The translations under genes were made by a program, and so were the position numbers. Source: Phycisphaerales bacterium (GTDB lineage: Bacteria > Planctomycetota > Phycisphaerae > Phycisphaerales > UBA1924). Taken from it: a stretch of 64,000 nt of DNA. Below the pieces are notes generated by a model, which was not told where the DNA came from, ran no database searches, and was given only the letters and a program-made list of their open reading frames with translations. Location of the stretch: NCBI GenBank assembly GCA_044222255.1, contig JBGANP010000007.1, positions 2,327 through 66,326 on the forward strand. The letters are read 5' to 3'. Numbering within the stretch: position 1 is the stretch's first letter; each line of letters starts with the position of its first letter. Shown here in pieces: positions 1-64,000 of the stretch.

Positions 1-310
1 ACATGCCGTGTCCAGTGACAAGCGCCCGCTCGCGCTTGGCGGGTTCGATGCGGTCAAACACGCTTGCCACCAGCGTGAGCGCATCCAGTTCCGCCTCAGT
101 GGATTCAAGTTCCAACAACCGATCAACGATCACGCCGACCTGCGATGGCCCCGCGTCCTTGAGCGCCAGTCGATATCCGGCAACTTCCGCCCGAAGATCA
201 CGCCCGCCAAGTACAACGCGAACGCGCTCCACCAGCCCGGTGGTGAGCCGACCGGCCAATCCTGGGCCTGTCGCTTCAAGTCGCTTGTGGTTGATCTCCG
301 AGGCCGGCAT
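1..310 (-). CDS. hypothetical protein, 5' part only (gene continues past window start)
   Basis: Hand translation of the minus strand. ATG at 308-310 (complement), open to base 1: MPASEINHKRLEATGPGLAGRLTTGLVERVRV... Missing from the ORF track because there is no stop in the window. No family recognised. Confidence 0.35.
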   Translation of the reverse strand, partial: MPASEINHKRLEATGPGLAGRLTTGLVERVRVVLGGRDLRAEVAGYRLALKDAGPSQVGVIVDRLLELESTEAELDALTLVASVFDRIEPAKRERALVTGHGM

Positions 311-592
311 TACTCTGCTTTCACTGATTGCACTACCTGTTGTGGGTACAACTTGGGAATATCGAACGAATTGTACAATACTCTGGCAAGTTTTTGCTTG
401 CGACCAGCGTACAAAATGGGTTCAATGTCTGTTCGATCGGTCTGTGGTCTGTTCTCAGCACAAATTCCGCACCCAAGGAACCCTCACGAACCGATTGCCG
501 AAGTGTGCGTCGCTCTGTTTTCCGATGCTTGTTCCGACTGCCGATACCTCCGCCCGGCCTCTGCGGGCCATGACACCTGAAAGCACGCTGCG

Positions 593-1141
593 ATGAACTC
601 GCCCTCCCGCGGCTCCGCCGCAAGTCAGACACTGCAGTTGTATCTGTACCGCCGCCCGCTCCATCCCGAGCACTTTCCGCTCAAAGGCAGGAAGGCGATC
701 AACCATGGCGGATACAACCTGGAGGCCTGGATCATGCCCGGCGGGCATGTCCTTCGGTTTCGCCACGGCGACCTGACGCTCTCCGAGCTGCTGGTAGATC
801 ACGAAGACAATCTCCCCCTGGAAGGTGCCGTGACCGGCTTTCCGTGCGCTGGGGAGCATGAGTTTGAGCGTCAGTTCGCCCCCGAACGAGTAGGCTATTG
901 CACGGCCGTGCAGACCGAAACGCTCAGCGACAACCTCTACAAGTCCACCTACGAGGACATGCTTGACTACGCGAAGCAGACCGACTCGCTGACATACAAG
1001 TTCCTTGATGGCGATGGACGTAAGTGTCTGTCGCTCCTGGACTTACAGCAGCTTTCGAAGGAAGTGCATTGCCAGGGGTTCCACCTCCTGGCGGGCACTG
1101 GGCTGGTGGTCCGAACTCAGACGATCTTCGATCACAAGTGA
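593..1141 (+). CDS. conserved hypothetical protein (possibly DUF2617-like, from memory only)
   Basis: 182-aa ORF with non-repetitive, protein-like composition (LQLYLYRRPLHPEHFPLKG...). Preceded by a lower-GC promoter-like region. Confidence 0.5.
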   Translation: MNSPSRGSAASQTLQLYLYRRPLHPEHFPLKGRKAINHGGYNLEAWIMPGGHVLRFRHGDLTLSELLVDHEDNLPLEGAVTGFPCAGEHEFERQFAPERVGYCTAVQTETLSDNLYKSTYEDMLDYAKQTDSLTYKFLDGDGRKCLSLLDLQQLSKEVHCQGFHLLAGTGLVVRTQTIFDHK

Positions 1142-1491
1142 TCGGTGGACTCTGGGTGTTCTTCCGCCCCAACTTCACCGGCTCAAGTTGACCCAAACCT
1201 GCGGCGATGTACTGTTTCCACGTCCGAATCGCGGTTTCCCACATGCGCCAGACCCGAATACAGATTGCCGCTCGAATTAGCACGCCCCGCTGAGGGCTTG
1301 GCGGTCTGTCGGTCGCGCTGAATACACCATCTCAGACGATCCATCGCCGGAGTTTCCTTGCGGGGCTGTCGCTCGGACCGCCTTTCGTGGTTCCTGAGCC
1401 CGTCCGCCCGATTGCCGGGCGTCGATACGATCCCGACCCAAACCTGACCCACACCGCGGCTTGGCCGCGCGATCCATAAGAGAGTTTGCCC

Positions 1492-4400
1492 ATGTCTTCG
1501 CCTTCTCCGCATCCGACCACTCCCCAGCCCGCAACGACAGACACCAACGGCGAAGTTCCCGCCGCCAAGTCCTACAAGGACACGCTCAACCTCCCGAAGA
1601 CGACCTTCCCGATGAAGGCAAACCTCGTGCAGAACGAACCCGCGAGCGTGAAGCGCTGGGGCGCGATCGGCGGCAAGGGGATGTACGAGACGCTCCGAGC
1701 CAAACTCGCAGGCAGCCCGAAGTTCACCTTTCACGATGGCCCGCCGTACGCCAACGGCAACATCCACATGGGCCACCTAATGAACAAGACGCTCAAGGAC
1801 TTGGTGGTGCGCACCAAGACCATGCGCGGCCTCGACTGCGCGTACGTCCCCGGCTGGGACTGCCACGGTCTGCCGATCGAGCACAAGGTGATGCAAGAAC
1901 TGGTTGAGTCCGGCAAGATGGCAAAGGTCGCTTCGTTGCCGGATGACCAGCGCAAGATGGCCGTTCGCCGCGAGTGTCAGAAGTATGCAGAGAGATACGT
2001 CAAGCTGCAGGCCGGGCAAATGGAGCGGCTGCTGACGCTCGCGGACTACGCGCATCCGTACCTCACCATGGCGCCGAGCTTCGAGGGCGCGACGATGGAA
2101 GTCCTCGCCGATCTCATCGAGCAGGGACTCGTGTACCGCGCGCTCAAGCCGGTGCACTGGTCGATTGCGAACGAGACCGCGCTTGCCGAAGCCGAACTGG
2201 AATACCAGGACCGCGAAGACCTTTCCGTGTATGTGGACTTCGAGGCAGAGAACGCCGACGCCGTCTACGGCGCGTTCGGCCTCGCCGAGCACAGCGCGGA
2301 TGATGTCGATGAGGACGAAGAGGACACCGAAGGACCGGAGAATGCGGGACCTGCCGTCCATCCCGGTAAACGCCCCAACGCGCGGCCGAGCTTCATGATC
2401 TGGACGACCACACCATGGACACTTCCCGCGAACGTCGGAGTGGCGATCCATCCGCGCACCGAGTACGCGCTCGTGTGGGTCGATGGCAACGCCTGCGTGC
2501 TCGCCAGCGCGCTGGTCGAGAAAGTCACGAAGATGGCCAAGGCCGAGCGCGTGGTCGTGCTCGCGACGACGATGGGCGACAAGCTCGTCGGACTGCGATA
2601 CAAGCATCCGTTCGTCACGCATCCGCCGGCGTGCGGCCTAGGCCGCAAGTGCGATCAGCAGAAACTCTGGTCTGTGGTCGCCGCCGAGTACGTGACGACT
2701 GAAGACGGCACGGGCCTCGTCCACACCGCGCCGGGCCACGGTCAGGAGGACTACGCAACGGGTCTCCGCGAAGGCCTGCCCGTCTACAGCCCCGTCAAGA
2801 ACGATGGCACGTACGACGATACCGCGCCGGACTGGCTCAAGGGCGTCAGCGTCTGGGATGCCAACGCCAAGGTCACTGAGTGGCTGCGCAACTCGGGGCA
2901 TCTGTTCTTCGACCACAAGTTCACGCACAGCTACCCGCACGACTGGCGCTCCAAGACACCGGTCATCTTCCGCTGCACCGAGCAGTGGTTCGTCAGCGTC
3001 GAGGGGGCACACCATTCCGCGTACCGCGGCCTGAAGGCCCGCCCGAGCGTCAACCTGCGCGAGCTTGGCCTCACGGCGGTAGATCCGGAGAACACGAAGC
3101 AGAAGGACGGCGTGAACGCCGTAAAGTTTGTCCCCGAGTGGGGCCGCAACCGCATGCGCGGGATGTTGGAATCGCGCCCCGACTGGTGCATCTCGCGTCA
3201 GCGTGCTTGGGGTCTGCCGATCCCGACATTCTTCACTCCGCACGGTGGCGTGCTGATGACCGCCGCGAGCGTGCGCGCCGTCGCCAAGGTCGTGCGCGAG
3301 AAGGGCTCCGACGCGTGGTTCCAGCAACCGCCCGAAGAACTTCTCAAGTACTACGACCCCGGCGCGGATGCCGACCCCATGGCCCGCGCCGTCCCCAAGG
3401 AGCAGTTCGCCACGCTCAAGAAGGGCAACGACATCCTCGACGTCTGGTTCGAGTCCGGCTCGAGTTGGAACTCCTGCATGCGCGAGCGCGGCCTCGGCTA
3501 CCCAGTCGATCTCTACCTCGAGGGCTCCGACCAGCACCGCGGCTGGTTCCAGCTCTCGCTCCTCCCCGCGCTGGGCGCCACCGGCCAGCCCCCGTTCCGC
3601 ACGCTGCTCACGCACGGCTTCATGGTGGACAAGCACGGAAAAAAGATGTCCAAGTCCCTCGGCAACGACATCAAGGTCGAGGATCTGCTGAAAGACCACG
3701 GCGCGGATGTCTGCCGCTGGTGGGTCTGCTCGCTTTCGTACGAGAACGATGTGAAGGTAGACATGGAGTTCTTCAACCTCGCGGGCGAGAGCTACCGCAA
3801 GGTCCGCAACACGCTGCGCTTCATGCTCAGCAATCTCGATGACTACACATCCACCGCGACTTCCGCGGCACCCTCCCCCACTTCCCTCGACGCATGGATC
3901 CTCGGCGAGTACAACACGCTCGCGAAGGAAGTTCTCGCGGCATACGACCGCTACGACTTCCGCACGGCGTACGAGCAGCTCTACAACTTCTGCAACGCCA
4001 CGCTTAGCAGCGTCTATCTCGCCGCCGTGAAGGACCGTCTCTATTGCGACAAGCCCGACTCGCCGCGCCGCCGCCGCACGCAGCAGACGCTCTGGCAGCT
4101 CACCGACGGCCTCTGCCGCCTGCTCGCCCCGATCATGTGCCACACCGCCGATGAGGCGTATCGCGCGCTGCACAAGAAGGATCCCAAGGACGTCGAGACG
4201 ACGATCCACTCGGAAACCTTCGTCGAGTCATACCCGGTCGCCGCCGATCCGGGTTGGGGCACGGTGATGAAAGCCGGCGAGGCCGCGAGCAAGGCGATCG
4301 AGCAGGCCAAGCAATCCCTTGGCGTGGATAATCCGCTCGATGCGGGCGTTGTGTTGCCTGATGCCGACGGCACCTTCGCACGCTTCGATCCCACCGACCT

Positions 4401-4581
4401 CGCCGACCTGCTCGGTGTCAGCCGCGTATCGCTGGACAAGGCCGCGGCGGAGACCCGCATCATGGACCTCCGCACCGAGCCGCGTTGCGAGCGTTCCTGG
4501 AAGCGAGATGGCACCGTTCGGAAGCGTTCCGATGGCGGCGTGCTGAGCGATCGGGATGCGGCGGCGATCGGCGCGGCCTGA
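1492..4581 (+). CDS. ileS: isoleucine--tRNA ligase
   Basis: HIGH-type motif PYANGNIHMGH, KMSKS present, WCISRQR editing/CP1 signatures, ~1029 aa. ATG at 1492 (the track start 1486 is TTG). Confidence 0.95.
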   Translation: MSSPSPHPTTPQPATTDTNGEVPAAKSYKDTLNLPKTTFPMKANLVQNEPASVKRWGAIGGKGMYETLRAKLAGSPKFTFHDGPPYANGNIHMGHLMNKTLKDLVVRTKTMRGLDCAYVPGWDCHGLPIEHKVMQELVESGKMAKVASLPDDQRKMAVRRECQKYAERYVKLQAGQMERLLTLADYAHPYLTMAPSFEGATMEVLADLIEQGLVYRALKPVHWSIANETALAEAELEYQDREDLSVYVDFEAENADAVYGAFGLAEHSADDVDEDEEDTEGPENAGPAVHPGKRPNARPSFMIWTTTPWTLPANVGVAIHPRTEYALVWVDGNACVLASALVEKVTKMAKAERVVVLATTMGDKLVGLRYKHPFVTHPPACGLGRKCDQQKLWSVVAAEYVTTEDGTGLVHTAPGHGQEDYATGLREGLPVYSPVKNDGTYDDTAPDWLKGVSVWDANAKVTEWLRNSGHLFFDHKFTHSYPHDWRSKTPVIFRCTEQWFVSVEGAHHSAYRGLKARPSVNLRELGLTAVDPENTKQKDGVNAVKFVPEWGRNRMRGMLESRPDWCISRQRAWGLPIPTFFTPHGGVLMTAASVRAVAKVVREKGSDAWFQQPPEELLKYYDPGADADPMARAVPKEQFATLKKGNDILDVWFESGSSWNSCMRERGLGYPVDLYLEGSDQHRGWFQLSLLPALGATGQPPFRTLLTHGFMVDKHGKKMSKSLGNDIKVEDLLKDHGADVCRWWVCSLSYENDVKVDMEFFNLAGESYRKVRNTLRFMLSNLDDYTSTATSAAPSPTSLDAWILGEYNTLAKEVLAAYDRYDFRTAYEQLYNFCNATLSSVYLAAVKDRLYCDKPDSPRRRRTQQTLWQLTDGLCRLLAPIMCHTADEAYRALHKKDPKDVETTIHSETFVESYPVAADPGWGTVMKAGEAASKAIEQAKQSLGVDNPLDAGVVLPDADGTFARFDPTDLADLLGVSRVSLDKAAAETRIMDLRTEPRCERSWKRDGTVRKRSDGGVLSDRDAAAIGAA

Positions 4582-4605
4582 TCCGCGAATGAGTATCCAA
4601 CACGA

Positions 4606-4634
4606 ACACGGAGCGGGCATTCCCCGCTCCGTGT
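4606..4634 (+). terminator. stem-loop after ileS (12-bp perfect inverted repeat)
   Basis: ACACGGAGCGGG-loop-CCCGCTCCGTGT, about 25 nt after the ileS stop. The T-tail is weak (TATCCTT). Confidence 0.55.
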
Positions 4635-4646
4635 TATCCTTCCGCC

Positions 4647-5588
4647 GTGGAACTCACCCCCCTCCGCTACTTTCGAGCCATCGCCCAACATGGTCACATG
4701 ACCCGCGCCGCCCGCGCTCTCGGCGTCTCCCAGCCCGCGCTCTCCGCGATGCTCAAGAAGCTTGAAGGCGAGGTCGGTGCGGAACTTCTCCACCGCACCG
4801 GCCGCGGCGTGGAACTCACGGAAGCCGGCCGCGTCTTTCTCCAGCACGCCGAGGACGCCCTCCGCCGCACCGATGCGGGGATACAGGCGGTGCGTGAACT
4901 GGTGGGCCTCGAGCGCGGCTCCATCCGCGTCGGCGGCGGCGCGACCGCGACGACCTACCTGCTCCCACCAGTGGTCAGCGCGGTACGCAAGAAGCACCCC
5001 GGCCTTCGTTTCTACGTTCGCGAAGCGGGCTCAAACACCGTCGCGGCCGCGGTACTCAGCGGCGAACTCGATCTCGGCATCGTCACGCTGCCGATGAGCG
5101 AGAACGCCGCGGAAGAACTGCTCACCATTCCGCTGGTGGACGACGAGATGCGGTTGATCGTTCCGCCTGGGTACCGCCACGCTCCGCGTGGCGATGCGAA
5201 GACCGCGATGCGGAGCGTGGCGGCGCCAAACGCCACTCCAAAGACATCCAACGGCTTCCGCTGGAAGGATCTCGCGGGCGAGTCGGTCGTCGCGTTCGAG
5301 GCAGGAACCGCCGTCCGCGAGATCGTGGATCAGGCCGCACTCAAGGCGGGCGTCGCCCTCAAGGTTGTCATGGAACTCCGCTCGATCGAGTCCATCAAAC
5401 AGATGGTTGCGGCGGGCATCGGCGTCGGCTTCGTCTCCCGTTTCGCGCTCAAGGAAGGCGAGGGCCTGGTCTGTCGCGATGGCGGCATCGGCCGCAAACT
5501 GGCAATCGTGCGGCGTCGCGATCGAGTGCCGAGCACCGCCGTACAGGAGTTCGAGCGGGCACTTCGGCAATCCGCGGCACGCGAATAA
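4647..5588 (+). CDS. LysR-family transcriptional regulator
   Basis: N-terminal HTH LRYFRAIAQHGHMTRAARALGVSQPALSAMLKKLE followed by a LysR substrate-binding fold. GTG start. Confidence 0.85.
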   Translation: MELTPLRYFRAIAQHGHMTRAARALGVSQPALSAMLKKLEGEVGAELLHRTGRGVELTEAGRVFLQHAEDALRRTDAGIQAVRELVGLERGSIRVGGGATATTYLLPPVVSAVRKKHPGLRFYVREAGSNTVAAAVLSGELDLGIVTLPMSENAAEELLTIPLVDDEMRLIVPPGYRHAPRGDAKTAMRSVAAPNATPKTSNGFRWKDLAGESVVAFEAGTAVREIVDQAALKAGVALKVVMELRSIESIKQMVAAGIGVGFVSRFALKEGEGLVCRDGGIGRKLAIVRRRDRVPSTAVQEFERALRQSAARE

Positions 5589-5603
5589 CATCGCAAGCGT
5601 TCA

Positions 5604-6092
5604 ATGACCACGTCATTCGAGGTGATGACCATGGAAAAGAAGAAGACGACGAAGAAAGCACCCAAGTCCGCGGGCAAGCCCAAGCGTCCCGCCGCAACGC
5701 TGAAAAGAGGTGGCATGGTCGCCCGCCGCGCCGATCTCGGCGCGGCCGTCGGCCTCCACTTCGCCACACTCCCGCAGCCGCAGCGCGGCATCGCCGAGAA
5801 ACTGCACGCACTGGTGACCAAGGCCGCGCCGAAGGCGACGCACGCCGTCAAATGGGGCATGCCTGTGTACGAACATCACGGCATGCTCTGCTACATCCGC
5901 TCACGCCCGAAGCATGTCACCTTCGGCTTCTACGAGTCCGGCACGACGCTGAAAGACCCCAAGGGGATGCTTACCGGAACGGGCGAGAACATGCGCCACG
6001 CCAAGCTCGCGCTCGATGCCCCGATCCCCGAGAAGGAACTCGCCGCGTTCGTAAAGCAGGCGGTCAAGTTCAACGAAAGCGGCGCGGGCTGA
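5604..6092 (+). CDS. DUF1801 (YdhG-like) domain protein with Lys-rich N-terminus
   Basis: Core ...AVKWGMPVYEHHGMLCYIRSRPKHVTFGFY... is typical of DUF1801. Confidence 0.65.
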   Translation: MTTSFEVMTMEKKKTTKKAPKSAGKPKRPAATLKRGGMVARRADLGAAVGLHFATLPQPQRGIAEKLHALVTKAAPKATHAVKWGMPVYEHHGMLCYIRSRPKHVTFGFYESGTTLKDPKGMLTGTGENMRHAKLALDAPIPEKELAAFVKQAVKFNESGAG

Positions 6093-6119
6093 GACGCGTA
6101 CAAGCCCTACCCTCGCCCC

Positions 6120-6422
6120 GTGTTCAAAGACGCCAAAGGCAACTTCGACGGCAAGGTCTTCATCGGCGTGATGATGGGCCTCGGCACCGTCAGCGGCGCG
6201 GCCCTCAAACTCTGGTGGTCCGTCGGCGAGACCATGCCCCCCTTCTGGCTATGGGCCATCCCGCTCGTCTTTCTCGGCATCGGCATCTCAGTCTGGATCC
6301 AGCGTGCCAAGGACCAGAAGAGCATCCGCGAGCGCGTCGAACGCTCCGCCCGCGTTGATGCCCTCCGTTCACGCCGCGAACCCGCGTCGGATGCCCCGCC
6401 AGACATAAATGCGATTGATTGA
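6120..6422 (+). CDS. small membrane protein (2 predicted TM helices)
   Basis: GTG start. Hydrophobic segments VFIGVMMGLGTVSGAAL and FWLWAIPLVFLGIGISVWI. Confidence 0.45.
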   Translation: MFKDAKGNFDGKVFIGVMMGLGTVSGAALKLWWSVGETMPPFWLWAIPLVFLGIGISVWIQRAKDQKSIRERVERSARVDALRSRREPASDAPPDINAID

Positions 6423-6521
6423 TCTTGTAACTCCAATCGATTGGATTCATGTTTCGTCGGGTGCGATAGTTGTCCGTCAGAACAACCTGCACACGCACGC
6501 ACGCGCACACGGAGCATCGCC

Positions 6522-9350
<2,829 letters not shown>

Positions 9351-9437
9351 GACGCGCAAGCCGGAAGGCCCCGCACGCCGGTGATCCTTCGGTATCCTGT
9401 TCCTTAGGGTGGATGGGCGTTCGGGAGTGATCGAGCC

Positions 9438-10454
9438 ATGACGACCCGACATTGCTATTTCGTTGTGGTGATTGCAGCGACTACCGTCGTACTGCTCGGC
9501 GTCGTCGGGCTTGCGAACGCATCTTCGTGCCAGGATTCGAAGCCGACGCCGGGTCAGCCCACGGCAGCCGAACCCGTCTCCTCCGATCTTGAGAAGGAAA
9601 AACAGCAAGCCCTCATCGACGAGGCGATCCGGTTCGAACTGCATCTTGCCCCCGGGACAAGCCCGACGCCCGCCGATCGCGCCCGCGTGAAGCGATTGAA
9701 CTTCATGGGGAATGGGTTCAACGACGTCGGCCTCAAGTTGCTGAGCGACAAGGATGCCGGATTGGTCGGGCTCACCTCACTTTGGCTCTACGGCTGGGAT
9801 GTGACTGACAAAGGAGTCCAAACCCTCTCGCGACCCGACACCGGCCTGAAGTCACTCACCACCCTCGAACTCTGCTGCATGCGCGTCACGGATGCCGGAG
9901 TGCAGTCGCTCGCCCGACATGACACCGGCCTCAAGGCCCTCACCACTCTGTACCTACCTTCCACACGAGTCACCGACGTCGGAGTGGAAGATCTCGCCCG
10001 AGCCGACACGGGGTTGACAGCCTTGACCACCCTTTGCCTCTCCAACTCTCAGGTGACCGATACTGGACTGGTGGCGCTGGCCCGGGCCGATACCGGGTTG
10101 AAAGGACTTGCCTCCTTGGCTGTCCGCTCCACGAAGATCACGGATGGTGGAGTGCAGGCGCTCGCAAGTCCCGATACCGGCCTAAAGGCCCTCCGATCGC
10201 TGGACATCAGCACCACATCGGTGACAGACGCAGGGATTCACATGCTTGCCAGTTCCGACACCGGTCTCCGATCGCTGACCACGCTATGCCTGACGGGCAC
10301 TCGGGTGACGGAAGCGGGGGTAAAGGACCTCGCCCGGGCCGACACCGGTATGAAGGCGCTCACTACGCTGCATTTGGGCGATGCGCAGGCGACGGACGCG
10401 GGGAAAAAAGCCGTGATGGATCGATGGCCGAGGATGCAACTCCGCCTTCAGTAG
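9438..10454 (+). CDS. secreted/anchored leucine-rich-repeat (RNI-like) protein
   Basis: N-terminal hydrophobic signal/anchor, then about 9 units of a 26-aa repeat: LARxDTGLKALTTLxLxxTxVTDxGVxx. Confidence 0.85.
   Translation: MTTRHCYFVVVIAATTVVLLGVVGLANASSCQDSKPTPGQPTAAEPVSSDLEKEKQQALIDEAIRFELHLAPGTSPTPADRARVKRLNFMGNGFNDVGLKLLSDKDAGLVGLTSLWLYGWDVTDKGVQTLSRPDTGLKSLTTLELCCMRVTDAGVQSLARHDTGLKALTTLYLPSTRVTDVGVEDLARADTGLTALTTLCLSNSQVTDTGLVALARADTGLKGLASLAVRSTKITDGGVQALASPDTGLKALRSLDISTTSVTDAGIHMLASSDTGLRSLTTLCLTGTRVTEAGVKDLARADTGMKALTTLHLGDAQATDAGKKAVMDRWPRMQLRLQ
9771..10413 (+). repeat. in-frame tandem ~78-nt coding repeats (LRR units)
   Basis: Repeated gacaccggcctgaaggc...accac...gtcacggatgc blocks visible at DNA level. 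Confidence 0.8.
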
Positions 10455-10519
10455 ACCGCCATCGCGATTCTGATCCTCCGCAAAAGCTTCATGCCGCCAC
10501 TCTCAGTCGCAACGGGTGG

Positions 10520-10672
10520 CTATGTGAGCGTGGCTGTGCCGCACTCCGGGCAGACAGCAGATTGAGCGAGGCCGGCGCGGGAGCAAGAGCATTTCCCGCA
10601 CTCCGGGCAGGCGGCGGATACGGCGATGCGTTTTCCGCCGCACGATCTACACGAATCCGCACCAACACTGCC
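10520..10672 (-). pseudogene. relic of a CPECG double zinc-ribbon domain (no usable start codon)
   Basis: Minus-strand frame reads ...CRSCGGKRIAVSAACPECGKCSCSRAGLAQSAVCPECGTATLT*. It aligns to the C-terminus of the 11918-12418 protein (ACPKCSYSRTGLAVGGVCPECG). An upstream in-frame TGA is present and there is no ATG/GTG/TTG. Confidence 0.35.
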
Positions 10673-10745
10673 CGAACGCCCGGGTCATTCGCACAAATGT
10701 GCGAAGGGAATGTCGCAGTTCCGCCCGGGATTTCGAACTGCCCTC

Positions 10746-11831
10746 ATGCACACCACTTCCGCACCGCGCTCGCTCGCCCGAATCCTCCGCTGCGCGCTCG
10801 CCTCGCTCGCGGCCGCGCTAGCCATGCTGGGCGCCGCGCTCCCGGTCCGGGCCGCGTGCCCTCCGGCCGTCACGAATCTTGTCGCCAGCTCCTCCATCTG
10901 CGGCGGGAACATCCTGCTCACCTTCGATCCTCCCGCGGGCGGCCTGAACTTTCCGCAGGTCTTTTCAGGGCCGTTCGATATCTTCGCAACCGCCCAGCTC
11001 ATCGGCACGGGGTCCCTCAACGGGTCCTCGTTCGAGGTGACCGCACCCACCCCGAACATCACACAGTTTTACTGGGTCCGCTGGCAGGGGTTCGACCCCG
11101 CGTGCCCGAACGGGCCGCTCTCCGCTCCCGTCGCGGCCTTCTCCACCACTCCCCAAATTGTCGCCTCCGGCGCGAGCCAGCTCGTGACTCCGCCTGCCGT
11201 AAGCATCGGATGCACCAGCATCACCCTGAACTGGCAGCGTTTCCGCGAGTCGCTCAGCGCGGCGGTGGTGCGCACGCCCCTCACCGGCAGCGGTGCGGGC
11301 GCAGCGCAAACACTCGCGGTGCTCGGAGGCACCACCACCACCTTCACCGACACCACCGGGAGCCCGGGCCTGCAGTACGACTATCGCATCCTGTACACCG
11401 TGCCCGGCTGCTCGCTGGTGAACGCGCCCTCGCCGGCCGCCCGCGTCTTCTTCCCCCCGTCCACCGGCGTGCCGGTCATCTCGCCCGCCGATGTCCTGGC
11501 CGGAAGTGCCGCCACCCTCTCGGTGAACTTCCCCGCGCTGAATCCCGGCTTCAGCCCCGCGCCGCAGTGGTTCCGCGGGAGCACGCTTATCACCGACATC
11601 CCCGGCCGCATCTCCGGCGCCAGCACCACCGCGCTCACCTTCACCCCCGCGCTCCCGCAGGACCAAGGCGTGTACACCCTCCGCGCCTCGACGCCCTGCG
11701 GCCAGCTCACGCCCATCCCAGTCTCCCTCATCGTGCGGGCCGCCTGCCAGGCGGACTTCAACGCCGATGCCCACTTGGGCGTGGACGACATCTTCGCGTT
11801 CCTGAACGCGTGGTTCGCGGGGTGCCCGTAA
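10746..11831 (+). CDS. secreted Ig-like repeat protein with GC-type dockerin-like C-terminal tail
   Basis: Signal peptide MHTTSAPRSLARILRCALASLAAALAMLGAALPVRA. C-terminus CQADFNADAHLGVDDIFAFLNAWFAGCP. Start chosen at the ATG giving the signal peptide (track start 10626). Confidence 0.75.
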   Translation: MHTTSAPRSLARILRCALASLAAALAMLGAALPVRAACPPAVTNLVASSSICGGNILLTFDPPAGGLNFPQVFSGPFDIFATAQLIGTGSLNGSSFEVTAPTPNITQFYWVRWQGFDPACPNGPLSAPVAAFSTTPQIVASGASQLVTPPAVSIGCTSITLNWQRFRESLSAAVVRTPLTGSGAGAAQTLAVLGGTTTTFTDTTGSPGLQYDYRILYTVPGCSLVNAPSPAARVFFPPSTGVPVISPADVLAGSAATLSVNFPALNPGFSPAPQWFRGSTLITDIPGRISGASTTALTFTPALPQDQGVYTLRASTPCGQLTPIPVSLIVRAACQADFNADAHLGVDDIFAFLNAWFAGCP

Positions 11832-11917
11832 ACGCAACGCGGCTATGCGGGGGAGAACGAACCGAAGCGCGGAAATTACCAACAAGGCGGAGTAGATGCG
11901 GGGAGTTACGTCAAGGA

Positions 11918-12418
11918 TCACCAAGTCGGCGCGGGCGCCCCGCACTCGGGGCAGACCCCCCCAACCGCGAGGCCGGTGCGGGAGTAGGAGCACTTCGGGC
12001 ACGCGCCGAGTTTCGCGCGGCGGCGGGCGAGGGTGTCGAGAAGCCAGGCAAGCGAAGTCACAATGATGGCGAGCAATAAGGGAGCCCAAAGGGGTACAAC
12101 CAAGCACGCCCACCCGGAGCCATTGAGTTTGGACGCCGGCGCATTCCATCGCCGAAAATCCCAGTGAACTTCGAAGGGGAGGCAATCGCCACCGAGGAAC
12201 GGGAGCATTCGAGCAATTCTTACACCACGGAACGAAGGCGCTTGGTCTGGAAACTTCCAGAACTCGCAGCACCCCCACCGCAATAACGGTTCGCATCCGT
12301 TCCAACTGCACGGCGACATCTCGTACCACCCGCTGACCACCCAGAGCCCCAGAAGCAACACGCACACCACCGCCCCTCCCCACTTCACCGTCTTCCTGAT
12401 CCTCGGGTGCGGCCGCAT
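11918..12418 (-). CDS. membrane protein with C-terminal CxxC...CPECG zinc ribbon
   Basis: Two hydrophobic helices. C-terminus ACPKCSYSRTGLAVGGVCPECGAPAPTW. Confidence 0.6.
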   Translation of the reverse strand: MRPHPRIRKTVKWGGAVVCVLLLGLWVVSGWYEMSPCSWNGCEPLLRWGCCEFWKFPDQAPSFRGVRIARMLPFLGGDCLPFEVHWDFRRWNAPASKLNGSGWACLVVPLWAPLLLAIIVTSLAWLLDTLARRRAKLGACPKCSYSRTGLAVGGVCPECGAPAPTW

Positions 12419-12525
12419 GGGTCCATTCTACATCCTCTGGCCTTTCTCAGTGTTCTCGGTGTGCTCAGTGGTGAGCATTCCCCCTGCGAGTCGTTGCACC
12501 CGCCGCGCGCACCACGGGCAGGCGA

Positions 12526-12602
12526 GCTGCCCGTGCCACCCAAGGCAAGACCACGAGGCGCGGACACGCTGCCTGTGCCACCCGATGCGAGACCGCGCGA
12601 GT
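12526..12602. repeat. two imperfect ~35-nt direct repeats, 42-nt period, in a divergent intergenic region
   Basis: GCTGCCCGTGCCACCCAAGGCAAGACCACGAGGCG versus GCTGCCTGTGCCACCCGATGCGAGACCGCGCGAGT (about 27/35 identical). Confidence 0.6.
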
Positions 12603-12620
12603 CCCGCGTATCCTCGCGGC

Positions 12621-13100
12621 ATGACCACGCCCGAGTTGCAACTTCTCCTGCAGGCCGTCTCCTCCTCCGCCATCGCGGGCGGGCTGATCTACACCGCCAT
12701 GCAGTTCCGCAAGCAGCGGCAGGCCCAGCACTTCGCCAACTTCTCCAAGCTCGTGGAGATGCAGATGCACCTTCGGGAGATGCGGGTGAGCGATCCCTCG
12801 CTGGCGAACGTCTACACGGGGGATGTGCGCTTCGCGGACACTCTGCCCACCGAGGTCGAGCGGCAGCGGGCGATCCGCGAGTATTTCTTCAACCTCATGC
12901 AGCTCTCGGTCTTCGAGATCGTCTGGGTCGGGCATCGCGACGGGCAGGTGCCCGAGGACTACTTCCGCTCCTGGGAGAGCCGCATGCGCGACATCGTCGC
13001 CGAGCCCAGCTTCCAGGCGATGTGGCGATCACCGAGCATGAAGTTCATGCACGATGAGTTCCACCGGTACATGGAGGGGATGGTGGGGGAGAGCAAATAG
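12621..13100 (+). CDS. hypothetical protein with N-terminal TM helix
   Basis: MTTPELQLLLQAVSSSAIAGGLIYTAMQF... The upstream part of track ORF 12417 is repeat-derived and Arg/Pro/Cys-rich, so ATG 12621 is preferred. Confidence 0.55.
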   Translation: MTTPELQLLLQAVSSSAIAGGLIYTAMQFRKQRQAQHFANFSKLVEMQMHLREMRVSDPSLANVYTGDVRFADTLPTEVERQRAIREYFFNLMQLSVFEIVWVGHRDGQVPEDYFRSWESRMRDIVAEPSFQAMWRSPSMKFMHDEFHRYMEGMVGESK

Positions 13101-13127
13101 CACATGGCGGCGGCGACATAGCACGCC

Positions 13128-13145
13128 GCACCGGCGAAGGCCGGC
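13128..13145 (+). repeat. REP-like hairpin element, family B (GCACCGGCGAAGGCCGGC)
   Basis: Lies between convergent genes. Identical core to copies at 37785, 41980, 49071 and 49100. Confidence 0.6.
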
Positions 13146-14260
13146 TATAGGTAAAAGTACCACACATACCACATCGTCGCGAAGATGGCCACGCGGACGA
13201 TGTACGTCACGATCGACACCAGCCACGCCTCCTCCCAGTCCAGCTCCATCACCTGCATGAGCAGGCCGACGTAGATGATCGCCAGCAGCGGCCACGCGAT
13301 GAACCCGGGAATGAACGAGCGCAGCACCGCGCCGACGGCATCCGCGACCGCATACACACCCGCGAGCCGCACGAACGTCACGCCGAGGGGCTCATCGAAC
13401 CCGACGAAGGCGATGCTGCACCCGACATAGGCTGCGAAGCCGACCACGACGTTGATGATGAAATACGCGAGATACCACGCGGCCGTCCCGGCTCCTCCGG
13501 CGATGCCGCCGCCTCCCGCCGCGCCGACGACCGTGCTTGACATCATCCCCTGAATGAAGAAGACCACCACCGAGATCGCCAGCCCGATGCCGATCATGAT
13601 CGCGGGGCCGACGAACATGGACTTGAGCGTGTTCGCCTCGGTCTGCCGCGCGCGGAGCATCCGCGTGTTGATCGTCCCACACTCCGGGCAGCGGCCGGTC
13701 TTCGTGCCCGTCATGTCGTAGCCGCACTTCTTGCACGGTTTGGGGACGTGCGTCGCCGTCGGCTCCGCGCTTGGTGGGACCGCGGTGCCCTTGCCGATGT
13801 GGAAGCCCGTCTTGCGATTGAAGCCGCATCCGCGGCAGATGTCCGAGCCCGTACCGAAGGGGTGGCCGCAGTCCGGGCAGACGTTCAGATTCGCCAGGCC
13901 GATGGTCGCGGGCCGCGCGGCCGGGGCGGGATCATCCGCGAGCGCGAAGGTGCCATCATCGGGGTGCGGCGCTGCGGCCGGTTTCGGAGTCGCGGACGAG
14001 CCATCCGCACCGGAGGTGAGCGAGACCATGCCGGAGGCGACCGACCCGTGCGAATCCACCGTCGGACCCAGCTTCGCCGCGGCGAGTTGCCGCAGCGCGG
14101 CCCCGCACGGCTCGCAGAAGTATCGCCCCTTGGAGTCCTTAAGTCGCTTCGCGCTGGACACATCCGCGCCGCACTTCCCGCATGTCATCAACGCGCTGCT
14201 CATGCCGCCTCCATCGTCGCGGCATCTTCCCACAAGGAGCCGCACGATGCAACTCGGCAC
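13145..14260 (-). CDS. multi-zinc-ribbon N-terminal domain / polytopic membrane C-terminal domain protein
   Basis: Ribbons CGKCGADV...CEPCG, CPDCGHPFGTGSDICRGCGF and CKKCGYDMTGTKTGRCPECGT, then about 5 TM helices. The start may be ATG 14203 (MSSALMTCGKCG). Confidence 0.7.
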   Translation of the reverse strand: MPSCIVRLLVGRCRDDGGGMSSALMTCGKCGADVSSAKRLKDSKGRYFCEPCGAALRQLAAAKLGPTVDSHGSVASGMVSLTSGADGSSATPKPAAAPHPDDGTFALADDPAPAARPATIGLANLNVCPDCGHPFGTGSDICRGCGFNRKTGFHIGKGTAVPPSAEPTATHVPKPCKKCGYDMTGTKTGRCPECGTINTRMLRARQTEANTLKSMFVGPAIMIGIGLAISVVVFFIQGMMSSTVVGAAGGGGIAGGAGTAAWYLAYFIINVVVGFAAYVGCSIAFVGFDEPLGVTFVRLAGVYAVADAVGAVLRSFIPGFIAWPLLAIIYVGLLMQVMELDWEEAWLVSIVTYIVRVAIFATMWYVWYFYL

Positions 14261-14266
14261 ACCTTT

Positions 14267-15394
14267 TCATTCCAGCGCCAGCCCCGCCATCTTCCGCTCA
14301 TGCTCCAGCAACCACTGCTTGCGCCACAATCCTCCGCCGTACCCCGTGAGCGACCCGTCCGCGCCGATCACGCGATGGCAGGGCACCACGATGGCCAGGA
14401 AGTTCTCCCCATTCGCCCGCGCCACCGCCCGCACGGCCTCGCGCTTGCCGATCGCGGTGGCCTGCTGGCCGTAGCTGCGGGTCTCTCCGAGCGGGATGCG
14501 CCGCAGCTCCGCCCAGACCTCCTCCTGAAACGGCGTCCCGCTCGCCGCTAAGGGCACGGGGAACGGTTTGCCATCCTGCCCGAGCCAGCTCTTCCCTGCG
14601 AAGTACTTTCCCATCTCGCGCTCCACCGCATCCAGATACTTGTGATCCTGCACCACGATGTGCCCGAACCGCTTCCGCAGCCGCTCGATCTGCCGCTCGA
14701 GTCCCCGGCGGTCCACGAAGTCCAGCGCTCGCAGGCCGGTGTCATCCACCAGCGCAAGCAGCGGCCCGATCGGCGTCTCCAACCACCGCGCCGACAATGC
14801 GTGCAACTCCTCGCCGCGCCCGCCCGCCGGGGGCGTCCCGAAGAGCCGATGGAACGCCTCACGAAACGCCGAGTCCGATTGCAACCCTGACTGCATCTTC
14901 GCCTCTCCCATCTTCCGGCCGCTCCGCACCGCCGCGAGAGCCAAGCCCATCCGCCGCGCCCGCGCATACTGCTGGAACGTGCTCCCGTAGTGCTGCTGAA
15001 AGAGCCGTCGCACCGTTGATGGATCAAGCCCGCGCTCCCGCAGGTCTCCATCGCGCAGTCGAATCGCGGGCTGGTCATCCGCCTCGCGCTTCAGCTTCAC
15101 CAACCACCCCGGCGCGGCCTTCACCGTCCCGACATCCTCCATCGGCCGACACACCTTGCACGATCGATACCCCGCGAACATCGCCTCCTTCGGCGTCCCG
15201 AAAAACTCCACGTTCTCGCGCTTCGGCTTCCGCGCCGTGCAGGTGAAGCGGCAGAAGATCCCCGTCGTCTTCACTCCCACCACCGCGCGCCCGTCGAACG
15301 CCGCATCCTTCTCAATCAGTGCGCGATACAGCCGCGCGGGTGTGCCGCTCAACTGCGCCCTCGGCTCCAGAGTTGTCATGGCTGCGGCTGTCAT
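14267..15394 (-). CDS. ada: bifunctional Ada-type regulator / methylated-DNA-protein-cysteine methyltransferase
   Basis: N-terminal Ada Zn domain (FCRFTCTARKPKRENV...CKVCRP), AraC-type HTH, C-terminal MGMT active site VPCHRVIGADGSLTGYGGG. Start at MTAAAMTTLEP. Confidence 0.85.
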   Translation of the reverse strand: MTAAAMTTLEPRAQLSGTPARLYRALIEKDAAFDGRAVVGVKTTGIFCRFTCTARKPKRENVEFFGTPKEAMFAGYRSCKVCRPMEDVGTVKAAPGWLVKLKREADDQPAIRLRDGDLRERGLDPSTVRRLFQQHYGSTFQQYARARRMGLALAAVRSGRKMGEAKMQSGLQSDSAFREAFHRLFGTPPAGGRGEELHALSARWLETPIGPLLALVDDTGLRALDFVDRRGLERQIERLRKRFGHIVVQDHKYLDAVEREMGKYFAGKSWLGQDGKPFPVPLAASGTPFQEEVWAELRRIPLGETRSYGQQATAIGKREAVRAVARANGENFLAIVVPCHRVIGADGSLTGYGGGLWRKQWLLEHERKMAGLALE

Positions 15395-15659
15395 GGAATG
15401 AACTGTTGCCCCTTCCGCCCGTGCCGCCACCGGTTTTCGCGCACCCATGTCGGGTTCTCCGCCTCCGCCACCGCGCAACCGCTCGCCTTTGCACACAGTA
15501 CGGGGCCCGACCCAACCTGTAGTACCGAACCCCCCGCAAAGACTCAATCAACAGTGGTAGAGCCGCTTGTGCCCCACCCGATTGTAAAGGAGACTACTTG
15601 CGTCAGAGCGTGACAAGTGACCCGGATTAGCAAGCGACCCACAGCACAGGAGGCCCCCG

Positions 15660-16625
15660 ATGAACGACCTTCAGAGCACCGTGTGGACCAAGCTTCAGCA
15701 GTACCGGATCGATGAACTGGTGGATGGCAAACCACCCGCGTTTCCCTTCGAACGCCGCCTTGCCCGCGAGAATGGTTGGACCCTCGACTATGCCACCCGC
15801 GTCGTCGATGAGTACAAGAAGTTCCTCTACCTCGCCCTCTTCGGCGGCCACCCCGTCTGCCCCAGCGATGAGGTCGATCAGTGCTGGCACATGCACATGA
15901 CCTTCACCCGCTCGTACTGGGACCGGCTCTGCAAGGACATCCTCGGCATGCCGATCCACCACGACCCCTCACGCGGCGGGAAATCCGAAGACACCAAGCA
16001 CGACGACATGTACGCAAAAACCAAGCTCGCGTACGAACGCATCTTCGGCACCAAGCCGCCAGAAGACATCTGGCCCTCATCGGAGCGCCGCTTCGATCAC
16101 TCCAAGCGATTCCGGCGCGTTGATCGCTCCACTGTCTACATGATCCCCAAACAACGGATTCATCAGGCCGCGATGATCGCCGGCGGCGTGTTCCTGAGCG
16201 GAACGATCGCGGGATGCTCACGAGCCGTTGGCGGAAACGGAGTCTCCGTGATCCTCATCTTCCTCGGCATCATCGCCTTCCTCGCCGTGATGTCGCTCAT
16301 CTTCCGCGCGGCACGACACACTCGCAGCAGCGGATGCACCTCTTCCAGCGGATGCGGCGGCGGCTGGTTCTTCGGGAGTGACACGGGAACTTCCAGGGAT
16401 TCCGGAATCCACCATGGTGGCGATCATCACGGCCACCACGGACACGGCTCGCACGACAGCAGCGGCGGCCACGACGGTGGCGGTCACGGTGGTCATGGCG
16501 GCGACAGCGGCGGCAGCGATGGCGGTGGAGGCGGAAATGACGGTGGAGGAAGCGGGTGCGGTGGCGGAGGCGATGGCGGCGGAGGTGGCTGTGGTGGCGG
16601 AGGTTGCGGCGGCGGCGGAGACTGA
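15660..16625 (+). CDS. glycine-rich-domain (GRDP/DUF1399-like, TIGR04222-like) membrane protein with Gly/His/Cys tail
   Basis: DEVDQCWHMHMTFTRSYWDRLC...IHHDP core, TM helices, C-terminal GGHDGGGHGGHGGDSGG...GCGGGGCGGGGD low-complexity tail. Confidence 0.75.
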   Translation: MNDLQSTVWTKLQQYRIDELVDGKPPAFPFERRLARENGWTLDYATRVVDEYKKFLYLALFGGHPVCPSDEVDQCWHMHMTFTRSYWDRLCKDILGMPIHHDPSRGGKSEDTKHDDMYAKTKLAYERIFGTKPPEDIWPSSERRFDHSKRFRRVDRSTVYMIPKQRIHQAAMIAGGVFLSGTIAGCSRAVGGNGVSVILIFLGIIAFLAVMSLIFRAARHTRSSGCTSSSGCGGGWFFGSDTGTSRDSGIHHGGDHHGHHGHGSHDSSGGHDGGGHGGHGGDSGGSDGGGGGNDGGGSGCGGGGDGGGGGCGGGGCGGGGD

Positions 16626-16676
16626 CAGACTCGTGGCGCCACTCACACGCGATTCCACAGACATCTCGCGACTTTC

Positions 16677-16710
16677 GCCGACATCCCCCTTGAACTGTCG
16701 GCGTTTGTTT
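16677..16710 (+). terminator. intrinsic terminator-like hairpin
   Basis: GCCGACA-13 nt-TGTCGGC followed by GTTTGTTT. Confidence 0.5.
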
Positions 16711-16724
16711 GGTACCGTCCCGCC

Positions 16725-19178
16725 TTGCCATCTCCCGCCGCAACAACTCCCACTCGCGCCGATGCCGCCCTCCGCGCCCGCATCAGCGCCACGCTCACCT
16801 CCCTCTGGGGCTTCACCGAACTCCGCCCCATGCAGTTCGACGCGGTAAAGGCCGCGCTCGCCAATCGCGATGCCCTCGTCGTCCTCCCCACCGGCGGCGG
16901 CAAATCCCTCTGCTATCAACTCCCCCCGCTCCTCCGCGATCCCGGCCAGCCCTCGCTCTGCATCGTCGTCTCCCCGCTCATCGCGTTGATGAAGGATCAG
17001 GTCGATGGCCTCAAGCTCGCCGGATATCCCGCCGCCGCGCTCCACTCCGGCGTCTCTTACGAAGACTCCGCGGATGTTCGCCGCGAGGTCGAAAGCGGCA
17101 CGACCAAACTCCTCCTCGTCGCCCCCGAGCGTCTCCTCGGCGACGGCTTCCTCGCCTGGCTCGTCCGCCTCGGCCAGAAAAACCCATCCCGCGGCGTCGC
17201 CAGCATCGCCATCGATGAGGCCCACTGCATCAGCCAGTGGGGCCACGACTTCCGCCCCGAATACCGCCGCATCGCCGAACTCCGCGAAGCCCTCCCCGGC
17301 GTCCCCGTGCAGGCCTTCACCGCCACCGCCACGCCGCGTGTCCGCGAAGACATCATCGCGCAGCTGCACATGCGCGATCCCGCCGAGCTCGTCGGCACCT
17401 TCGATCGCCCGAACCTCACGTACCGAGTCATTCCTCGCAGCGGCAGCGGGATCGACCAGATCGAGGATGTCCTCCGACGCCACCAAGGCACCACCAACGA
17501 ATCCGGCGAAGCCGCCATCGTCTACTGCATGAGCCGCAAGCAGACCGAGGAGGTCGCCTCCGAACTCACCTCGCGCGGCCTGAAAGCCGAGGCCTACCAC
17601 GCCGGCATGGACCACCGCGCCCGCCATCGCGTGCAGGAGGCCTTCTCCTCCGAGCGTCTCAACATCGTCGTCGCCACCGTCGCCTTCGGCATGGGTATCG
17701 ACCGCGGCGATGTCCGCTGTGTCATCCACGCTTCGAGCCCGAAATCCGTCGAGGCCTATCAGCAGGAAACCGGCCGCGCGGGCCGCGACGGCCTCCCCGC
17801 CGAGTGCGTCCTGCTCTACTCCGGCGCGGATGCGATGAAGTGGAACAACCTCATCGACCGCAGCGCGGGCGAGAGCGAAGTCCACGTTCCCTACGAAGTC
17901 ATCCAAGCCAGCAAAGACCTCGTCAACCAGATGCAGCGTCTAGCCGCGAGCACCCGCTGCCGCCACCGCGCCCTCAGCGAGTACTTCGGCCAGGAATACG
18001 TACCACCATCATGCAGTACCCCCGCGGTCACGCGGGGGCCACATGGCACCCAGACCGCAGCCGATGCCCCTGCACCAACCGCTTCCGAATCCACTTCTCC
18101 ATCGTCCTCCTCCTGCAACGCCTGCGACGTCTGCCTCAACGAGCTCGAGCAGGAGCCCGACTCCACCACCATCGCCCGAAAAATCCTCTCCTGCGTCGCC
18201 CGCCTGCGGGGAATGCGAGAAGACTCCTTCGGTGCCGTGTACATCGCCGATGTCCTCCGCGGCGCAGGCATCGCCAAAGTCATCGAGCGCCAGCACCATC
18301 TCCTCACCACCTTCGGCCTCCTCAAGGAGTTGCCCAAGGACACCATCGTCAACCACATCAGCCAGCTCGTCGACCTTGGCGTCCTCGCCCGCGCCGCTGG
18401 CGAATATCCCACCATCCAGCTCACCGCCCATTCCGCCGCCGTCCTCAAAGGCGAACGCCCCATCACCCTCTTCCGCGCCAAGGCCGCCGAGCAGGTCGCC
18501 GGCGCTGAACGCAAACGCGGCAAGCTCGACTACTCCGGCGCAACCTCGGCTCCCCTCAACGATCAGGAAAAAGCCCTCTTCGAGCATCTCCGCCAGATCC
18601 GCCGCGCCATCGCCGACAAACTCGGCGTTCCCCCATACGTCGTCTTCAGCGATGCACCGCTCGAAGAGATGGCCCGCGTCCGCCCCGGCTCCCTCGCCAC
18701 TTTCGCCAGCATCCGCGGCGTCGGCCGCTCCAAGCTCGAACAGTTCGGCGAACGATTCGTCGAAGCCATCCGCGAGCACTGCGAGGCCGTCGCCATCCCG
18801 CTCGATGTCGGCACCGGCTCTCGCCCGCGCCCCACGCTCTCCGAGCGTGCCGGTCAACTCCCGACCTCGGCCACCGATTCCAAGAAACGCGCCTTCGAGA
18901 TGTTCGCTCGCGGCATGGGCGTCGAAGATGTCGCCGCCCAGATCGGCCGCGCCCGCTCCACCACCAGCGAGTACCTCTTCGAGTTCGTCGAAATGAAACA
19001 ACCCAGAGACATCTCCCCCTGGGTCAGCGCGGCGGACTACACCCGCATCCTCGAATCCGTTGGTCGCCTCAAAGCCGAACGCCTCAAGCCCATCTTTGAT
19101 GATCTCGGCGGCACCATCGGCTACGACCAGATTCGGCTGACCCTCTGGCACCGCGGCAACGCCCTACCCGCGTACTGA
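16725..19178 (+). CDS. recQ: ATP-dependent DNA helicase RecQ (with HRDC and C-terminal HTH module)
   Basis: IAIDEAHCISQWGHDFRPEY (DEAH box), FTATATPRV, RQC region, HRDC (LFEHLRQIRRAIADKLGVPPYVVFSD). Confidence 0.93.
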   Translation: MPSPAATTPTRADAALRARISATLTSLWGFTELRPMQFDAVKAALANRDALVVLPTGGGKSLCYQLPPLLRDPGQPSLCIVVSPLIALMKDQVDGLKLAGYPAAALHSGVSYEDSADVRREVESGTTKLLLVAPERLLGDGFLAWLVRLGQKNPSRGVASIAIDEAHCISQWGHDFRPEYRRIAELREALPGVPVQAFTATATPRVREDIIAQLHMRDPAELVGTFDRPNLTYRVIPRSGSGIDQIEDVLRRHQGTTNESGEAAIVYCMSRKQTEEVASELTSRGLKAEAYHAGMDHRARHRVQEAFSSERLNIVVATVAFGMGIDRGDVRCVIHASSPKSVEAYQQETGRAGRDGLPAECVLLYSGADAMKWNNLIDRSAGESEVHVPYEVIQASKDLVNQMQRLAASTRCRHRALSEYFGQEYVPPSCSTPAVTRGPHGTQTAADAPAPTASESTSPSSSSCNACDVCLNELEQEPDSTTIARKILSCVARLRGMREDSFGAVYIADVLRGAGIAKVIERQHHLLTTFGLLKELPKDTIVNHISQLVDLGVLARAAGEYPTIQLTAHSAAVLKGERPITLFRAKAAEQVAGAERKRGKLDYSGATSAPLNDQEKALFEHLRQIRRAIADKLGVPPYVVFSDAPLEEMARVRPGSLATFASIRGVGRSKLEQFGERFVEAIREHCEAVAIPLDVGTGSRPRPTLSERAGQLPTSATDSKKRAFEMFARGMGVEDVAAQIGRARSTTSEYLFEFVEMKQPRDISPWVSAADYTRILESVGRLKAERLKPIFDDLGGTIGYDQIRLTLWHRGNALPAY

Positions 19179-19356
19179 CACTTTCTTCGCGGCATTTTTG
19201 TGGGATTGTACGGGTTCCTTTAGGAATTCCCGGCATTTCCCACCTCCGACTTCCCCCCTCCCACTTCCCACCCTACCCTCACCTCCCCACGGCGTGCCGG
19301 GCATGCAAGCAGGGTGACTTTCACCCCCCCGTCGAGCGTGGACGTGTTCAGAAAGG

Positions 19357-19692
19357 ATGGCATCCATGTACGCCATCATCACCGAAGGCGGCGGCCAGCG
19401 CAAGGTCGCCCAAGGCGAAGAGTTCCTCGCAGACCTCATCGACGGCGGCTCCGTCCAGGTCGGCAAGGCCGTGAAGTTTGACAAGGTCCTCCTCGTCGGC
19501 ACCGCAGGCGGCTCCGCCAAGTTCGGCAAGCCCTACGTCGCAGGCGCCTCCGTCACCGCCGAAGTCGTCGAAGCCGTTGTCATGGGCGAGAAGCTCTTCG
19601 TCCAGTACTTCCAGGCCAAGAAGGGCTCCCGCAGCCGCGTCGGCCACCGCCAGCGCTACACCAAGCTGAAGGTCACCGCCATCAACGGCTGA
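19357..19692 (+). CDS. rplU: 50S ribosomal protein L21
   Basis: MYAIITEGGGQRKVAQGEEF...GHRQRYTKLKVTAI. The start may be 19366. Confidence 0.9.
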   Translation: MASMYAIITEGGGQRKVAQGEEFLADLIDGGSVQVGKAVKFDKVLLVGTAGGSAKFGKPYVAGASVTAEVVEAVVMGEKLFVQYFQAKKGSRSRVGHRQRYTKLKVTAING

Positions 19693-19693
19693 T

Positions 19694-19720
19694 CAGAGGC
19701 TCGGGCGCAAGCCCGGGCAC
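19694..19720 (+). repeat. REP-like hairpin element, family A (CAGAGGCtCGGGCGCAAGCCCGGGCAC)
   Basis: 26/27 identical to 34319-34345. 8-bp stem with GCAA loop, 2 nt after the rplU stop. Confidence 0.65.
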
Positions 19721-19748
19721 GGCGACCCGCATCTCCAATCCCACCCAA

Positions 19749-19779
19749 GGCCCAGCATCCCGCTGGGCCTTGTTTATTT
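19749..19779. terminator. intrinsic terminator between convergent genes
   Basis: GGCCCAGC-loop-GCTGGGCC followed by TTGTTTATTT. Confidence 0.7.
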
Positions 19780-19787
19780 GACGCGTA

Positions 19788-20075
19788 TCACTTCTTCTGC
19801 ATCCCCTGCACCATCTTGATCACCCGCGCGATAAAACCCATCCCCATCATCGCCGACCCCACCATCAGTGGCGGAATCCCGCACGCCCCGATGATCACAA
19901 AGTGAATCATCCGATCCGACACGCCCTTCTCCCCGCCTTCCGGAGTGTCCAGCGGCGCATCAATCGCGCTCGAGTACATCCCCACAAACTCCTTGAGCGC
20001 AAACCCAATCCCATACAGCACTACCGCCAGCCCGCCGACAAAGAGCACAAGCGCGATGATCGTGCGGATCTTCAT
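19788..20075 (-). CDS. small membrane protein
   Basis: MKIRTIIALVLFVGGLAVVLYGIGF... The ATGA start/stop overlaps the upstream gene. Confidence 0.5.
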   Translation of the reverse strand: MKIRTIIALVLFVGGLAVVLYGIGFALKEFVGMYSSAIDAPLDTPEGGEKGVSDRMIHFVIIGACGIPPLMVGSAMMGMGFIARVIKMVQGMQKK

Positions 20076-20410
20076 GGCTGTGGATCCTTCGGGCCCGTCG
20101 AAAGCGACTCCCCATTCGCCACGTCCCTCCGTCCCTCCGCGATAATCCTCGCACACCCAACCGCGACAATCACGATCCCCAAATACTGCAGTACCGCATG
20201 CGCCGACGCAAACATCATCCCGATGTTGCGTCCGAGCAGCGTGCGACCAGTCTCGAAGTCACCGCGCTGCACGTTGGACCAGAATGTCCAAGCCAGATAC
20301 ACCACACCCGCCACAAGCAACACCACCAGCCCATCGACCACCAGCCGTGTGGCCCGCCGAACTGCGAACCAATCCGCCGCCCATTCCCAGATCGTGCGGT
20401 TCTCATTCAT
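20072..20410 (-). CDS. small membrane protein
   Basis: MNENRTIWEWAADWF..., 2-3 hydrophobic helices, translationally coupled to the next gene. Confidence 0.5.
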   Translation of the reverse strand: MNENRTIWEWAADWFAVRRATRLVVDGLVVLLVAGVVYLAWTFWSNVQRGDFETGRTLLGRNIGMMFASAHAVLQYLGIVIVAVGCARIIAEGRRDVANGESLSTGPKDPQP

Positions 20411-20452
20411 GCCGCCAGTGTACAGAACCTCACCCCGCCCCGCGTTTCATAC

Positions 20453-21271
20453 TCACTTGCTCACCGTCCGCTGCTCAATCCGCTTTTCCGGCACTGTCTT
20501 CACAACCCGGTCCACATAGCTCCCCGGCGTGTGCACCGCATCACCATCGATTTCCCCCGTCCCCACGATCTCCTCCACCTCCGCGATCACGAATGCCGCG
20601 GCGCTCGCCATCATCGGATTGAAGTTCCGCGCGGTCTTGCGATACACCAGATTCCCAAACCCGTCCGCCGTATGCGCCTTCACCAGAGCCAGGTCCGCGT
20701 ACAGCCCCGTCTCCAGCACGTACTCCCGCCGGCGGGCATGAGCGTCATCGCGCGGCCGGACGCGCGACTCCATCGCCGCATACGTCCCGGTCGTCGCCGT
20801 TGGTGTCCGGTTGTGATGAACGCTGTCGTCCATCGGCCTGTAGAACTCGCGGATCTCCTTCCCCGCCGCCACGGGCGTGCCGACACCCGTCGCGGTGTAG
20901 AACGCCGGAATGCCCGCGCCACCCGCGCGGATCCGCTCCGCCAGCGTCCCCTGCGGATTGAACTCCACCTCGAGTTCGCCCTTCAGAAACTGCTGCTCGA
21001 AGGTCGCGTTCTCGCCCACATACGACGAGATCATCTTCCTGATCTGCCGCGTCTGCAACAGCAGCCCCAGCCCGAAGTCATCCACTCCCGCGTTGTTCGA
21101 GATGCACGTCAGCCCTTTCACCCCGCTGTCGCGCAGCGCAACAATCAGATGCTCGGGAATCCCGCACAGCCCGAACCCCCCCACCATCACCGTGATCCCA
21201 TCGCGCAGCACGCCCTTGCTCTTCAGGTCCGCGAACGCCGCCGCCGCCGTCTCGAATCGCTTCTGGTTCAT
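20453..21271 (-). CDS. scoA: CoA transferase subunit A (3-oxoacid CoA-transferase A-like) with internal insertion
   Basis: GGFGLCGIPE, SYVGEN, TLAERIRAGGAGIPAFYT, RKTARNFNP. Start at MNQKRFE (ATG 21271). Confidence 0.85.
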   Translation of the reverse strand: MNQKRFETAAAAFADLKSKGVLRDGITVMVGGFGLCGIPEHLIVALRDSGVKGLTCISNNAGVDDFGLGLLLQTRQIRKMISSYVGENATFEQQFLKGELEVEFNPQGTLAERIRAGGAGIPAFYTATGVGTPVAAGKEIREFYRPMDDSVHHNRTPTATTGTYAAMESRVRPRDDAHARRREYVLETGLYADLALVKAHTADGFGNLVYRKTARNFNPMMASAAAFVIAEVEEIVGTGEIDGDAVHTPGSYVDRVVKTVPEKRIEQRTVSK

Positions 21272-21302
21272 AGCCGCGCAGTGTAGCGTGGTGCCCGCGG
21301 AT

Positions 21303-22040
21303 TCACCGCCTCCGCCGCGCCGCCGCCGCCAGCCCGATCCCCACCAGCACGATCGCCCCCGGCTCGGGAATCGTCCGTACCCGGTAGTTGTCAAAGTACC
21401 CCTCATCCGCAGACGTATTAAACGTTGCCACCTGCACATCCGCGTGGCTCATGCCCGGCGAAAACACACTCGTCATCGCCAGCCCCGTACCCGTCGGCAC
21501 CCCGTCGATCAGCAGTGCCCACGTGTGGTTCGTGAAGTTCAACTGCATCTCGAAGTGAACCCACTGCATCGGCGCGTACACGATCGGGTTGGCCGGCGCG
21601 GTCCCCGTCACCAATGTCCGCACCGCCCTGATGGTGTTGCCATCGCGCCCAAGCCCCGCCCTCGCAACGCGCTGCCCATCCAGCCCGTACACATCGATCA
21701 GATACCCGAAGCTCGGCGACATGCCCCCGGTCGTCCGCGCGATGTCGCACTCGATGGAGAGCAGTTCGCCAACTCCCGGCACATAATCAATCTTCGGGAA
21801 GAACCTGTTGTTCGTGACATCGCTCCCCACACGCACCGCCTGCGCGCCCTCGCTCGCCACCGATGATTGCACCGTCGCAGTGTTTGCCGTCACGCGGTCC
21901 GCGTACCAGTCGTTCTGCCCCGCGAGCTTTCCGGTCGAGTAGTACGGCGCCTCAAACCCCTTCGCGTCAAACAACACCGTCGCGCGCGCGGACGCGGCCA
22001 CTCCCACCATGACCAAAGCTCCCAGCGCCCACAACCGCAT
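21303..22040 (-). CDS. PEP-CTERM sorting-domain secreted protein
   Basis: Signal MRLWALGALVMVGVAASARA. C-terminus IPEPGAIVLVGIGLAAAARRRR. Confidence 0.75.
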   Translation of the reverse strand: MRLWALGALVMVGVAASARATVLFDAKGFEAPYYSTGKLAGQNDWYADRVTANTATVQSSVASEGAQAVRVGSDVTNNRFFPKIDYVPGVGELLSIECDIARTTGGMSPSFGYLIDVYGLDGQRVARAGLGRDGNTIRAVRTLVTGTAPANPIVYAPMQWVHFEMQLNFTNHTWALLIDGVPTGTGLAMTSVFSPGMSHADVQVATFNTSADEGYFDNYRVRTIPEPGAIVLVGIGLAAAARRRR

Positions 22041-22358
22041 CCCGCTCTCCTTCCTCCACACCGGCGCGCTACATCACCGCGGCCCAAAGCCGCAACACCA
22101 ACGCACCGAAGTCGAGGGCTCTCTTCTCAACTCCCGCCCGACAAAGCCGGGCCTCTCGCAAGTGTGTCCGATCCCGGTGCTCCGTCAAGCCCCCCAAGTT
22201 CCCATTTCAATCTGATTGCGATTTCACGGGCTTGCCGTGGCCATTTCCGCACGCCTTGGACCGAAAACATCCACACGAGCGCACATAACCGCCCCCGCAA
22301 CAAAAAGCGGCACGTCTCCATCGCAACATCACTTTTCGCCTCCCAACGCACTCAGAGA

Positions 22359-22901
22359 TCAGAACAGCTTCTGCTGGTCCTTCAGTTCCTTCGGCCGCGC
22401 ATCCAGATCGCGCAGCTCCTGCACAAACTGCCCCACATTCTCGAACTGATAGTGCTCGCTCGCGAACCGCACATACGCGACCTTGTCCAGCGCGGCCAGC
22501 TTCTGCATCACCCGCTCACCGATCGCGCTCGACGGCGCTTCCCGATCAAACTCGCGATACAACTCCTCCTCCACCTCATCCACCAGTTGCCGCTTCGCCT
22601 GCTCGGAAACCGGCCGCTTTCCGCACGCCGCCAGCACGCCCTTCAGCACGTTCTCCCGATTGAACGGCACCCGCGTCCCATCCCGCTTCACCACCATCAG
22701 CCGCGCCGTCTCCTCAACCTTCTCGTACGTCGTGAACCGCCGCTCGCACTTCAGACACTCGCGCCGACGCCGCACCACCCGCCCCCCATCGCTGGCGCGG
22801 CTGTCGATCACCTTGTCGTCGTTATGCCCGCAATACGGACAGATCACTTCGCGTACCTCATTGACCGCCCGCAGCAGCCGACAAGGCCGCAAGCAAGGCA
22901 T
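22359..22901 (-). CDS. nrdR: transcriptional repressor NrdR
   Basis: Zinc ribbon CPYCGHNDDKVIDSR...CLKCERRFTTYE plus ATP-cone. The start is ATG 22901 or an internal GTG near 22847. Confidence 0.88.
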   Translation of the reverse strand: MPCLRPCRLLRAVNEVREVICPYCGHNDDKVIDSRASDGGRVVRRRRECLKCERRFTTYEKVEETARLMVVKRDGTRVPFNRENVLKGVLAACGKRPVSEQAKRQLVDEVEEELYREFDREAPSSAIGERVMQKLAALDKVAYVRFASEHYQFENVGQFVQELRDLDARPKELKDQQKLF

Positions 22902-23155
22902 GGGTAGTGTCGCCGATCGGCGCGGCCGCGTCAAACAGGATTCTGCCTTCCGCACGGAGTGCGCACGATCGTTGACGGTGGCGCAGCGACGCTCTGGGAG
23001 CAAGCCACCGGTGCGCAGCCACCATTTCCCTTCTTTCTACTACTTTTCCGCCCGGCGGAGGGCGGACGACTTGGACGCCCAACGTGCCCGGGCATCACCA
23101 AACTAGAGTCAAACCTCACCAAACCCCCCTTTCCACTTTCGCCTATACTCCGCCC

Positions 23156-23206
23156 ATGAACGGCCAGACGACGACGACAACCACTCTCCCAGCACACAGC
23201 GGCTAG
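23156..23206 (+). CDS. candidate thrS leader peptide, MNGQTTTTTTLPAHSG
   Basis: ATG AAC GGC CAG ACG ACG ACG ACA ACC ACT CTC CCA GCA CAC AGC GGC TAG. Six consecutive Thr codons, 27 nt upstream of a terminator hairpin and 127 nt upstream of the thrS ATG. TATACT hexamer 6 nt before the ATG. Confidence 0.55.
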   Translation: MNGQTTTTTTLPAHSG

Positions 23207-23232
23207 CCGGCCCGCTGCCCCTCTGTCCTCCC

Positions 23233-23259
23233 AAAGCCCGGCACCACGCCGGGTTTTTT
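23233..23259 (+). terminator. intrinsic terminator / candidate attenuator upstream of thrS
   Basis: AAAGCCCGGC-ACCAC-GCCGGGTTTTTT (GC stem plus T6 tract). Confidence 0.7.
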
Positions 23260-23288
23260 CATTTCGCCCCGTACCATCCCGCCCCTCC

Positions 23289-23324
23289 GATTTGCCCTTT
23301 GCTATTTGCCCATTTGCTATTTGG
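23289..23324 (+). promoter_or_regulatory. ATTTGC-type short direct repeats in the thrS 5' UTR
   Basis: GATTTGCCCTTTGCTATTTGCCCATTTGCTATTTGG. The 11-mer TTTGCTATTTG occurs twice (23298, 23313), ending 9 nt before the thrS ATG. Confidence 0.35.
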
Positions 23325-23332
23325 ATCCCCCT

Positions 23333-25684
23333 ATGCCCCGCATCACCCTCCCCGATGGCTCCGTCAAAGAGTTCCCCGCACCCGTCACCGCTCGCCAGGT
23401 CGCCGAGTCCATCGGCCCGCGCCTCGCCATGGCCGCCGTCGGCGCCAAGATCAACGGCGAGATCCGCGACCTCAGCACCGTCATGTCCGATGACGCCGCG
23501 CTCGCCATCATCACTCCCACCACCCGCGACAAGAAGCCCGACCCGGATGCCCTCTTCCTCATCCGCCACTCCGCGGCCCACGTCATGGCCGAAGCCATCC
23601 AGCGCATCGTCCCCGGTGCGCAACTCGTCTACGGCCCCGCGCTCGAAGACAAGTTCTACTACGACATCAAGTTCCCCGACAACCGCCCGCTCAAAGACGG
23701 CGACTTCGCGGCCATCGAAGCCGAGATGAAGAAGATCATCGCGGAGGATCGGCCTTTCACCCGCTACGAAGTCAGCGGGCCAGATGGGCTCTCGCGATTG
23801 CAGCGAGAGGGAAACAAATACAAAGTCGACAACGCAGAAAAGGCACTTGGTCTCCCAAGCAGTGTCTACAAGTCCGCGGCCCCCGCGCCTGCCAAGAAGC
23901 CAATCACAATCGGAGATCTGGCATCTGCCGCCAAGGTTCATGCAGCAGACATCATCAAGCGGTTTTTTCTCCAAGGGGAACTCGCCACGGTCCACACCGT
24001 CCTCGACCACGAAAAGGCCCAACAGGTCGCCCGGGATCTCGGCATCACTCTCGATGGCGTGAAGCGCTCCGAAGATCTGTCCTTCTACGCCACCGGCACC
24101 CCCGGCCAAAACTGGGAAGACCTCTGCCGCGGCCCCCACGTCCCCAGCACCGGCCGCATCGGCGCCGTCAAAGTCATGTCCCTCGCCTCGAGCTATTGGC
24201 ACGGCGATGAAAACTCCGACCGCCTCACCCGCGTCTACGGCACCGCCTTCGCCACCCAAGCCGATCTCGACGCCTTCCTGAAGCAGAAGGAAGAGGCCTC
24301 CGCCCGCGACCACCGCGTCATCGGCAAGCAACTCCGTCTCTTCCACATCGATGAAACCGTCGGCCAGGGCCTCATCCTCTGGACCCCCAACGGCTCCATC
24401 ATCCGCAAGGAACTCCAGAACTTCATCGGCGCCGAGCTGCGCAAGCAGGGCTACACCGAGGTCTTCACCCCGCACATCGGCTCTCTCGACCTCTACAAGA
24501 CCTCCGGCCACTTCCCCTATTACAAAGACGCCCAGTTCCCGCCGATCATCGAGCGACAGACTCTCGACGCCCTCTGCGCCGATGGCTGCAGCTGCGCCGA
24601 CGTCATGCGCCGCGTCGAGGGCGTCTCCCAACGCCTTGCCGACGGCATCAACGAACGCACCAAGGCCACCACCATCGCCACCGACCGCATCATGCCCGAC
24701 GATCAACTCGTCCAAGGCTTCATGCTCAAGCCCATGAACTGCCCGCACCACGCCAAGATCTTCGGCTCCGCTCCGCACTCCTACCGCGACATGCCCGTCC
24801 GCCTCGCCGAGTTCGGCACCGTCTACCGCTGGGAGCAATCCGGCGAACTCAACGGCATGACCCGCGTCCGCGGCTTCACTCAGGATGATGCCCACCTCTT
24901 CTGCACCGAGGACCAGATCCCCGGCGAGATTCAGGGCTGCCTCTCCCTCGTCAAAACCATCTTCAACATCCTCGGCATGAAGGACTACCGCGTCCGCGTC
25001 GGCCTCCGCGACCCCGACTCCTCTAAGTACACCGGCGCTAAAGACAGTTGGGACAAAGCCGAAGCCGCCTGCATCGACGCCGCCAAGTCCCTCGGCGTTC
25101 CCTTCAGTCAGGAGCCCGGCGAAGCCGCGTTCTACGGCCCCAAGATCGACTTCGTCGTCAAGGACGTCATCGGCCGCGAATGGCAGCTTGGCACCGTGCA
25201 GGTCGATTACCAAATGGGAAACCGCTTCGACCTCTCGTACATCGGCCCCGACAACAAGCCCCACCGCCCCGTCGTCATCCACCGCGCCCCCTTCGGGTCC
25301 ATGGAGCGTTTCTGCGGCGTGCTCATCGAGCATTTCGCCGGCGCCTTCCCCACCTGGCTCTCCCCCGAACAGGTCCGCGTTCTTCCCATCAGCGAGAAGA
25401 CCATCGACTACGCCCGCACCGTCGAGGCCGCCCTGAAGTCCGCCGGCGTCCGCGTCTCCCTCGATGAGTCCAACGACCGCATCCAGGGCAAGATCAAGGT
25501 CGCCGCCGAAATGAAGATCCCCTACCTCCTCATAGTCGGCCCCCGCGACGCCGAGCAAAACGCCGTCTCCATCCGCATGCGCGGCACCGACAAAGACGCC
25601 GGCTCCATGCCGCTCGCCAACTTCGTCTCCGCCATCAGCGCAGAAATCGCCGAACGCAAGGCGGAACTCTCCGTCAAGCCATAA
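23333..25684 (+). CDS. thrS: threonine--tRNA ligase (with two lineage-specific insertions)
   Basis: MPRITLPDGSVKEF (TGS), RHSAAHVMAEAI (editing HxxxH), PMNCPHH, RVRGFTQDDAHLFC, class II core and anticodon-binding domain. ATG 23333. Confidence 0.95.
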   Translation: MPRITLPDGSVKEFPAPVTARQVAESIGPRLAMAAVGAKINGEIRDLSTVMSDDAALAIITPTTRDKKPDPDALFLIRHSAAHVMAEAIQRIVPGAQLVYGPALEDKFYYDIKFPDNRPLKDGDFAAIEAEMKKIIAEDRPFTRYEVSGPDGLSRLQREGNKYKVDNAEKALGLPSSVYKSAAPAPAKKPITIGDLASAAKVHAADIIKRFFLQGELATVHTVLDHEKAQQVARDLGITLDGVKRSEDLSFYATGTPGQNWEDLCRGPHVPSTGRIGAVKVMSLASSYWHGDENSDRLTRVYGTAFATQADLDAFLKQKEEASARDHRVIGKQLRLFHIDETVGQGLILWTPNGSIIRKELQNFIGAELRKQGYTEVFTPHIGSLDLYKTSGHFPYYKDAQFPPIIERQTLDALCADGCSCADVMRRVEGVSQRLADGINERTKATTIATDRIMPDDQLVQGFMLKPMNCPHHAKIFGSAPHSYRDMPVRLAEFGTVYRWEQSGELNGMTRVRGFTQDDAHLFCTEDQIPGEIQGCLSLVKTIFNILGMKDYRVRVGLRDPDSSKYTGAKDSWDKAEAACIDAAKSLGVPFSQEPGEAAFYGPKIDFVVKDVIGREWQLGTVQVDYQMGNRFDLSYIGPDNKPHRPVVIHRAPFGSMERFCGVLIEHFAGAFPTWLSPEQVRVLPISEKTIDYARTVEAALKSAGVRVSLDESNDRIQGKIKVAAEMKIPYLLIVGPRDAEQNAVSIRMRGTDKDAGSMPLANFVSAISAEIAERKAELSVKP

Positions 25685-25703
25685 ACCGCCATGATCAGGG
25701 GAG

Positions 25704-25729
25704 CACGCCGCACAAATCACCGCGGCGTG
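25704..25729 (+). terminator. stem-loop after thrS
   Basis: CACGCCGC-10 nt-GCGGCGTG then TTCC. No strong T tract. Confidence 0.4.
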
Positions 25730-25776
25730 TTCCATGGTCCGGTAAAGCACGCCCGTGGGCCGGTCGAAAAACGATC

Positions 25777-26436
25777 ATGCTCACCGACCCCGCCGTCACT
25801 CGCCTCACCGCCCTCGGCGAGTTCTACCAGGCCGCCACCGCCATCGCCACCGTTCCCGGCTGGCTCCACGAGCTTGAGGGCTACGCCCTCATGACGCTCG
25901 TCGCGCACGACCCATGCGACGGTGTCATCGCCGAGATCGGTTCCTTCAAGGGCCGCTCCACCTGCTGGCTCGCCGCTGGCCTCAAGCACGTCGCCGCCTC
26001 CGGCCGCACACCCGGCGTCGTCTACGCCATCGACCACTTCACTGGTTCCCCCGAACACCAGCCCGGCGGCACGCATCCCGATTCCGACATCGCCGCCCAC
26101 GGCAGCACCCTCCCCGCCTTCCGCGCCAACCTTTCCCGCCTCGGCCTCGGCGACATGGTCGAGCCCATCGTCGCACCGTCGCTCAAGGCCGCGCCAACTT
26201 GGGACCATGGCCCCATCCGCCTCCTCTTCATCGATGGCGACCACTCCTACGACGCCTCGCGCGCCGACTTCGAGGCCTGGAAACCCCACATCGCCCCCGG
26301 CGGTCTCGTCGGCTTCCACGATGTCGGCGCGTGGGAAGGCGTGACGCGCTTCTACACCGAACTCCTCGCCGCAAATCCCGCGTACAAGGAAGTCGCCTCA
26401 ATCAACTCGCTGCGCATCATCCGCATGGCGGCGTAG
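25777..26436 (+). CDS. class I SAM-dependent methyltransferase (Methyltransf_24/CmcI-like)
   Basis: VIAEIGSFKGRST...LLFIDGDHSYDASRADFEAW...GGLVGFHD. Confidence 0.75.
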   Translation: MLTDPAVTRLTALGEFYQAATAIATVPGWLHELEGYALMTLVAHDPCDGVIAEIGSFKGRSTCWLAAGLKHVAASGRTPGVVYAIDHFTGSPEHQPGGTHPDSDIAAHGSTLPAFRANLSRLGLGDMVEPIVAPSLKAAPTWDHGPIRLLFIDGDHSYDASRADFEAWKPHIAPGGLVGFHDVGAWEGVTRFYTELLAANPAYKEVASINSLRIIRMAA

Positions 26437-26586
26437 CTTCGCTCACTCATCACGCTGCCCATTTGCAAGTGCCCGCTCACTTGCACGCATCGCTCACGGT
26501 TCCTCGCATCGCGCGCCGATACTCGCGCCCGCGCCACACCGCGCGACGCTGAACATCCGCCCGCCCCACATCCAGAGTCCCCGCCC

Positions 26587-27882
26587 ATGCGATATTCCTA
26601 TCAGGTCTCCGCCGGCGCGCTCGCCTGCGCCGCCTCGGTGATCGGCTGCACCGTCGCCCTCCACCTCTACCGCATGCACCGCGGCCGCCGCTTCTGCCCC
26701 GGCCCGCGCTCGTCGTGGTACGCGTTCCTCTCTCCGCTCCGCCTTTTCATCCTCCCGGGCTGCGGATACAACCTCTCCGGCCTGCCCATCGCCCCCTGCG
26801 GCTCGCTCACGTGCCCCGAATGCGGCCGCAAACTCCGCGATATCACCCAAGCCCGCACCCACCCCTCCCGCTTCCGCTGGCACCGCCCCGCCCTCATCGC
26901 CATCGCTGTCGCGTGGTTTCTCGCGCTCACCGATTCGGCACGCACCGGCCAGTGGAGCACGCACGCCCCCGACTGGCTCGTCATCGCCCACCGCGTCGTC
27001 CTCGGCAAGCACGGCATCCCATCGCTCAACCAGCGCGCCGATCACCGCCTCTCCACACGCATCTTCTCGCCCACTCAACTCGACTGGATCATCCCCAGCT
27101 ACATCGACGATCTTCGCAACGACGAGATCCCCTGGAACGCCGACAACGCCATCGCCCATCTCACGCGCATCGGCCTCCCGGCCGTTCCACGCTTGAACGT
27201 TGCACTCGATTCTTCCGACTACCAGCAGCGACAGCTCGCGGCCCACATCCTGCGACAGATTCTCGACAACACCGCCTTCCAAGGATTCATACCCTCCGAT
27301 CGCCTTCTTGCTATCACAGCCGAGGGCTTGCGTTCCGACACGCTTCCCTTTGATCCCGGCGACGACACGCGGCCGGCGCACGGCCTGTACGTCAACAACG
27401 CCCGCGAGGGCATGGACTTTCTCGCGCACTTCCCCCTTCGTGCCCAGCCCGACTTGCTCCGCGCCATGCGCTCCTCCGACCAGCAGGCCAGATTCCTCGC
27501 CGCCGTCATCGCCACTCAATCCGATCCACCGGTTCTCCTGTCTGATGCCGCTCCGATCCTCATCTCGCACCTCAAAGACAACGCCATCGGCGAAGACGCC
27601 AAGTTCGCTGCCTCCGCGCTGAAAGCCGCCGGCCCGATCGCGATCCCCTATCTCCAATCCGCCGCGCACTCCACCGACGACCAGCAGCGAAACACCGCGC
27701 TCTTGGTCCTCCTCGACCTCATCACCGAACCCACCGAGGCCGAATCCCTCCGCCGCCCGCTCCAGCACATCTCCTCGATCTACTTCGACCCGCCCCGGCT
27801 CACCCCCGCCGACATCAACACCTACGCCCCCTTCCCGGATTTCCCCGCCACCGCCCTTACATCTGATCTCGCCCCGCGGTAA
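26587..27882 (+). CDS. membrane-anchored zinc-ribbon / HEAT-like repeat protein
   Basis: PGCGYNLSGLPIAPCGSLTCPECGRKL near the N-terminus, a TM helix, then alpha-helical repeat-like remainder. Confidence 0.6.
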   Translation: MRYSYQVSAGALACAASVIGCTVALHLYRMHRGRRFCPGPRSSWYAFLSPLRLFILPGCGYNLSGLPIAPCGSLTCPECGRKLRDITQARTHPSRFRWHRPALIAIAVAWFLALTDSARTGQWSTHAPDWLVIAHRVVLGKHGIPSLNQRADHRLSTRIFSPTQLDWIIPSYIDDLRNDEIPWNADNAIAHLTRIGLPAVPRLNVALDSSDYQQRQLAAHILRQILDNTAFQGFIPSDRLLAITAEGLRSDTLPFDPGDDTRPAHGLYVNNAREGMDFLAHFPLRAQPDLLRAMRSSDQQARFLAAVIATQSDPPVLLSDAAPILISHLKDNAIGEDAKFAASALKAAGPIAIPYLQSAAHSTDDQQRNTALLVLLDLITEPTEAESLRRPLQHISSIYFDPPRLTPADINTYAPFPDFPATALTSDLAPR

Positions 27883-27910
27883 ACTGGCGGCCTGCCCCCA
27901 GGAGCCGCCC

Positions 27911-29110
27911 ATGCCCTCCATGCCGCACAGATTCCCTCGCCAAGCCCACCTCCGCCGCGCCGCCTTCGCCTTCGGCGGTTGGGTCATGCTCCTCTTCCTC
28001 ATCCTCATCGGTGTCTGCATCGTTAACTCCTATCTCACCTGGTCGCGTCTCCCTCCTCCTGGGCGCGGCGCGTATCAAGCCGGCTTCCGCCTCGGCATCT
28101 GGTTCGTTCCCGTGATCGTCCCACTCGTCGCCCTCGGCCTTGGCTGGCTCGTCGGCAAGCTCGTCGCCCTCATGTTCGGCAACTCCGATGATGCAGGCAA
28201 CATCGGCGCGTCCGTCATCCTTCTCAGTCTCATCGCGCTCTTCGGCTACGGCATCTACTCCTCCGCGACTGCGCCAGCGCCCGCCACGAACACCGCCAGT
28301 TCTGGCACATACTCGACGTCGCCCAATGGCCCCGCACCCTCAGACGCCTCCGAGTCCGCCGCTCGCCTCGCCGACCAGCAGAAGGCCCAACTCAAGGCCA
28401 TGCAGGATCGCAACCAGCAGAACCTCGATGCCATGCGCGAGGCCAGTCGCAAGCAACTCGAAGCCCTCCGCAACGGCACGCCCGGCGCCACCCAACCGCC
28501 GACTCCTGCCGCGCCCCCGCCTTCGACATCGCCCGCCGCGCAATCACCCAACACTACTCCTTCGACTCCCTCCGCGCCGTCTCTCAATCCGAACATTCGC
28601 CCCGTCATCGACGCCTTTGAAAAAGATCTCGACGCGAAGATCGATGCTCTCATCGCCCTCTCCTCCAAGACCGTCCCCACACTCCAGCGCACACCACCGC
28701 ACGATGCCGGCCGCATCAAGTCCCGCCTCGCCGAGGCCGAGGCCCTGCGTGCCGCCGCCGATGCCGTGAAGCGTCTGATGGATGAGGCCACCAACTCGCT
28801 CACCTCCAAGCTCGAGGGCGCGGGCATCCCCGCCTCCGAAGCACACACCGCCGCGTTCCGCTGGTCCGGCTTCGATTACAAGTCCGCCACGCGCGGCTTC
28901 GCCGCATCTTCCCTCATCCGCATCGCCGACAAGACCCGCGAGGAGTGCGAGTATCTCACCGACAACCTCGGCAAGTGGACGCTCGACTCACATGGCGATG
29001 TGAAGTGCGATGACTTCCAGACCAAGAGCAAGATCAACTCGCTCAGATTCTTCGTCAAGGCCGAAGCCGATCGCCGCACCGCGATCGAGGACCAGCTCCG
29101 CGGCCGCTAA
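27911..29110 (+). CDS. membrane protein with Pro/Ala/Ser linker and coiled-coil C-terminal domain
   Basis: Three N-terminal TM helices. No family recognised. Confidence 0.55.
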   Translation: MPSMPHRFPRQAHLRRAAFAFGGWVMLLFLILIGVCIVNSYLTWSRLPPPGRGAYQAGFRLGIWFVPVIVPLVALGLGWLVGKLVALMFGNSDDAGNIGASVILLSLIALFGYGIYSSATAPAPATNTASSGTYSTSPNGPAPSDASESAARLADQQKAQLKAMQDRNQQNLDAMREASRKQLEALRNGTPGATQPPTPAAPPPSTSPAAQSPNTTPSTPSAPSLNPNIRPVIDAFEKDLDAKIDALIALSSKTVPTLQRTPPHDAGRIKSRLAEAEALRAAADAVKRLMDEATNSLTSKLEGAGIPASEAHTAAFRWSGFDYKSATRGFAASSLIRIADKTREECEYLTDNLGKWTLDSHGDVKCDDFQTKSKINSLRFFVKAEADRRTAIEDQLRGR

Positions 29111-29131
29111 ACCGCCTCGCACAGCCCCTTC

Positions 29132-29779
29132 TCACAGCCGAATCTCCCCGATCTGCGCCACCACAACATCCGCCTCGTGCAGCTTCTCCCGCGGATACGT
29201 GTGGCACACCCCCACCACCCGCATCCCCGCGCTCTTCCCCGCGCGAATCCCCGTCGGCGTGTCCTCGATCGCCAGACACGCGTTCGGCTCCACGCCCAGC
29301 GTCTTCGCCGCCAGCAGATATCCATCCGGAGCTGGCTTCATCCGCGGCACATCATCCCCACAGACCAGCGCATCCAGCACATCGCGCACGCCGATCCGCT
29401 CCAGCATCGTCCCCACCGTCTCCCGCACCGATCCGGAACAGACCGCCACCGGCCCGCGGCGCTTGGCCGCGCGAACCAGTTCGACCGCTCCCGGCTGGAT
29501 CGTGAACTTCTCGGCGTCGATGCCCTGCCCCATCAATCCCCACTTCACCCGCAGCTGCGCAGCAACACGCTCCTCATCCACGCGCTCTCCGTTCCACTCC
29601 GCGATCTTTCGGAACGCGTTCTCATCTCCGCGCCCGACGATCTCCGCGAAGAAACGCTCCGTCGTGAACGTCCACCCAAGCGGCGTCACCGTCTCGCGGA
29701 TCGCCCACTCGTGCAGCGGCTCGGAATCCACCAGCACCCCGTCAAAGTCGAAGATGATCGCCCGTATTCCTTGCAGCAT
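29132..29779 (-). CDS. HAD-superfamily hydrolase (beta-phosphoglucomutase family)
   Basis: IIFDFDGVLVDSEPLH (DxDG motif I), CSGS, EDTPTGIRAGKSAG. Start at MLQGIRA. Confidence 0.85.
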   Translation of the reverse strand: MLQGIRAIIFDFDGVLVDSEPLHEWAIRETVTPLGWTFTTERFFAEIVGRGDENAFRKIAEWNGERVDEERVAAQLRVKWGLMGQGIDAEKFTIQPGAVELVRAAKRRGPVAVCSGSVRETVGTMLERIGVRDVLDALVCGDDVPRMKPAPDGYLLAAKTLGVEPNACLAIEDTPTGIRAGKSAGMRVVGVCHTYPREKLHEADVVVAQIGEIRL

Positions 29780-29854
29780 GGCCGAAAAGATACGAGCCCC
29801 GCGCGGCATTGTCCGCGCGGGGCTCGCGAGAGCATCGAGATTATCCGGCGAGAA

Positions 29855-30610
29855 TCACTTGCGGCGACGCTTGGCGAGCAAGCCCACGCCGAGCAGTCCC
29901 AGAGCCGCCGCACCCGGAGCGGGAACCGGCCCGCAGCCCTGGATCGTGATCACGGCGTCGTTGAAGTCATAGTCGCTGCTCTGGCCGCGGACGCGGTCCT
30001 CCCAGAACAGAGCCCACTCGCACGCGCCGGTATTGCAATCGGTGATCTTGTAGGTCACGAGCTGATCAAAGGTGTCGCACTCGTACTGCCCGACGCCACT
30101 GTTGTCGCTCTTCCGCGAGGTGAAGGTCTTGCCCGTGCTCAGATCTTTCAGAGCCCAGCGGAACGCCGCGGGCATGTTCACCGTCGCCGGCGAGTTGAAC
30201 GTCGACGTATTGAAGATGGTGTGGAACGAGTGATCGTTGCCGCTGTCGTCAAAGTAGCCGAAAATCGAGTTGTCCGCGGCGTACTTGGCCTTGGCCACGA
30301 TCGTCGTATTCGCCGGGCCCGTCCAGGCGTTGTCCGTGCCGCTCACGCCGGTGGTGAGCGAGGTCGGCATCGCAACGCCGGCATCGGCCAGCCGCATCGC
30401 GCTGAGCGTGCTGGAGGAGTAGTCGCGGCCGTTGGAGCTCTTGCTCCAGTTGCCGCCGTACACCTGCGAGAGCAGCTGGGCGTGGTTCTTCTCCCCGCCG
30501 CTGGCCGCGTTAACGGTGGTGAAGGTGGGCGTCGCCATCGCAGCCCCGGAGGCGGCACAGATGGCGAGGGCGGAAAGGACGCTGACATTGATGCGGTTCT
30601 TGGTGATCAT
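29855..30610 (-). CDS. secreted protein with DUF4114-like region and PEP-CTERM-type C-terminal anchor
   Basis: Signal MITKNRINVSVLSALAICAASGAAMA. SSDYDFNDAVITI. C-terminus VPAPGAAALGLLGVGLLAKRRRK. Confidence 0.7.
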   Translation of the reverse strand: MITKNRINVSVLSALAICAASGAAMATPTFTTVNAASGGEKNHAQLLSQVYGGNWSKSSNGRDYSSSTLSAMRLADAGVAMPTSLTTGVSGTDNAWTGPANTTIVAKAKYAADNSIFGYFDDSGNDHSFHTIFNTSTFNSPATVNMPAAFRWALKDLSTGKTFTSRKSDNSGVGQYECDTFDQLVTYKITDCNTGACEWALFWEDRVRGQSSDYDFNDAVITIQGCGPVPAPGAAALGLLGVGLLAKRRRK

Positions 30611-30946
30611 GGTTCGACCCCTTGCGTGGGAGGCACCGTCGTGATCGCGGGATGCGTTCACGGTCGTGTGTCCACGAGAAGAGATGCCATGCGATCACAC
30701 CACCGGCCAGACTTCGGGGTCGTGCATCGTTGCGGCGCGGGAGCGCATTCCGCAGCGTTCCCCGCGCTTCACACGTCGGCGTGAGATATGGGCCGCCGCC
30801 GCTGAAACTCGCGTGTTATCGCCCCTTCGTGGCATGGGCCTGCCGGCCCATGTTTGGGCCGCTTCGCCCGAAGCATGACTCCGGGAACGTGAAGCGAGCA
30901 GAATGTGCAACACACAATCTCAGCACTCAGCGCTCTGAACTCGGCA

Positions 30947-31921
30947 CTACTCTTCAAACGTGTAGTGCGCCACCGCCAGTGCCTGCTGGTCGCCGCGATT
31001 CGGCAGTGTCGACGGCAGCACCCGCACGATCGCGCTGGTGGACTCCAGCGCGATGGACCGGATCGTCTCCGTCGCGCGCGGAATGAACAGCTCCGGATAC
31101 GCCGCGCCGATCGTGCCCAGCACAAACACTTCCGGGTTCAGCACATCGGTCAGGATCGCCATGATGCGGCCCAGTTCCAGCGCGACGCGATCCGTCACGC
31201 GCCGCGCCGCCGCGTCGCCCGCGCGGGCCGCCTCGCAGAGCTTTTCCGGCGAGATGATTCCATCCGCCGCCAGCACCTCGCGCAGCACGCTCTTCTCATT
31301 CGTGTGAATACACACCGTCGCCTCGCTCGCGGCCATCTGGCTCATCCCCGGCCCGGAGCAATACCCCTCCACGCTTCCGCGCCGGCCGAAACCCACCGGC
31401 CCATCGTCGCTCGGGCTCAGCCGGATCCGCCCGATCTCGCCCGCAAGCCCAAGCGGTCCCTCAAACAGCCGCCCATCCACGATCAGCCCCGCGCCCATGC
31501 CCGTGGAACACGTCAGAAACACCGCCGTGTTCGTCCCCTTCGCCGCGCCCCAGAGCCACTCCGCATACGCCGCGGCGTTCGCATCATTCATCATCGCGCT
31601 CGGACACGCGAAGTTCTGCTTCAGCCAGTCCCGCAGCGCGAAACCATGCCACCCCGGATTGTTCGGAGGATTGATGAACTTCCCCCCCTTGTAGTCCAGC
31701 GGCCCCGGACAGGCCGCGCCCAGCGCGAGCACGCGTCGGTTCCCCGCGAGCACGCTCAATCGCTCCTTGCACTTGGCCAGCATCACCTGCGGCGTCGCGC
31801 CCCGATCATTCGAGATCCGCTCGCTCGTCAGCACCTTCCCCTCGGGCGTGCCAACGCACATCCCGATCTTGGTGCCACCAATGTCCAGTCCGAGATACAC
31901 GTCGCCCTGATCCAGGTTCAC
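30947..31921 (-). CDS. ROK-family sugar kinase
   Basis: VYLGLDIGGTKIG ATP-binding motif, ...GAACPGPLD..., CSTGMGAGLIVDG. GTG start at 31921, 9 nt after the upstream gene. Confidence 0.85.
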   Translation of the reverse strand: MNLDQGDVYLGLDIGGTKIGMCVGTPEGKVLTSERISNDRGATPQVMLAKCKERLSVLAGNRRVLALGAACPGPLDYKGGKFINPPNNPGWHGFALRDWLKQNFACPSAMMNDANAAAYAEWLWGAAKGTNTAVFLTCSTGMGAGLIVDGRLFEGPLGLAGEIGRIRLSPSDDGPVGFGRRGSVEGYCSGPGMSQMAASEATVCIHTNEKSVLREVLAADGIISPEKLCEAARAGDAAARRVTDRVALELGRIMAILTDVLNPEVFVLGTIGAAYPELFIPRATETIRSIALESTSAIVRVLPSTLPNRGDQQALAVAHYTFEE

Positions 31922-31929
31922 ATCCGTGC

Positions 31930-32523
31930 TCACACCAGTGGCTCCTGCGGCATCGCGCCCACCTCCGGACGCTTGCCCATCATGCCGAACCACACGAGCA
32001 GAAACAGCGGATATCCCAGCCCGAGCGACACCGCGAAGCACATCACCGCGTAGGTGAACATTCTGATCATGCCCGCCATCTGCGCCATCTGCGCGTTCTG
32101 ACCGAACGCTTCGAACACGCGCTGCATCTCCGCCATCCCGACGGCCACGCTTCCGATCGTCAGCACGATCGAGATGCCCGCGTACACCAGATGCAGCAAT
32201 CGCCCCTTGGCCAGCCGCTTCAGGGTCATGATGCCCGCGACCAGCAGCACCACCGCCCACAGCCATCCCAGCACGCCCAACCCAACCGACAACGCCGATG
32301 GCGGCGGGATGTGGATCGGAGCGCTGTTGGGCATCTCAACATCCTTGCCGCCCTGCACCAGCCCCATCACATTCTGCACCAGCCCGCATCCGCCGCAGAT
32401 GAGACTCAGAGATGCCAGCACGATGCTGATGATCCCCACCACCTTCGGCCACGCCGGCGGCTCACCGGTCATATTGAAGTCGGCGCTGACGCTCGGAGTT
32501 GGATCGGAATCGAACTGAGACAT
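31930..32523 (-). CDS. 4-TM membrane protein, tandem paralogue 2
   Basis: MSQFDSDPTPSVSADFNMTGEPPAWPKVVGIISIVL...LVWFGMMGKRPEVGAMPQEPLV. Confidence 0.65.
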   Translation of the reverse strand: MSQFDSDPTPSVSADFNMTGEPPAWPKVVGIISIVLASLSLICGGCGLVQNVMGLVQGGKDVEMPNSAPIHIPPPSALSVGLGVLGWLWAVVLLVAGIMTLKRLAKGRLLHLVYAGISIVLTIGSVAVGMAEMQRVFEAFGQNAQMAQMAGMIRMFTYAVMCFAVSLGLGYPLFLLVWFGMMGKRPEVGAMPQEPLV

Positions 32524-32553
32524 TTCGCCTCCCTCGCCACGTCGGCGATCTGA

Positions 32554-33201
32554 TTACACCAGCGGCTCCTGCAGCGCCGCGCCCGCTTCCGGACGCTTTC
32601 CCATCGCGCCGAACCACACGAGGCAGAAGATCGGGTAGATCGCGCTCACGCAGGTCATGCCGATCGCCTGCACGAACTGGCTCCCCATGCCCCCCTGCGC
32701 CATGAAGAACTTCGTCCACGGATCATCTGGATGCGCCGAGAAGAAGCCGCTTGTCGCGCCCTGATACTGATACGCGCCTGCGAGGCCGACCAGCGTAAAA
32801 AGCAAGCTCAGCGTGCCGTACCCGAGATGCAGCATCTTCCCGCCCGCCGCGCGTCGCACCGTCGAGATGCCCGCGACGATCAGCAGAATCGTTCCGATAG
32901 GCCAGAAGATTGCGGCCACGGTGGAGAGCACACCGGGGCTCAGCTCCGCGGGCATGGGTATCGTGGGGATGACCGGCCCGCCGCGAGCGCCGGCGCCGCC
33001 TTGCGCCTGCAAGTCCCCCATCTTCTGCATGAACGCCGGCATCGCGAACGTGAAGACCGCGATGCACAGTCCGCACACAGTTCCCAGCGAGCCCAGAACG
33101 ATGCTGATGATCCCCACCACCTTCGGCCACGCCGGCGGCTCACCGCTGAGGTGAAAGTCCGATGCTGCCTGAGACGCGGGATCGTTTGCAAACTGTGACA
33201 T
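32554..33201 (-). CDS. 4-TM membrane protein, tandem paralogue 1
   Basis: MSQFANDPASQAASDFHLSGEPPAWPKVVGIISIVL...LVWFGAMGKRPEAGAALQEPLV. ATG 33201 chosen by alignment with the paralogue. Confidence 0.65.
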   Translation of the reverse strand: MSQFANDPASQAASDFHLSGEPPAWPKVVGIISIVLGSLGTVCGLCIAVFTFAMPAFMQKMGDLQAQGGAGARGGPVIPTIPMPAELSPGVLSTVAAIFWPIGTILLIVAGISTVRRAAGGKMLHLGYGTLSLLFTLVGLAGAYQYQGATSGFFSAHPDDPWTKFFMAQGGMGSQFVQAIGMTCVSAIYPIFCLVWFGAMGKRPEAGAALQEPLV

Positions 33202-33269
33202 GGCATGGCCTCCAGTAGAGGCCACAGGATACCAGATTCAGAGCCGCGCGGCGCAAACCCCGGACCCCA

Positions 33270-34298
33270 TCACAACTGCTTCAGGAACCGCAGGTCGTTC
33301 TCAAACAGCATGCGGATATCCGGGATCGAGTACTTGCCCATCGCCAGCCGCTCGATGCCGAAGCCGAACGCGAAGCCGGACCACTGCTCGGGATCGATGT
33401 TGCACATCGTCAGCACCGCCGGATCGACCATGCCGCAGCCGCCCAGCTCGATCCAGCGCGCCGGCTGATCCGCACGAAGCTGGATGAACATGTCCACCTC
33501 CGCGCTCGGCTCGGTGAACGGGAAGTAGCTCGGGCGCAGTCGCACCTGCGCATCGGGCCCGAAATACGCCCGCGCGAACTGCAGGAGGCACGTCTTCAGG
33601 TCCGCCATCGACACGTTCTTGTCCAGATACAGACCTTCGATCTGGTGGAACATGAAGCTGTGCGTCGCGTCCACCGTGTCGGGCCGGTACACGCGCCCCG
33701 GCGAGATGATCTTCAGCGGCGGCTTCTGCGTCTCCATCACGCGCACCTGCACCGTGCTCGTCTGGCTCCGCAGCATCCGCGGCACGCTGAACCGCGTCGG
33801 ATCATCGATGTAATAGTTGTCGATCGGGTCCCGCGCCGGATGCTGGTTCGGAATGTTCAGCTTGATGAAGTTGTGCTCGTCGTCCTCGAGCTCCGGCCCC
33901 TGCGCCACGCTGAAGCCCATCCGCGCGAAGACCTCCACCAGCTCATCGCGCACGCGCGAGATGATGTGCCGCCGTCCCAGCCCCGTGGAGTAGTGCAGCC
34001 CCGGCTCGGTCATATCAAGGCGAACTTCGCCGGCCTTCGCCGGTGCCGCGGCCGCACCACCCATCGATTCCTGACGCGCCTTGAACGCCTCTTCAAGCTC
34101 GACTCGCACCTGATTCGCCTTCGCGCCGACCGCGGGCTTCTGCTCCTTGGGCACATCCTTCATCGCGCCCAGCGCGGCCTTCATCTTGCCGGAGTTGCCC
34201 AGATAATCCTGTCGCCACTGCTCGAGCGCGGCGCTATCTGCCGCGCTGCCGAGCGCGCCGAGTCCTTGCACGCGGAGTTGTTCGAGCTGTTCAAGCAT
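33270..34298 (-). CDS. pheS: phenylalanine--tRNA ligase alpha subunit
   Basis: Class II motifs (FPFTEPSAEVD, GCGMVDPAVL, GFAFGFGIERLAM). Confidence 0.95.
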   Translation of the reverse strand: MLEQLEQLRVQGLGALGSAADSAALEQWRQDYLGNSGKMKAALGAMKDVPKEQKPAVGAKANQVRVELEEAFKARQESMGGAAAAPAKAGEVRLDMTEPGLHYSTGLGRRHIISRVRDELVEVFARMGFSVAQGPELEDDEHNFIKLNIPNQHPARDPIDNYYIDDPTRFSVPRMLRSQTSTVQVRVMETQKPPLKIISPGRVYRPDTVDATHSFMFHQIEGLYLDKNVSMADLKTCLLQFARAYFGPDAQVRLRPSYFPFTEPSAEVDMFIQLRADQPARWIELGGCGMVDPAVLTMCNIDPEQWSGFAFGFGIERLAMGKYSIPDIRMLFENDLRFLKQL

Positions 34299-34318
34299 GA
34301 TCGGGGCGGAGTGTAGGG

Positions 34319-34345
34319 CAGAGGCCCGGGCGCAAGCCCGGGCAC
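34319..34345 (+). repeat. REP-like hairpin element, family A
   Basis: CAGAGGCCCGGGCGCAAGCCCGGGCAC. GCCCGGGC-GCAA-GCCCGGGC hairpin. Confidence 0.65.
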
Positions 34346-34368
34346 CTGCGCGCGGCGGGCATCGAACA

Positions 34369-34391
34369 GCACGGGCTTGCGCCCGCGCCTC
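34369..34391 (-). repeat. REP-like element, family A, inverted diverged copy
   Basis: The reverse complement GAGGCGCGGGCGCAAGCCCGTGC has 2 mismatches to the core of 34321-34343. Confidence 0.5.
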
Positions 34392-34470
34392 GGTTCATGT
34401 CATGCAAAACGACAGCGGCCCGCCGGAAGATCCAGCGGGCCGCGTGTGCTTGATTCGTATCAGCCGAGCA

Positions 34471-34710
34471 TCAGTTGGACTGGCCGGTCATCGGGCAGAC
34501 CTTCTTCTCGCCGGTGCAGGACTTGCTGCAGGAGCCGGCGGTTGCGGCGGGGGTCGCCTGCGCGTCGGTCTTCACGTTCGCGGCCTTGTCCTTGCAGCAG
34601 GCGCCTTCGCCTTCCTTGCAGCACTTTTCAGAGTTCTTGCTGCAGGCGCCGAGGAACGCGGCGGCGGCGACGGTGCAAACGAGAGCGAACGAGGTGGTGA
34701 ACTTGCGCAT
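34471..34710 (-). CDS. small cysteine-rich lipoprotein
   Basis: Lipobox AFLGAC. The mature 57 aa contain 8 Cys (CC-x6-CC, CSKSC, VCPMTG). Confidence 0.6.
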   Translation of the reverse strand: MRKFTTSFALVCTVAAAAFLGACSKNSEKCCKEGEGACCKDKAANVKTDAQATPAATAGSCSKSCTGEKKVCPMTGQSN

Positions 34711-34908
34711 GGTCTGGAACTCCGAAAAAGAGGGTTGGGTTTCCTGCTTCGGGCCGTGGCACCCGCCGCGGCCGACTGCTTTGACTGGCTCCCCATCGAC
34801 GAACGTCTATGGGTGAATCCAATCTTACACAAATCCTACCGGGAAAGCCAGCCCGAGTTGCAGGCCATGTACGGCCGTTTTACGGGTGGACCTGACCGGT
34901 TTTCCGGA

Positions 34909-35544
34909 TCAAGCCGCCTTTTCAGACGGCTTGTCAGCGGCGGCCTTGCGGACCTTCGCCGCGAACGCCGTGCGCTTGTCGGCCTGGCGACGACGCGTGG
35001 AGGGGCGGCCGCCGATCTCGGGGCCTTCTTCAGCGCCGACGAACTGAATCACGCAGAGCTCGCCGCCGTCGCCGATGCGGGCCTTGCCGAGCTTGACGAT
35101 GCGGGTGTAGCCGCCGGCGCGATCTTTGAAGCGCGGGGCGACGTTCTCGAAGATGTGGCGGACGAGCTTGGGGGCCTTGCGCAGCTCGCCGTAGCGGTTG
35201 CGCTCGACCTTCTCGCCGTCGGGGATCTTGAAGTACTTCTCGGCGCGATCCTTGAGCTTGGAGACGGCTTCCTTGTCGCCGTCGGTCGCGCCCTTGGCGA
35301 GATAGAGCCAGTCGAAGGCGAGCTTGTCGCCGCCGAGCTTGGCGATCACGCGCCGACGTGCCGCGAGCGTGCCGCTCTTGGCATCGGTCACGATCTTCTC
35401 GACGAACGGCTGCAGGCACTTGGCCTTCGGGATCGTCGTGGTGATCTGGCCGTGCTGGAACAGGCCCAGCGCGAGGTTGCGCATGGTGCTGGCGCGGTGG
35501 GCGGTGGTGCGGCCGAGTCGGTATCCGCCTCGAAGGTGACGCAT
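34909..35544 (-). CDS. rplQ: 50S ribosomal protein L17 (extended)
   Basis: MRHLRGGYRLGRTTAHRASTMRNL..., GGYTRIVKLG, basic/Ala-rich C-terminal tail. Confidence 0.92.
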   Translation of the reverse strand: MRHLRGGYRLGRTTAHRASTMRNLALGLFQHGQITTTIPKAKCLQPFVEKIVTDAKSGTLAARRRVIAKLGGDKLAFDWLYLAKGATDGDKEAVSKLKDRAEKYFKIPDGEKVERNRYGELRKAPKLVRHIFENVAPRFKDRAGGYTRIVKLGKARIGDGGELCVIQFVGAEEGPEIGGRPSTRRRQADKRTAFAAKVRKAAADKPSEKAA

Positions 35545-35688
35545 GGGAAACTCCTACATCTGCTGGCCCGACGCGGCGAAAACAAAGTGCCGGCCGGATG
35601 GTGCTGCAAACAGGTCTGGAAAAACAGGTCTAAGCGAATCAGGGAAACAAAGTCCGGCCCGAGGGGTCATCCCCGAGCCGGTGAACAA

Positions 35689-36714
35689 TCAGACGGTCTG
35701 TCCCGGTGTGAAGGGCGACGAGGGCTGCACGCCCTCGGGGAGCTTCATGCCAAGGTCCAGGCCGATATCGACGAGCTTCTTCTTCACTTCGCGGAGCGAG
35801 GTGCGGCCGAACGAGCGAACCTTGAGCAGGTCGGCCTCGGTGCGGATCACCAGGTCGGCGACGTTCTGAATACGGGCGGACTCCAGGCAGTTGCTGGCGC
35901 GGACGGAGAGCTCCATCTCGCCGATGGGCATGTTGAGCTTGCGGATCAGCTCCTCGTCGATGCCCGCGGCCTTCGCGGCATCCTCGCTCACCAGCTCCTG
36001 GCCGATGTCGAAGTACTGAACGAAGGGGTTCAGGTGCTTGCGGAGAATCTTGGCCGCCTCGACGAGCGCCATCTCGGGGACGACGGTGCCGTTGGTCCAG
36101 ATGTCCAGCACGAGCTTGTCGTAGTTGGTCTTCTGGCCGACGCGGGTTTCCTCGACCTTGTAGCGGACGCGCTGCACGGGGGAGTAGATCGCGTCGATCG
36201 GAATCAATCCGATCTCCTGCTCTTCCTGCTTGTTGTACTGCTCGCTAGCGGGGACGTAGCCGCGGCCCTTGCCGACGCGCAGCTCCATCTCGAAGTCGAC
36301 CTTGTCCGTGAGCGTGCAGAGCACGAGATCCTTGTTCAGGATCGTGACGGCCGAGTCGCCCTCGATGAGGTCGGCGGTGACATCGCCGGGGCCGGTGGCC
36401 GCGACGGTGAGGATCTTGGGCTCGTCGGTCTCCATCTTGACGACGAGATTCTTGACATTCAGGATGATGTCCGTCACGTCCTGGATCACGCCCGGGAGCG
36501 AGGTGAACTCGTGCTGAGCGCCCTTGATCTTGACGGAGGTCACCGCCGCGCCTTCCAGCGAGGAAAGCAGGATGCGACGCAGCGAGTTGCCGATGGTCGT
36601 ACCGAAGCCCTGCTCGAAGGGCTCGACGGTGAAGCGACCGAACACGTCGCTCTTGAACTTCGGATCGATGATGACTTTGCTGGGCAACTCGAGCCCGCGC
36701 CAACGGATACGCAT
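35689..36714 (-). CDS. rpoA: DNA-directed RNA polymerase subunit alpha
   Basis: 341 aa. The N-terminal assembly domain and alpha-CTD (SVRASNCLESARIQNVADLV) follow rpsK. Confidence 0.95.
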   Translation of the reverse strand: MRIRWRGLELPSKVIIDPKFKSDVFGRFTVEPFEQGFGTTIGNSLRRILLSSLEGAAVTSVKIKGAQHEFTSLPGVIQDVTDIILNVKNLVVKMETDEPKILTVAATGPGDVTADLIEGDSAVTILNKDLVLCTLTDKVDFEMELRVGKGRGYVPASEQYNKQEEQEIGLIPIDAIYSPVQRVRYKVEETRVGQKTNYDKLVLDIWTNGTVVPEMALVEAAKILRKHLNPFVQYFDIGQELVSEDAAKAAGIDEELIRKLNMPIGEMELSVRASNCLESARIQNVADLVIRTEADLLKVRSFGRTSLREVKKKLVDIGLDLGMKLPEGVQPSSPFTPGQTV

Positions 36715-36873
36715 GGGAAAAACCTCTGTGTTCGGCGGAACCTTGCGGATGTGAACCGTTCATCGCTTGACGAGACAACCCGGACCGCCGAACCACTCCG
36801 GGAGCTCTGCTGTGCGAGAGCGGACGAGACAAAGAGAAATGCCCGAGCTTGCACCCGGGCCCCTGATGATTGG

Positions 36874-37251
36874 TTAGACGCGGCGACGCTTGCGGGGACG
36901 GCAGCCGTTGTGGGGGATCGGTGTGTGATCCTCAACAGCGGTGACGCGGATGCCCGTGGAGACGATGCCGGTGACGGCGGACTCGCGGCCAGCGCCGGTG
37001 CCCTTGACGAACACCTCGACCTCGTTCACGCCGACCTTGCGGGCCTTCTGTCCGGCGGACTCGCCGGCGCGGGTGGCCGCGAACGGCGTGCTCTTGCGAG
37101 CGCCCTTGAAGCCGATGGTTCCCGCCGAGTCCCAGCAGAGGGTCTCGCCGTTGATATCGGTGATCGTGACGATCGTGTTGTTGTGAGACGCCTTCACGTG
37201 GGCGATACCGCGTGTGACGTTCTTCCGGACCTTCTTTGCCTTCTTCGCCAT
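36874..37251 (-). CDS. rpsK: 30S ribosomal protein S11
   Basis: [18 protein letters not shown]...[13 protein letters not shown]. Confidence 0.95.
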
Positions 37252-37344
37252 TGTCTGCTCCTCGGATCAGCCGACCGCAAAGGTCGTACCCGGGGTTGAT
37301 GAATGAAACCCTCCGCTTGCGCGGAGGGCTCGTGATGCACATGA

Positions 37345-37725
37345 TTACTTGGCCTTGACGCCCTTCTTGCCTGCGACCGTCTTCTTCTTGCCCTTGCGGG
37401 TGCGGGCGTTGGAGCGGGTGCGCTGCCCACGGGTGGGCAGGCCGCGCCGGTGCCGGTCGCCGCGGAAGGAACGGATGTCCTTCAGACGCTGGATGTTCTG
37501 CTGCACGCCGCGACGCAGCGCGCCCTCGACGGGATAGTTGCCGTCGATGATCTCGTTGATGCGGGCGAGAGCCGTCTCGTCCACTTCGCCGGCGCGCAGA
37601 TCGGGATTGATCTTCGCCTCGGTGAGAATGTCCATGGCGATCTTCTGGCCGATCCCGTGGACGTACTGGAGGGCGAAGTAGATCTTCTTCTTCTCGGGGA
37701 TGTCGACGCCGGCGATACGAGGCAT
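37345..37725 (-). CDS. rpsM: 30S ribosomal protein S13
   Basis: MPRIAGVDIPEKKKIYFALQYVHGIG... ATG 37725 (the track start 37788 is upstream read-through). Confidence 0.93.
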   Translation of the reverse strand: MPRIAGVDIPEKKKIYFALQYVHGIGQKIAMDILTEAKINPDLRAGEVDETALARINEIIDGNYPVEGALRRGVQQNIQRLKDIRSFRGDRHRRGLPTRGQRTRSNARTRKGKKKTVAGKKGVKAK

Positions 37726-37784
37726 GGTTCGTTCCTGTTGTCTGCTCTGCGAGCGGGAGATCGATTGTTTGTTGGACGCCCATC

Positions 37785-37803
37785 GCACCGGCGCAGGCCG
37801 GCG
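37785..37803 (+). repeat. REP-like hairpin element, family B (1 mismatch)
   Basis: GCACCGGCGcAGGCCGGCG in the rpmJ-rpsM spacer. Confidence 0.55.
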
Positions 37804-37813
37804 AGATCAGGCC

Positions 37814-37930
37814 TCAGCCCTGGACCTGCTTGTGCTTCGGATCGGCCTTGCAGATCACGCGGACCTTGCCCTTGCGGCGGACGATCTGGCAGGAGCCGCA
37901 GACCTTCTTGACACTGGCCTTGACCTTCAT
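37814..37930 (-). CDS. rpmJ: 50S ribosomal protein L36
   Basis: Hand translation: [38 protein letters not shown]. Below the ORF-track length cutoff. C/C/C/H zinc ligands present. Confidence 0.9.
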
Positions 37931-38135
37931 GGGAATCCACTTTCGGGGCAGGAGTTTGACGGAAGAGAATCGGAACTGATACGTGAGCCGAGCCCCATGG
38001 CCCGGTTTTCTGCGGGGAGGATGATAGGCAGGAGCCGATCGGATCGCCTCCTGCCGCGGATGCTGAAAACACTGGTTGTGCCGGGCTTCCTTGCCCGATT
38101 GCAGATGACCCGAGAGCGGGGCGCCCGCGGCGGCC

Positions 38136-38354
38136 TTACTGCCGGTAGGTGATGCGGGCCTTGGTCAGGTCGTAGGGGCTCATTTCAACCGTGACCTTGT
38201 CGCCGGGAAGGATGCGGATGTAGTTCATGCGCATCTTGCCGGAGACATAGGCGAGCACGCGCAGATCGTTCGGAAGCTTGACTTTGAACATCGCGTTCGG
38301 GAGAGATTCCTCCACGATCGCGTCGAGTGTGAGTTTGTCGTCCTGCTTGGCCAA
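38136..38354 (-). CDS. infA: translation initiation factor IF-1
   Basis: [70 protein letters not shown]. Probable TTG start at 38354 with AAGGA 7-8 nt upstream. Confidence 0.9.
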
Positions 38355-38417
38355 TGGGGTCCTTCTGAGGGGCTGAAAACACAAGAAACGAAGAAGGCAG
38401 ATGTTAGGCAGGCCGAA

Positions 38418-39803
38418 TCAGGCCGCGGTTCGACCGCCCTTAGCGGCCTCATCGTGACCGAGGAATCCGGCGTAGTTGCGCATCAGGAGGTTGGCCTCCA
38501 CGCGCTGGATGAAGTCGAGAATGACCGAGACCACGATGAGCAGGCCCGTGCCGCCGAGGAACTGCGTCACGGTGTAGGGAATGTTCATCGCGTGGTTGAT
38601 GACCATCGGGGCGACGGCGATCACGGCCAGGAAGGCGGCACCGACGTAGGTGATGCGCTCCATCACCGTCTCGAGGTACTCCGCCGTGCGGGGGCCGGGG
38701 CGGAGACCGGGAATGAACGACCCGTGGTCGCGGAGCTGCTTGGACATCTCTTCCGGATTAAACTGCACCGTAATCCAGAAGTAGCTGAAGAAGTAGATCA
38801 ACACAATCTCGCAGATGACGTACGGGAACTCGCCGTTGGCGAAGTTCTTGCTGAGCCAGTCCGTCATCGACGACCACCAGGAGTCCGGCAGGGAGACCTT
38901 CGCCTGCTGACTGAGCATGCTGAAGATCACCGACGGGAAGATCATGAGCGAGGATGCAAAAATCACGGGCATGACGCCGCCGTGGTTGATCTTCAGCGGG
39001 AGGTAGGACTTCTGACCGCCAAAGACCTTGCGGCCGCGAGTGTGCTTGGCCTGCTGGATCGGGATGCGTCGCTGGGCCACGGTCATGAGCACCGAACCCG
39101 CGATGACGACCACGAAGCCCGCGATGATGAAGAACACAGCCGTCCAGCCGATCTTCTGCGAATCGCGGGGATCAAAGTTGGTGATGATCCAGTCGATCGC
39201 GCTGGGCATCTGAGTCAAGATGCCCGCGGCGATGATGAGCGAAACACCGTTGCCGATGCCGTGCTTGTCGATCTGCTCGCCCAGCCACATGAGGAACATG
39301 CAGCCGGCGGTGAGGGCCGCGGTCGCCATGATCCACCAGACCGGGTTGGCCGCGGACTCGGGATAGACCAAGCCCATCGTGCTGATGTACTTCAGCCAGC
39401 CGATGCCCTGAACGATGCACAGGCCGATCGTGGCCAGGCGCGTCCATTCCATGATCTTTTGGCGACCCGTTGGCCCTTCGTTCTGCAGCGCCTTCAGCTG
39501 CGGCAGCACCTGGCCCAGCAACTGGAAGATGATCGAGGCCGAGATATAGGGCATCACGCCCATGCCGAAGATCGTCGAGCGGCCGAATGCACCGCCGGAG
39601 AAGACGGACATGAAGCCCGCGACGCGGCTCGCCGCGGAGCCCTCGGTGGCCTGCTGCTGGAAAAACTCCTCCAGCGTCTTCTGGTTCACGCCCGGGAGCG
39701 GAATCCAGTGGCCGATGCGAAACACCGCAAGCATCCCCAGTGTGAAGAGGATCTTGCCGCGGAGTTCCGCGATCCGGAAGACATTGAGAAAAGCTTGCAG
39801 CAT
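38418..39803 (-). CDS. secY: preprotein translocase subunit SecY
   Basis: 461 aa, 10 TM, typical N-terminus MLQAFLNVFRIAELRGKILFTL, in the canonical position after rplO. Confidence 0.95.
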   Translation of the reverse strand: MLQAFLNVFRIAELRGKILFTLGMLAVFRIGHWIPLPGVNQKTLEEFFQQQATEGSAASRVAGFMSVFSGGAFGRSTIFGMGVMPYISASIIFQLLGQVLPQLKALQNEGPTGRQKIMEWTRLATIGLCIVQGIGWLKYISTMGLVYPESAANPVWWIMATAALTAGCMFLMWLGEQIDKHGIGNGVSLIIAAGILTQMPSAIDWIITNFDPRDSQKIGWTAVFFIIAGFVVVIAGSVLMTVAQRRIPIQQAKHTRGRKVFGGQKSYLPLKINHGGVMPVIFASSLMIFPSVIFSMLSQQAKVSLPDSWWSSMTDWLSKNFANGEFPYVICEIVLIYFFSYFWITVQFNPEEMSKQLRDHGSFIPGLRPGPRTAEYLETVMERITYVGAAFLAVIAVAPMVINHAMNIPYTVTQFLGGTGLLIVVSVILDFIQRVEANLLMRNYAGFLGHDEAAKGGRTAA

Positions 39804-39902
39804 TCGTGTGCGTCCGGGGTGGCGTCCGTGCCGAGATCAGTCGCGACTCGGAAGGAGCCGACCCGCGACACGGTCAATGGCGGAAAGGGTAGTTCCGCGC
39901 AA

Positions 39903-40607
39903 TCAATCCTTCTTCGGGGCGTCCTTCGGGGCTTCCTTGGCAGCGTCCTTCGCGGCCTCGGGCTTACCTTCTGGCTTGGCCTTGGCGTCCTTCTTGGCGC
40001 CCTTCTTGTCGGCGTCGGCGGCATCGAGATCCTCGATGACGACCTTCTTGGGGCCGGAGGAGCGCTTGAGCTTCTTGGTGAGGTTCTTGGGGGTGAGATC
40101 GTCGGAGGAGCGATCCACGCCGCGGACCTTGTCGCGACGGGTGCCGGTCTCCTTGACGGAGCCGCCCGCGTCGGTGATCAGCTTCTTGGCCGAGGCCGAG
40201 ACGCGATTGGCGACGACCGTGAGCTTCACGGACACCTTCTCGTTCTTCGAGAGGTCGCCGAGGATCTTCAGGTCGCGGCTGTCGTCGCGGATCAGGCCCG
40301 CCTTCTGCAGCGTAGCCATGCTGACCTCGCCGCCCTTGGCGAACGCGGGGTGCTGGATGATCGCGCGGAGGTTGACGATCCAGAAGTGCGTCGTGAAGTT
40401 CGCGTTCGAGAAGCCGAACTTCCGCAGGCGGCGGAAGTAGGGCATCTGACCGCCTTCAAAGGCGAGCTTCGTGGCGTGGCCGGAGCGAGAGGACGCGCCC
40501 TTCTGGCCGCGGCCGGAGCGACGGCCCGTGCCCGAGCCGGTGCCGCGACCGACGCGCTTGCGCTTCTTGTTCTGGCCGGCCAGCACTGTGATATCGTGGA
40601 TCATCAT
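39903..40607 (-). CDS. rplO: 50S ribosomal protein L15 (Lys/Ala/Asp-rich C-terminal extension)
   Basis: KKRKRVGRGTGSGTGRRSGRGQKG... plus a tail of about 70 aa. Confidence 0.92.
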   Translation of the reverse strand: MMIHDITVLAGQNKKRKRVGRGTGSGTGRRSGRGQKGASSRSGHATKLAFEGGQMPYFRRLRKFGFSNANFTTHFWIVNLRAIIQHPAFAKGGEVSMATLQKAGLIRDDSRDLKILGDLSKNEKVSVKLTVVANRVSASAKKLITDAGGSVKETGTRRDKVRGVDRSSDDLTPKNLTKKLKRSSGPKKVVIEDLDAADADKKGAKKDAKAKPEGKPEAAKDAAKEAPKDAPKKD

Positions 40608-40716
40608 GACGGGAGACTCCCGGGAACTGTCTTGCGTGACACGGGCCGATTCGCCCGTGATTCTGAACTACATCATCTCTGATACTGATTAAACGAACTG
40701 ACTCAGGCCATCCGAC

Positions 40717-41433
40717 TCAAGCCTTCGGAGCAGCTCCCGCGGCCTGGTTGCCGCCGTCGGCCGGGCCGCTGTCGCTGCCGCCGATCGGGCGACGCGGACC
40801 GCGATTGCCGCCGCCACCGGGACCGCCGCGACCACGACCCTTGCGCTCGTCGGCGACGGTGTTGACCGGGCCGCGGGCCTTGCGGGGGCCGGAGGTCTCG
40901 GCCATCGTTGACTTGGAGGCCTCGATGCGCTCGAGGATGTTGGTCTTGCCCAGCATCTGGCCGCGAAGGGTCGCGACATCATCGGGGAGGCGGAGCTGAG
41001 CGAGACCGTCGAACGCGGCCTTCACCGTGTTGCGGGCATTCGTCGATCCGTAGCACTTGGAGAGGCAGTCCTGCACGCCCGCCATGTCCATGATCGAGCG
41101 GACCACGCCGCCGGCGACCACGCCGGTACCGGGCGAGGCCGGAATCAGGCGGACCTTGGAGGCCGAGAACTTGCCCTCGACCTCGTGGTGGAAGGTGGTG
41201 CCGACGCGGGCGATGGTGATCATCGCTCGCTTGGCGTACTTCTGTGCCTTCTCGATGGCCTGCGGCACTTCGTTGGCCTTGGCATAGCCGTAGCCGACCT
41301 GGCCGCGGCGGTTGCCGATGACCACAAGCGCGCCGAACGAGAACCGGCGGCCGCCCTTGACGGTGCTGGCCGTGCGGTACACGCCGATGGTCGTGGATTC
41401 GAGCTGCGATGATTCGTCGAGGATCTCGGGCAT
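40717..41433 (-). CDS. rpsE: 30S ribosomal protein S5 (Gly/Arg-rich C-terminal extension)
   Basis: VYRTASTVKGGRRFSFGALVVIGN...GTGVVAGG... plus tail ...RKGRGRGGPGGGGNRGPRRP... Confidence 0.92.
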   Translation of the reverse strand: MPEILDESSQLESTTIGVYRTASTVKGGRRFSFGALVVIGNRRGQVGYGYAKANEVPQAIEKAQKYAKRAMITIARVGTTFHHEVEGKFSASKVRLIPASPGTGVVAGGVVRSIMDMAGVQDCLSKCYGSTNARNTVKAAFDGLAQLRLPDDVATLRGQMLGKTNILERIEASKSTMAETSGPRKARGPVNTVADERKGRGRGGPGGGGNRGPRRPIGGSDSGPADGGNQAAGAAPKA

Positions 41434-41529
41434 GGGATGGGTCTTTCGATGCTCTGCTTGGGACTATCTTGAACAGGTCATATGAGTCGTATAGGACCTA
41501 CACGACCTATCTCTTGTGGTCGCTGCTGA

Positions 41530-41895
41530 TTAGAACTTGAGGCCTTCCTTACGAGCCGAGTCACCCAGGGCCTTCACGCGCCCGTGGTACTTGAACCCGC
41601 CGCGGTCGAACGCGACCGTCGCGATCCCCGCTTTCTTGGCGCGATCGGCGATCAGCTTGCCGACCGCCGCGGCCGACTTGGAGTTGCCGGTCTTGCCCTC
41701 AACGGTCCCCTCGGCTTCGACCGAGCTGGCCGAGACCAGCGTCTTCCCCGCCAGATCATCGATGATCTGCACGTGGATGTGCTTGAGGGACTTGTACACG
41801 GCGAGCCGCGGCTTGGTGGGAGTGCCCACCAGCTTGGCGCGCACGCGCTTGTGTCGCTTGATCCGGCGTTCGGCTTTGAGCTTGTTCTTGTTCAT
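41530..41895 (-). CDS. rplR: 50S ribosomal protein L18
   Basis: [22 protein letters not shown]...[29 protein letters not shown] 41895. Confidence 0.93.
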
Positions 41896-41979
41896 GACTG
41901 ATGCTCTTCTGTGGACTACGCGGCACGCCGCGATGGACTCTTGCTTCTGACAATCCGGCGGTGGCCGGCCAACTCTTCC

Positions 41980-41998
41980 GCACCGGCGAAGGCCGGCA
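41980..41998 (+). repeat. REP-like hairpin element, family B
   Basis: GCACCGGCGAAGGCCGGCA in the rplF-rplR spacer. Confidence 0.6.
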
Positions 41999-42001
41999 TA
42001 C

Positions 42002-42553
42002 TTACGCACCGAACTGTTTGCCCTGCTTGCGCTTGACGGTCTCGGTGGTGTACTTGATGCCCTTGCCGTTGTACGGCTCGGGCTTGCGGACGGCCCGCGT
42101 CTTGGCGGCGAACTGCCCAACCATCTGCTTGTCGGCGCCCGAAACCTTGATGATCTGCTTCTCAACCGTCACGGTCAGACCCTTGGGGATCTCGACCATG
42201 ATCGGGTTGGCGAAGCCGACGACCAGCTTCAGCTTGCCCGCGGCCAGCGATGCCGTCCAACCCACGCCGACGACTTCGAGCTGCTTCTCGTAGCCGGTCT
42301 GCACGCCGAGGATCGCGTTCTGGATCAGAGCGCGATTCGTGCCCCACAAAGCGCGGGCGAAGCGGTCCTCGCCCTTGTCCTCCGGGATAGAGCAGGTGAC
42401 GGACTTCTCGCTCTCGTTCCAGGCGACCTTCACCTCGGGGTGGACGTTCACAACCAGCGTGCCCTTGGGCCCGGTGACGGTGACTTCCTGGCCCTTGAGG
42501 GCGAGCTTGATTCCGGCGGGAACGGTGATGACTTTGCGGCCGATACGGGACAT
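42002..42553 (-). CDS. rplF: 50S ribosomal protein L6
   Basis: [31 protein letters not shown]... Confidence 0.95.
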
Positions 42554-42620
42554 GGTTTATTTGCTCCTCAGTCGCCTGTCGCGACCGGCTTCAACCTGAG
42601 TGTGTAAGAACAATAACTGA

Positions 42621-43019
42621 TTAGTTCACGAGTGCGAGGAGCTCGCCGCCGAGCCGCTGGTCGCGGCACTTGCGGTCGCTCATCACACCCTTGGAGGTGG
42701 AGACGATGCAGATACCCAGACCCTGGATCGGCCGGGGAAGTTCCTCGACGCCCTTGTAGACGCGCCGACCGGGCTTGGACTCGCGCTTGACCTGGTGCAG
42801 GATGGTCTCCCCGCGCGGGCCGTACTTGAGCTTGATCTTGATCTTGCCCTGGCGTCCGTCCTCGGCGATGCCGAAGTCGTTGATGTAGCCCTCGTCCTTC
42901 AGGACGGCGGCGATGCCGCGGCAGACCTTGGTGTTCAGGCAGACCACGTCCTTCGCGCGGTTCGAGGCCGCGTTGCGGATGCGGGTCAGCATGTCGGAGA
43001 TCGGATCGTTGATCGCCAT
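42621..43019 (-). CDS. rpsH: 30S ribosomal protein S8
   Basis: MAINDPISDMLTRIRNA... ATG 43019. Confidence 0.93.
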   Translation of the reverse strand: MAINDPISDMLTRIRNAASNRAKDVVCLNTKVCRGIAAVLKDEGYINDFGIAEDGRQGKIKIKLKYGPRGETILHQVKRESKPGRRVYKGVEELPRPIQGLGICIVSTSKGVMSDRKCRDQRLGGELLALVN

Positions 43020-43120
43020 GGTCGTTCTCGTGGGTCTTTCGTGCGGCCAGGTCGTCCTGGGCCGCATGGGGGTCGTGTGGATCGAATCGGTCAGTGAGGA
43101 ATCGGAATACGTCTATCGAT

Positions 43121-43306
43121 TTACCAGGAGCTCTTGCGCATCCCGGGGATCTTGCCCTCAAGCGCGAGCTTGCGGAGCATGATGCGGCTGATGCGGAACT
43201 TGCGGTACACGCCGCGAGCGCGCCCAGTCAGCTCGCATCGGCGCACGATGCGCGATGAGAACTTGGGCTTCCGGAGTGTCTTGGCCATCTGTGCCTTGGT
43301 CGTCAT
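43121..43306 (-). CDS. rpsN: 30S ribosomal protein S14 (short, 61 aa form)
   Basis: ...[40 protein letters not shown]. Confidence 0.92.
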
Positions 43307-43377
43307 GATCCGAACCTCTGTCTAGTGGCATCGGCCTACCGGCCGATGTGCGGGACTCGTGCTGAAAACTGGACGCG

Positions 43378-44064
43378 TTAGTTGTTCTTCTCGTCCTTGC
43401 GGAACGGGAAGCCGAGCTCGGTCAGAAGATGCCGGCTCTTCTCGGGGCTGGAGCGATCGAACTTCAGGTTGATGTTCATGCCGTGGGTGAAGTTCACCTC
43501 GGCCATGTTGATCTCCGGGAAGACGCCCTGCTCGGAGAGGCCCATGGAGTAGTTGCCCTGGCGATCGAAGGCCTTGGGGTTCAGGCCGCGGAAGTCCTTC
43601 ACGCGAGGCGTGGCCAGGTGGATCAGGCGATCCAGGAAGTACCACATGCGGTCGCGACGGAGCGTGACCATCGCCGACGTCTCATAGCCGGCGCGAACCT
43701 TGAAGTTCGAGACGCTCTTCTTGGCCTTGATGACGATCGGCTTCTGGCCGCTGATCTTCACGAGCGTGTCCAGCACCGTCTGGCGGACCAGCGGGGGGAG
43801 CTTCGTGCCCTCCAGATGCCGGCCCATGTTGACGTTGATGGTGATGCTCTTGAGCCGCGGGCGCTGCATCGGGTTCGTCAGCGAGAACTTCTCGCCGACG
43901 GACGCGTCCACCTTGTCCTTGAACAGGGCCTTCAGGCGTGCCGGAGGGAGCGGACCGACGGGCGCGGACTCGTCGTGCGCCTTGCTCTTACCGCTGCCGC
44001 CCTTGGGCTTGCCGCCCATCTGTGGCTTGCCGCCGGTGTGTTGTGGTTTCGTGTCCTTGGCCAT
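43378..44064 (-). CDS. rplE: 50S ribosomal protein L5 (Lys/Gly-rich N-terminal extension)
   Basis: About 45 aa of MAKDTKPQHTGGKPQMGGKPKGGSGKSK..., then the L5 core (RLKSITINVNMG, FRGLNPKAFDRQGNYSMGL). Confidence 0.92.
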   Translation of the reverse strand: MAKDTKPQHTGGKPQMGGKPKGGSGKSKAHDESAPVGPLPPARLKALFKDKVDASVGEKFSLTNPMQRPRLKSITINVNMGRHLEGTKLPPLVRQTVLDTLVKISGQKPIVIKAKKSVSNFKVRAGYETSAMVTLRRDRMWYFLDRLIHLATPRVKDFRGLNPKAFDRQGNYSMGLSEQGVFPEINMAEVNFTHGMNINLKFDRSSPEKSRHLLTELGFPFRKDEKNN

Positions 44065-44149
44065 GATTCAGACTCGCTTGCTTCGAAAATGCTCTCGGGG
44101 AGAGCGGGGAGAATCGGTACGTGCTGAGGGAAGATCCGTCCCGCGACGA

Positions 44150-44542
44150 TCAGCCCTTCTTCTTCGTGTCCTTCTTCTTGACATCCTTCTTGGCGTCGGC
44201 CGAGCGAAGGGGCTCGCCGATCGTGTCGCCCGTGGTCGCGGCGACGCGAAGCTTGCTGCCGTCGGCGTTCTGCTTGAAGCGCACGCGCGTCGGCTTGCCG
44301 TTCTTGTCCACCGGGCTCACATTCGAGATGTGGACCGGCGCCTCACGCGTGATGATGCCGCCCTGCGGCGCCTTCGGCGTGGGCTTGAGGTGCTTGGTGC
44401 GGAGATTCAAGCCCTTCACGATGACGCGTTCGGTCCCGGGCTTCTCGCCCGTGATCACGCGCACGATCGTGCCGGTCTTGCCCTTGTGCGAGCCGCTGGT
44501 CACCATGACCAGGTCGCCCTTGCGTACGTGACGAGCCATCAC
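44150..44542 (-). CDS. rplX: 50S ribosomal protein L24 (Lys-rich tail)
   Basis: [25 protein letters not shown] (KOW motif). Confidence 0.92.
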
Positions 44543-44925
44543 ACCACCTCCGGTGCAAGAGAGACAATCTTCATGAAGTTCTTTTCCCGCAGCTCACGGG
44601 CGACGGGCCCGAAGATGCGCGTGCCCTTGGGGTTGCCGTCGTCGAGAATCAGCACCACCGCGTTCGCGTCGAACTTCACGTACGACCCGTCCGCGCGGCG
44701 TGTCGGCTTGGTCGTGCGAACCACGACGGCCTTGAACTTCTCGCCGGCCTTCACATCAGACCCGGGCAGGGCCTTCTTGATCGAGACCAGCACGCGATCA
44801 CCCACGCCCGCCATGCGGCGCTGGAACTTGCCCGTACGCGTCGAGGCGCCGTACACGCGGATCACGTAGGCGATTTTCGCGCCCGAGTTGTCCGCGACTT
44901 CGCATCTTGTTTCTTGTTGCAGCAT
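44539..44925 (-). CDS. rplN: 50S ribosomal protein L14
   Basis: [17 protein letters not shown]... Confidence 0.95.
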
Positions 44926-45008
44926 GGGATTCGTTCCCGATTCGTTTCGTTGTGTTCTGGATCAGTCGTTCGTTCGTATCGTCAGCTTCGCTCGCGAAAT
45001 CCGCCGGC

Positions 45009-45359
45009 TCACGCCTTGACCGGCTTCGCGTTCGGGTCCTGGGTCACCAGTTCCACCCGGTTGCCGCGTTCGACGATCCGGACCAATGTCCAGTGCTTCG
45101 TCCGCGACATCGGGCGGCAGGGCTTCACCTCGACGGTGTCGCCAAGCTTCGAGTCGTTCGCCTCGTCGTGCACCTGCAGCACCGTCTTGCGGGAGATGAA
45201 CTTCCCGTACTTCGGGTGCATCGTCTTGTAGTTCACGACAACCGTCCGCGACTTGGAACGCTTGTCGGACTCGACGGTGCCGACCATCGTCACGATCTTG
45301 TTCGCTGCGCCGGGGGCGTTGGAGGTTGCTTTGGCTGCTGGTGCTTTGGTGGTCGGCAT
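45009..45359 (-). CDS. rpsQ: 30S ribosomal protein S17
   Basis: ...MVGTVESDKRSKSRTVVVNYKTMHPKYGKFISRKTVLQVHDE... Confidence 0.92.
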   Translation of the reverse strand: MPTTKAPAAKATSNAPGAANKIVTMVGTVESDKRSKSRTVVVNYKTMHPKYGKFISRKTVLQVHDEANDSKLGDTVEVKPCRPMSRTKHWTLVRIVERGNRVELVTQDPNAKPVKA

Positions 45360-45445
45360 AAGACTCGGTCTTTCGTCGGGCTGGTGCTTGATTCAGGTCT
45401 GTGGCACGAGCCCCGTGGCTCATGATGTCTGGTTACTTGGACTGC

Positions 45446-45859
45446 TTACTTGGCCTTCGCCTTGGTCTTCGCGGCCGTCTTCGCCGCCTTGCGCTTCGGG
45501 GCCGCCTTCACGGCCTTCGTCGCCTTCTTGCCGGCGACGCGGGCGTGGCTGTGAACCGCCGCCTTCTTGCCGTGCTTGACGACCTTCTTCTTCTTCGCGG
45601 GGGCCGCGGCCTTCTTCGCCGGAGCGTGCGTCCGGGGCTCGCCCTTGCCGGTGATGCGGCGGGTGGACTGCTCGGTCATCAGCCGCGCAATGTTGCGCTT
45701 CGTGATGCCGAACTGGGAGTGGTCCTCCACCTTCTCAGTCACCGACTGCGAACGCAGCGTGTAGAGCTTGTCGCGAAGATTCTTGACCTCGGCTCCGATC
45801 TCGTCGGAGGTCATCTTCTTGATGCCCGCTGCAAACTTCTTTTCTTCGTTCTTGGCCAT
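45446..45859 (-). CDS. rpmC: 50S ribosomal protein L29 with ~70-aa Lys/Ala-rich (histone-H1-like) C-terminal tail
   Basis: The L29 core (SDEIGAEVKNLRDKLYTLRSQ) sits in the first ~65 aa, then ...APAKKAAAPAKKKKVVKHGKK...AAKTAAKTKAKAK. Confidence 0.88.
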   Translation of the reverse strand: MAKNEEKKFAAGIKKMTSDEIGAEVKNLRDKLYTLRSQSVTEKVEDHSQFGITKRNIARLMTEQSTRRITGKGEPRTHAPAKKAAAPAKKKKVVKHGKKAAVHSHARVAGKKATKAVKAAPKRKAAKTAAKTKAKAK

Positions 45860-45918
45860 GAGTTGAACTCTTGCTCGCTCTTGCTTTGTTGATCGTGATC
45901 GTTGTTGCTCTGAAACAC

Positions 45919-46347
45919 TCAGACGCTAAGGCGACGCCCCACAAACCGGCACTTCACCGGCATCTTCATCGCCACGCGGACGAGGGCCTTCTTCGCCGCC
46001 GCCTCGGGCACGCCGGCGATCTCGAACAGGATCGTCCCGGGCTTCACGCGGGCCGCCCAATACTCGACCTCCGCCTTGCCCGTACCCATTCGCGTTTCCA
46101 AGGGCTTCTTGGAGATCGGCTTGTCCGGGAAGACGCGGATGAACAGCTTGCCCTCACGCTTGAGGAAGTGCATCGCCGCCACACGCCCGGCCTCCAGCAC
46201 TCGAGCGGGGACCCACTGGCCCTCCATCGCCTGCAGGCCGTAGTCGCCGAACGCGACGTAGTTGCCCTTCGTCGCCTTGCGGGGGCGCACGCGACGCTGC
46301 TCCTTGCGGAACTTGACTCTTTTGGGCATCAGGGCCATCGAAAACAC
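45919..46347 (-). CDS. rplP: 50S ribosomal protein L16
   Basis: MPKRVKFRKEQRR... Alternative ATGs at 46347, 46338 and 46329. Confidence 0.93.
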   Translation of the reverse strand: MFSMALMPKRVKFRKEQRRVRPRKATKGNYVAFGDYGLQAMEGQWVPARVLEAGRVAAMHFLKREGKLFIRVFPDKPISKKPLETRMGTGKAEVEYWAARVKPGTILFEIAGVPEAAAKKALVRVAMKMPVKCRFVGRRLSV

Positions 46348-46360
46348 TCCGTCTTGCTAA

Positions 46361-46374
46361 CCGGCGTTCGCCGG
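46361..46374 (-). repeat. family-B-like hairpin in inverted orientation (partial)
   Basis: CCGGCgTTCGCCGG versus the reverse complement of the family B core CCGGCCTTCGCCGG. Lies in the rpsC-rplP spacer. Confidence 0.35.
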
Positions 46375-46418
46375 GGTGAACTCGTTGAAACCACAAACCA
46401 TTCGACTCGAAACTGCTA

Positions 46419-47123
46419 TCAGCGACGCCCGCGAGCACGCGCCCGGCCGCCCGCGGCCTTGGATTCGCTCTCGTCGGTCTCGCCCTGCTTGTACATGCCC
46501 TTGTAGACCCACACCTGCACGCCGATCATCCCGTAGCTCATCAGAGCTTCCGCGACGCCGTAGTCGATGTGCGCCTGCAGCGTGCTCAGCGGGAGAGAGC
46601 CCAGACGCATATCCAACGTGCGGCTCATTTCCGCGCCGCCCAAACGGCCGGCCATCTGGATCTTGACGCCCAAGGCGCCCGCGCTCATCACGGCCTCGGC
46701 CTTCATCTTCATCGCGCGGCGGAACGCCACGCGCTTCTTCAGCTGGTCCGCGATGCCCTCGGCGATCAGCTTCGCATCCGTGTCCGGGTTCTTGATCTCG
46801 AGGATCGAGATCGAGACCTTGCGGCCCGTCTGCAGCATGAGCTCCTCGGTCAGGCGATCAACTTCGGCGCCCTTCGGCCCGATGACCAGGCCCGGACGGG
46901 CGGTCTTGATGATGACCTTGAGTTCCTCACGCGTGCGCTCGATGTGGACATCGCTCACGGCCGCGTGCGGTGGCTGGCGGTTCAGTCGCTTGTCCAGGAA
47001 GCGACGGATCTTTTCGTCCTCGATGAGCAGCTCGCCGTAGACCGCCTTGGGGGCGTACCAGCGGGAGCGGTGTGCCTCGGTGATGCCGACGCGGAAGCCG
47101 AATGGTTGGGTCTTTTGTCCCAT
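46419..47123 (-). CDS. rpsC: 30S ribosomal protein S3
   Basis: MGQKTQPFGFRVGITEAHRSRWYA..., KH domain. Confidence 0.95.
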   Translation of the reverse strand: MGQKTQPFGFRVGITEAHRSRWYAPKAVYGELLIEDEKIRRFLDKRLNRQPPHAAVSDVHIERTREELKVIIKTARPGLVIGPKGAEVDRLTEELMLQTGRKVSISILEIKNPDTDAKLIAEGIADQLKKRVAFRRAMKMKAEAVMSAGALGVKIQMAGRLGGAEMSRTLDMRLGSLPLSTLQAHIDYGVAEALMSYGMIGVQVWVYKGMYKQGETDESESKAAGGRARARGRR

Positions 47124-47126
47124 GAT

Positions 47127-47672
47127 TTACTTCCCCTCTTCCAGGCCGATGGTGATGTGGGTCATGCGCTTGATGATCGGGTGTGCCCGGCCGCGATCCT
47201 TCGGCTGGAACCGCTTCATGCGGGGCGCGTCGCACGCGGTCGACCGCGTGATGACCAGAAGATTCTGGTCCGCCTCCGCCAGCTGCGCCTCGGTCAGCGC
47301 GGCCAGCAGGGCCTTCTTGATGTCCAGCGCGGCGCGCTTGGTGGTGAACGAGAGCAGGTTCAGCGCCTGCTCGGCCTTTTTGCCGCGGATCAGATCCACG
47401 AGCAGCTTGGCCTTGCGGGGCGAGCCGCGGTGGTACTTGAAGATGCACTCGAAGCAGGCGAACTCCGCGACCGGAACGCCCAGGGCGTTGGCCAGGCCGA
47501 CGATGTCCTCGCGCTTGCAGCGGGGATGGTCGTTGCCGCGCATCCAGTTGCCGATCGCCGACTCGGCGCGAGCGCCGGTCAGTCCGGTGCGCTCCACCGC
47601 TTGGGCGAGCTGCTCGATGCCCAGACCCTTGGCCTCGGCGAGTTTCTTGAGCTTGGATCCGTTGATTCTCAC
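47127..47672 (-). CDS. rplV: 50S ribosomal protein L22 fused to an N-terminal Xre-like HTH domain
   Basis: The C-terminal ~105 aa form the L22 domain (GSPRKAKLLVDLIRGKKAEQALNLLSF...). The N-terminal ~75 aa (LKKLAEAKGLGIEQLAQAVERTGLTGARAESAIGNWMRGNDHP...IVGLANALGVPVAEF) look like HTH_3/Xre. Confidence 0.85.
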   Translation of the reverse strand: MRINGSKLKKLAEAKGLGIEQLAQAVERTGLTGARAESAIGNWMRGNDHPRCKREDIVGLANALGVPVAEFACFECIFKYHRGSPRKAKLLVDLIRGKKAEQALNLLSFTTKRAALDIKKALLAALTEAQLAEADQNLLVITRSTACDAPRMKRFQPKDRGRAHPIIKRMTHITIGLEEGK

Positions 47673-47764
47673 GGTGTCATCCTCTGGCTTTGCGTGGCAC
47701 GGGCTCGGGCCCGTGGTTCTACTTTCTTCAGATCATCCGCACGGGCAAACGCCCATGCCGGGGA

Positions 47765-48070
47765 TCACTTCTTGGCTGCGCCCGCCGTGTCGCCGCCCTC
47801 GATGCCTTCCTTCTTGTTCGTGTGGCCGCGGAACGTTCTCGTGTTGGAGAACTCTCCGAGCTTGTGCCCGACCATGTCTTCGGTGACGAAGACATCGTTG
47901 AACACCTTCCCGTTGTGGACCTTGAAGGTGTGGCCCACGAACTCCGGGACGATGGTGCAGGCACGCTTCCATGTCTTCATGGCTTCGCGCTTCCCCATCT
48001 GGTTGAGCTTCTCGACGCGCCGGTACAGACGCTCGTCGACAAACGGTCCCTTCTTGCTGCTGCGGCTCAT
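47765..48070 (-). CDS. rpsS: 30S ribosomal protein S19
   Basis: [15 protein letters not shown]...[12 protein letters not shown]...GHKLGEF. Confidence 0.95.
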
Positions 48071-48142
48071 GCTTAATCCTTCTTCTGACTCGATCTCTTC
48101 CGGACTCGATGCCTTGATCCCTTGATCCCTCGATGCCTTCTC

Positions 48143-49000
48143 TTAGTGCTTCTGCCCGTACCGCTTGCTCACCCGGCGGCGGATGATCAGCTGTGTCGAG
48201 TGCTTCTTGGAGTTGCGGGTGTTGCCGCCCTTGGACTCCACGCCCGTCGGACCCACCGGCGGCCGGTTGCCCTTCGAACGGCCCGAACCACCACCCAGCG
48301 GGTGAGCGTTGTGGCTCTTCGCCACGCCGCGCGTGATCGGACGGAACCCCAGGTGCCGGTTCATACCGGCCTTGCCCAGCCGACGATTCTGGTGATCGAT
48401 GTTGCCCGTCTGACCGATGGTCGCGCGGCAGTCGATGTTGATCTTGCGGACTTCGCCCGAGGGGAGCGTGAGAGTCGCGTACTCACCCTCTTTGTTCATC
48501 AGCCGGGCGTAGGTGCCCGCGCTGCGGCAGATCTGCGCCCCGCGCCCGACCTGCATCTCGACGCAGTGCACGTCAAGCCCGGTCGGAATGTCCCGCAGAC
48601 GCATGTTGTTGCCGATCTTCGGATCCACCGGACCCGTGCCGCTGCTCTCGATCTTCGTCCCGGCCTTGAGGCCGATCGGGCAGATCACGTAGCGCTTCAC
48701 GCCGTCGGCGTATTCCAGCAGCGCGATGTGCGCCGAGCGGTTGGGGTCGTACTCGATGCCCACCACCGTGCACGCGATCCCGTCGCGATCGTTGCGACGG
48801 AAGTCGATCATGCGGTACTGACGCTTCACGCCACCCCCGCGACCACGAACCGTGATCTTGCCGTGGTGGTTGCGCCCGGACTTGCGCGGCAGCGGAGAGA
48901 GCAGCGTCTTCTCCGGCTTGGTCTTCGTGACCTCGGAGTGCATATTCACCGAAGCGTTTCGGCGGCCAGCACTCGTCGGCTTGTAGATTCTGATGGGCAT
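48143..49000 (-). CDS. rplB: 50S ribosomal protein L2
   Basis: MPIRIYKPTSAGRRN...GGGSGRSKGNRPP... Confidence 0.95.
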   Translation of the reverse strand: MPIRIYKPTSAGRRNASVNMHSEVTKTKPEKTLLSPLPRKSGRNHHGKITVRGRGGGVKRQYRMIDFRRNDRDGIACTVVGIEYDPNRSAHIALLEYADGVKRYVICPIGLKAGTKIESSGTGPVDPKIGNNMRLRDIPTGLDVHCVEMQVGRGAQICRSAGTYARLMNKEGEYATLTLPSGEVRKINIDCRATIGQTGNIDHQNRRLGKAGMNRHLGFRPITRGVAKSHNAHPLGGGSGRSKGNRPPVGPTGVESKGGNTRNSKKHSTQLIIRRRVSKRYGQKH

Positions 49001-49070
49001 GGTCTGTCTCGTGAATCTCGAATCTAGTTCAATCCAACCGTGTCGTCACACTCTCAACTGCGTCCCGACT

Positions 49071-49117
49071 GCACCGGCGAAGGCCGGCGTATTCAGTTCG
49101 CACCGGCGAAGGCCGGT
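49071..49117 (+). repeat. two tandem REP-like family B elements (49071-49089, 49100-49117)
   Basis: GCACCGGCGAAGGCCGGCG ... GCACCGGCGAAGGCCGGT in the rplW-rplB spacer. Confidence 0.65.
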
Positions 49118-49121
49118 TCAA

Positions 49122-49400
49122 TCAAAACAACTCGATGGCGTCGCCCTTCTTCAGCCGCACGATTGCGGTCTTCGTGGTCGACTCCTGACCCATCCGGAAC
49201 TTCATTCTCTTGAACTTGCCGCGGCGGGTCAGCGTGTTGACCTTCTCGACCTTGACCTTGTACGCCGCTTCCACGGCGGCCTTGATCTGGTCCTTGCTCG
49301 CGCGGGTGTCCACCTCGAAGGTGTACCGCCCCAGCTCGCCCATCGCGTAGGTGCCCTTCTCGGTCACCAGCGGACGCTTGATCACATCGTGAGTTTGCAT
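49122..49400 (-). CDS. rplW: 50S ribosomal protein L23
   Basis: ...DVIKRPLVTEKGTYAM...YTFEVDTRASKDQIKAAVE... Confidence 0.93.
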   Translation of the reverse strand: MQTHDVIKRPLVTEKGTYAMGELGRYTFEVDTRASKDQIKAAVEAAYKVKVEKVNTLTRRGKFKRMKFRMGQESTTKTAIVRLKKGDAIELF

Positions 49401-49403
49401 GGC

Positions 49404-50126
49404 TTATGCCACTCCCTTCTTGGAAGTGCTCTTGGCGGTCTTCTCCGCACCGGCTTTGGCCCGGCCAAGCGGATTGATCTTCGCCGACTTGGTGATCTGC
49501 GAGGACGGCCCGTTCAGGAACGCCTCGAGATCGCTCTTGGTGATGACCAGGTAGCGGTGATTGAGCAGATCGAAGCACGTCAGCTGTCCCGCGGGAACGA
49601 GCTTGACCGTCTCCATGTTGCGGGCGCTCAGGCGGACCTGCTCGTTATCGTGGCCAATCGCGACCAGCGCGGTCTTGTCAACCTTGATGGCCTCGAGGAA
49701 CCCGACGAAGTCCTTCGTCTTGGGCGCCTTCATCGCCATCGAGTCAACGATCTTGACCTCGTTGTCGATCAGCTTCGCGAGCAGCGCGTTGAGATTCGCC
49801 TTGCGGCGCATCTTCTTCGGCATGTCCTTCTGATAATCGACCGGGTCTCGCTGCTTGTGGTGCGCGTGACCGCCGCCGCGGAAGTGCGGAACCTTGCGAT
49901 CGCCGTGACGGGCGCCGCCGGTGCCCTTCTGCTTGACGATCTTCTTCGTCGAGCCCTCGACGTTCTCGCGGTTGAGCGTCTTGGATGTGCCGCGCCGGGA
50001 GTTGGCGTGGTACATCACGTACGCTTGCTTGATGAGCGCGGGGTTGACCTCGCCGCCCAGAGTCTCGGCGTCGATGGCAAGCTTGCCAACCTCAACGCCC
50101 TTCATGTTCAAGACGGGGACATCCAT
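49404..50126 (-). CDS. rplD: 50S ribosomal protein L4
   Basis: MDVPVLNMKGVEVGKL...KQKGTGGARHGD... The start is taken at the internal ATG (track residue 34). A GTG at 50225 would add 33 poorly conserved-looking aa. Confidence 0.9.
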   Translation of the reverse strand: MDVPVLNMKGVEVGKLAIDAETLGGEVNPALIKQAYVMYHANSRRGTSKTLNRENVEGSTKKIVKQKGTGGARHGDRKVPHFRGGGHAHHKQRDPVDYQKDMPKKMRRKANLNALLAKLIDNEVKIVDSMAMKAPKTKDFVGFLEAIKVDKTALVAIGHDNEQVRLSARNMETVKLVPAGQLTCFDLLNHRYLVITKSDLEAFLNGPSSQITKSAKINPLGRAKAGAEKTAKSTSKKGVA

Positions 50127-50497
50127 CTGTCGTACCTCGTCCGACGCCTCACTTGAGCCCCACGACCGCTCGGTCATGCTGGCCGGGTCTTCCGCAACCG
50201 GCTCATCGGAGCCGACTGCTTGCACCCTGCTTTCCTCGCCTATCCGTCTCGTTGCCTGTTATTGGTGGCAACGACGCGGAATCGACTCGGCATCATCTAT
50301 GAATCAAGGCGGTAAAACCTCGATCCACTGAACTCTGTTTCCGCTCCGTGGTTTCGCGCTTCTTCGCACAGGACTCGGTCCTGCGAAAACAAACCCGACC
50401 TTCGGAGCCCGCCGACCGGTTTTCACACCGACCGACGGAGAATCCATCACAAACCCTTCAGATCACGATCACTCGCGACCCGAAACCCGCGGCCGCC

Positions 50498-51199
50498 TTA
50501 CTTGGTGGCTTCCGCGAGCTTCTTCTGCTTGCTGCGGTTCAGGCGTGTGCACGCACGAACCGAAACGTATCCGTTGTTCGCGCCCGGGATCGGGCCCTTC
50601 ACCAGCATCAGGTTCTGGGCCAGGTCGATCTTGATCACATCCACCGAGCGGACGGTGACCTGCTCATCGCCCATGTGGCCGGGCATCCGCTTGCCCTTCT
50701 TCAGACCGCCGCCGAAGCCGCGGTTTGAGGCGTGGGCGCCGATGGAGCCGGGAGACCGGTGCTTACGCTCGGTACCGTGGCTGGCACACAAACCCTTGAA
50801 GTGGTATCGCTTCATGACGCCCTGGAAACCCTTGCCCTTGCTGGTTCCCGTGATGTCAACATACTTCTGGTCCGCGAGTGCATCGACGGTCAGCACCTGG
50901 CCGGGCTGATACTCGCCGATCTTCTTCGCATCAACCTTGAACTCTTTGTGCCAGCGCTGGGGGCCGACGCCCGCCTTCGCGTCGTGGCCGATCTCGGGCA
51001 TCGTGGAGTTGCGGGCCTTCATCTCGCCGAAACCGATCTGCACCGCCGCGTACCCATCCACCTCGACGCTGCGGATCTGAGTGACCACGCAGGGGCCGAG
51101 TTCGATGACGGTAACGGGAATGCTCGCGCCGCCTTCACCGAAGACGCGCGTCATACCGAGTTTCTTGCCAAGAAGCGTGACTGCCATAACTCCGTCCAA
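50498..51199 (-). CDS. rplC: 50S ribosomal protein L3
   Basis: MAVTLLGKKLGMTRVF...GKGFQGVMKRYHFKG... Start at 51187 or 51199. Confidence 0.95.
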   Translation of the reverse strand: MDGVMAVTLLGKKLGMTRVFGEGGASIPVTVIELGPCVVTQIRSVEVDGYAAVQIGFGEMKARNSTMPEIGHDAKAGVGPQRWHKEFKVDAKKIGEYQPGQVLTVDALADQKYVDITGTSKGKGFQGVMKRYHFKGLCASHGTERKHRSPGSIGAHASNRGFGGGLKKGKRMPGHMGDEQVTVRSVDVIKIDLAQNLMLVKGPIPGANNGYVSVRACTRLNRSKQKKLAEATK

Positions 51200-51338
51200 T
51201 CCCTTCTGTCGATCGCACCCAAGGGTGGCCGACGCTTCGTGCTCAATCGCAGAGGAAGCTGTCCAAACGTGTGCCGGCGACTCTCGTCACGCGGCGTAAG
51301 AAAACAAGCCCCACGCTCTCGCGCCGGGCTTGCATATA

Positions 51339-51647
51339 TCAGGCCTTGATCTTCACGAACACACCAGCGGGCACAACCAGACGATTCAGCGCCTCGACCG
51401 TGCGCGCGTTGGGCTCGATGATGTCGATGATCCGCTTGTGCGTGCGGATCTCGAACTGCTCGCGGGATTTCTTATCGATGAAGATCGAGCGAAGCACCGT
51501 GTAGCGCTCGATGCGCGTCGGCAGCGGCACGGGGCCGGCGACCTTCGCGTTGGTGCGCTTGGCATGCTCAACGATTTCCTTCGCGGAAGCGTCGAGCGCC
51601 AGGTGGTCGTAGGCCTCCATCCGGATTCTGATCTTGCCGCCGGTCAT
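51339..51647 (-). CDS. rpsJ: 30S ribosomal protein S10
   Basis: [44 protein letters not shown]... ATG 51647. Confidence 0.93.
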
Positions 51648-52188
51648 CGTGCGTATGCCTCGTGTGAGCCGCGAAACGAAAACGTCCAAACATTCACCCG
51701 ATACTGCCACTAACCGATGCGTCGGGCGGGTCTTTCCCGTCGCGTCGGGCGTTCGAGCGATCCATTCGCCCGGCCGCATTCGCTTCTGAAAGCATGCTTT
51801 CGCATGCTGTTTCGGCCTCCATCGCAGCCCTCATCCTTGGGCCGGCGAATCGTGAGTCTGACAGCGTCCGCCGAAGCGGCTTTCCATCAAACAGCGATAC
51901 GCGGAGGCACCGAGCAATAAATAGCCCGGTTGCGAGCCGAGAAGAGTAGGGCCACCCTCCCGAATGTCAAACGGCCTCCCCTCGGACGTGAAGATTTCAC
52001 TCAACCTCCCGCGTTTCCCCGCGACGCGCAACCCTTGCGCCCTCCTCGAAATGGCGATCCTGTCGCCAACTCGCTCGCCGCTGGACACGCTCCGTCCGAT
52101 ACCAATGATCCTCCGACCACTCTACTCCCCCACTTCCCCACCCTCCCTGCTCAAACTCCCTCCTTTATAGACAGAAGGGCTCCCGACC

Positions 52189-53670
52189 ATGCCGCTCTCA
52201 TTCCGCCACCTCATCCTCGCCACCCTCGCGGCCATCCCCTGTTTCGGCGTCCCATGTCTCGCCCAGCGCGGCTCCGGGGATGACCCCGGATCACAGCCAG
52301 CCATCAAACCCCAAAAGGACTCCGCCACCGGAGCCCTCACCCTTGCGGATGAGCCCTACCGGCTCGACTCGGTCGGGCTCAGCGTCCGCATCCCCCTCGG
52401 CTCGCAGGTCAAATCCAACCGCATCGCCGATCGCCAGACCGCCCAGATCGTCCCCGAGGGCAGCACCTGGCTCATCAACATCCAGACTCCCACAGCCACC
52501 GCCGACAACGGCACCATCGAGCAGGCCCTCGACAAAACCATCGACCTGCTCCGCGGCACCTACGGCATCGTCGATCCCTCACAAAAAGAAGTCCTCGAAA
52601 CCCAGGCCAAGATCATCGAGCAGATCAAGGACCTCAAACTCCCCGGCGGCCCCGCCGCGCGTCTCTACGTCTCCACGCCGCGCGGCAATCAATCCCGGCT
52701 CATCAAGGGCTACACCATCTTCAAGCCCCAAGCCAAGCAGTTCGTCGTCTTCGAGTTCATCTGCCACGAGCAAGACTTCGCCAAACTCCGCGGCACCTAC
52801 GAGACCGTCGTCGGCACCGCGATGTTCTCCGGCTCAGACGCTACTTCGATGGCCCGCGCCTCCGCCATCAAAGCCGGCGCCGCTTTCGTCAACTCCCTCA
52901 CCGAGCAGGACTACATCGCCGCCATGGGCGAGAAGGAACTCTGGTTTCGCATGTTCAAACCCGGCAAGACCGGAGCCAAGGGCGACGATGAAGAAATCGG
53001 CTACAAAGGCCTCCGCTGCTGGCGCGGCAAGCGCGGCGAGATCAACCCCAACAAGCCACGCAACCTCTGGAAAACCGCCGATGAGCAGGACGGCTGGCTC
53101 GCCTCCATCCGCTCTCGCGTGATCTGGAACGGCCAGATGCTCGACACCCAGGCGCTCTACTACATGACGCCCGATCGCAACGAGGAGAGTTGGTCCATCT
53201 CGATGGGCGTGAAGCAACTCAACGGCCAGAACATCAGCGATGCCAGCGAGACCGGCGCCCGCATCGGCCGCGAGATGACGATCGTCAAGACCGCCTCCAA
53301 GCAGCCGCCCGTCACGCTCAAGCCGCCGATCATGGGCGATGGTTACATCTCGCAGTTCGAGACGCTCATCATCCCACGCATCATCGTGCAGAAAAAGCTG
53401 CAAACCGAGCTCGGCTTCTACTGCTGGCAGAACTACGCCGGCAGCGACTCGGGCACGATCTCCTTCCGCAAGGATGTGCTCGCCCCCCAAGGCAGTTTGT
53501 TCACGCTCACCACGAACATGCGCGACGACTCCGCCCCGCAGGTCTCCGTCTACAACGAGAAGGGCGAGCTCACCCGCTCGGAACTCCCCGGCAACATCGT
53601 CTGGGAGCCCACCGATCTCACGCTTCTCAAGCGGCTCTGGAAGGACAAGGGCCTTTCCGTCGATCGCTGA
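52189..53670 (+). CDS. secreted hypothetical protein
   Basis: Signal MPLSFRHLILATLAAIPCFGVPCLAQ. 493 aa with balanced composition. No family recognised. Confidence 0.65.
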   Translation: MPLSFRHLILATLAAIPCFGVPCLAQRGSGDDPGSQPAIKPQKDSATGALTLADEPYRLDSVGLSVRIPLGSQVKSNRIADRQTAQIVPEGSTWLINIQTPTATADNGTIEQALDKTIDLLRGTYGIVDPSQKEVLETQAKIIEQIKDLKLPGGPAARLYVSTPRGNQSRLIKGYTIFKPQAKQFVVFEFICHEQDFAKLRGTYETVVGTAMFSGSDATSMARASAIKAGAAFVNSLTEQDYIAAMGEKELWFRMFKPGKTGAKGDDEEIGYKGLRCWRGKRGEINPNKPRNLWKTADEQDGWLASIRSRVIWNGQMLDTQALYYMTPDRNEESWSISMGVKQLNGQNISDASETGARIGREMTIVKTASKQPPVTLKPPIMGDGYISQFETLIIPRIIVQKKLQTELGFYCWQNYAGSDSGTISFRKDVLAPQGSLFTLTTNMRDDSAPQVSVYNEKGELTRSELPGNIVWEPTDLTLLKRLWKDKGLSVDR

Positions 53671-53798
53671 TCGCAGGACGAATCCGCGCGATCACGGAAA
53701 CCCTGTTTTTCGCAAACCCGCGGGTTTTCACGCCCTTGCGTGCGGGGCTCGCGCCCTTCGCGCTTGCGTTTTGTTGCGTTCTCGCGTACAACCCGTGC

Positions 53799-55556
53799 AT
53801 GCTGACCCTCGCCATCCGACGTGATCTGGCTCTCCCCGCGGCCCTGCTCGCCGTGTGCGGCACGCTCGCCGCGTGTTCCTCCTCGCGCACCGCGATGGAT
53901 GCGCCCTACAGCCCGAGCAACGCGATCTCCGTCCGCGAGGGCAAGGATGCGCCGGTGCCGAACATCAAGATGGGCGACGCGGCCACCATCGCTCGCATCC
54001 TCGATGAGGGCAAGCACCGCAACCAGGTCATGAACCACCTGCGCCACCTCACGCAGGAGATCGGCCCGCGCCTCACCGCATCCAGCAACGCCGAGAAGGC
54101 CAGCAACTGGACGCTCGAGCAGTTCCGCTCCTGGGGATTGGAAGGATCGCTCTTTAAGTGGGGCGAGTACGAGACGCGCTTCGATCGCGGCCCCTCCACC
54201 GGCAAGCTCTACACCAAGCGCACTACCAAGAAAGAGGACGGCACCTCCGAGGAGAAGTGGAACTCCGTCCGCGACCTGCAGTTCACCACCCTCGCCTGGA
54301 CGCGCGGCACCGACGGCCCCAAGCGCGGCCCCGTCGTTCGCATGCCCGACACCGAAGAGGAATACGCCAAGGTGAAGGACTCGCTCAAGGGCGCATGGGT
54401 CATGCTCGAGCCCGTCTCCATCGAAGGCCGCGGCGGCGTGCGCGGCCCCGGCCAGCGCGGCGGCGATCGCTTCAAAGCCCGCATCGAGGCCCGCGCCAAA
54501 GCGGCCAAGGGCGAGGATGTTTCCAAGTTTGCGCTCGAAGACCGCGTGCTCTTCGACGGCATCCTCGGCTTCATCTCGTCCTCCACCGACCAGCGCGATC
54601 GCGTCTGGACAACCGCCGTGCCCGAGGCCCGCACACGCAAGGCGGCGGACATTCCGCCGGATGTCGAGGTCATCGTTCGCCTCGCCGATCACGACAACAT
54701 GGTCGTCCGCATGGTGGAGAAGCAGGACTTCCAGATCGAGTTCGACCTCCCGCACACGCTCACGCCCGGACCCATTCCCTGCTACAACACGATCGCCGAG
54801 ATCCGCGGCACCGAGAAGCCCGATGAGGTCGTCGTTGTCTGCGGCCACATGGACTCCTGGAACGGCCCCGGCTCGCAGGGCTGCACCGACAACGGCACCG
54901 GCTCGATGGTCTGCCTCGAATCCGCACGCATTCTGATGGCCGCGAAGGCCAAGCCGAAACGCACGATCCGCTTCTGTCTCTGGACCGGCGAGGAGCAGGG
55001 GTTGCTGGGTTCGGAGGCATACGTCAAGTCCCTCGGCGAGGACATCAAGAAGGTGAGCGTCTGCCTGAATGACGACGGCGGCACCAACTACGAAGGCGGC
55101 ATCAAGTGCACCGCCGACATGGCCGACTACCTCGCCGCGGCGACCGCGCCGACCAACAACCAGTTCTTTGACTTCATGGATGGCAAGCCGCTGAATGTGA
55201 ACATTCAGGTCGTCGACAAGTTCATCCGCGGCGGATCGAGCGATCACGCCTCGTTCACCTCCGCCGGCTGCCCCGGCTTCTTCTACGACGAGGTCGGCCG
55301 CGCCGACTACGGATACGGCTGGCACACGCAACACGACAAGCTGGACCTCGCGGTTCGCGAGTATCTCGAGCAGTCGTCCACAAATCAGGCGATCACGGCG
55401 TACAACCTCGCCTGCGCCCCGGACCTCCTGCCGCGCGTCCCGCCGCCACCGAAGGAAGATGAGAACGCCCCGCGTCGCCCGCGCAACCGCGATCGCAACG
55501 CCGGCGACACATCGCCGGGCGCGACTCCCGCGCCCGCGGCCGGAACGCGCAACTGA
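53799..55556 (+). CDS. M28-family metallopeptidase lipoprotein
   Basis: MLTLAIRRDLALPAALLAVCGTLAACSSS lipobox. GHMDSW, CTDNGTGS, WTGEEQGLLGS, DHASF. ATG 53799 (the track start 53190 overlaps the previous gene). Confidence 0.85.
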   Translation: MLTLAIRRDLALPAALLAVCGTLAACSSSRTAMDAPYSPSNAISVREGKDAPVPNIKMGDAATIARILDEGKHRNQVMNHLRHLTQEIGPRLTASSNAEKASNWTLEQFRSWGLEGSLFKWGEYETRFDRGPSTGKLYTKRTTKKEDGTSEEKWNSVRDLQFTTLAWTRGTDGPKRGPVVRMPDTEEEYAKVKDSLKGAWVMLEPVSIEGRGGVRGPGQRGGDRFKARIEARAKAAKGEDVSKFALEDRVLFDGILGFISSSTDQRDRVWTTAVPEARTRKAADIPPDVEVIVRLADHDNMVVRMVEKQDFQIEFDLPHTLTPGPIPCYNTIAEIRGTEKPDEVVVVCGHMDSWNGPGSQGCTDNGTGSMVCLESARILMAAKAKPKRTIRFCLWTGEEQGLLGSEAYVKSLGEDIKKVSVCLNDDGGTNYEGGIKCTADMADYLAAATAPTNNQFFDFMDGKPLNVNIQVVDKFIRGGSSDHASFTSAGCPGFFYDEVGRADYGYGWHTQHDKLDLAVREYLEQSSTNQAITAYNLACAPDLLPRVPPPPKEDENAPRRPRNRDRNAGDTSPGATPAPAAGTRN

Positions 55557-55576
55557 TAAGCGCTATCCTCGGCCCG

Positions 55577-56059
55577 ATGAAGAACGATTCGGCGAACTCG
55601 GCTTCGATTCCGCAGGTGCTGCTGTTCACCGATGGCGCGTGCTCGGGCAACCCCGGCCCTGGCGGCTGGGCGTTTATCCTCAAGCATCCATCCAGCGGCA
55701 AATCGCTGGAGGATTCCGGCGGCGAGAAGCTAACGACCAACAACCGGATGGAGCTGATGGCCGCGATCAAGGGCCTTGAGGCGCTGAACACGCGTACAAA
55801 GGTGGAGCTCTGGTCAGACAGCAAATACGTCCTGGACGGCCTCAGCTCCTGGATGGCCGGATGGAAGAAAAAGGGCTGGAAAACCGCCAATAAACAGCCG
55901 GTGAAGAATCAGGACCTGTGGATGGAGCTCGACGAGCTCAACGGCAAGCACCAGATCACGTTCCACTGGGTCAAGGGCCACAACGACCATCCCGAGAACG
56001 AGCGATGCGACGAACTCGCCGTGATCGCCCGCGACGCTGCGGGCGCGGGCGCTCGATGA
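55577..56059 (+). CDS. rnhA: ribonuclease HI
   Basis: LFTDGACSGNPGPGGWAF...TNNRMELMAAI...SDSKYV...WVKGHNDHPENERCDELA. Confidence 0.93.
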   Translation: MKNDSANSASIPQVLLFTDGACSGNPGPGGWAFILKHPSSGKSLEDSGGEKLTTNNRMELMAAIKGLEALNTRTKVELWSDSKYVLDGLSSWMAGWKKKGWKTANKQPVKNQDLWMELDELNGKHQITFHWVKGHNDHPENERCDELAVIARDAAGAGAR

Positions 56060-56231
56060 GCGGCTTTTCCCCGGCTGTGAATTGCAAATCACAAAAACCT
56101 GTTTCATGTCATTGCGTCGGGCGCGATGTGGCGGTAAATTGAATGCATCGGCCGATCTCGCACGCGGCCATCGCCATCCGGCGTCTCGTGGGTGTTTGTT
56201 TGTGCGCTGCCCTCGAAGACAGGATGCCAAG

Positions 56232-57545
56232 ATGCTTCATCGTTCACTGTTCGCCTCGTGTGCTTCGCTCGCGGTCGGCGCGGCCGCGCTCGCTCAGCCG
56301 TGTACTCCCACGTTCGATCTCGCCCTCGGAGCGCCCGGAGCCCCGAGCTCCAACATCGGCGTGCTCTACCCCACCACCTTTTTCTCGCCGGGAGTCCGGC
56401 AGATGTTCGTCGGCGGCGGATTCCCGTCAATGGGCGGCGTTGCGGGAACCAGCGGCATCGCGATCTGGAACGGGACGACCTTCACACCGCTGGCCTCGGG
56501 CATCAACTTCGGCGGCTCGACCGCCGAGGTGAGCGCGGCCACGACGTTCGGCGGGAAGCTGTACATCGGCGGCCAGTTCGTCGGCGCGACGGGCGGACCC
56601 GCGGCTCGCGGCCTGATCCGCTGGACGGGTTCGGCATTCGAGCAGGTGGCTCCCGATCCGGTCACGGCGATCTTCGCGCTCCGGGCCGTGACCGTGTACC
56701 AGAACGAGCTCTATGTCGGCGGGTCCTTCGATCGCATCGGCACGACCATCACCAACTGCGTCGCGAAGCTGAATGCCACGCAGGACGACTTCGTCGCGCT
56801 GGGCACCGGGTTTGGGGCGACGGCCGGGGCGGGCATCTTCGACATGGTGACCTTCAACGACGGCTCGGGCGACAAGCTGTATGCGTGCGGCAACTTCACC
56901 TCGATGGACGGCGTCGCCTCGACGCGCTGGATCGCGCGGTACAACGGAACGGCGTGGGAGACGGTCGGCGGCGGCATCATCTCGGGCTCCGCATCAAGCA
57001 ATGCCCGCGACATGCTGGTCTTCGACGATGGCACCGGGCCTGCGCTGTACGTGGCGTGCGGTCGGTCCAGCTCGTTCGGCACCGGCGCGGAGTCGGCGGT
57101 GCACAAGTGGAACGGCGTTTCATGGACCGCGATTCCGGGCTTTCAGGATGATCCGCTGGATGTGAACTTCACGGCCAGCTCCATCGGTCTGTACAACGAC
57201 GGGCGCGGCACATCCGTTCTGGCGCAGGTGCGGCTGTCGCAGTCGGGCGGCGTGAATCCGCGGCAGGCGCTGCTGAAGCTTGAGGGCAACCGGTTCCGGT
57301 TGGTTCCCGGCGTGTTGTTTGACGCCGGTGTCTTTGAGATCCAGCCCTTTGACGACGGCGCGGGGCTCGGTTTGCGGACATGGCTGGGCGGTTCGTTCAC
57401 GAATGTGAATGGGGCTTCGGCGAATCGTCTGGCGCAGATCAGCGGGTGCGCGGCGACCTGCCCGGCGGACTTCAACGGCGTCGGTGGACTGTCCGTGCAG
57501 GACATCTTCGACTTCCTTGCGGCGTGGTTCGCGGGGTGTCCATAA
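56232..57545 (+). CDS. secreted beta-propeller-like repeat protein with GC-type dockerin-like C-terminal tail
   Basis: Signal MLHRSLFASCASLAVGAAALAQP. Repeats of the type GGxF..IGG..A..IA.WNGT.W. C-terminus CPADFNGVGGLSVQDIFDFLAAWFAGCP. Confidence 0.75.
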   Translation: MLHRSLFASCASLAVGAAALAQPCTPTFDLALGAPGAPSSNIGVLYPTTFFSPGVRQMFVGGGFPSMGGVAGTSGIAIWNGTTFTPLASGINFGGSTAEVSAATTFGGKLYIGGQFVGATGGPAARGLIRWTGSAFEQVAPDPVTAIFALRAVTVYQNELYVGGSFDRIGTTITNCVAKLNATQDDFVALGTGFGATAGAGIFDMVTFNDGSGDKLYACGNFTSMDGVASTRWIARYNGTAWETVGGGIISGSASSNARDMLVFDDGTGPALYVACGRSSSFGTGAESAVHKWNGVSWTAIPGFQDDPLDVNFTASSIGLYNDGRGTSVLAQVRLSQSGGVNPRQALLKLEGNRFRLVPGVLFDAGVFEIQPFDDGAGLGLRTWLGGSFTNVNGASANRLAQISGCAATCPADFNGVGGLSVQDIFDFLAAWFAGCP

Positions 57546-57585
57546 GGCCTTGGGCCTGATTGTTCGTGATTTGCATTGCGGATTC

Positions 57586-57622
57586 ACCGGCCTTGCCCGC
57601 ATCGGCGAGGCCGGTTCTTTTT
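57586..57622. terminator. intrinsic terminator between convergent genes
   Basis: ACCGGCCT-14 nt-AGGCCGGT followed by TCTTTTT. Confidence 0.65.
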
Positions 57623-57650
57623 CCGGCGCGATCGAGGGGGGTCGCCGGCG

Positions 57651-58175
57651 TTACTCGGAGAACTTGGCCCACAGCTTGGGGAACTTCTTCTCGAGGTCGT
57701 CGCTCTCTTCTTCCCACATCTCGCCGGCGGGTTCGGTGGGGCGGCCGCTGGCTCGGGGCATTTCGTCGTCGGATTTTTCGTCGAGGGCTTCGGCGGGCAT
57801 GTAGATGAGGGACTCGCACTCGAACTGGCCGGGCTCGCCGTAGGAGAGTTTGGCGGTGGCGAGGGACTGGGGATCGGCGATGGCGGCTTCGCAGATCTGC
57901 TGGCCCTGGGCGATGAGCCAGGCGCGCCAGTACTCGAAGCCGTCATCGGAGCAGCCGAAGTTCATGATGTAGGCCGCGGCCCAGAGATCCCAGTGGAAGA
58001 GCTTGTCCATGAGGACATCGAGCTCCTGCTGGAAGGCGATGATGTCGGCGGCGGGGAGCTGTGCGAGCTCATCGCGGACGGCTTCGGCGAAGGTCTCGAC
58101 ATCGGTGGGGGCGCGCTTGCGGGCGCGATCGATGATGGACCAGAAGGTTGGGGAGGCGGAAGTCGTCGTGGACAT
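57651..58175 (-). CDS. DUF4240 domain protein
   Basis: ...FWSIIDRARKRAP...AFQQELDVLMDKLFHWDLWAAAYIMNFGCSDDGFEYWRAWLIAQG... Confidence 0.7.
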   Translation of the reverse strand: MSTTTSASPTFWSIIDRARKRAPTDVETFAEAVRDELAQLPAADIIAFQQELDVLMDKLFHWDLWAAAYIMNFGCSDDGFEYWRAWLIAQGQQICEAAIADPQSLATAKLSYGEPGQFECESLIYMPAEALDEKSDDEMPRASGRPTEPAGEMWEEESDDLEKKFPKLWAKFSE

Positions 58176-59067
58176 GGCGGGAGGTTACGCAGCCGAGGCG
58201 CGGCGGCCAGTGCGCGACGCAGGAAGTATGTTCAGTCTGGGGATGCGCGGTGCCGGATCGCGCGATGAGATCGGCGGCGAGTGATGCGTTTGCGAGCGCG
58301 GGGCGGACGAGGCCGAGCGGAGATTTGGGATTGCACGCGAGATGGCCGGGCGCGGGGGCGGCGTAGGTGATGGGGTATGGAGGGTGCTGGGTGCCTTTGT
58401 AGTTGTGGAAACCGGACCAGTATCCGTGGTTGTAGGAGAGACGCTGGAGATGCTGGACGTGGTGGTTGTCGGTGATGTGCCTGGGGATTTTCGGGGGATC
58501 GGCGACGAAGGGGGAGAGGTTTACTTCGTCATCGCGTAGCTGGTTGGCCCATTGGCGTGGGACGGGTGGGCGCGATGGGGCGGGATTGTCTTCGTCGGAA
58601 TCGATGCAGTCTTCGGACGCTGAGTGCTCGGGATCATCTGAATTATCGGAATCGTCGGAATCCGCAAGGGAATCGGCGTTTTCGAGTTCGGAGTCAACGC
58701 ACTCGGATTCGTCGAGGTTGGGGTCTTCGAGATCGGAATCGAGGTCGTCGTCGTCGATGTCGGGAGTTGCGTTGTTTGCGGGAAGATCCTCGCTTGCGCT
58801 TCGGGTTCGTTGGGGGCGGGGCTCGACGGAGGCGGCGTATTTGAAGACGATGGAGGCGGCGAGGCGTTTTTCGCGGAAGTCGGTGTCTTTGGCGGCGAAG
58901 ATTTCGGCGAGGGCGGCGGCCGCGGCGGATTTGAGGGAGAGGAGGGAAGGGTCGGGGCAGGGGCTGGGAGGAGGGCAGAAGAACGATGGCGCGGATGGGG
59001 CGGGCGCGGAGATGTCGTGCGCGGCAAGAAGCGTGGCGGTGGGCGCGGGCGGGTTGGTGGTGAGCAT
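58069..59067 (-). CDS. hypothetical protein with a highly acidic Asp/Ser/Glu central region (3' end uncertain)
   Basis: DIDDDDLDSDLEDPNLDESECVDSELENADSLADSDDSDNSDDPE... The last ~35 codons overlap the DUF4240 start by 107 nt and look like GC-frame read-through. Confidence 0.4.
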   Translation of the reverse strand: MLTTNPPAPTATLLAAHDISAPAPSAPSFFCPPPSPCPDPSLLSLKSAAAAALAEIFAAKDTDFREKRLAASIVFKYAASVEPRPQRTRSASEDLPANNATPDIDDDDLDSDLEDPNLDESECVDSELENADSLADSDDSDNSDDPEHSASEDCIDSDEDNPAPSRPPVPRQWANQLRDDEVNLSPFVADPPKIPRHITDNHHVQHLQRLSYNHGYWSGFHNYKGTQHPPYPITYAAPAPGHLACNPKSPLGLVRPALANASLAADLIARSGTAHPQTEHTSCVAHWPPRLGCVTSRHVHDDFRLPNLLVHHRSRPQARPHRCRDLRRSRPR

Positions 59068-59258
59068 GACGGACCCCCTGTGGCTGAAGCGGAAACGGAC
59101 CCCCTGGGCGAGCCGGTTGGGGCTCGCGAGACGATGGGGTCAGAATACAGCGGGAGGGAAGTTTGTCAAGTGGATGTACGGTTGATTGCGGAGAATTGTT
59201 GGCGTGTGTTCGGTAAGTTGAGGAGGGGCAAGGGGTTGGGAGTACTTCCGCGGGGTGG

Positions 59259-59513
59259 TCAATGCCAGAGTGTTCTTGCCGCGGCTGCGATGTGCAGGAG
59301 GTTCATGGCGAGGATGACCGCGAGAGCGACGAGGGGCCAGCGGGTGCGGGGCTTACGGAGCGCGGCGATGAGGGCGAGGAGGATGGAGAGCGTGGCGAGG
59401 GCGATGACGAGGTACATGCCTTCGGTGTTTTTGTTGTGGGCGTAGGTGGTTGCGTTGAAGCTCAGGGCGAGAAGGGAGAGGAGGAGGGAGATGAAGAGGA
59501 GGAGAGGTTGCAT
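59259..59513 (-). CDS. small 3-TM membrane protein
   Basis: MQPLLLFISLLLSLLALSF...LVIALATLSILLALIAAL...LVALAVILAMNLL. Confidence 0.45.
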   Translation of the reverse strand: MQPLLLFISLLLSLLALSFNATTYAHNKNTEGMYLVIALATLSILLALIAALRKPRTRWPLVALAVILAMNLLHIAAAARTLWH

Positions 59514-59584
59514 GGGGGAGCGTGCCGAGCGCGAGAGTACGTGTGCGATGGGGCGCGCGAATAGTCCACGTTATAGTGGCGAAG

Positions 59585-60085
59585 ATGCCCGTGGTTGAGA
59601 GTTCCATTTTGATCCGCTGCACGCCCGAGCGGGCGTTTGATGTGTCGCAGGATTATGGGTTGCGACTGAAGTGGGACCCGTTCCTGGCGGATCTGAAGTT
59701 TCTGGATGGGGCGATGGTGGGCGGGGTTGGAGTGCGGACGTGGGTGCGATCGAAGCGCGGGATGGAGATGGTGTCGGAGTATGTGGCGTGGGATCGGCGC
59801 CCCCCCACCGCGGTGGTGGCGATCAAGATGGTGGACGGCGGCGCGGCGAGTTCGCGGGCGACGAAGATGTTTGAGCAGTTCGGGGGATCGTGGCGGTTTC
59901 GGGCATCGACGGCGGATGCGGCGATGACGGAAGTGACGATGCGTTACACGTTTCGGACGCGGCCAGCGTGGCTGCGGTGGGCGATGGAGCCGGTGGCGAA
60001 GTGGGTTTTCGGGCGGGATGTGCGCGGGAGGTTGGCGGGGCTCAAGCGCGGCGTGGAGGAGATGGGGTTGCGGGCTGGAGCCTGA
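59585..60085 (+). CDS. SRPBCC (START/polyketide-cyclase-like) family protein
   Basis: MPVVESSILIRCTPERAFDVSQDYGLRLKWDPF... Confidence 0.65.
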   Translation: MPVVESSILIRCTPERAFDVSQDYGLRLKWDPFLADLKFLDGAMVGGVGVRTWVRSKRGMEMVSEYVAWDRRPPTAVVAIKMVDGGAASSRATKMFEQFGGSWRFRASTADAAMTEVTMRYTFRTRPAWLRWAMEPVAKWVFGRDVRGRLAGLKRGVEEMGLRAGA

Positions 60086-60178
60086 GTTGTGTCGGTGTGT
60101 TGTTAACGAGCAGGGGTGCGGGCGTGCCGCATCGCGCGGTGAAAATGATCGGGGCGACTTCCAATACACTCAGGAGCC

Positions 60179-60640
60179 ATGAGCGATTCGGGATATCAGC
60201 ATGGACGCGAGTATGAGGTGGAGCCGCCGCCGCTGCCGGGGGCGGGAATGGGCGTTGCATCGCCGCCGACGCGGCCGCGGTGCTGGAAGTGTCAGTATGA
60301 CCTGACGGGGTTGCAGGTGACGGGGACGTGTCCGGAGTGTGGGACGCCGGTGTGGTCGGGGCCGGCGGGGATCGCGCCGGGGGCGCAGGTGCATGCGGAC
60401 GGGATGGTGTGGGGGATCGTGGCGATCGTGCTGCTGTTTGCGTGCATCGGGCCGCTGGCGGGGTTTGTGGCGATACCGGCGGTGGTGAAGGGGCACGCGG
60501 CGATGGCGATGGTGCGGGCGGGACGGACGCCGCCGGAGCTGGTGACGCAGGCGCGGACGGGGATGATTCTGGGGTGGGTGACGATCGGGCTATCGGGGTT
60601 GTTTGTGCTGGCGTGGGTGGCGATGTTGCTCGTGCGGTGA
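60179..60640 (+). CDS. zinc-ribbon (CxxC...CPECG) plus DUF4190-like 2-TM membrane protein
   Basis: CWKCQYDLTGLQVTGTCPECGTPVW, then GIVAIVLLFACIGPLAGFVAIPAVV... and ILGWVTIGLSGLFVLAWVAMLLV. Confidence 0.7.
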   Translation: MSDSGYQHGREYEVEPPPLPGAGMGVASPPTRPRCWKCQYDLTGLQVTGTCPECGTPVWSGPAGIAPGAQVHADGMVWGIVAIVLLFACIGPLAGFVAIPAVVKGHAAMAMVRAGRTPPELVTQARTGMILGWVTIGLSGLFVLAWVAMLLVR

Positions 60641-60669
60641 GGAGGCAGCGCGGGGCGGCGAGCGGGCGA

Positions 60670-61317
60670 TCAGCGTTGCTGCATGCGCTTGGAAATCGTG
60701 GCGATGATGGCGAAGAGGATGAAGAGTGGAGGCGTGATGACCATGCCGAGGAGGGGGATCATGGCGTAGGCGAGCCACTTGTAATCGTCGGAGGCCTCGA
60801 ATGCGGTGAAGAGGGAGAGGCCAACATCCGCGAGAAACTGCGGGAGCGTGAGGAGAAGGAGCGAGGTGGTGAGGAGGCGGCCGCGGATTCGGGCGGCGAG
60901 GATGGCGATGGTGCTGCCGACGAGGACGGCTTCGAGGAGCATCACGCCGCTGGAGATGGCGATTGAAGAGGCTTCGAGTCGCTTGGCGAAGGCCCAAGCG
61001 ATGAGGACGGGGATGTGGGTGGCGAGAGAGAGGAGAGCGGCACGGAGAGCCCAGCGGTGGGCGTTTGGATAGTGGGTGGCCGCGGCGAGACGGATGAGGC
61101 CGCCGCATTCGGGGCAGGGGGCGGAGGCGGGGATTGACTGGAGGGAATAGCGGCAGGCGGCGCACCAGGGGCCGGTGGTGGAGTCATTTGGGGGCTTGAA
61201 GGAAGCGGTGCGGGCGAGGAGGGATGCGAGGGGGAGGCAGAGGGGGAAGAGGATGAGGAGGAGGAGGATCACGGGGGAAGGTAGACGATCGGGCGGGGAG
61301 ACGGAGCGAGCGGACAA
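60670..61317 (-). CDS. zinc-ribbon (CxxC...CPECG) polytopic membrane protein
   Basis: CAACRYSLQSIPASAPCPECGG after an N-terminal TM helix. Four to five further TM helices. Confidence 0.65.
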   Translation of the reverse strand: MSARSVSPPDRLPSPVILLLLILFPLCLPLASLLARTASFKPPNDSTTGPWCAACRYSLQSIPASAPCPECGGLIRLAAATHYPNAHRWALRAALLSLATHIPVLIAWAFAKRLEASSIAISSGVMLLEAVLVGSTIAILAARIRGRLLTTSLLLLTLPQFLADVGLSLFTAFEASDDYKWLAYAMIPLLGMVITPPLFILFAIIATISKRMQQR

Positions 61318-61365
61318 GCAATCGGTCCGGGTGACTACGCAGAAAAAGGTAGAAGTGGAGCGGGA

Positions 61366-61719
61366 TCACTCAGTGGGCGGCTGCAACTGAAGGATGCGCT
61401 GACGCAAACCGCTTCGAAATAGCTCGAGGTCAGAGCGGAATGCCGGTTTCCACTCTTCGCTCCAGTGGGCGATGACGCTGGGCATGTCGGCGGCGAGTTC
61501 GTCCATGAGCTTGTCCAGCAACGTGTACTCGTCGAGCCGCAGGTCAGCAAAGTACCACCCTCCTATGGCGTCGTACATCTCAAGAATGTCATGTGTGAGC
61601 CGAGAGCCAAACGTCGTGAGCCCCTCAGGGCGCGAAAGGATGAAACCGGTGATCGTGCGCATGGTGGCCTTGCGGCACAGCCCGCGGACATCTCCTCCCA
61701 AGTCGTACATTCCTGACAT
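61366..61719 (-). CDS. hypothetical 117-aa protein immediately downstream of HepT
   Basis: Protein-like composition (..THDILEMYDAIGGWYFADLRLDEYTLLDKLMDELAADMPSVIAHWSEEWKP..). 32-nt gap to the HepT stop. No family recognised. Confidence 0.55.
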   Translation of the reverse strand: MSGMYDLGGDVRGLCRKATMRTITGFILSRPEGLTTFGSRLTHDILEMYDAIGGWYFADLRLDEYTLLDKLMDELAADMPSVIAHWSEEWKPAFRSDLELFRSGLRQRILQLQPPTE

Positions 61720-61751
61720 GTGCTCTCCGATCGATCATCGAGGTCGAGAGC

Positions 61752-62111
61752 TTACTTCGCTTCCCGCTCCAGCACCTGCGACAGTTCCTGCTCCATTTTT
61801 GGCAGGTCGTTTTGGATAGTGTCCCAAACGGTTCGTGTGTCGACAGCGAAATAGACGTGGACGATGACGTTTCGCATGCCGCGGGCCTGTCGCCACGCGA
61901 CGATGGGGTGAGCGGCTTTGATCTCGTCGGGGACATGAGCAGCGGCCTCGCCGATGATGTTGAAGTCGGCGAGGACCGCCTTCTGGGTCTTGGCGTCGGC
62001 GGCGAACTGCTCGAAGGTCATTCCTGCGACGAAGGAGCGGATTTCGCGGGCCGCGCCGATCATGTCGCGGATACGCTGCGGCCAGGCGCGGGTCTGCTTC
62101 TCAGGCGACAC
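61752..62111 (-). CDS. hepT: HepT-like (DUF86/HEPN) toxin
   Basis: Rx4HxY motif in RGMRNVIVHVYF. GTG 62111 overlaps the MNT stop by 11 nt. The upstream part of the track ORF lies out of frame inside the MNT gene. Confidence 0.8.
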   Translation of the reverse strand: MSPEKQTRAWPQRIRDMIGAAREIRSFVAGMTFEQFAADAKTQKAVLADFNIIGEAAAHVPDEIKAAHPIVAWRQARGMRNVIVHVYFAVDTRTVWDTIQNDLPKMEQELSQVLEREAK

Positions 62112-62400
62112 GTCGCATCTCCCGCTCGACCTCATCGCGCATGAATGGCCGGACCATGTGGCGCTCGCCGAGATCGACCTTGCGGCCGAGCAGGCCTTCG
62201 AGCGTGTCGAGAATGCACCCCAGGGTGCCGAGCGTGGGGTGGGAGTCGGGCTGGAACTCGACGAGGACATCGATATCGCTGTCGGGGTGGTCGTCGCCGC
62301 GGGCGACGGAGCCGAAGAGATAGAGCTCCTGCACGGCGAACTCGCGGCGGAGGTCGGGGAGGGCGGCTTTGAGTTGCGCGATGACTTGGTCGCGGAGCAT
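62101..62400 (-). CDS. mntA: MNT-type nucleotidyltransferase antitoxin
   Basis: LFGSVARGDDHPDSDIDVLVEF (GSxxRG ... DxD). Confidence 0.85.
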   Translation of the reverse strand: MLRDQVIAQLKAALPDLRREFAVQELYLFGSVARGDDHPDSDIDVLVEFQPDSHPTLGTLGCILDTLEGLLGRKVDLGERHMVRPFMRDEVEREMRRVA

Positions 62401-62483
62401 GGGGGGATTGTATCAACGCCCGATATGGCGTGCCGCGCTCGCGACTCCGCAGGAATAGCGCGAACCCGCCAATCGGCCGACGA

Positions 62484-62849
62484 TTATTCATCCAATGACG
62501 GCAGCGGCATGTTGAGCAGTTCCTCGAGCCAGCCGCGCAGACGCAGGCCAAGCCAATGCCCGTAGCTCGAAGGTGGTAGTCGTGCGATCAGGGCCGAGTG
62601 ATTTTCGGAGGCAAGGAAGAGGCCGGTCGATTGGAACTGGGCGGCGCACGGGAGAGAAAGGACGGCGGTTCGCGTGCGGATGGGGCCGAAGTTCCATGGC
62701 CCAGACCTGCGGGAGATGCGGAGCTGATCGTCGCCAGACTGGATGCGGGTCACCCAGGTCCAAGTGCCGAGAAGGAGCGAAGTGACGAACCACAAGGATG
62801 GTTGAGTTGGAGACGGCGCGAACCCGCAACGGCCCGACTTGCGGTGCAT
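62484..62849 (-). CDS. hypothetical protein (TM helix plus soluble domain); may be the 3' part of a frameshifted gene
   Basis: MHRKSGRCGFAPSPTQPSLWFVTSLLLGTWTWVTRIQSGDDQLRISRR...LFLASENHSALIARLPPSSYGHWLGLRLRGWLEEL. Confidence 0.45.
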   Translation of the reverse strand: MHRKSGRCGFAPSPTQPSLWFVTSLLLGTWTWVTRIQSGDDQLRISRRSGPWNFGPIRTRTAVLSLPCAAQFQSTGLFLASENHSALIARLPPSSYGHWLGLRLRGWLEELLNMPLPSLDE

Positions 62850-62869
62850 GGGGAACTCGCGATATCTCG

Positions 62870-63135
62870 TCGAAATCACCGCACATGGTCTCGATTCGGC
62901 TTCGCACGTTCGTGAACGCGAACGCGCCGATAATGCAAAGAACCATCAGGAAAAAAAGGCCGATCATCCAAATGTTGGCGAGTATGTCCAGAACGCGGTT
63001 GGACGGCGACCACAGAGCTGAGGTCTGCAACATGATGATGAGCGGGAGCATGAGCCACAGGCCCGGGCTCCAGATCGCGAGCACAGCCCAGTCGCGTAGG
63101 CGCTCAAACCGTTCGATCTGTTGTGCTTGTTCCAT
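62870..63135 (-). CDS. hypothetical membrane protein (5' part reliable, 3' end unresolved)
   Basis: From ATG 63135: [36 protein letters not shown]...[20 protein letters not shown]... Beyond ~62870 the same frame becomes Arg/Pro-rich read-through to 62488. Lower-GC DNA. Confidence 0.4.
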
Positions 63136-63231
63136 GCGTGTCGAACAAGGGCGGGTTGGAGGGCGCGAAGCCAAGGCGCTCGGGCCGCGGCGGCACGAAC
63201 ATGGGCCGGGAGGCCCATGCCACTTTTGATG

Positions 63232-64000
63232 CTACTTGCCCACTGCCTTGCAGACCTTGCTCGCCGCATCCGTCAGGTCTGTCGCTGCCTGCAGCGTCGG
63301 CACGAGGGACTTGGCGTCGCTCAGGATTTTCCGTCCGGCGTCGACGTTGGTGCCTTCGAGGCGGACGACGAGGGGGACTTTGAAACCTGTGGAGCCGTCG
63401 GGGTTCTTGTAGGTCTTGGCGGCGTTCACCACGCCCTGGGCGATGATGTCGCAGCGCATGATGCCGCCGAAGATGTTGACGAGGATGCCCTTGACGTGCT
63501 GGTCGGAGAGGATGATCTTGAAGGCCTCGGTGACGGCTTCTTCGGTGGCTCCGCCGCCGACATCCAGGAAGTTGGCGGGGGTGCCGCCGTGGAGCTTGAT
63601 GATGTCCATGGTGGCCATCGCGAGGCCCGCGCCGTTCACGAGGCAGCCGATGTTGCCGTCGAGCGCGATGTATGAGAGGTTCGCGGCCTTGGCGCGGAGC
63701 TCGGCGGGGTTCTCTTCGGCGGGGTCGGCGAGTTTCTCAAGATCGGGGTGGCGGAAGAGGCCGTTGTCGTCGAAGGAGAACTTGGCGTCGATGGCGATGA
63801 TCTGGCCGGTGGGGCCGTCTGTCAGCACGAGCGGGTTGATCTCGGCGAGGGTGCAGTCCTTCTCGACGAAGAGCTTGGCGAGTTTGATCATGATGTCGGC
63901 GGCTTGGTTCGCGAGCTTGCCGGAGAGGCCGAGCTGGTAGGCGACCTTGCGAGCGGCGAAGGTTTGCAGGCCGAGCATCGGGTGGAGGGGCTCTTTGATG
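63232..64000 (-). CDS. sucC: succinate--CoA ligase (ADP-forming) beta subunit, 3' part (5' end outside window)
   Basis: ...[10 protein letters not shown]...[18 protein letters not shown]...NFLDVGGGA...[10 protein letters not shown]... Confidence 0.92.

What the first reader, a model, noticed from the sequence alone, without database searches (positions are those of the whole stretch)
23156..23332. Thr-codon-run leader ORF plus intrinsic terminator directly upstream of thrS: candidate ribosome-mediated attenuator
Seen in sequence: a 16-codon ORF (MNGQTTTTTTLPAHSG, 23156-23206) has six consecutive Thr codons (ACG ACG ACG ACA ACC ACT). ACA and ACT should be rare in this high-GC genome. Twenty-seven nt downstream lies a canonical terminator, AAAGCCCGGC-ACCAC-GCCGGGTTTTTT (23233-23259), and the ThrRS ATG is at 23333.

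A short hairpin (AGCGG...CCGCT, 23198-23216) encloses the leader stop codon. GCCGG at 23206-23210 can pair with the terminator 5' arm CCGGC (23238-23242), which is a weak candidate antiterminator.

Established knowledge: this layout matches classical trp/thr/his/pheST leader-peptide attenuation. thrS itself is known to be controlled by a translational operator in E. coli and by a T-box in Bacillus. Inference: thrS here may sense charged tRNA-Thr by ribosome stalling, which I do not know to be described for thrS or for this lineage.

A TATACT hexamer 6 nt before the leader ATG would imply a leaderless or near-leaderless transcript.
Basis: partly seen in the sequence, partly recalled or inferred. 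Interest (0 to 1): 0.85.

Follow-up and report, generated by a model that had tools for sequence, protein, structure and literature searches.

The report
Threonine leader-peptide attenuator of thrS
A 16-codon mini-gene with six threonine codons in a row, followed by a transcription stop signal, sits in front of the threonyl-tRNA synthetase gene and recurs in 36 related Phycisphaerales species, so it very probably raises enzyme production when charged threonine tRNA runs short: a textbook mechanism that I found no record of for this phylum.

Summary

- **Conservation.** The window comes from a Phycisphaerales bacterium (Planctomycetota). Of 57 related thrS loci with an intact 5' end, 36 carry the same unit upstream of thrS. 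The unit is a -10-like TANNNT box 5-8 nt before the start codon, an 11-22-codon ORF with 3-9 consecutive Thr codons, and a GC-rich terminator 27-44 nt after the stop.
- **Specificity.** The peptides share little beyond the Thr run. Other amino-acid runs are at background. An amino-acid-blind scan for this architecture finds only these thrS leaders. Eighteen Verrucomicrobiota/Pirellula thrS loci lack it.
- **Switch.** The RNA just after the stop codon copies the core of the terminator 3' arm and tracks lineage-specific changes in the terminator. Folding with a modelled ribosome gives antiterminator pairing when the ribosome is on Thr codons and little when it is on the stop codon.
- **Status.** Best explanation: a leaderless, ribosome-mediated transcription attenuator that senses Thr-tRNA. 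It is absent from Rfam. A weaker "thrL-thrS" has been annotated in Streptomyces.
- **Caveats.** There are no experimental data, and the antiterminator in this window is weak.

Verdict: a real new member of a known kind, of moderate interest.

The parts
23144..23149 (+). -10-like promoter hexamer TATACT, 6 nt before the leader ATG. It implies a leaderless (5'-AUG) transcript.
   Evidence: Sequence. TANNNT lies 5-8 nt before an in-frame start in 29 of 32 family members, against 0.73% of all ATG/GTG in the loci. No Shine-Dalgarno-like motif lies in between. No full -35/-10 sigma-70 match was found.
23156..23206 (+). Leader ORF (16 codons plus TAG): MNGQTTTTTTLPAHSG.
   Evidence: Homologous-by-position sORFs of 11-22 aa occur in 36 species. 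The peptides diverge except for the Thr run and a frequent C-terminal (R)G.
23168..23185 (+). Regulatory run of six Thr codons (ACG ACG ACG ACA ACC ACT), using all four Thr codons.
   Evidence: It is the only run of 5 or more ACN triplets in the window. Family members have 4-11 Thr. The first two codon positions are fixed and the third varies (ACC 44%, ACG 40%, ACT 11%, ACA 5%), as expected for selection on the codon or amino acid.
23162..23168 (+). 5'-proximal segment (GG.CAGA) predicted to pair with 23222-23228 (UCUG.CC). The pairing closes a multiloop around the stop hairpin in the ribosome-free RNA. It is a candidate 'region 1' (anti-antiterminator helper). Weak.
   Evidence: MFE structures. 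Masking this part with a modelled ribosome on the Thr codons raises antiterminator pairing from 0.02 to 0.36-0.44. In relatives the ORF 5' end pairs with the post-stop region better than with non-cognate partners (p=0.014).
23197..23217 (+). Hairpin CAGCGG / CCGCUG enclosing the stop codon. The GCCGG motif sits in its loop.
   Evidence: -8.7 kcal/mol. It is present in both the MFE and the centroid structure. About 15 of 32 relatives have an equivalent hairpin with quite different arm sequences, for example ACGGAUG/CAUCCGU, CACGCCUG/CAGGCGUG and GGACGGG/CCCGUCC.
23206..23216 (+). 'Region 2', the antiterminator strand. GCCGG (23206-23210) plus GCU (23214-23216) pair with AGC-CCGGC (23235-23242) of the terminator 5' arm. 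It begins at the last base of the stop codon.
   Evidence: 5 bp gives -7.1 kcal/mol, and 5+3 bp with a bulge gives -10.6. In about 27 of 32 elements the best duplex with the terminator 5' arm starts within about 6 nt of the stop codon (-1 to +6 from its first base). A copy of the element's own 3'-arm core lies there, and own exceeds cross at p=0.011.
23233..23259 (+). Intrinsic terminator AAAGCCCGGC-ACCAC-GCCGGGUUUUUU ('regions 3 and 4').
   Evidence: Energy -16.5 kcal/mol. It is the consensus structure of the 32-sequence alignment, and 5 of 8 pairs show compensatory changes. The upstream gene nrdR is divergent, so this terminator has no gene to end other than the leader. Other terminators in the window have unrelated stems.
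23333..25684 (+). thrS (threonyl-tRNA synthetase, 783 aa), the regulated gene.
   Evidence: TGS, tRNA_SAD, tRNA-synt_2b, HGTP_anticodon.

Best explanation
This is a ribosome-mediated (leader-peptide) transcription attenuator that couples thrS transcription to the supply of charged tRNA-Thr.

Transcription most likely starts at or next to the A of the leader ATG, from the TATACT box, so the leader ORF is translated as a leaderless message.

- **Thr-tRNA plentiful.** The ribosome runs through the six Thr codons to the TAG. There it covers the 13 or so nucleotides after the stop. These include GCCGG...GCU, the only sequence able to pair with the terminator 5' arm. The terminator hairpin 23233-23257 then forms and RNA polymerase stops at the U tract before thrS.
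- **Thr-tRNA scarce.** The ribosome stalls on the Thr codons, at least 18 nt upstream of the stop. It covers the 5' end of the ORF and leaves the post-stop strand free. That strand pairs with the terminator 5' arm as it emerges, the terminator cannot form, and thrS is transcribed.
- **No ribosome.** The 5' part of the leader and the stop-codon hairpin hold the RNA in a form that leaves the terminator free to fold, so the default is off.

Shown: the anatomy, its conservation and specificity, the co-variation, and the modelled dependence on ribosome position. Inferred: the transcription start, translation of the sORF, termination efficiency, and the response to Thr-tRNA.
For: **1. Conservation and specificity.**
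- A Thr-run sORF plus terminator occurs in 32 of 57 Phycisphaerales thrS upstream regions. Controls give 7 hits in 619 kb (0.575 versus 0.011 per kb). Runs of 11 other amino acids are at background.
- A covariance model built on the 32 recovers four further diverged members (L039, L008, L018, L014), for 36 species. All hits of 27.7 bits or more lie upstream of thrS on its strand. The best other hit scores 25.4 bits and is the rplU terminator.
- An amino-acid-blind scan for [TANNNT, 5-8 nt, start][sORF 6-35 aa][terminator] finds 1 hit in the window and 29 in the 80 loci. All of them are these leaders.
- Among 18 Verrucomicrobiota/Pirellula thrS loci, none has a Thr-codon run within ~590 nt upstream of thrS and none gives a covariance-model hit above 22 bits.

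**2. Constraint is on codons, not on the peptide.**
- The peptides differ apart from the Thr run, and the third codon positions vary.

**3. Geometry is tight.**
- Stop to terminator is 27-44 nt. The end of the Thr run to the stop is 2-9 codons.

**4. Antiterminator.**
- The best duplex with the terminator 5' arm starts within about 6 nt of the stop codon (-1 to +6) in about 27 of 32 elements. Mean energy is -15.4 against -12.5 kcal/mol for shuffles.
- Own-versus-cross permutation gives p=0.029 for 2:3, p=0.014 for 1:2, p<0.0002 for the 3:4 positive control and p=0.69 for the 1:3 negative control.
- The post-stop region carries a copy of the element's own 3'-arm core. Lineage-specific matches include L033 GCCGTGC, L050 ACCGGG with CCCGGT, L001 CGCCGG with CCGGCG, and L038/L040 GGCTGG with CCAGCC.

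**5. Ribosome-position modelling on nascent transcripts.**
- The share of the terminator 5' arm paired to region 2 is 0.40 for free RNA, 0.58 with a ribosome on Thr codons and 0.14 with a ribosome on the stop codon. Wilcoxon p is about 1e-4 or lower for Thr codons versus free.
- For the window the values are 0.02, then 0.36-0.44, then 0.10.

**6. Leaderless start.**
- 29 of 32 elements have TANNNT 5-8 nt before the start, against 0.73% background.

**7. Context.**
- The gene upstream (nrdR) is divergent, so the terminator serves no other gene.
Against: - **No experimental support.** There is no transcription start map, no 3'-end map and no reporter data.
- **The switch is marginal in this window.** The antiterminator is 5 (+3) bp at -7.1 to -10.6 kcal/mol, against -16.5 for the terminator and -8.7 for the competing stop hairpin. 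With a modelled ribosome on the Thr codons, the antiterminator beats the stop-hairpin state by only about 0.7 kcal/mol.
- **No overall stability signal.** The whole 23150-23335 region does not fold better than shuffles (z=-0.64).
- **The anti-antiterminator is not one conserved helix.** About half the family uses a stop-codon hairpin. Others pair the post-stop strand with the Thr codons or with the 5' end of the ORF.
- **Co-variation p-values are modest** (0.01-0.03), because the CCGG core hardly varies.
- **21 of 57 relatives lack the element**, so it is dispensable.
- **Borrowed assumptions.** Ribosome footprint sizes are taken from E. coli. Intrinsic termination and transcription-translation coupling have not been studied in this order as far as I know.
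Confidence: 0.8

Rival explanations
1. Same sensor (leader ORF with Thr codons plus terminator), but a different RNA logic in the window's subtype. The stop-codon hairpin is not a competitor of the antiterminator. Instead it is its scaffold. It displays GCCGG in its loop, and the loop pairs with the terminator 5' arm to form an H-type pseudoknot. A ribosome on the stop codon both melts the hairpin and hides the loop.
For: - The hairpin with (G)GCCGG in the loop recurs in about 15 of 32 elements with unrelated arm sequences. That is hard to explain if the hairpin only needed to be 'something that competes'.
- The spacings fit a pseudoknot: 3 nt (CUA), 5 bp, 1 nt, and a 20-nt third loop (sequence).
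- In the nested model the antiterminator and the hairpin are nearly iso-energetic in the window.
Against: - ViennaRNA cannot score pseudoknots, so this was not tested.
- The nested 5+3 bp antiterminator uses the hairpin's 3' arm, and it becomes the MFE for 5 of 6 modelled ribosome positions.
- Half of the family has no such hairpin.
Confidence: 0.12
2. The sORF is translated and stalling matters, but the output is not intrinsic termination. Instead it is Rho-dependent termination, mRNA stability, or access to the thrS start. The hairpin plus U tract would be only a pause or stability element.
For: - Intrinsic termination has not been studied in Planctomycetota as far as I know.
- In Streptomyces, several annotated leaderless leader peptides lack a U tract (PMC8079986).
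- A conserved tandem repeat lies between the terminator and the thrS ATG.
Against: - A canonical GC stem followed by a U-rich tail is present in all 32 rule-defined elements, and the stem shows compensatory changes.
- The distance from terminator to thrS is highly variable, 21-755 nt, and in 14 loci another gene lies in between. This rules out direct occlusion of the thrS start.
- The post-stop strand copies the terminator 3' arm, which only makes sense if terminator folding is what is controlled.
Confidence: 0.05
3. The sORF encodes a functional micropeptide, or the unit is a promoter plus terminator with no regulatory role (spurious transcript or insulator), and the Thr run is incidental.
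For: Small proteins are often missed, and the unit is absent from 21 of 57 relatives.
Against: - The peptides are not conserved apart from the Thr run and RNA-constrained ends.
- The enrichment is specific to Thr and to thrS.
- The Thr run is unique in the 64-kb window, with about 0 expected.
- Position and geometry are conserved in 36 species.
Confidence: 0.02
4. Control by direct RNA sensing without translation: a T-box-like tRNA-Thr binder, or a ThrRS-binding operator that mimics the tRNA-Thr anticodon arm as in E. coli.
For: thrS is controlled this way in Bacillus (T-box) and E. coli (operator). This is established knowledge, and the E. coli case is mentioned in PMC2965389.
Against: - Nothing in the leader region matches any Rfam family even at E<=10; the only two matches in 22000-24500 are chance hits to eukaryotic lncRNA models on the antisense strand inside thrS. 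Ten relatives give no match at gathering score.
- The terminator loops are not conserved and carry no conserved anticodon-like CGU/GGU/UGU.
- The ACN run is always in frame between a start with a -10 box and a stop.
Confidence: 0.01

Closest known systems
Classical leader-peptide attenuators of amino-acid operons (E. coli thr operon leader thrL, Rfam Thr_leader RF00506; also the trp, his, leu, ilv and pheA leaders)
   Same: A short ORF has clustered codons for the regulated amino acid. It is followed by alternative antiterminator and terminator hairpins. The stop codon lies next to the antiterminator strand. The signal is charged tRNA, read by ribosome position.
   Different: - The target is the synthetase gene, not the biosynthetic thrABC operon.
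- The run is pure Thr, with no Ile codons.
- The transcript appears leaderless, whereas the enterobacterial leaders have a 5' UTR and a Shine-Dalgarno sequence.
- There is no sequence or structure similarity: no Rfam match even at E<=10.
- The antiterminator is very short (5-8 bp).
E. coli pheST attenuator (pheM leader) and the His leader upstream of hisS paralogues in bacilli (PMC2965389)
   Same: An aminoacyl-tRNA synthetase gene is controlled by a cognate-codon leader peptide and a terminator.
   Different: Different amino acid, phylum and sequence. Those leaders are not leaderless (my knowledge for pheM).
Leaderless leader peptides of Actinobacteria: S. lividans thrL-thrS, leuL-leuS, trpL-trpS, alaL-alaS (PMC8079986); mycobacterial polycysteine leaderless sORFs (10.1101/834739)
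   Same: Leaderless short ORFs with cognate codons lie upstream of synthetase or biosynthetic genes. One is annotated upstream of thrS.
   Different: - The Streptomyces thrL has two Thr codons and, according to the authors, one hairpin without a U tract. Its termination mode was left open.
- The element here has 4-11 Thr (six consecutive in the window), a canonical terminator, and conservation across 36 species.
- The phylum is different (Planctomycetota).
thrS T-box (Bacillus) and thrS translational operator (E. coli)
   Same: The same gene is regulated, with the same physiological logic: more ThrRS when tRNA-Thr charging or ThrRS is limiting.
   Different: Those act through direct binding of uncharged tRNA or of ThrRS to the leader RNA, with no leader peptide. 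No T-box or operator-like structure is found here.

Membership tests
Ribosome-mediated (leader-peptide) transcription attenuator | Short ORF with a cluster of codons for the amino acid cognate to the regulated gene | tested here: met
   Six consecutive Thr codons in a 16-codon ORF upstream of thrS. There are 4-11 Thr in 36 species. Only Thr is enriched.
Ribosome-mediated (leader-peptide) transcription attenuator | Intrinsic terminator between the leader ORF and the structural gene | tested here: met
   23233-23259: 10-bp stem plus U6, -16.5 kcal/mol. It is conserved and shows compensatory pairs.
Ribosome-mediated (leader-peptide) transcription attenuator | Antiterminator that is mutually exclusive with the terminator | tested here: met
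   - Family level: the post-stop strand pairs with the terminator 5' arm, copies the 3' arm, and co-varies with it.
- Window: only 5+3 bp at -10.6 kcal/mol, so it is present but weak.
Ribosome-mediated (leader-peptide) transcription attenuator | Placement such that a ribosome at the stop codon blocks the antiterminator and a ribosome on the regulatory codons does not | tested here: met
- Modelled pairing in the window is 0.02 free, 0.36-0.44 with a ribosome on Thr codons, and 0.10 with a ribosome on the stop. Family means are 0.40, 0.58 and 0.14.
- Footprint sizes are assumed from E. coli.
Ribosome-mediated (leader-peptide) transcription attenuator | Anti-antiterminator (1:2) that gives termination when the leader is not translated | tested here: inconclusive
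   Pairing of the ORF 5' end with the post-stop region beats cross-pairing (p=0.014). Masking the 5' part raises 2:3 pairing in 16-17 of 32 elements. However, the helix differs between lineages and is only 6 weak pairs in the window.
Ribosome-mediated (leader-peptide) transcription attenuator | Promoter upstream, with the leader ORF actually translated | not testable with these tools
   Only indirect evidence: a conserved TANNNT 5-8 nt before the start in 29 of 32 elements. This needs 5'-end mapping and ribosome profiling.
Ribosome-mediated (leader-peptide) transcription attenuator | Read-through responds to charging of the cognate tRNA | not testable with these tools
   Needs experiment.
Rfam Thr_leader (RF00506) or any other Rfam family | Match to the covariance model | tested here: not met
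   Nothing at the element (about 23136-23266) matches any of 4227 families at E<=10. The only two matches in 22000-24500 are chance hits to eukaryotic lncRNA models on the antisense strand inside thrS. Ten relatives give none at gathering score.
T-box riboswitch | Stem I with specifier loop, T-box sequence, tRNA acceptor-end pairing | tested here: not met
   No T-box match. The leader from ATG to terminator is only about 100 nt.

The most novel reading that the evidence does not exclude
The window's subtype would be a structurally new kind of attenuator. It would be leaderless, so that loading of a 70S ribosome on the 5' AUG is itself part of the timing. [quoted passage not shown] A single terminating ribosome would then erase the antiterminator by sitting on the stop codon. 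The conserved C-terminal Gly would serve both the hairpin and slow peptide release. If this works as drawn, it would also be direct genetic evidence for tight transcription-translation coupling in Phycisphaerales.
Probability: 0.15. Interest if true: 0.65.

Novelty: new member of a known kind. Interest (0 to 1): 0.55.

Why it matters
- **A third route to the same end.** thrS is a textbook case of synthetase autoregulation, through the E. coli protein-RNA operator and the Bacillus T-box. This element adds a well-supported third solution for the same gene, in a phylum where I found no described cis-regulatory RNA of this type.
- **A new RNA family.** It defines a compact family (covariance model, 36 species) that is not in Rfam. 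It can be used to annotate Phycisphaerales genomes and to correct 'hypothetical small protein' calls.
- **Biological implications.** It implies coupled transcription and translation and leaderless initiation in this order.
- **A small test system.** It offers a roughly 110-nt unit for asking how short an antiterminator can be and still work kinetically.
- **A functional lead.** In 14 relatives it also places an uncharacterised zinc-ribbon protein (DUF6487) under Thr-tRNA control together with thrS.

Tried and rejected
- **Rfam.** A permissive scan of the window and a gathering-score scan of 10 relatives gave nothing relevant.
- **Sigma-70 consensus scan.** No full -35/-10 promoter was found. 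Aligning on the ATG showed no conserved -35 either; only the -10 box with a preceding GCC is conserved.
- **Whole-region folding.** The z-score is unremarkable (-0.64), so the case does not rest on stability.
- **Covariation of the stop hairpin.** MAFFT alignments A1 and A2 put the post-stop motif and the hairpin arms out of register between lineages. I therefore did not run column-based pair counts on the stop hairpin or the antiterminator. I used alignment-free own-versus-cross duplex and common-substring tests instead.
- **Stop-hairpin stability across the family.** It is no better than shuffles (-13.0 versus -12.5 kcal/mol). Only its position and its covarying arms in about 15 members argue for it.
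- **Covariance-model hit at window 19611-19780.** At 25.4 bits it is the 3' end of rplU plus its terminator, not a second leader.
- **DUF6487 in the window.** A search for the gene that follows the leader in relatives found none.
- **Literature.** Searches for thrS with classical attenuation, or for Planctomycetes leader peptides, found no direct precedent. Lopatovskaya et al. 2010, a survey of attenuation of aminoacyl-tRNA synthetase genes, is not held and could not be checked.
- **Not done.** I did not run wider collection scans (metagenomes, protein databases), because 36 species already settle conservation.
Full report
**What is in the sequence.**
- The + strand between the divergent nrdR gene and thrS holds, in order:
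  - TATACT (23144-23149);
  - six bases;
  - an ATG-initiated 16-codon ORF, MNGQTTTTTTLPAHSG (23156-23206), whose Thr codons ACG ACG ACG ACA ACC ACT lie at 23168-23185;
  - a hairpin CAGCGG/CCGCUG (23197-23217) that encloses the TAG;
  - a canonical terminator AAAGCCCGGC-ACCAC-GCCGGGUUUUUU (23233-23259).
- nrdR encodes Zn_ribbon_NrdR plus an ATP-cone and starts near 22847 on the minus strand. thrS has its ATG at 23333 and encodes a 783-aa protein with TGS, SAD, class-II core and anticodon-binding domains.
- The Thr run is the only run of five or more ACN triplets on either strand of the 64-kb window, against 0.06 expected.
- ACA and ACT are each about 8% of Thr codons in the window's long ORFs.
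- The combination of a -10 box, a short ORF and a terminator occurs only here in the window.
- Because nrdR is divergent, the terminator has no upstream gene to terminate other than the leader itself.

**Where the window comes from, and conservation.**
- Back-translated ThrRS peptides retrieved 80 loci from one genome per species. The close ones are Phycisphaerales (Planctomycetota). The tail is Verrucomicrobiota/Opitutae and Pirellula.
- In 57 loci, counting the window, the ThrRS N-terminus (MPxITLPDG...) could be placed.
- A simple rule was applied: three or more consecutive ACN codons inside an ORF of at most 45 codons, with a GC-rich hairpin plus T-rich tail within 130 nt of the stop.
  - It is met within 1 kb upstream of thrS in 32 of the 57.
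  - It is met 7 times in 619 kb of control sequence from the same loci (0.575 versus 0.011 per kb).
  - The same rule for Ala, Pro, Gly, Arg, Ser, Val, Leu, Asp, Glu, His or Gln runs gives background rates upstream of thrS.
- A covariance model built from the 32 (A1, R1) scores them at 47-101 bits.
  - It also finds four diverged or more distant members that the rule missed: L039 at 51 bits, L008 at 43, L018 at 42 and L014 at 28.
  - The best hit anywhere else is 25 bits, at the rplU terminator.
- An amino-acid-blind scan of all 80 loci, both strands, looked for [TANNNT, 5-8 nt, ATG/GTG][ORF 6-35 aa][strong terminator within 70 nt]. It returns 29 hits, and every one is a thrS leader.
- Among the 18 Verrucomicrobiota/Pirellula loci, none has a Thr-codon run within ~590 nt upstream of thrS and none gives a model hit above 22 bits.
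- No Rfam family matches the leader in the window or in ten relatives.

**What is conserved, and what that says.**
- The peptides are 11-22 residues and differ almost everywhere except the Thr run and a frequent C-terminal (R)G. Examples are MSQPTTTTTPTSRRG, MSRTPLTTTTTTPG, MDSTRTSTPTTTTTTTTSVVRG and MSKTTTTTGTTTTPL.
- Within the runs the first two codon positions are fixed and the third varies: ACC 44%, ACG 40%, ACT 11%, ACA 5%. In thrS itself the split is 63/28/6/3. That is the signature of selection on codon identity, not on an RNA motif or a folded peptide.
- The geometry is tight. The end of the Thr run lies 2-9 codons before the stop, most often 6-7. The stop lies 27-44 nt before the terminator stem.
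- A TANNNT hexamer, usually preceded by GCC, ends 5-8 nt before an in-frame start in 29 of 32 elements, against 0.73% of all ATG/GTG in the loci. The few bases in between are C-rich, with no Shine-Dalgarno motif. This places the transcription start at or next to the A of the ATG, so the leader is most likely leaderless. This is an inference.
- The terminator stem keeps a GCCCGGC/GCCGGGC core across the family. Its lower pairs show compensatory changes in 5 of 8 pairs. Other terminators in the window have unrelated stems. This suggests that the stem sequence is constrained by something more than hairpin formation.

**The switch: antiterminator strand.**
- The stretch that starts at or just after the stop codon is the partner of the terminator 5' arm.
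- In about 27 of 32 elements the best duplex with the terminator 5' arm starts within about 6 nt of the stop codon (-1 to +6 from its first base). Mean energy is -15.4 kcal/mol, against -12.5 for shuffled strands.
- This stretch carries a copy of the core of its own terminator 3' arm. The mean longest common substring is 5.09 nt, against 3.3-3.9 nt in control segments. Own versus non-cognate terminators gives p=0.011.
- Where a lineage has an unusual terminator, the post-stop strand follows it:
  - L033 has GCCGTGC opposite GCACGGC;
  - L050 has ACCGGG opposite CCCGGT;
  - L001 has CGCCGG opposite CCGGCG;
  - L038/L040 have GGCTGG opposite CCAGCC.
- An alignment-free permutation test of duplex energies gives p=0.029 for this 2:3 pairing. 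It gives p=0.014 for pairing of the ORF 5' end with the post-stop strand (1:2), p<0.0002 for the terminator arms as positive control, and p=0.69 for the ORF 5' end against the terminator 5' arm as negative control.

**The switch: two flavours of anti-antiterminator.**
- In about 15 members, including the window, a hairpin with variable arms encloses the stop codon and shows (G)GCCGG in its loop. Most of these also have CGGCC/CCGGCC at codons 2-4.
- In others (for example L007, L017, L029, L036, L043) the post-stop strand pairs with the Thr codons or with the start of the ORF, as in the classical design.

**Ribosome-position modelling.**
- I folded each nascent leader up to the terminator loop, before the 3' arm exists. 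I blocked the bases a ribosome would cover, from 12 nt upstream of the P-site codon to 12 nt downstream of the first base of the A-site codon. These are E. coli dimensions and are an assumption.
- The measure was the share of the terminator 5' arm paired to the post-stop strand. Family means are 0.40 without a ribosome, 0.58 with the ribosome on the first, middle or last Thr codon, and 0.14 with it on the stop codon. Wilcoxon p is about 1e-4 or lower for Thr codons versus free, with 16-17 elements up and 1-2 down.
- In the window the values are 0.02 free, 0.36-0.44 on Thr codons and 0.10 on the stop codon.
- Energies in the window:
  - terminator -16.5 kcal/mol;
  - stop hairpin -8.7;
  - antiterminator -7.1 for 5 bp, or -10.6 for GCCGG (23206-23210) plus GCU (23214-23216) with AGC-CCGGC (23235-23242).
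- With a ribosome on Thr codons the antiterminator is the minimum-energy fold for five of six positions, but by only about 0.7 kcal/mol. The window's switch is therefore in the expected direction but marginal. The argument rests on the family, not on this one sequence.

**Mechanism proposed.**
- Thr-tRNA plentiful: the ribosome reaches the TAG and hides the post-stop strand, the terminator forms, and there is no thrS mRNA.
- Thr-tRNA scarce: the ribosome waits on the Thr codons, covers the 5' end of the ORF and leaves the post-stop strand free. The strand pairs with the terminator 5' arm and thrS is transcribed.
- No ribosome: the 5' part and the stop hairpin hold the leader so that the terminator folds.
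- The frequent C-terminal Gly (GGN) is explained at least in part by the hairpin arm (GGG pairs with CCC). It might also slow peptide release and prolong masking of the strand. This last point is speculation from general knowledge.
- Alternative for the window's subtype: the hairpin presents GCCGG for a pseudoknot with the terminator arm. The spacings fit, but I could not score it.

**Comparison with what is known.**
- The logic is that of the classical thr, trp, his and pheST attenuators.
- Synthetase genes under leader-peptide control are known: pheST in E. coli, and a His leader upstream of hisS paralogues in bacilli (PMC2965389).
- Leaderless leader peptides are known in Actinobacteria, including an annotated thrL upstream of thrS in Streptomyces lividans. 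That one has two Thr codons and, in the authors' words, unclear termination (PMC8079986). The mycobacterial polycysteine sORFs are a further example (10.1101/834739).
- I found no report for Planctomycetota. I could not read the 2010 survey by Lopatovskaya et al..
- The element is not a member of Rfam Thr_leader or of the T-box family.
- I therefore rate it a new member of a known kind: a clean, well-conserved and so far uncatalogued family, but not a new principle.

**Limits.**
- There are no expression data.
- Intrinsic termination, leaderless initiation and transcription-translation coupling are assumed for this order.
- Co-variation statistics are modest, because the CCGG core is nearly invariant and many species are related.
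- 21 of 57 relatives lack the element, including some close ones (L048, L058, L051), so it has been lost repeatedly.

Noticed in passing
window 23290-23323: A tandem repeat of ATTTGCC/ATTTGCT (period 7-8, 4.7 copies; as a 15-mer, 2.3 copies at 95% match) sits directly before the thrS ATG, which has no Shine-Dalgarno motif. The same motif occurs at the same place in the closest relatives L021 and L027. Other short U-rich tandem repeats occur there in L010 (GCTTTCC), L023 and L024 (TTTAGCC). It could be a second control layer, such as a translation enhancer, a standby site or a protein-binding site. Its role is unknown.
   Followed up: partly
L021:811-1041, L027:2193-2426, L074:2209-2439, L010:1117-1338 and 10 further loci: In 14 relatives a small CxxC...CxxC zinc-ribbon protein of about 77-90 aa (Pfam DUF6487, E=1e-7) lies between the Thr leader/terminator and thrS, or directly upstream of thrS. 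The leader there controls a DUF6487-thrS operon. No copy is found in the 64-kb window.
   Followed up: partly
window 23900-24046 (ThrRS residues 190-238): The ThrRS of this clade is long (783 aa). It carries an insertion between the TGS and SAD domains that matches the IF2_N domain (PF04760, E=2e-6).
   Followed up: no
window 22359-22847, minus strand: nrdR (Zn_ribbon_NrdR plus ATP-cone) is transcribed divergently from the leader. The roughly 300-nt divergent intergenic region must hold both promoters.
   Followed up: partly
window 19357-19692 and 19746-19772: rplU (ribosomal protein L21) is followed by a strong terminator, CAAGGCCCAGC-ATCCC-GCTGGGCCTTG. This gave the best false-positive hit of the leader covariance model (25.4 bits).
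   Followed up: yes
L018:2294-2439; L014:2002-2150: These are degenerate family members in which the Thr run is broken up: MILQAITTRTRSNTDPCG in L018 and MDPHPNTTMTTETNRSG in L014. The terminator and geometry are kept. They may be decaying or retuned versions.
   Followed up: partly

What the first reader, a model, noticed from the sequence alone, without database searches (positions are those of the whole stretch)
23846..24070. IF2_N-like helical module inserted into the ThrRS N2/editing region, encoded by lower-GC DNA
Relative to E. coli ThrRS (ESYKVSILDEN...EEYVDMCRGPH), this protein carries a ~75-aa insertion between NKYKVDNAEKA and EDLSFYATG...WEDLCRGPH. Its core is ITIGDLASAAKVHAADIIKRFFLQGELATVHTVLDHEKAQQVARDLGITLD. 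This follows the pattern I recall for the IF2 N-terminal domain (PF04760, vrvyeLAkelgvsskelikklfklGi.v...ssLdeeeaell).

The encoding DNA visibly departs from local codon usage (aaa, caa, gga, gca, ttt codons and lower GC), which suggests a later domain acquisition. I do not know of an IF2_N-type module in an aminoacyl-tRNA synthetase.
Basis: partly seen in the sequence, partly recalled or inferred. Interest (0 to 1): 0.7.

Follow-up and report, generated by a model that had tools for sequence, protein, structure and literature searches.

The report
ThrRS carrying a captured IF2 domain
A threonyl-tRNA synthetase from an uncultured Phycisphaerae bacterium has a copy of initiation factor IF2's small ribosome-anchoring domain spliced into a surface loop of its proofreading domain, a domain combination not found in any other synthetase searched, and its function is still untested.

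Summary
thrS (23333-25684, +) encodes a complete ThrRS of 783 aa. It has about 75 extra residues (aa 172-246) between the editing-site Lys164 and Asp263/Cys265.

Residues 188-243 are a true IF2_N domain:
- Pfam PF04760 scores above its cut-off.
- A profile built only from IF2 sequences scores 74 bits.
- The AlphaFold model superposes at 1.2 Å on the IF2 N2 sub-domain (PDB 7UIU), which docks onto 16S rRNA helix h16.

None of the 120 nearest ThrRS carries the module. Neither does any hit among 1.84 billion representative proteins or 185,579 GTDB species. All other copies found lie in infB.

Contigs from independent metagenomes cross both junctions without a mismatch, so it is not an assembly chimera.

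The site is a hypervariable loop, and the first 16 residues of the "insert" are a linker shared with relatives.

The low-GC3 tract is real, but it is shifted 5' of the module and also occurs in relatives that lack the module. It is therefore not evidence of foreign origin.

Function is inferred only. An auxiliary RNA or ribosome tether is most likely, and a tolerated passenger domain is the main rival.

The parts
23333..25684 (+). thrS coding sequence (783 aa plus stop). The domains are TGS, N2/editing (tRNA_SAD), class II catalytic core and anticodon-binding domain.
   Evidence: ORF. Pfam finds PF02824, PF07973, PF00587 and PF03129. The closest homologs are Phycisphaerae threonine--tRNA ligases at 63-87% identity.
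23540..23845 (+). First half of the N2 editing domain (aa 70-171). It contains His79, His83 and Lys164, which correspond to E. coli H73, H77 and K156.
   Evidence: It aligns to 1QF6/1TJE residues 64-160. H79, H83 and K164 are invariant in the 48-sequence alignment. The E. coli numbering comes from my own recall of the sequence.
23846..23893 (+). Linker LGLPSSVYKSAAPAPA (aa 172-187), low in complexity. Its GLPSSVYKS start is shared with many related ThrRS, so it predates the module.
   Evidence: Loop alignment of 120 homologs. pLDDT is below 50 in both models.
23894..24061 (+). Captured module of the IF2 N2 sub-domain type (IF2_N), aa 188-243: KKPITIGDLASAAKVHAADIIKRFFLQGELATVHTVLDHEKAQQVARDLGITLDGV.
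   Evidence: PF04760 matches aa 190-238. An HMM built only from IF2 sequences scores 74.4 bits on aa 188-243. The alignment to 17 IF2 N2 segments has no gaps. AF2 gives core pLDDT 72-88. Foldseek matches 7UIU and 7UNV at rmsd 1.2-1.3 Å.
23933..23941 (+). Lys201-Val202-His203. These residues align with P. aeruginosa IF2 Ser277-Val278-Lys279, the main contact with 16S rRNA h16. Phycisphaerae IF2 has Gly-Val-Lys here.
   Evidence: HMMER alignment to 7uiu_x. Interface residues are taken from PMC9192638. Phycisphaerae consensus.
24062..24076 (+). Short return linker KRSED (aa 244-248), just before the conserved LSFYATG strand.
   Evidence: Loop alignment.
24077..24247 (+). Second half of the editing domain (aa 249-305). 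It contains Asp263, Cys265 and His269, which correspond to E. coli D180, C182 and H186.
   Evidence: D263, C265, R266, G267, P268 and H269 are invariant. PF07973 matches aa 261-302.
23747..23980 (+). Low-GC3 tract (codons 139-216, GC3 0.59). It overlaps the module but does not coincide with it.
   Evidence: Maximum-scoring segment, Fisher p = 1.3e-9. The same regional dip occurs in relatives that lack the module.

Best explanation
**What it is (shown).** A complete, syntenic, apparently housekeeping ThrRS has gained one extra folded domain. The domain is a diverged copy of the N2 sub-domain of initiation factor IF2, a three-helix module of about 50 residues. It sits between a flexible 16-residue linker and a 5-residue return linker. 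It lies in a surface loop of the editing domain that varies greatly among Phycisphaerae.

**Where it came from (inferred).** The source was an infB-type gene, most likely of planctomycete type. The module was inserted into a linker that already existed, and its surface then diverged quickly.

[quoted passage not shown] On ThrRS it would act as an auxiliary RNA-helix-binding arm on a tether. It could hold the enzyme on or near the 30S subunit. Alternatively it could add affinity for a helical RNA partner, such as the tRNA acceptor arm or the enzyme's own mRNA. Aminoacylation and editing chemistry would be unchanged.
For: **Identity of the module**
- Pfam PF04760 matches above its cut-off.
- The only PDB sequence matches are to the N2 region of IF2.
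- A profile built only from IF2 sequences scores 74.4 bits.
- The alignment to IF2 N2 segments has no gaps.
- The AF2 model has core pLDDT of 72-88.
- Foldseek's three best matches are IF2: the first is an integrative IF2 model, 9A4O, and the next two are the ribosome-bound P. aeruginosa N2 sub-domain. Probability is 1.00 and rmsd 1.2-1.3 Å over 49 columns.

**Not an artefact**
- Contigs from X1 and X2 span both junctions with 0 mismatches, at the same depth as the flanks.
- Contigs from X3 and X4 each span one junction.
- The insert is held in 10 runs from 8 studies.

**The enzyme is intact**
- All four ThrRS domains are present.
- His79, His83, Lys164, Asp263, Cys265 and His269 are conserved.
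- Cys470, His521 and His650 are also conserved. By my own mapping these are the zinc ligands, E. coli C334, H385 and H511.
- nrdR lies upstream, as in relatives.

**Known function of the parent domain**
- N2 binds 16S rRNA h16 on the 30S shoulder (PMC9192638).
- It anchors IF2 on the 30S, reportedly independently of GTP/GDP and IF1 (PMC13345285).

**Hints of retained or retuned RNA binding**
- Val202 is kept at the contact motif.
- Two lysines lie at the start of the module, where IF2 has the tail that wraps around h16.
- Net charge has moved to +1, plus 3 His, from a mean of -4 in 76 Phycisphaerae IF2 N2 domains.

**Origin**
- All 18 significant hits in the library of 1.84 billion representatives are IF2 or IF2-like fragments, except one stand-alone tandem protein.
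- All 80 GTDB loci are infB of Planctomycetota.
- The insert is 40% identical to Phycisphaerae N2 and 33% to E. coli N2.
Against: - There are no functional data at all.
- The h16 contact motif Ser/Gly-Val-Lys has become Lys-Val-His, and Arg259 of the P. aeruginosa tail has no aligned counterpart.
- Only 20 of the 36 positions that are at least 90% conserved in Phycisphaerae IF2 N2 are kept. Constraint for the original partner may therefore be lost.
- The module sits in a loop that tolerates unrelated inserts of 0-58 aa in relatives, so tolerance alone could explain it.
- It is known from a single near-clonal lineage, so purifying selection could not be measured.
- The full-length model was too poor to show where the module sits relative to the tRNA path. 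Its mean pLDDT was 70, and 39-55 in the insert.
Confidence: 0.4

Rival explanations
1. Tolerated passenger. The IF2 N2 coding segment landed by illegitimate recombination in an insertion-tolerant surface loop. It persists only because a small, independently folding domain does no harm there. It has no partner and no function.
For: - The loop is an indel hotspot. Loop lengths in the 120 nearest ThrRS run from 0 to 58 aa, with unrelated sequences that match no Pfam family.
- The module has diverged far from its family: 40% identity to IF2 N2, against 78% among IF2 N2 domains. This includes the rRNA contact motif.
- It is found in only one species-level lineage.
Against: - The alignment to IF2 N2 has no gaps, the hydrophobic core is kept and the fold is predicted with confidence.
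- The substitutions go in one direction, with net charge moving from -4 to +1, rather than looking random.
- The allele is the only one seen for this organism across 8 studies.
- None of these points excludes neutrality.
Confidence: 0.35
2. Protein-protein adaptor. [quoted passage not shown]
For: - E. coli IF2 N1, which belongs to the same Pfam family, binds NusA (PMC12297416).
- The top Foldseek hit is an integrative IF2-TagH model, 9A4O.
- The surface has been heavily remodelled relative to IF2 N2.
Against: - By sequence and structure the module matches N2, not N1. The PDB hits cover residues 314-362 of E. coli IF2 and 265-314 of P. aeruginosa IF2.
- The shift towards a more basic surface fits a nucleic-acid partner better.
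Confidence: 0.12
3. Artefact. The insert is an assembly chimera between thrS and infB reads, or a mis-called reading frame.
For: - The protein cluster has a single member from a single contig.
- No exact copy of the protein is on record in the contig index.
Against: - Independently assembled contigs from four different studies cover the insert and its junctions with 0 mismatches at even depth.
- Further runs hold it too.
- The frame is open and continuous with conserved ThrRS sequence on both sides.
- The module is at most 54% identical to any infB, so it cannot be mis-joined infB reads.
Confidence: 0.02

Closest known systems
IF2 N2 sub-domain (Pfam IF2_N, PF04760; PDB 7UIU/7UNV from P. aeruginosa; E. 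coli IF2 residues about 314-362)
   Same: The fold is the same three-helix module (rmsd 1.2-1.3 Å). The sequence family is the same. The length is the same, with no indels. A basic tail precedes the module, as in IF2.
   Different: The host protein is ThrRS, not IF2, and the module is internal, not directly upstream of a GTPase domain. The rRNA contact motif SVK/GVK is KVH here. Net charge is +1 against -4. Identity to any IF2 copy is only 36-54%. Binding to h16 has not been tested.
IF2 N1 sub-domain (E. coli IF2N, residues 2-50)
   Same: It belongs to the same Pfam family and is a paralogous repeat within IF2. It acts as a tethered, independently folding interaction module on a flexible linker (PMC9192638, PMC12297416).
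   Different: N1 binds NusA and is present only in the long IF2 isoform. The insert matches N2, not N1, in both sequence and structure searches.
Canonical bacterial ThrRS (E. coli 1QF6, S. aureus 1NYQ)
   Same: All four domains are present, and the editing and zinc residues are conserved.
   Different: There are about 75 extra residues in the N2 loop that corresponds to E. coli residues about 164-171. There is also a clade-wide 52-aa insertion in the catalytic domain.
Appended RNA-binding or interaction domains of other aminoacyl-tRNA synthetases (for example the Trbp111/EMAPII-like C-terminal domain of bacterial MetRS, or WHEP and lysine-rich extensions in eukaryotes). This comparison rests on established knowledge, not on tests made here.
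   Same: The principle is the same: a small, autonomous, helical or OB-type domain is added to a synthetase core on a linker and contributes non-specific RNA affinity or new partners.
   Different: Those domains are terminal extensions from other families. Here the added domain comes from an initiation factor and is internal to the editing domain. No literature on such a fusion was found.
Vertebrate ThrRS acting in translation initiation through 4EHP. This is from my own recollection of the literature and was not checked here.
   Same: It is a conceptual parallel: a ThrRS physically linked to the initiation machinery.
   Different: It works through a different, eukaryote-specific mechanism, and no homology is implied.

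Membership tests
IF2_N (Pfam PF04760) | The sequence matches the family HMM at or above the curated gathering score. | tested here: met
   The whole protein scores 27.7 bits and the insert alone 32.2 bits, against a cut-off of 25.3. Profile positions 3-52 of 53 are matched. A local HMM built only from IF2 sequences scores 74.4 bits.
IF2_N (Pfam PF04760) | Compact fold of about 50 residues, β-α-α-β-α or three-helix, superposable on a solved IF2 N sub-domain. | tested here: met
   The AF2 model has a strand at 16-17, helices at 18-25 and 29-38, a strand at 48-49 and a helix at 51-60, with core pLDDT 72-88. Foldseek matches 7UIU and 7UNV_x with probability 1.00 and rmsd 1.2-1.3 Å. It also matches T. 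thermophilus IF2 4B3X/4B43 at rmsd 1.7-1.9 Å. This is a predicted model, not an experimental structure.
IF2_N (Pfam PF04760) | Located in the N-terminal region of IF2, with the N2 copy directly upstream of the G domain. | tested here: not met
   The module is internal to ThrRS. All 80 related GTDB loci have HVDHGKT downstream, and this one does not. This concerns architecture, not domain homology.
IF2 N2 sub-domain (functional class: anchor to 16S rRNA h16) | Conservation of the h16-contacting residues (P. aeruginosa S277, V278, K279, R259). | tested here: inconclusive
   The aligned residues are K201, V202 and H203. No residue aligns to R259, but K188 and K189 lie at the start of the module (PMC9192638).
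IF2 N2 sub-domain (functional class: anchor to 16S rRNA h16) | Binding to the 30S subunit or to h16. | not testable with these tools
   This needs co-sedimentation, EMSA or cryo-EM.
Threonyl-tRNA synthetase (class II, bacterial type) | Domain set of TGS, tRNA_SAD editing domain, class II core and HGTP anticodon-binding domain. | tested here: met
   PF02824, PF07973, PF00587 and PF03129 all score above their cut-offs.
Threonyl-tRNA synthetase (class II, bacterial type) | Editing-site and zinc-site residues are conserved (E. coli H73, H77, K156, D180, C182, H186; C334, H385, H511). | tested here: met
   H79, H83, K164, D263, C265, H269, C470, H521 and H650 are invariant across 48 aligned ThrRS. 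The mapping to E. coli numbers uses my recalled E. coli sequence, which agrees with the 1QF6 alignment ranges.

The most novel reading that the evidence does not exclude
This bacterial ThrRS is physically tethered to the shoulder of the small ribosomal subunit, at 16S h16 next to uS4, through an anchor domain captured from IF2. It would be a natural fusion showing that coupling a synthetase or its editing activity to the ribosome can be selected in bacteria. Because it would occupy IF2's own docking site, it could also link threonine charging status to initiation.
Probability: 0.15. Interest if true: 0.8.

Novelty: new variant of a known kind. Interest (0 to 1): 0.55.

Why it matters
Domain additions to aminoacyl-tRNA synthetases are well known in eukaryotes but rare in bacteria. 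Searches of the open-access full-text library found no report of an initiation-factor domain inside a synthetase.

The parent domain has one well-defined job, which is to dock IF2 onto helix h16 of the 30S subunit. The fusion therefore gives a sharp hypothesis that is cheap to test: does this ThrRS bind ribosomes? The answer bears on the long-standing question of whether bacterial synthetases ever work while attached to the ribosome.

If the module turns out to be inert, the case is still useful. It is a clean, datable example of domain capture in a hypervariable loop of an essential enzyme.

Tried and rejected
**Searches that found nothing**
- A word-index protein search with the insert alone gave no scoring hit.
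- A search with the insert plus its flanks returned only insert-less ThrRS fragments.
- Exact-peptide scans of GTDB genomes and JGI metagenomes with the insert found nothing. The organism is therefore not among those records.
- The exact-protein contig lookup failed.
- Alignment A2 was too diverse to be used for a locus scan.
- tblastn against the phage and plasmid collections found only infB-like matches in chromosome-sized or misfiled records. No mobile-element donor appeared.
- The window contains no second copy of the module and no infB.
- Rfam found nothing around thrS.

**Tests that could not be completed**
- A selection test (dN/dS) was not possible. Every run that holds the insert has it with 0-1 differences.
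- No metatranscriptome holds more than 7% of the region's words.
- The full-length AlphaFold2 model was poor, so the module could not be placed relative to the tRNA path. Mean pLDDT was 70, and 39-55 in the insert, because the alignment was shallow and its members too similar.

**Ideas considered and dropped**
- The P0004 loop (…KTISVADFAGHNGVVALQDAVAEF…) looked like a decayed IF2_N. Neither the IF2 N2 HMM nor Pfam supports this.
- Low GC3 might have marked a foreign module. This was rejected because the tract is offset from the module and is also present in relatives that lack it.
- A recent recombination tract from a donor of the "GLPSSVYKS" clade was considered. Amino-acid affinities do switch at about aa 146. 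However, third-codon positions against those relatives are saturated (0.31-0.45), and GLPSSVYKS may simply be ancestral. This remains unresolved.
- The heptamer AGATCTG occurs at both 23914-23920 and 24073-24079 (read). A repeat this short is expected by chance in 350 nt, so it was not treated as a junction signature.
Full report
**1. What is there**

The + strand ORF 23306-25684 encodes a threonyl-tRNA synthetase. Homologs begin at MPRITL, so the real start is the ATG at 23333, giving 783 aa.

Pfam finds all four ThrRS domains: TGS at aa 3-61, tRNA_SAD at 261-302, the class II core at 461-668 and the anticodon-binding domain at 680-770. It also finds a fifth hit, IF2_N (PF04760), at aa 190-238. 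That hit scores 27.7 bits on the whole protein and 32.2 bits (E 9e-8) on the 75-residue insert alone, against a gathering score of 25.3.

Homology to solved ThrRS structures (1QF6, 1TJE, 1NYQ, 6VU9) falls into two blocks on either side of this segment.

**2. The module is an IF2 N2 sub-domain**

- *PDB sequence search.* Searching the insert against all PDB sequences gives significant hits only to IF2, and only to the region just before its G domain. These are E. coli 3JCJ residues 314-362 (E 5.5e-5) and P. aeruginosa 7UIU residues 265-314 (E 3e-4).
- *Exhaustive search.* An HMMER search of 1.84 billion representative proteins gave 18 hits at E ≤ 1e-3. All are IF2 or IF2-like fragments in which the module sits at the N2 position of IF2. 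The exceptions are one 142-aa protein with two tandem modules and one fragment with an unrelated C-terminus.
- *Alignment.* The insert aligns to these segments without a single gap.
- *Profile.* A profile built from the 17 IF2 segments, without the query, scores 74.4 bits on ThrRS aa 188-243. It finds nothing in the loop of any other ThrRS.
- *Structure.* AlphaFold2 run on the insert with this alignment gives a β-α-α-β-α module with core pLDDT of 72-88. Foldseek against the PDB returns IF2 as the top three matches: 9A4O, 7UNV_x and 7UIU. The last is described as "N2 sub-domain of IF2 bound to the 30S subunit". Probability is 1.00 and rmsd is 1.2-1.3 Å over 49 columns, at up to 41% identity. 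T. thermophilus IF2 (4B3X, 4B43) matches at rmsd 1.7-1.9 Å.

**3. It is real**

Logan contigs from four runs in four different studies (bioreactor, sludge and activated sludge) cover the region with 0 mismatches.

| Run | Region covered | Junctions crossed |
|---|---|---|
| X1 | 23642-24135 | both |
| X2 | 23713-24139 | both |
| X3 | 23630-24032 | 5' |
| X4 | 23852-24207 | 3' |

Depth is the same as in the flanking thrS sequence. The insert alone is held in 10 runs from 8 studies, including freshwater sediment, soil and wood decay. An assembly chimera is therefore excluded.

**4. It is lineage-specific and sits in a hotspot**

Among the 120 best ThrRS hits (63-87% identity, labelled mostly Phycisphaerales, Phycisphaeraceae or Planctomycetota), only the window's own protein carries PF04760.

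In the alignment, the loop between the invariant Ala171 and Leu249 ranges from 0 to 58 residues in relatives and is 77 residues here. The longer loops in relatives are unrelated to each other and match no Pfam family.

Many relatives begin the loop with G[LM]PSSVYK[GS], as the window does. The net novelty is about aa 188-243 (nt 23894-24061) plus the short return linker KRSED.

A degenerate-pattern scan of 185,579 GTDB species found 201 relatives. The window's own peptides satisfy the patterns used. The best 80 loci are all Planctomycetota-type infB, by record title mostly Phycisphaerae. Each has HVDHGKT downstream. None is a ThrRS.

**5. Origin**

| Comparison | Identity |
|---|---|
| Insert vs 76 Phycisphaerae IF2 N2 domains (61 columns) | 40% on average, range 36-46% |
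| Insert vs best tblastn segment | 54% |
| Insert vs E. coli and P. aeruginosa N2 | 33-34% |
| Phycisphaerae N2 domains vs each other | 78% |
| Phycisphaerae N2 vs E. coli N2 | 27% |

The insert shares several characters with the Phycisphaerae type: Pro before the first strand, FLQG, EKAQ and I-x-L-(D/E). A planctomycete-type infB is therefore the most likely source.

No close donor exists in any collection searched, including phages and plasmids. Either the module evolved quickly after capture or the donor has not been sampled.

**6. Composition**

GC3 is 0.68 in the insert and 0.87 elsewhere in the gene (p = 5e-5). However, the maximal low-GC3 segment is codons 139-216 (23747-23980). It begins in conserved N2 codons and fades in the second half of the module, where 5 of 30 codons end in A or T (read from the printout).

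Three relatives were fetched as DNA. They show the same regional dip at this loop although they lack the module:

| Relative | GC3 at the loop | GC3 elsewhere | p |
|---|---|---|---|
| L001 | 0.46 | 0.88 | 1e-16 |
| L002 | 0.79 | 0.92 | 0.002 |
| L003 | 0.56 | 0.70 | 0.02 |

The dip is a property of this fast-turnover region, not a signature of the IF2 module.

The region is also phylogenetically discordant. Identity to P0003 falls from 98% (aa 101-145) to 40% (aa 146-180). Identity to P0091 and P0113 rises from 42-47% to 77-80% over the same boundary. At the DNA level no recent donor is visible, so the direction of change is unresolved.

**7. What the parent domain does**

In the P. aeruginosa 70S initiation complex, N2 (residues 266-312) is a three-helix bundle whose shape complements 16S rRNA helix h16 on the 30S shoulder. 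Ser277, Val278, Lys279 and Arg259 form the main interface, and the preceding tail wraps around the h16 minor groove (PMC9192638).

A 2026 preprint shows the E. coli N2 domain docked in the h16 minor groove near uS4, in both 30S pre-initiation and 70S complexes. It concludes that N2 is the main stabiliser of IF2 on the 30S. It also cites earlier work reporting that this association is independent of GTP/GDP binding and of IF1 (PMC13345285). The paralogous N1 sub-domain binds NusA (PMC12297416).

**8. Likely mechanism**

*Shown:*
- ThrRS keeps all its catalytic, zinc and editing residues: H79, H83, K164, D263, C265, H269, C470, H521 and H650 are invariant.
- The gene is at the syntenic locus next to nrdR.
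- It carries one extra, independently folding domain of the IF2 N2 type on flexible linkers.

*Inferred:* the module acts as a tethered RNA-helix-binding arm. It could hold ThrRS at the IF2 docking site on the 30S shoulder, or add affinity for a helical RNA such as the tRNA acceptor arm or the thrS mRNA.

*In favour:*
- The fold is preserved without indels.
- Val202 is retained in the contact motif.
- Lys188 and Lys189 lie at the start of the module.
- Net charge has shifted in one direction, from -4 (mean of the IF2 N2 domains) to +1 plus three His.

*Against:*
- The contact motif has changed from (S/G)-V-K to K-V-H.
- Only 20 of the 36 highly conserved IF2 N2 positions are kept.
- The host loop clearly tolerates arbitrary inserts.
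- Only one near-clonal lineage is known, so selection could not be measured.

I put the functional-tether reading at about 0.4, a tolerated passenger at about 0.35, a protein-protein adaptor at about 0.12 and an artefact at about 0.02.

**9. Comparison with what is known, and novelty**

As a domain, the module is a member of IF2_N: it meets both the sequence and the fold criteria. As an architecture it is not IF2. As an enzyme, the host is a canonical bacterial ThrRS.

Full-text searches for IF2_N/PF04760, for IF2N together with synthetase domains, and for ThrRS N2 insertions found no report of such a fusion. I therefore classify it as a new variant of a known kind: a synthetase with an appended domain, where the domain is itself from a known family.

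Interest is moderate (0.55). The combination is unexpected and gives a sharp, testable hypothesis about a ribosome-tethered synthetase. Against that, it is confined to one lineage and its function is unproven.

Noticed in passing
window 24563-24718 (ThrRS aa 411-462): There is a second insertion of 52 aa relative to E. coli ThrRS. It lies in the catalytic domain just before the zinc-ligand motif MNCPHH. It is present in all 48 aligned Phycisphaerae ThrRS, with invariant Cys419 and Cys421 (…LCADGCSCADVMRRVEGVS…). No Pfam domain covers it, and the full-length model is of low confidence in this part of the catalytic domain.
   Followed up: partly
window 23846-24076, and the equivalent loop in P0002-P0120: The N2 loop is an indel hotspot in this clade, with lengths from 0 to 58 aa in relatives. 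At least five unrelated insert types occur, for example in P0036, P0004, P0006, P0067 and the P0003/P0013/P0016 group. None matches a Pfam family.
   Followed up: yes
window 23747-23980; L001 and L002 at the aligned codons: A low-GC3 tract covers conserved N2 codons and the variable loop. It recurs in relatives whose genes are otherwise very GC3-rich (L001 0.46 against 0.88). It might reflect fast turnover or recombination, or a cluster of rare codons at a domain boundary. The cause was not determined.
   Followed up: partly
window about 23768 (ThrRS aa about 146): Phylogenetic affinity switches abruptly here. The N-terminal 145 aa are 87-98% identical to P0003 (85-95% at the DNA level against L001). 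Residues 146-180 are closest to a different group (P0091 and P0113, 77-80%). This suggests a mosaic gene or lineage-specific replacement of the loop region. The direction of change is unresolved.
   Followed up: partly
P0122 (142 aa, from the representative library): This is a short stand-alone protein made of two tandem IF2_N-like modules with no G domain. The module therefore also exists outside IF2 in at least one other context.
   Followed up: no
window 22359-22907 (- strand) and 22908-23332: An nrdR gene (zinc ribbon plus ATP-cone) lies divergently upstream of thrS, as in relatives L001 and L002. Those relatives also have a 77-79 aa ORF directly upstream of thrS. I did not identify an obvious counterpart among the ORFs listed for the window's 22908-23332 spacer, but the products were not compared.
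   Followed up: partly
window 23914-23920 and 24073-24079: The heptamer AGATCTG occurs near the start of the module (coding G-D-L) and again just after it (coding E-D-L). A repeat this short is expected by chance in a region of this size, so it is not evidence of a junction.
   Followed up: no
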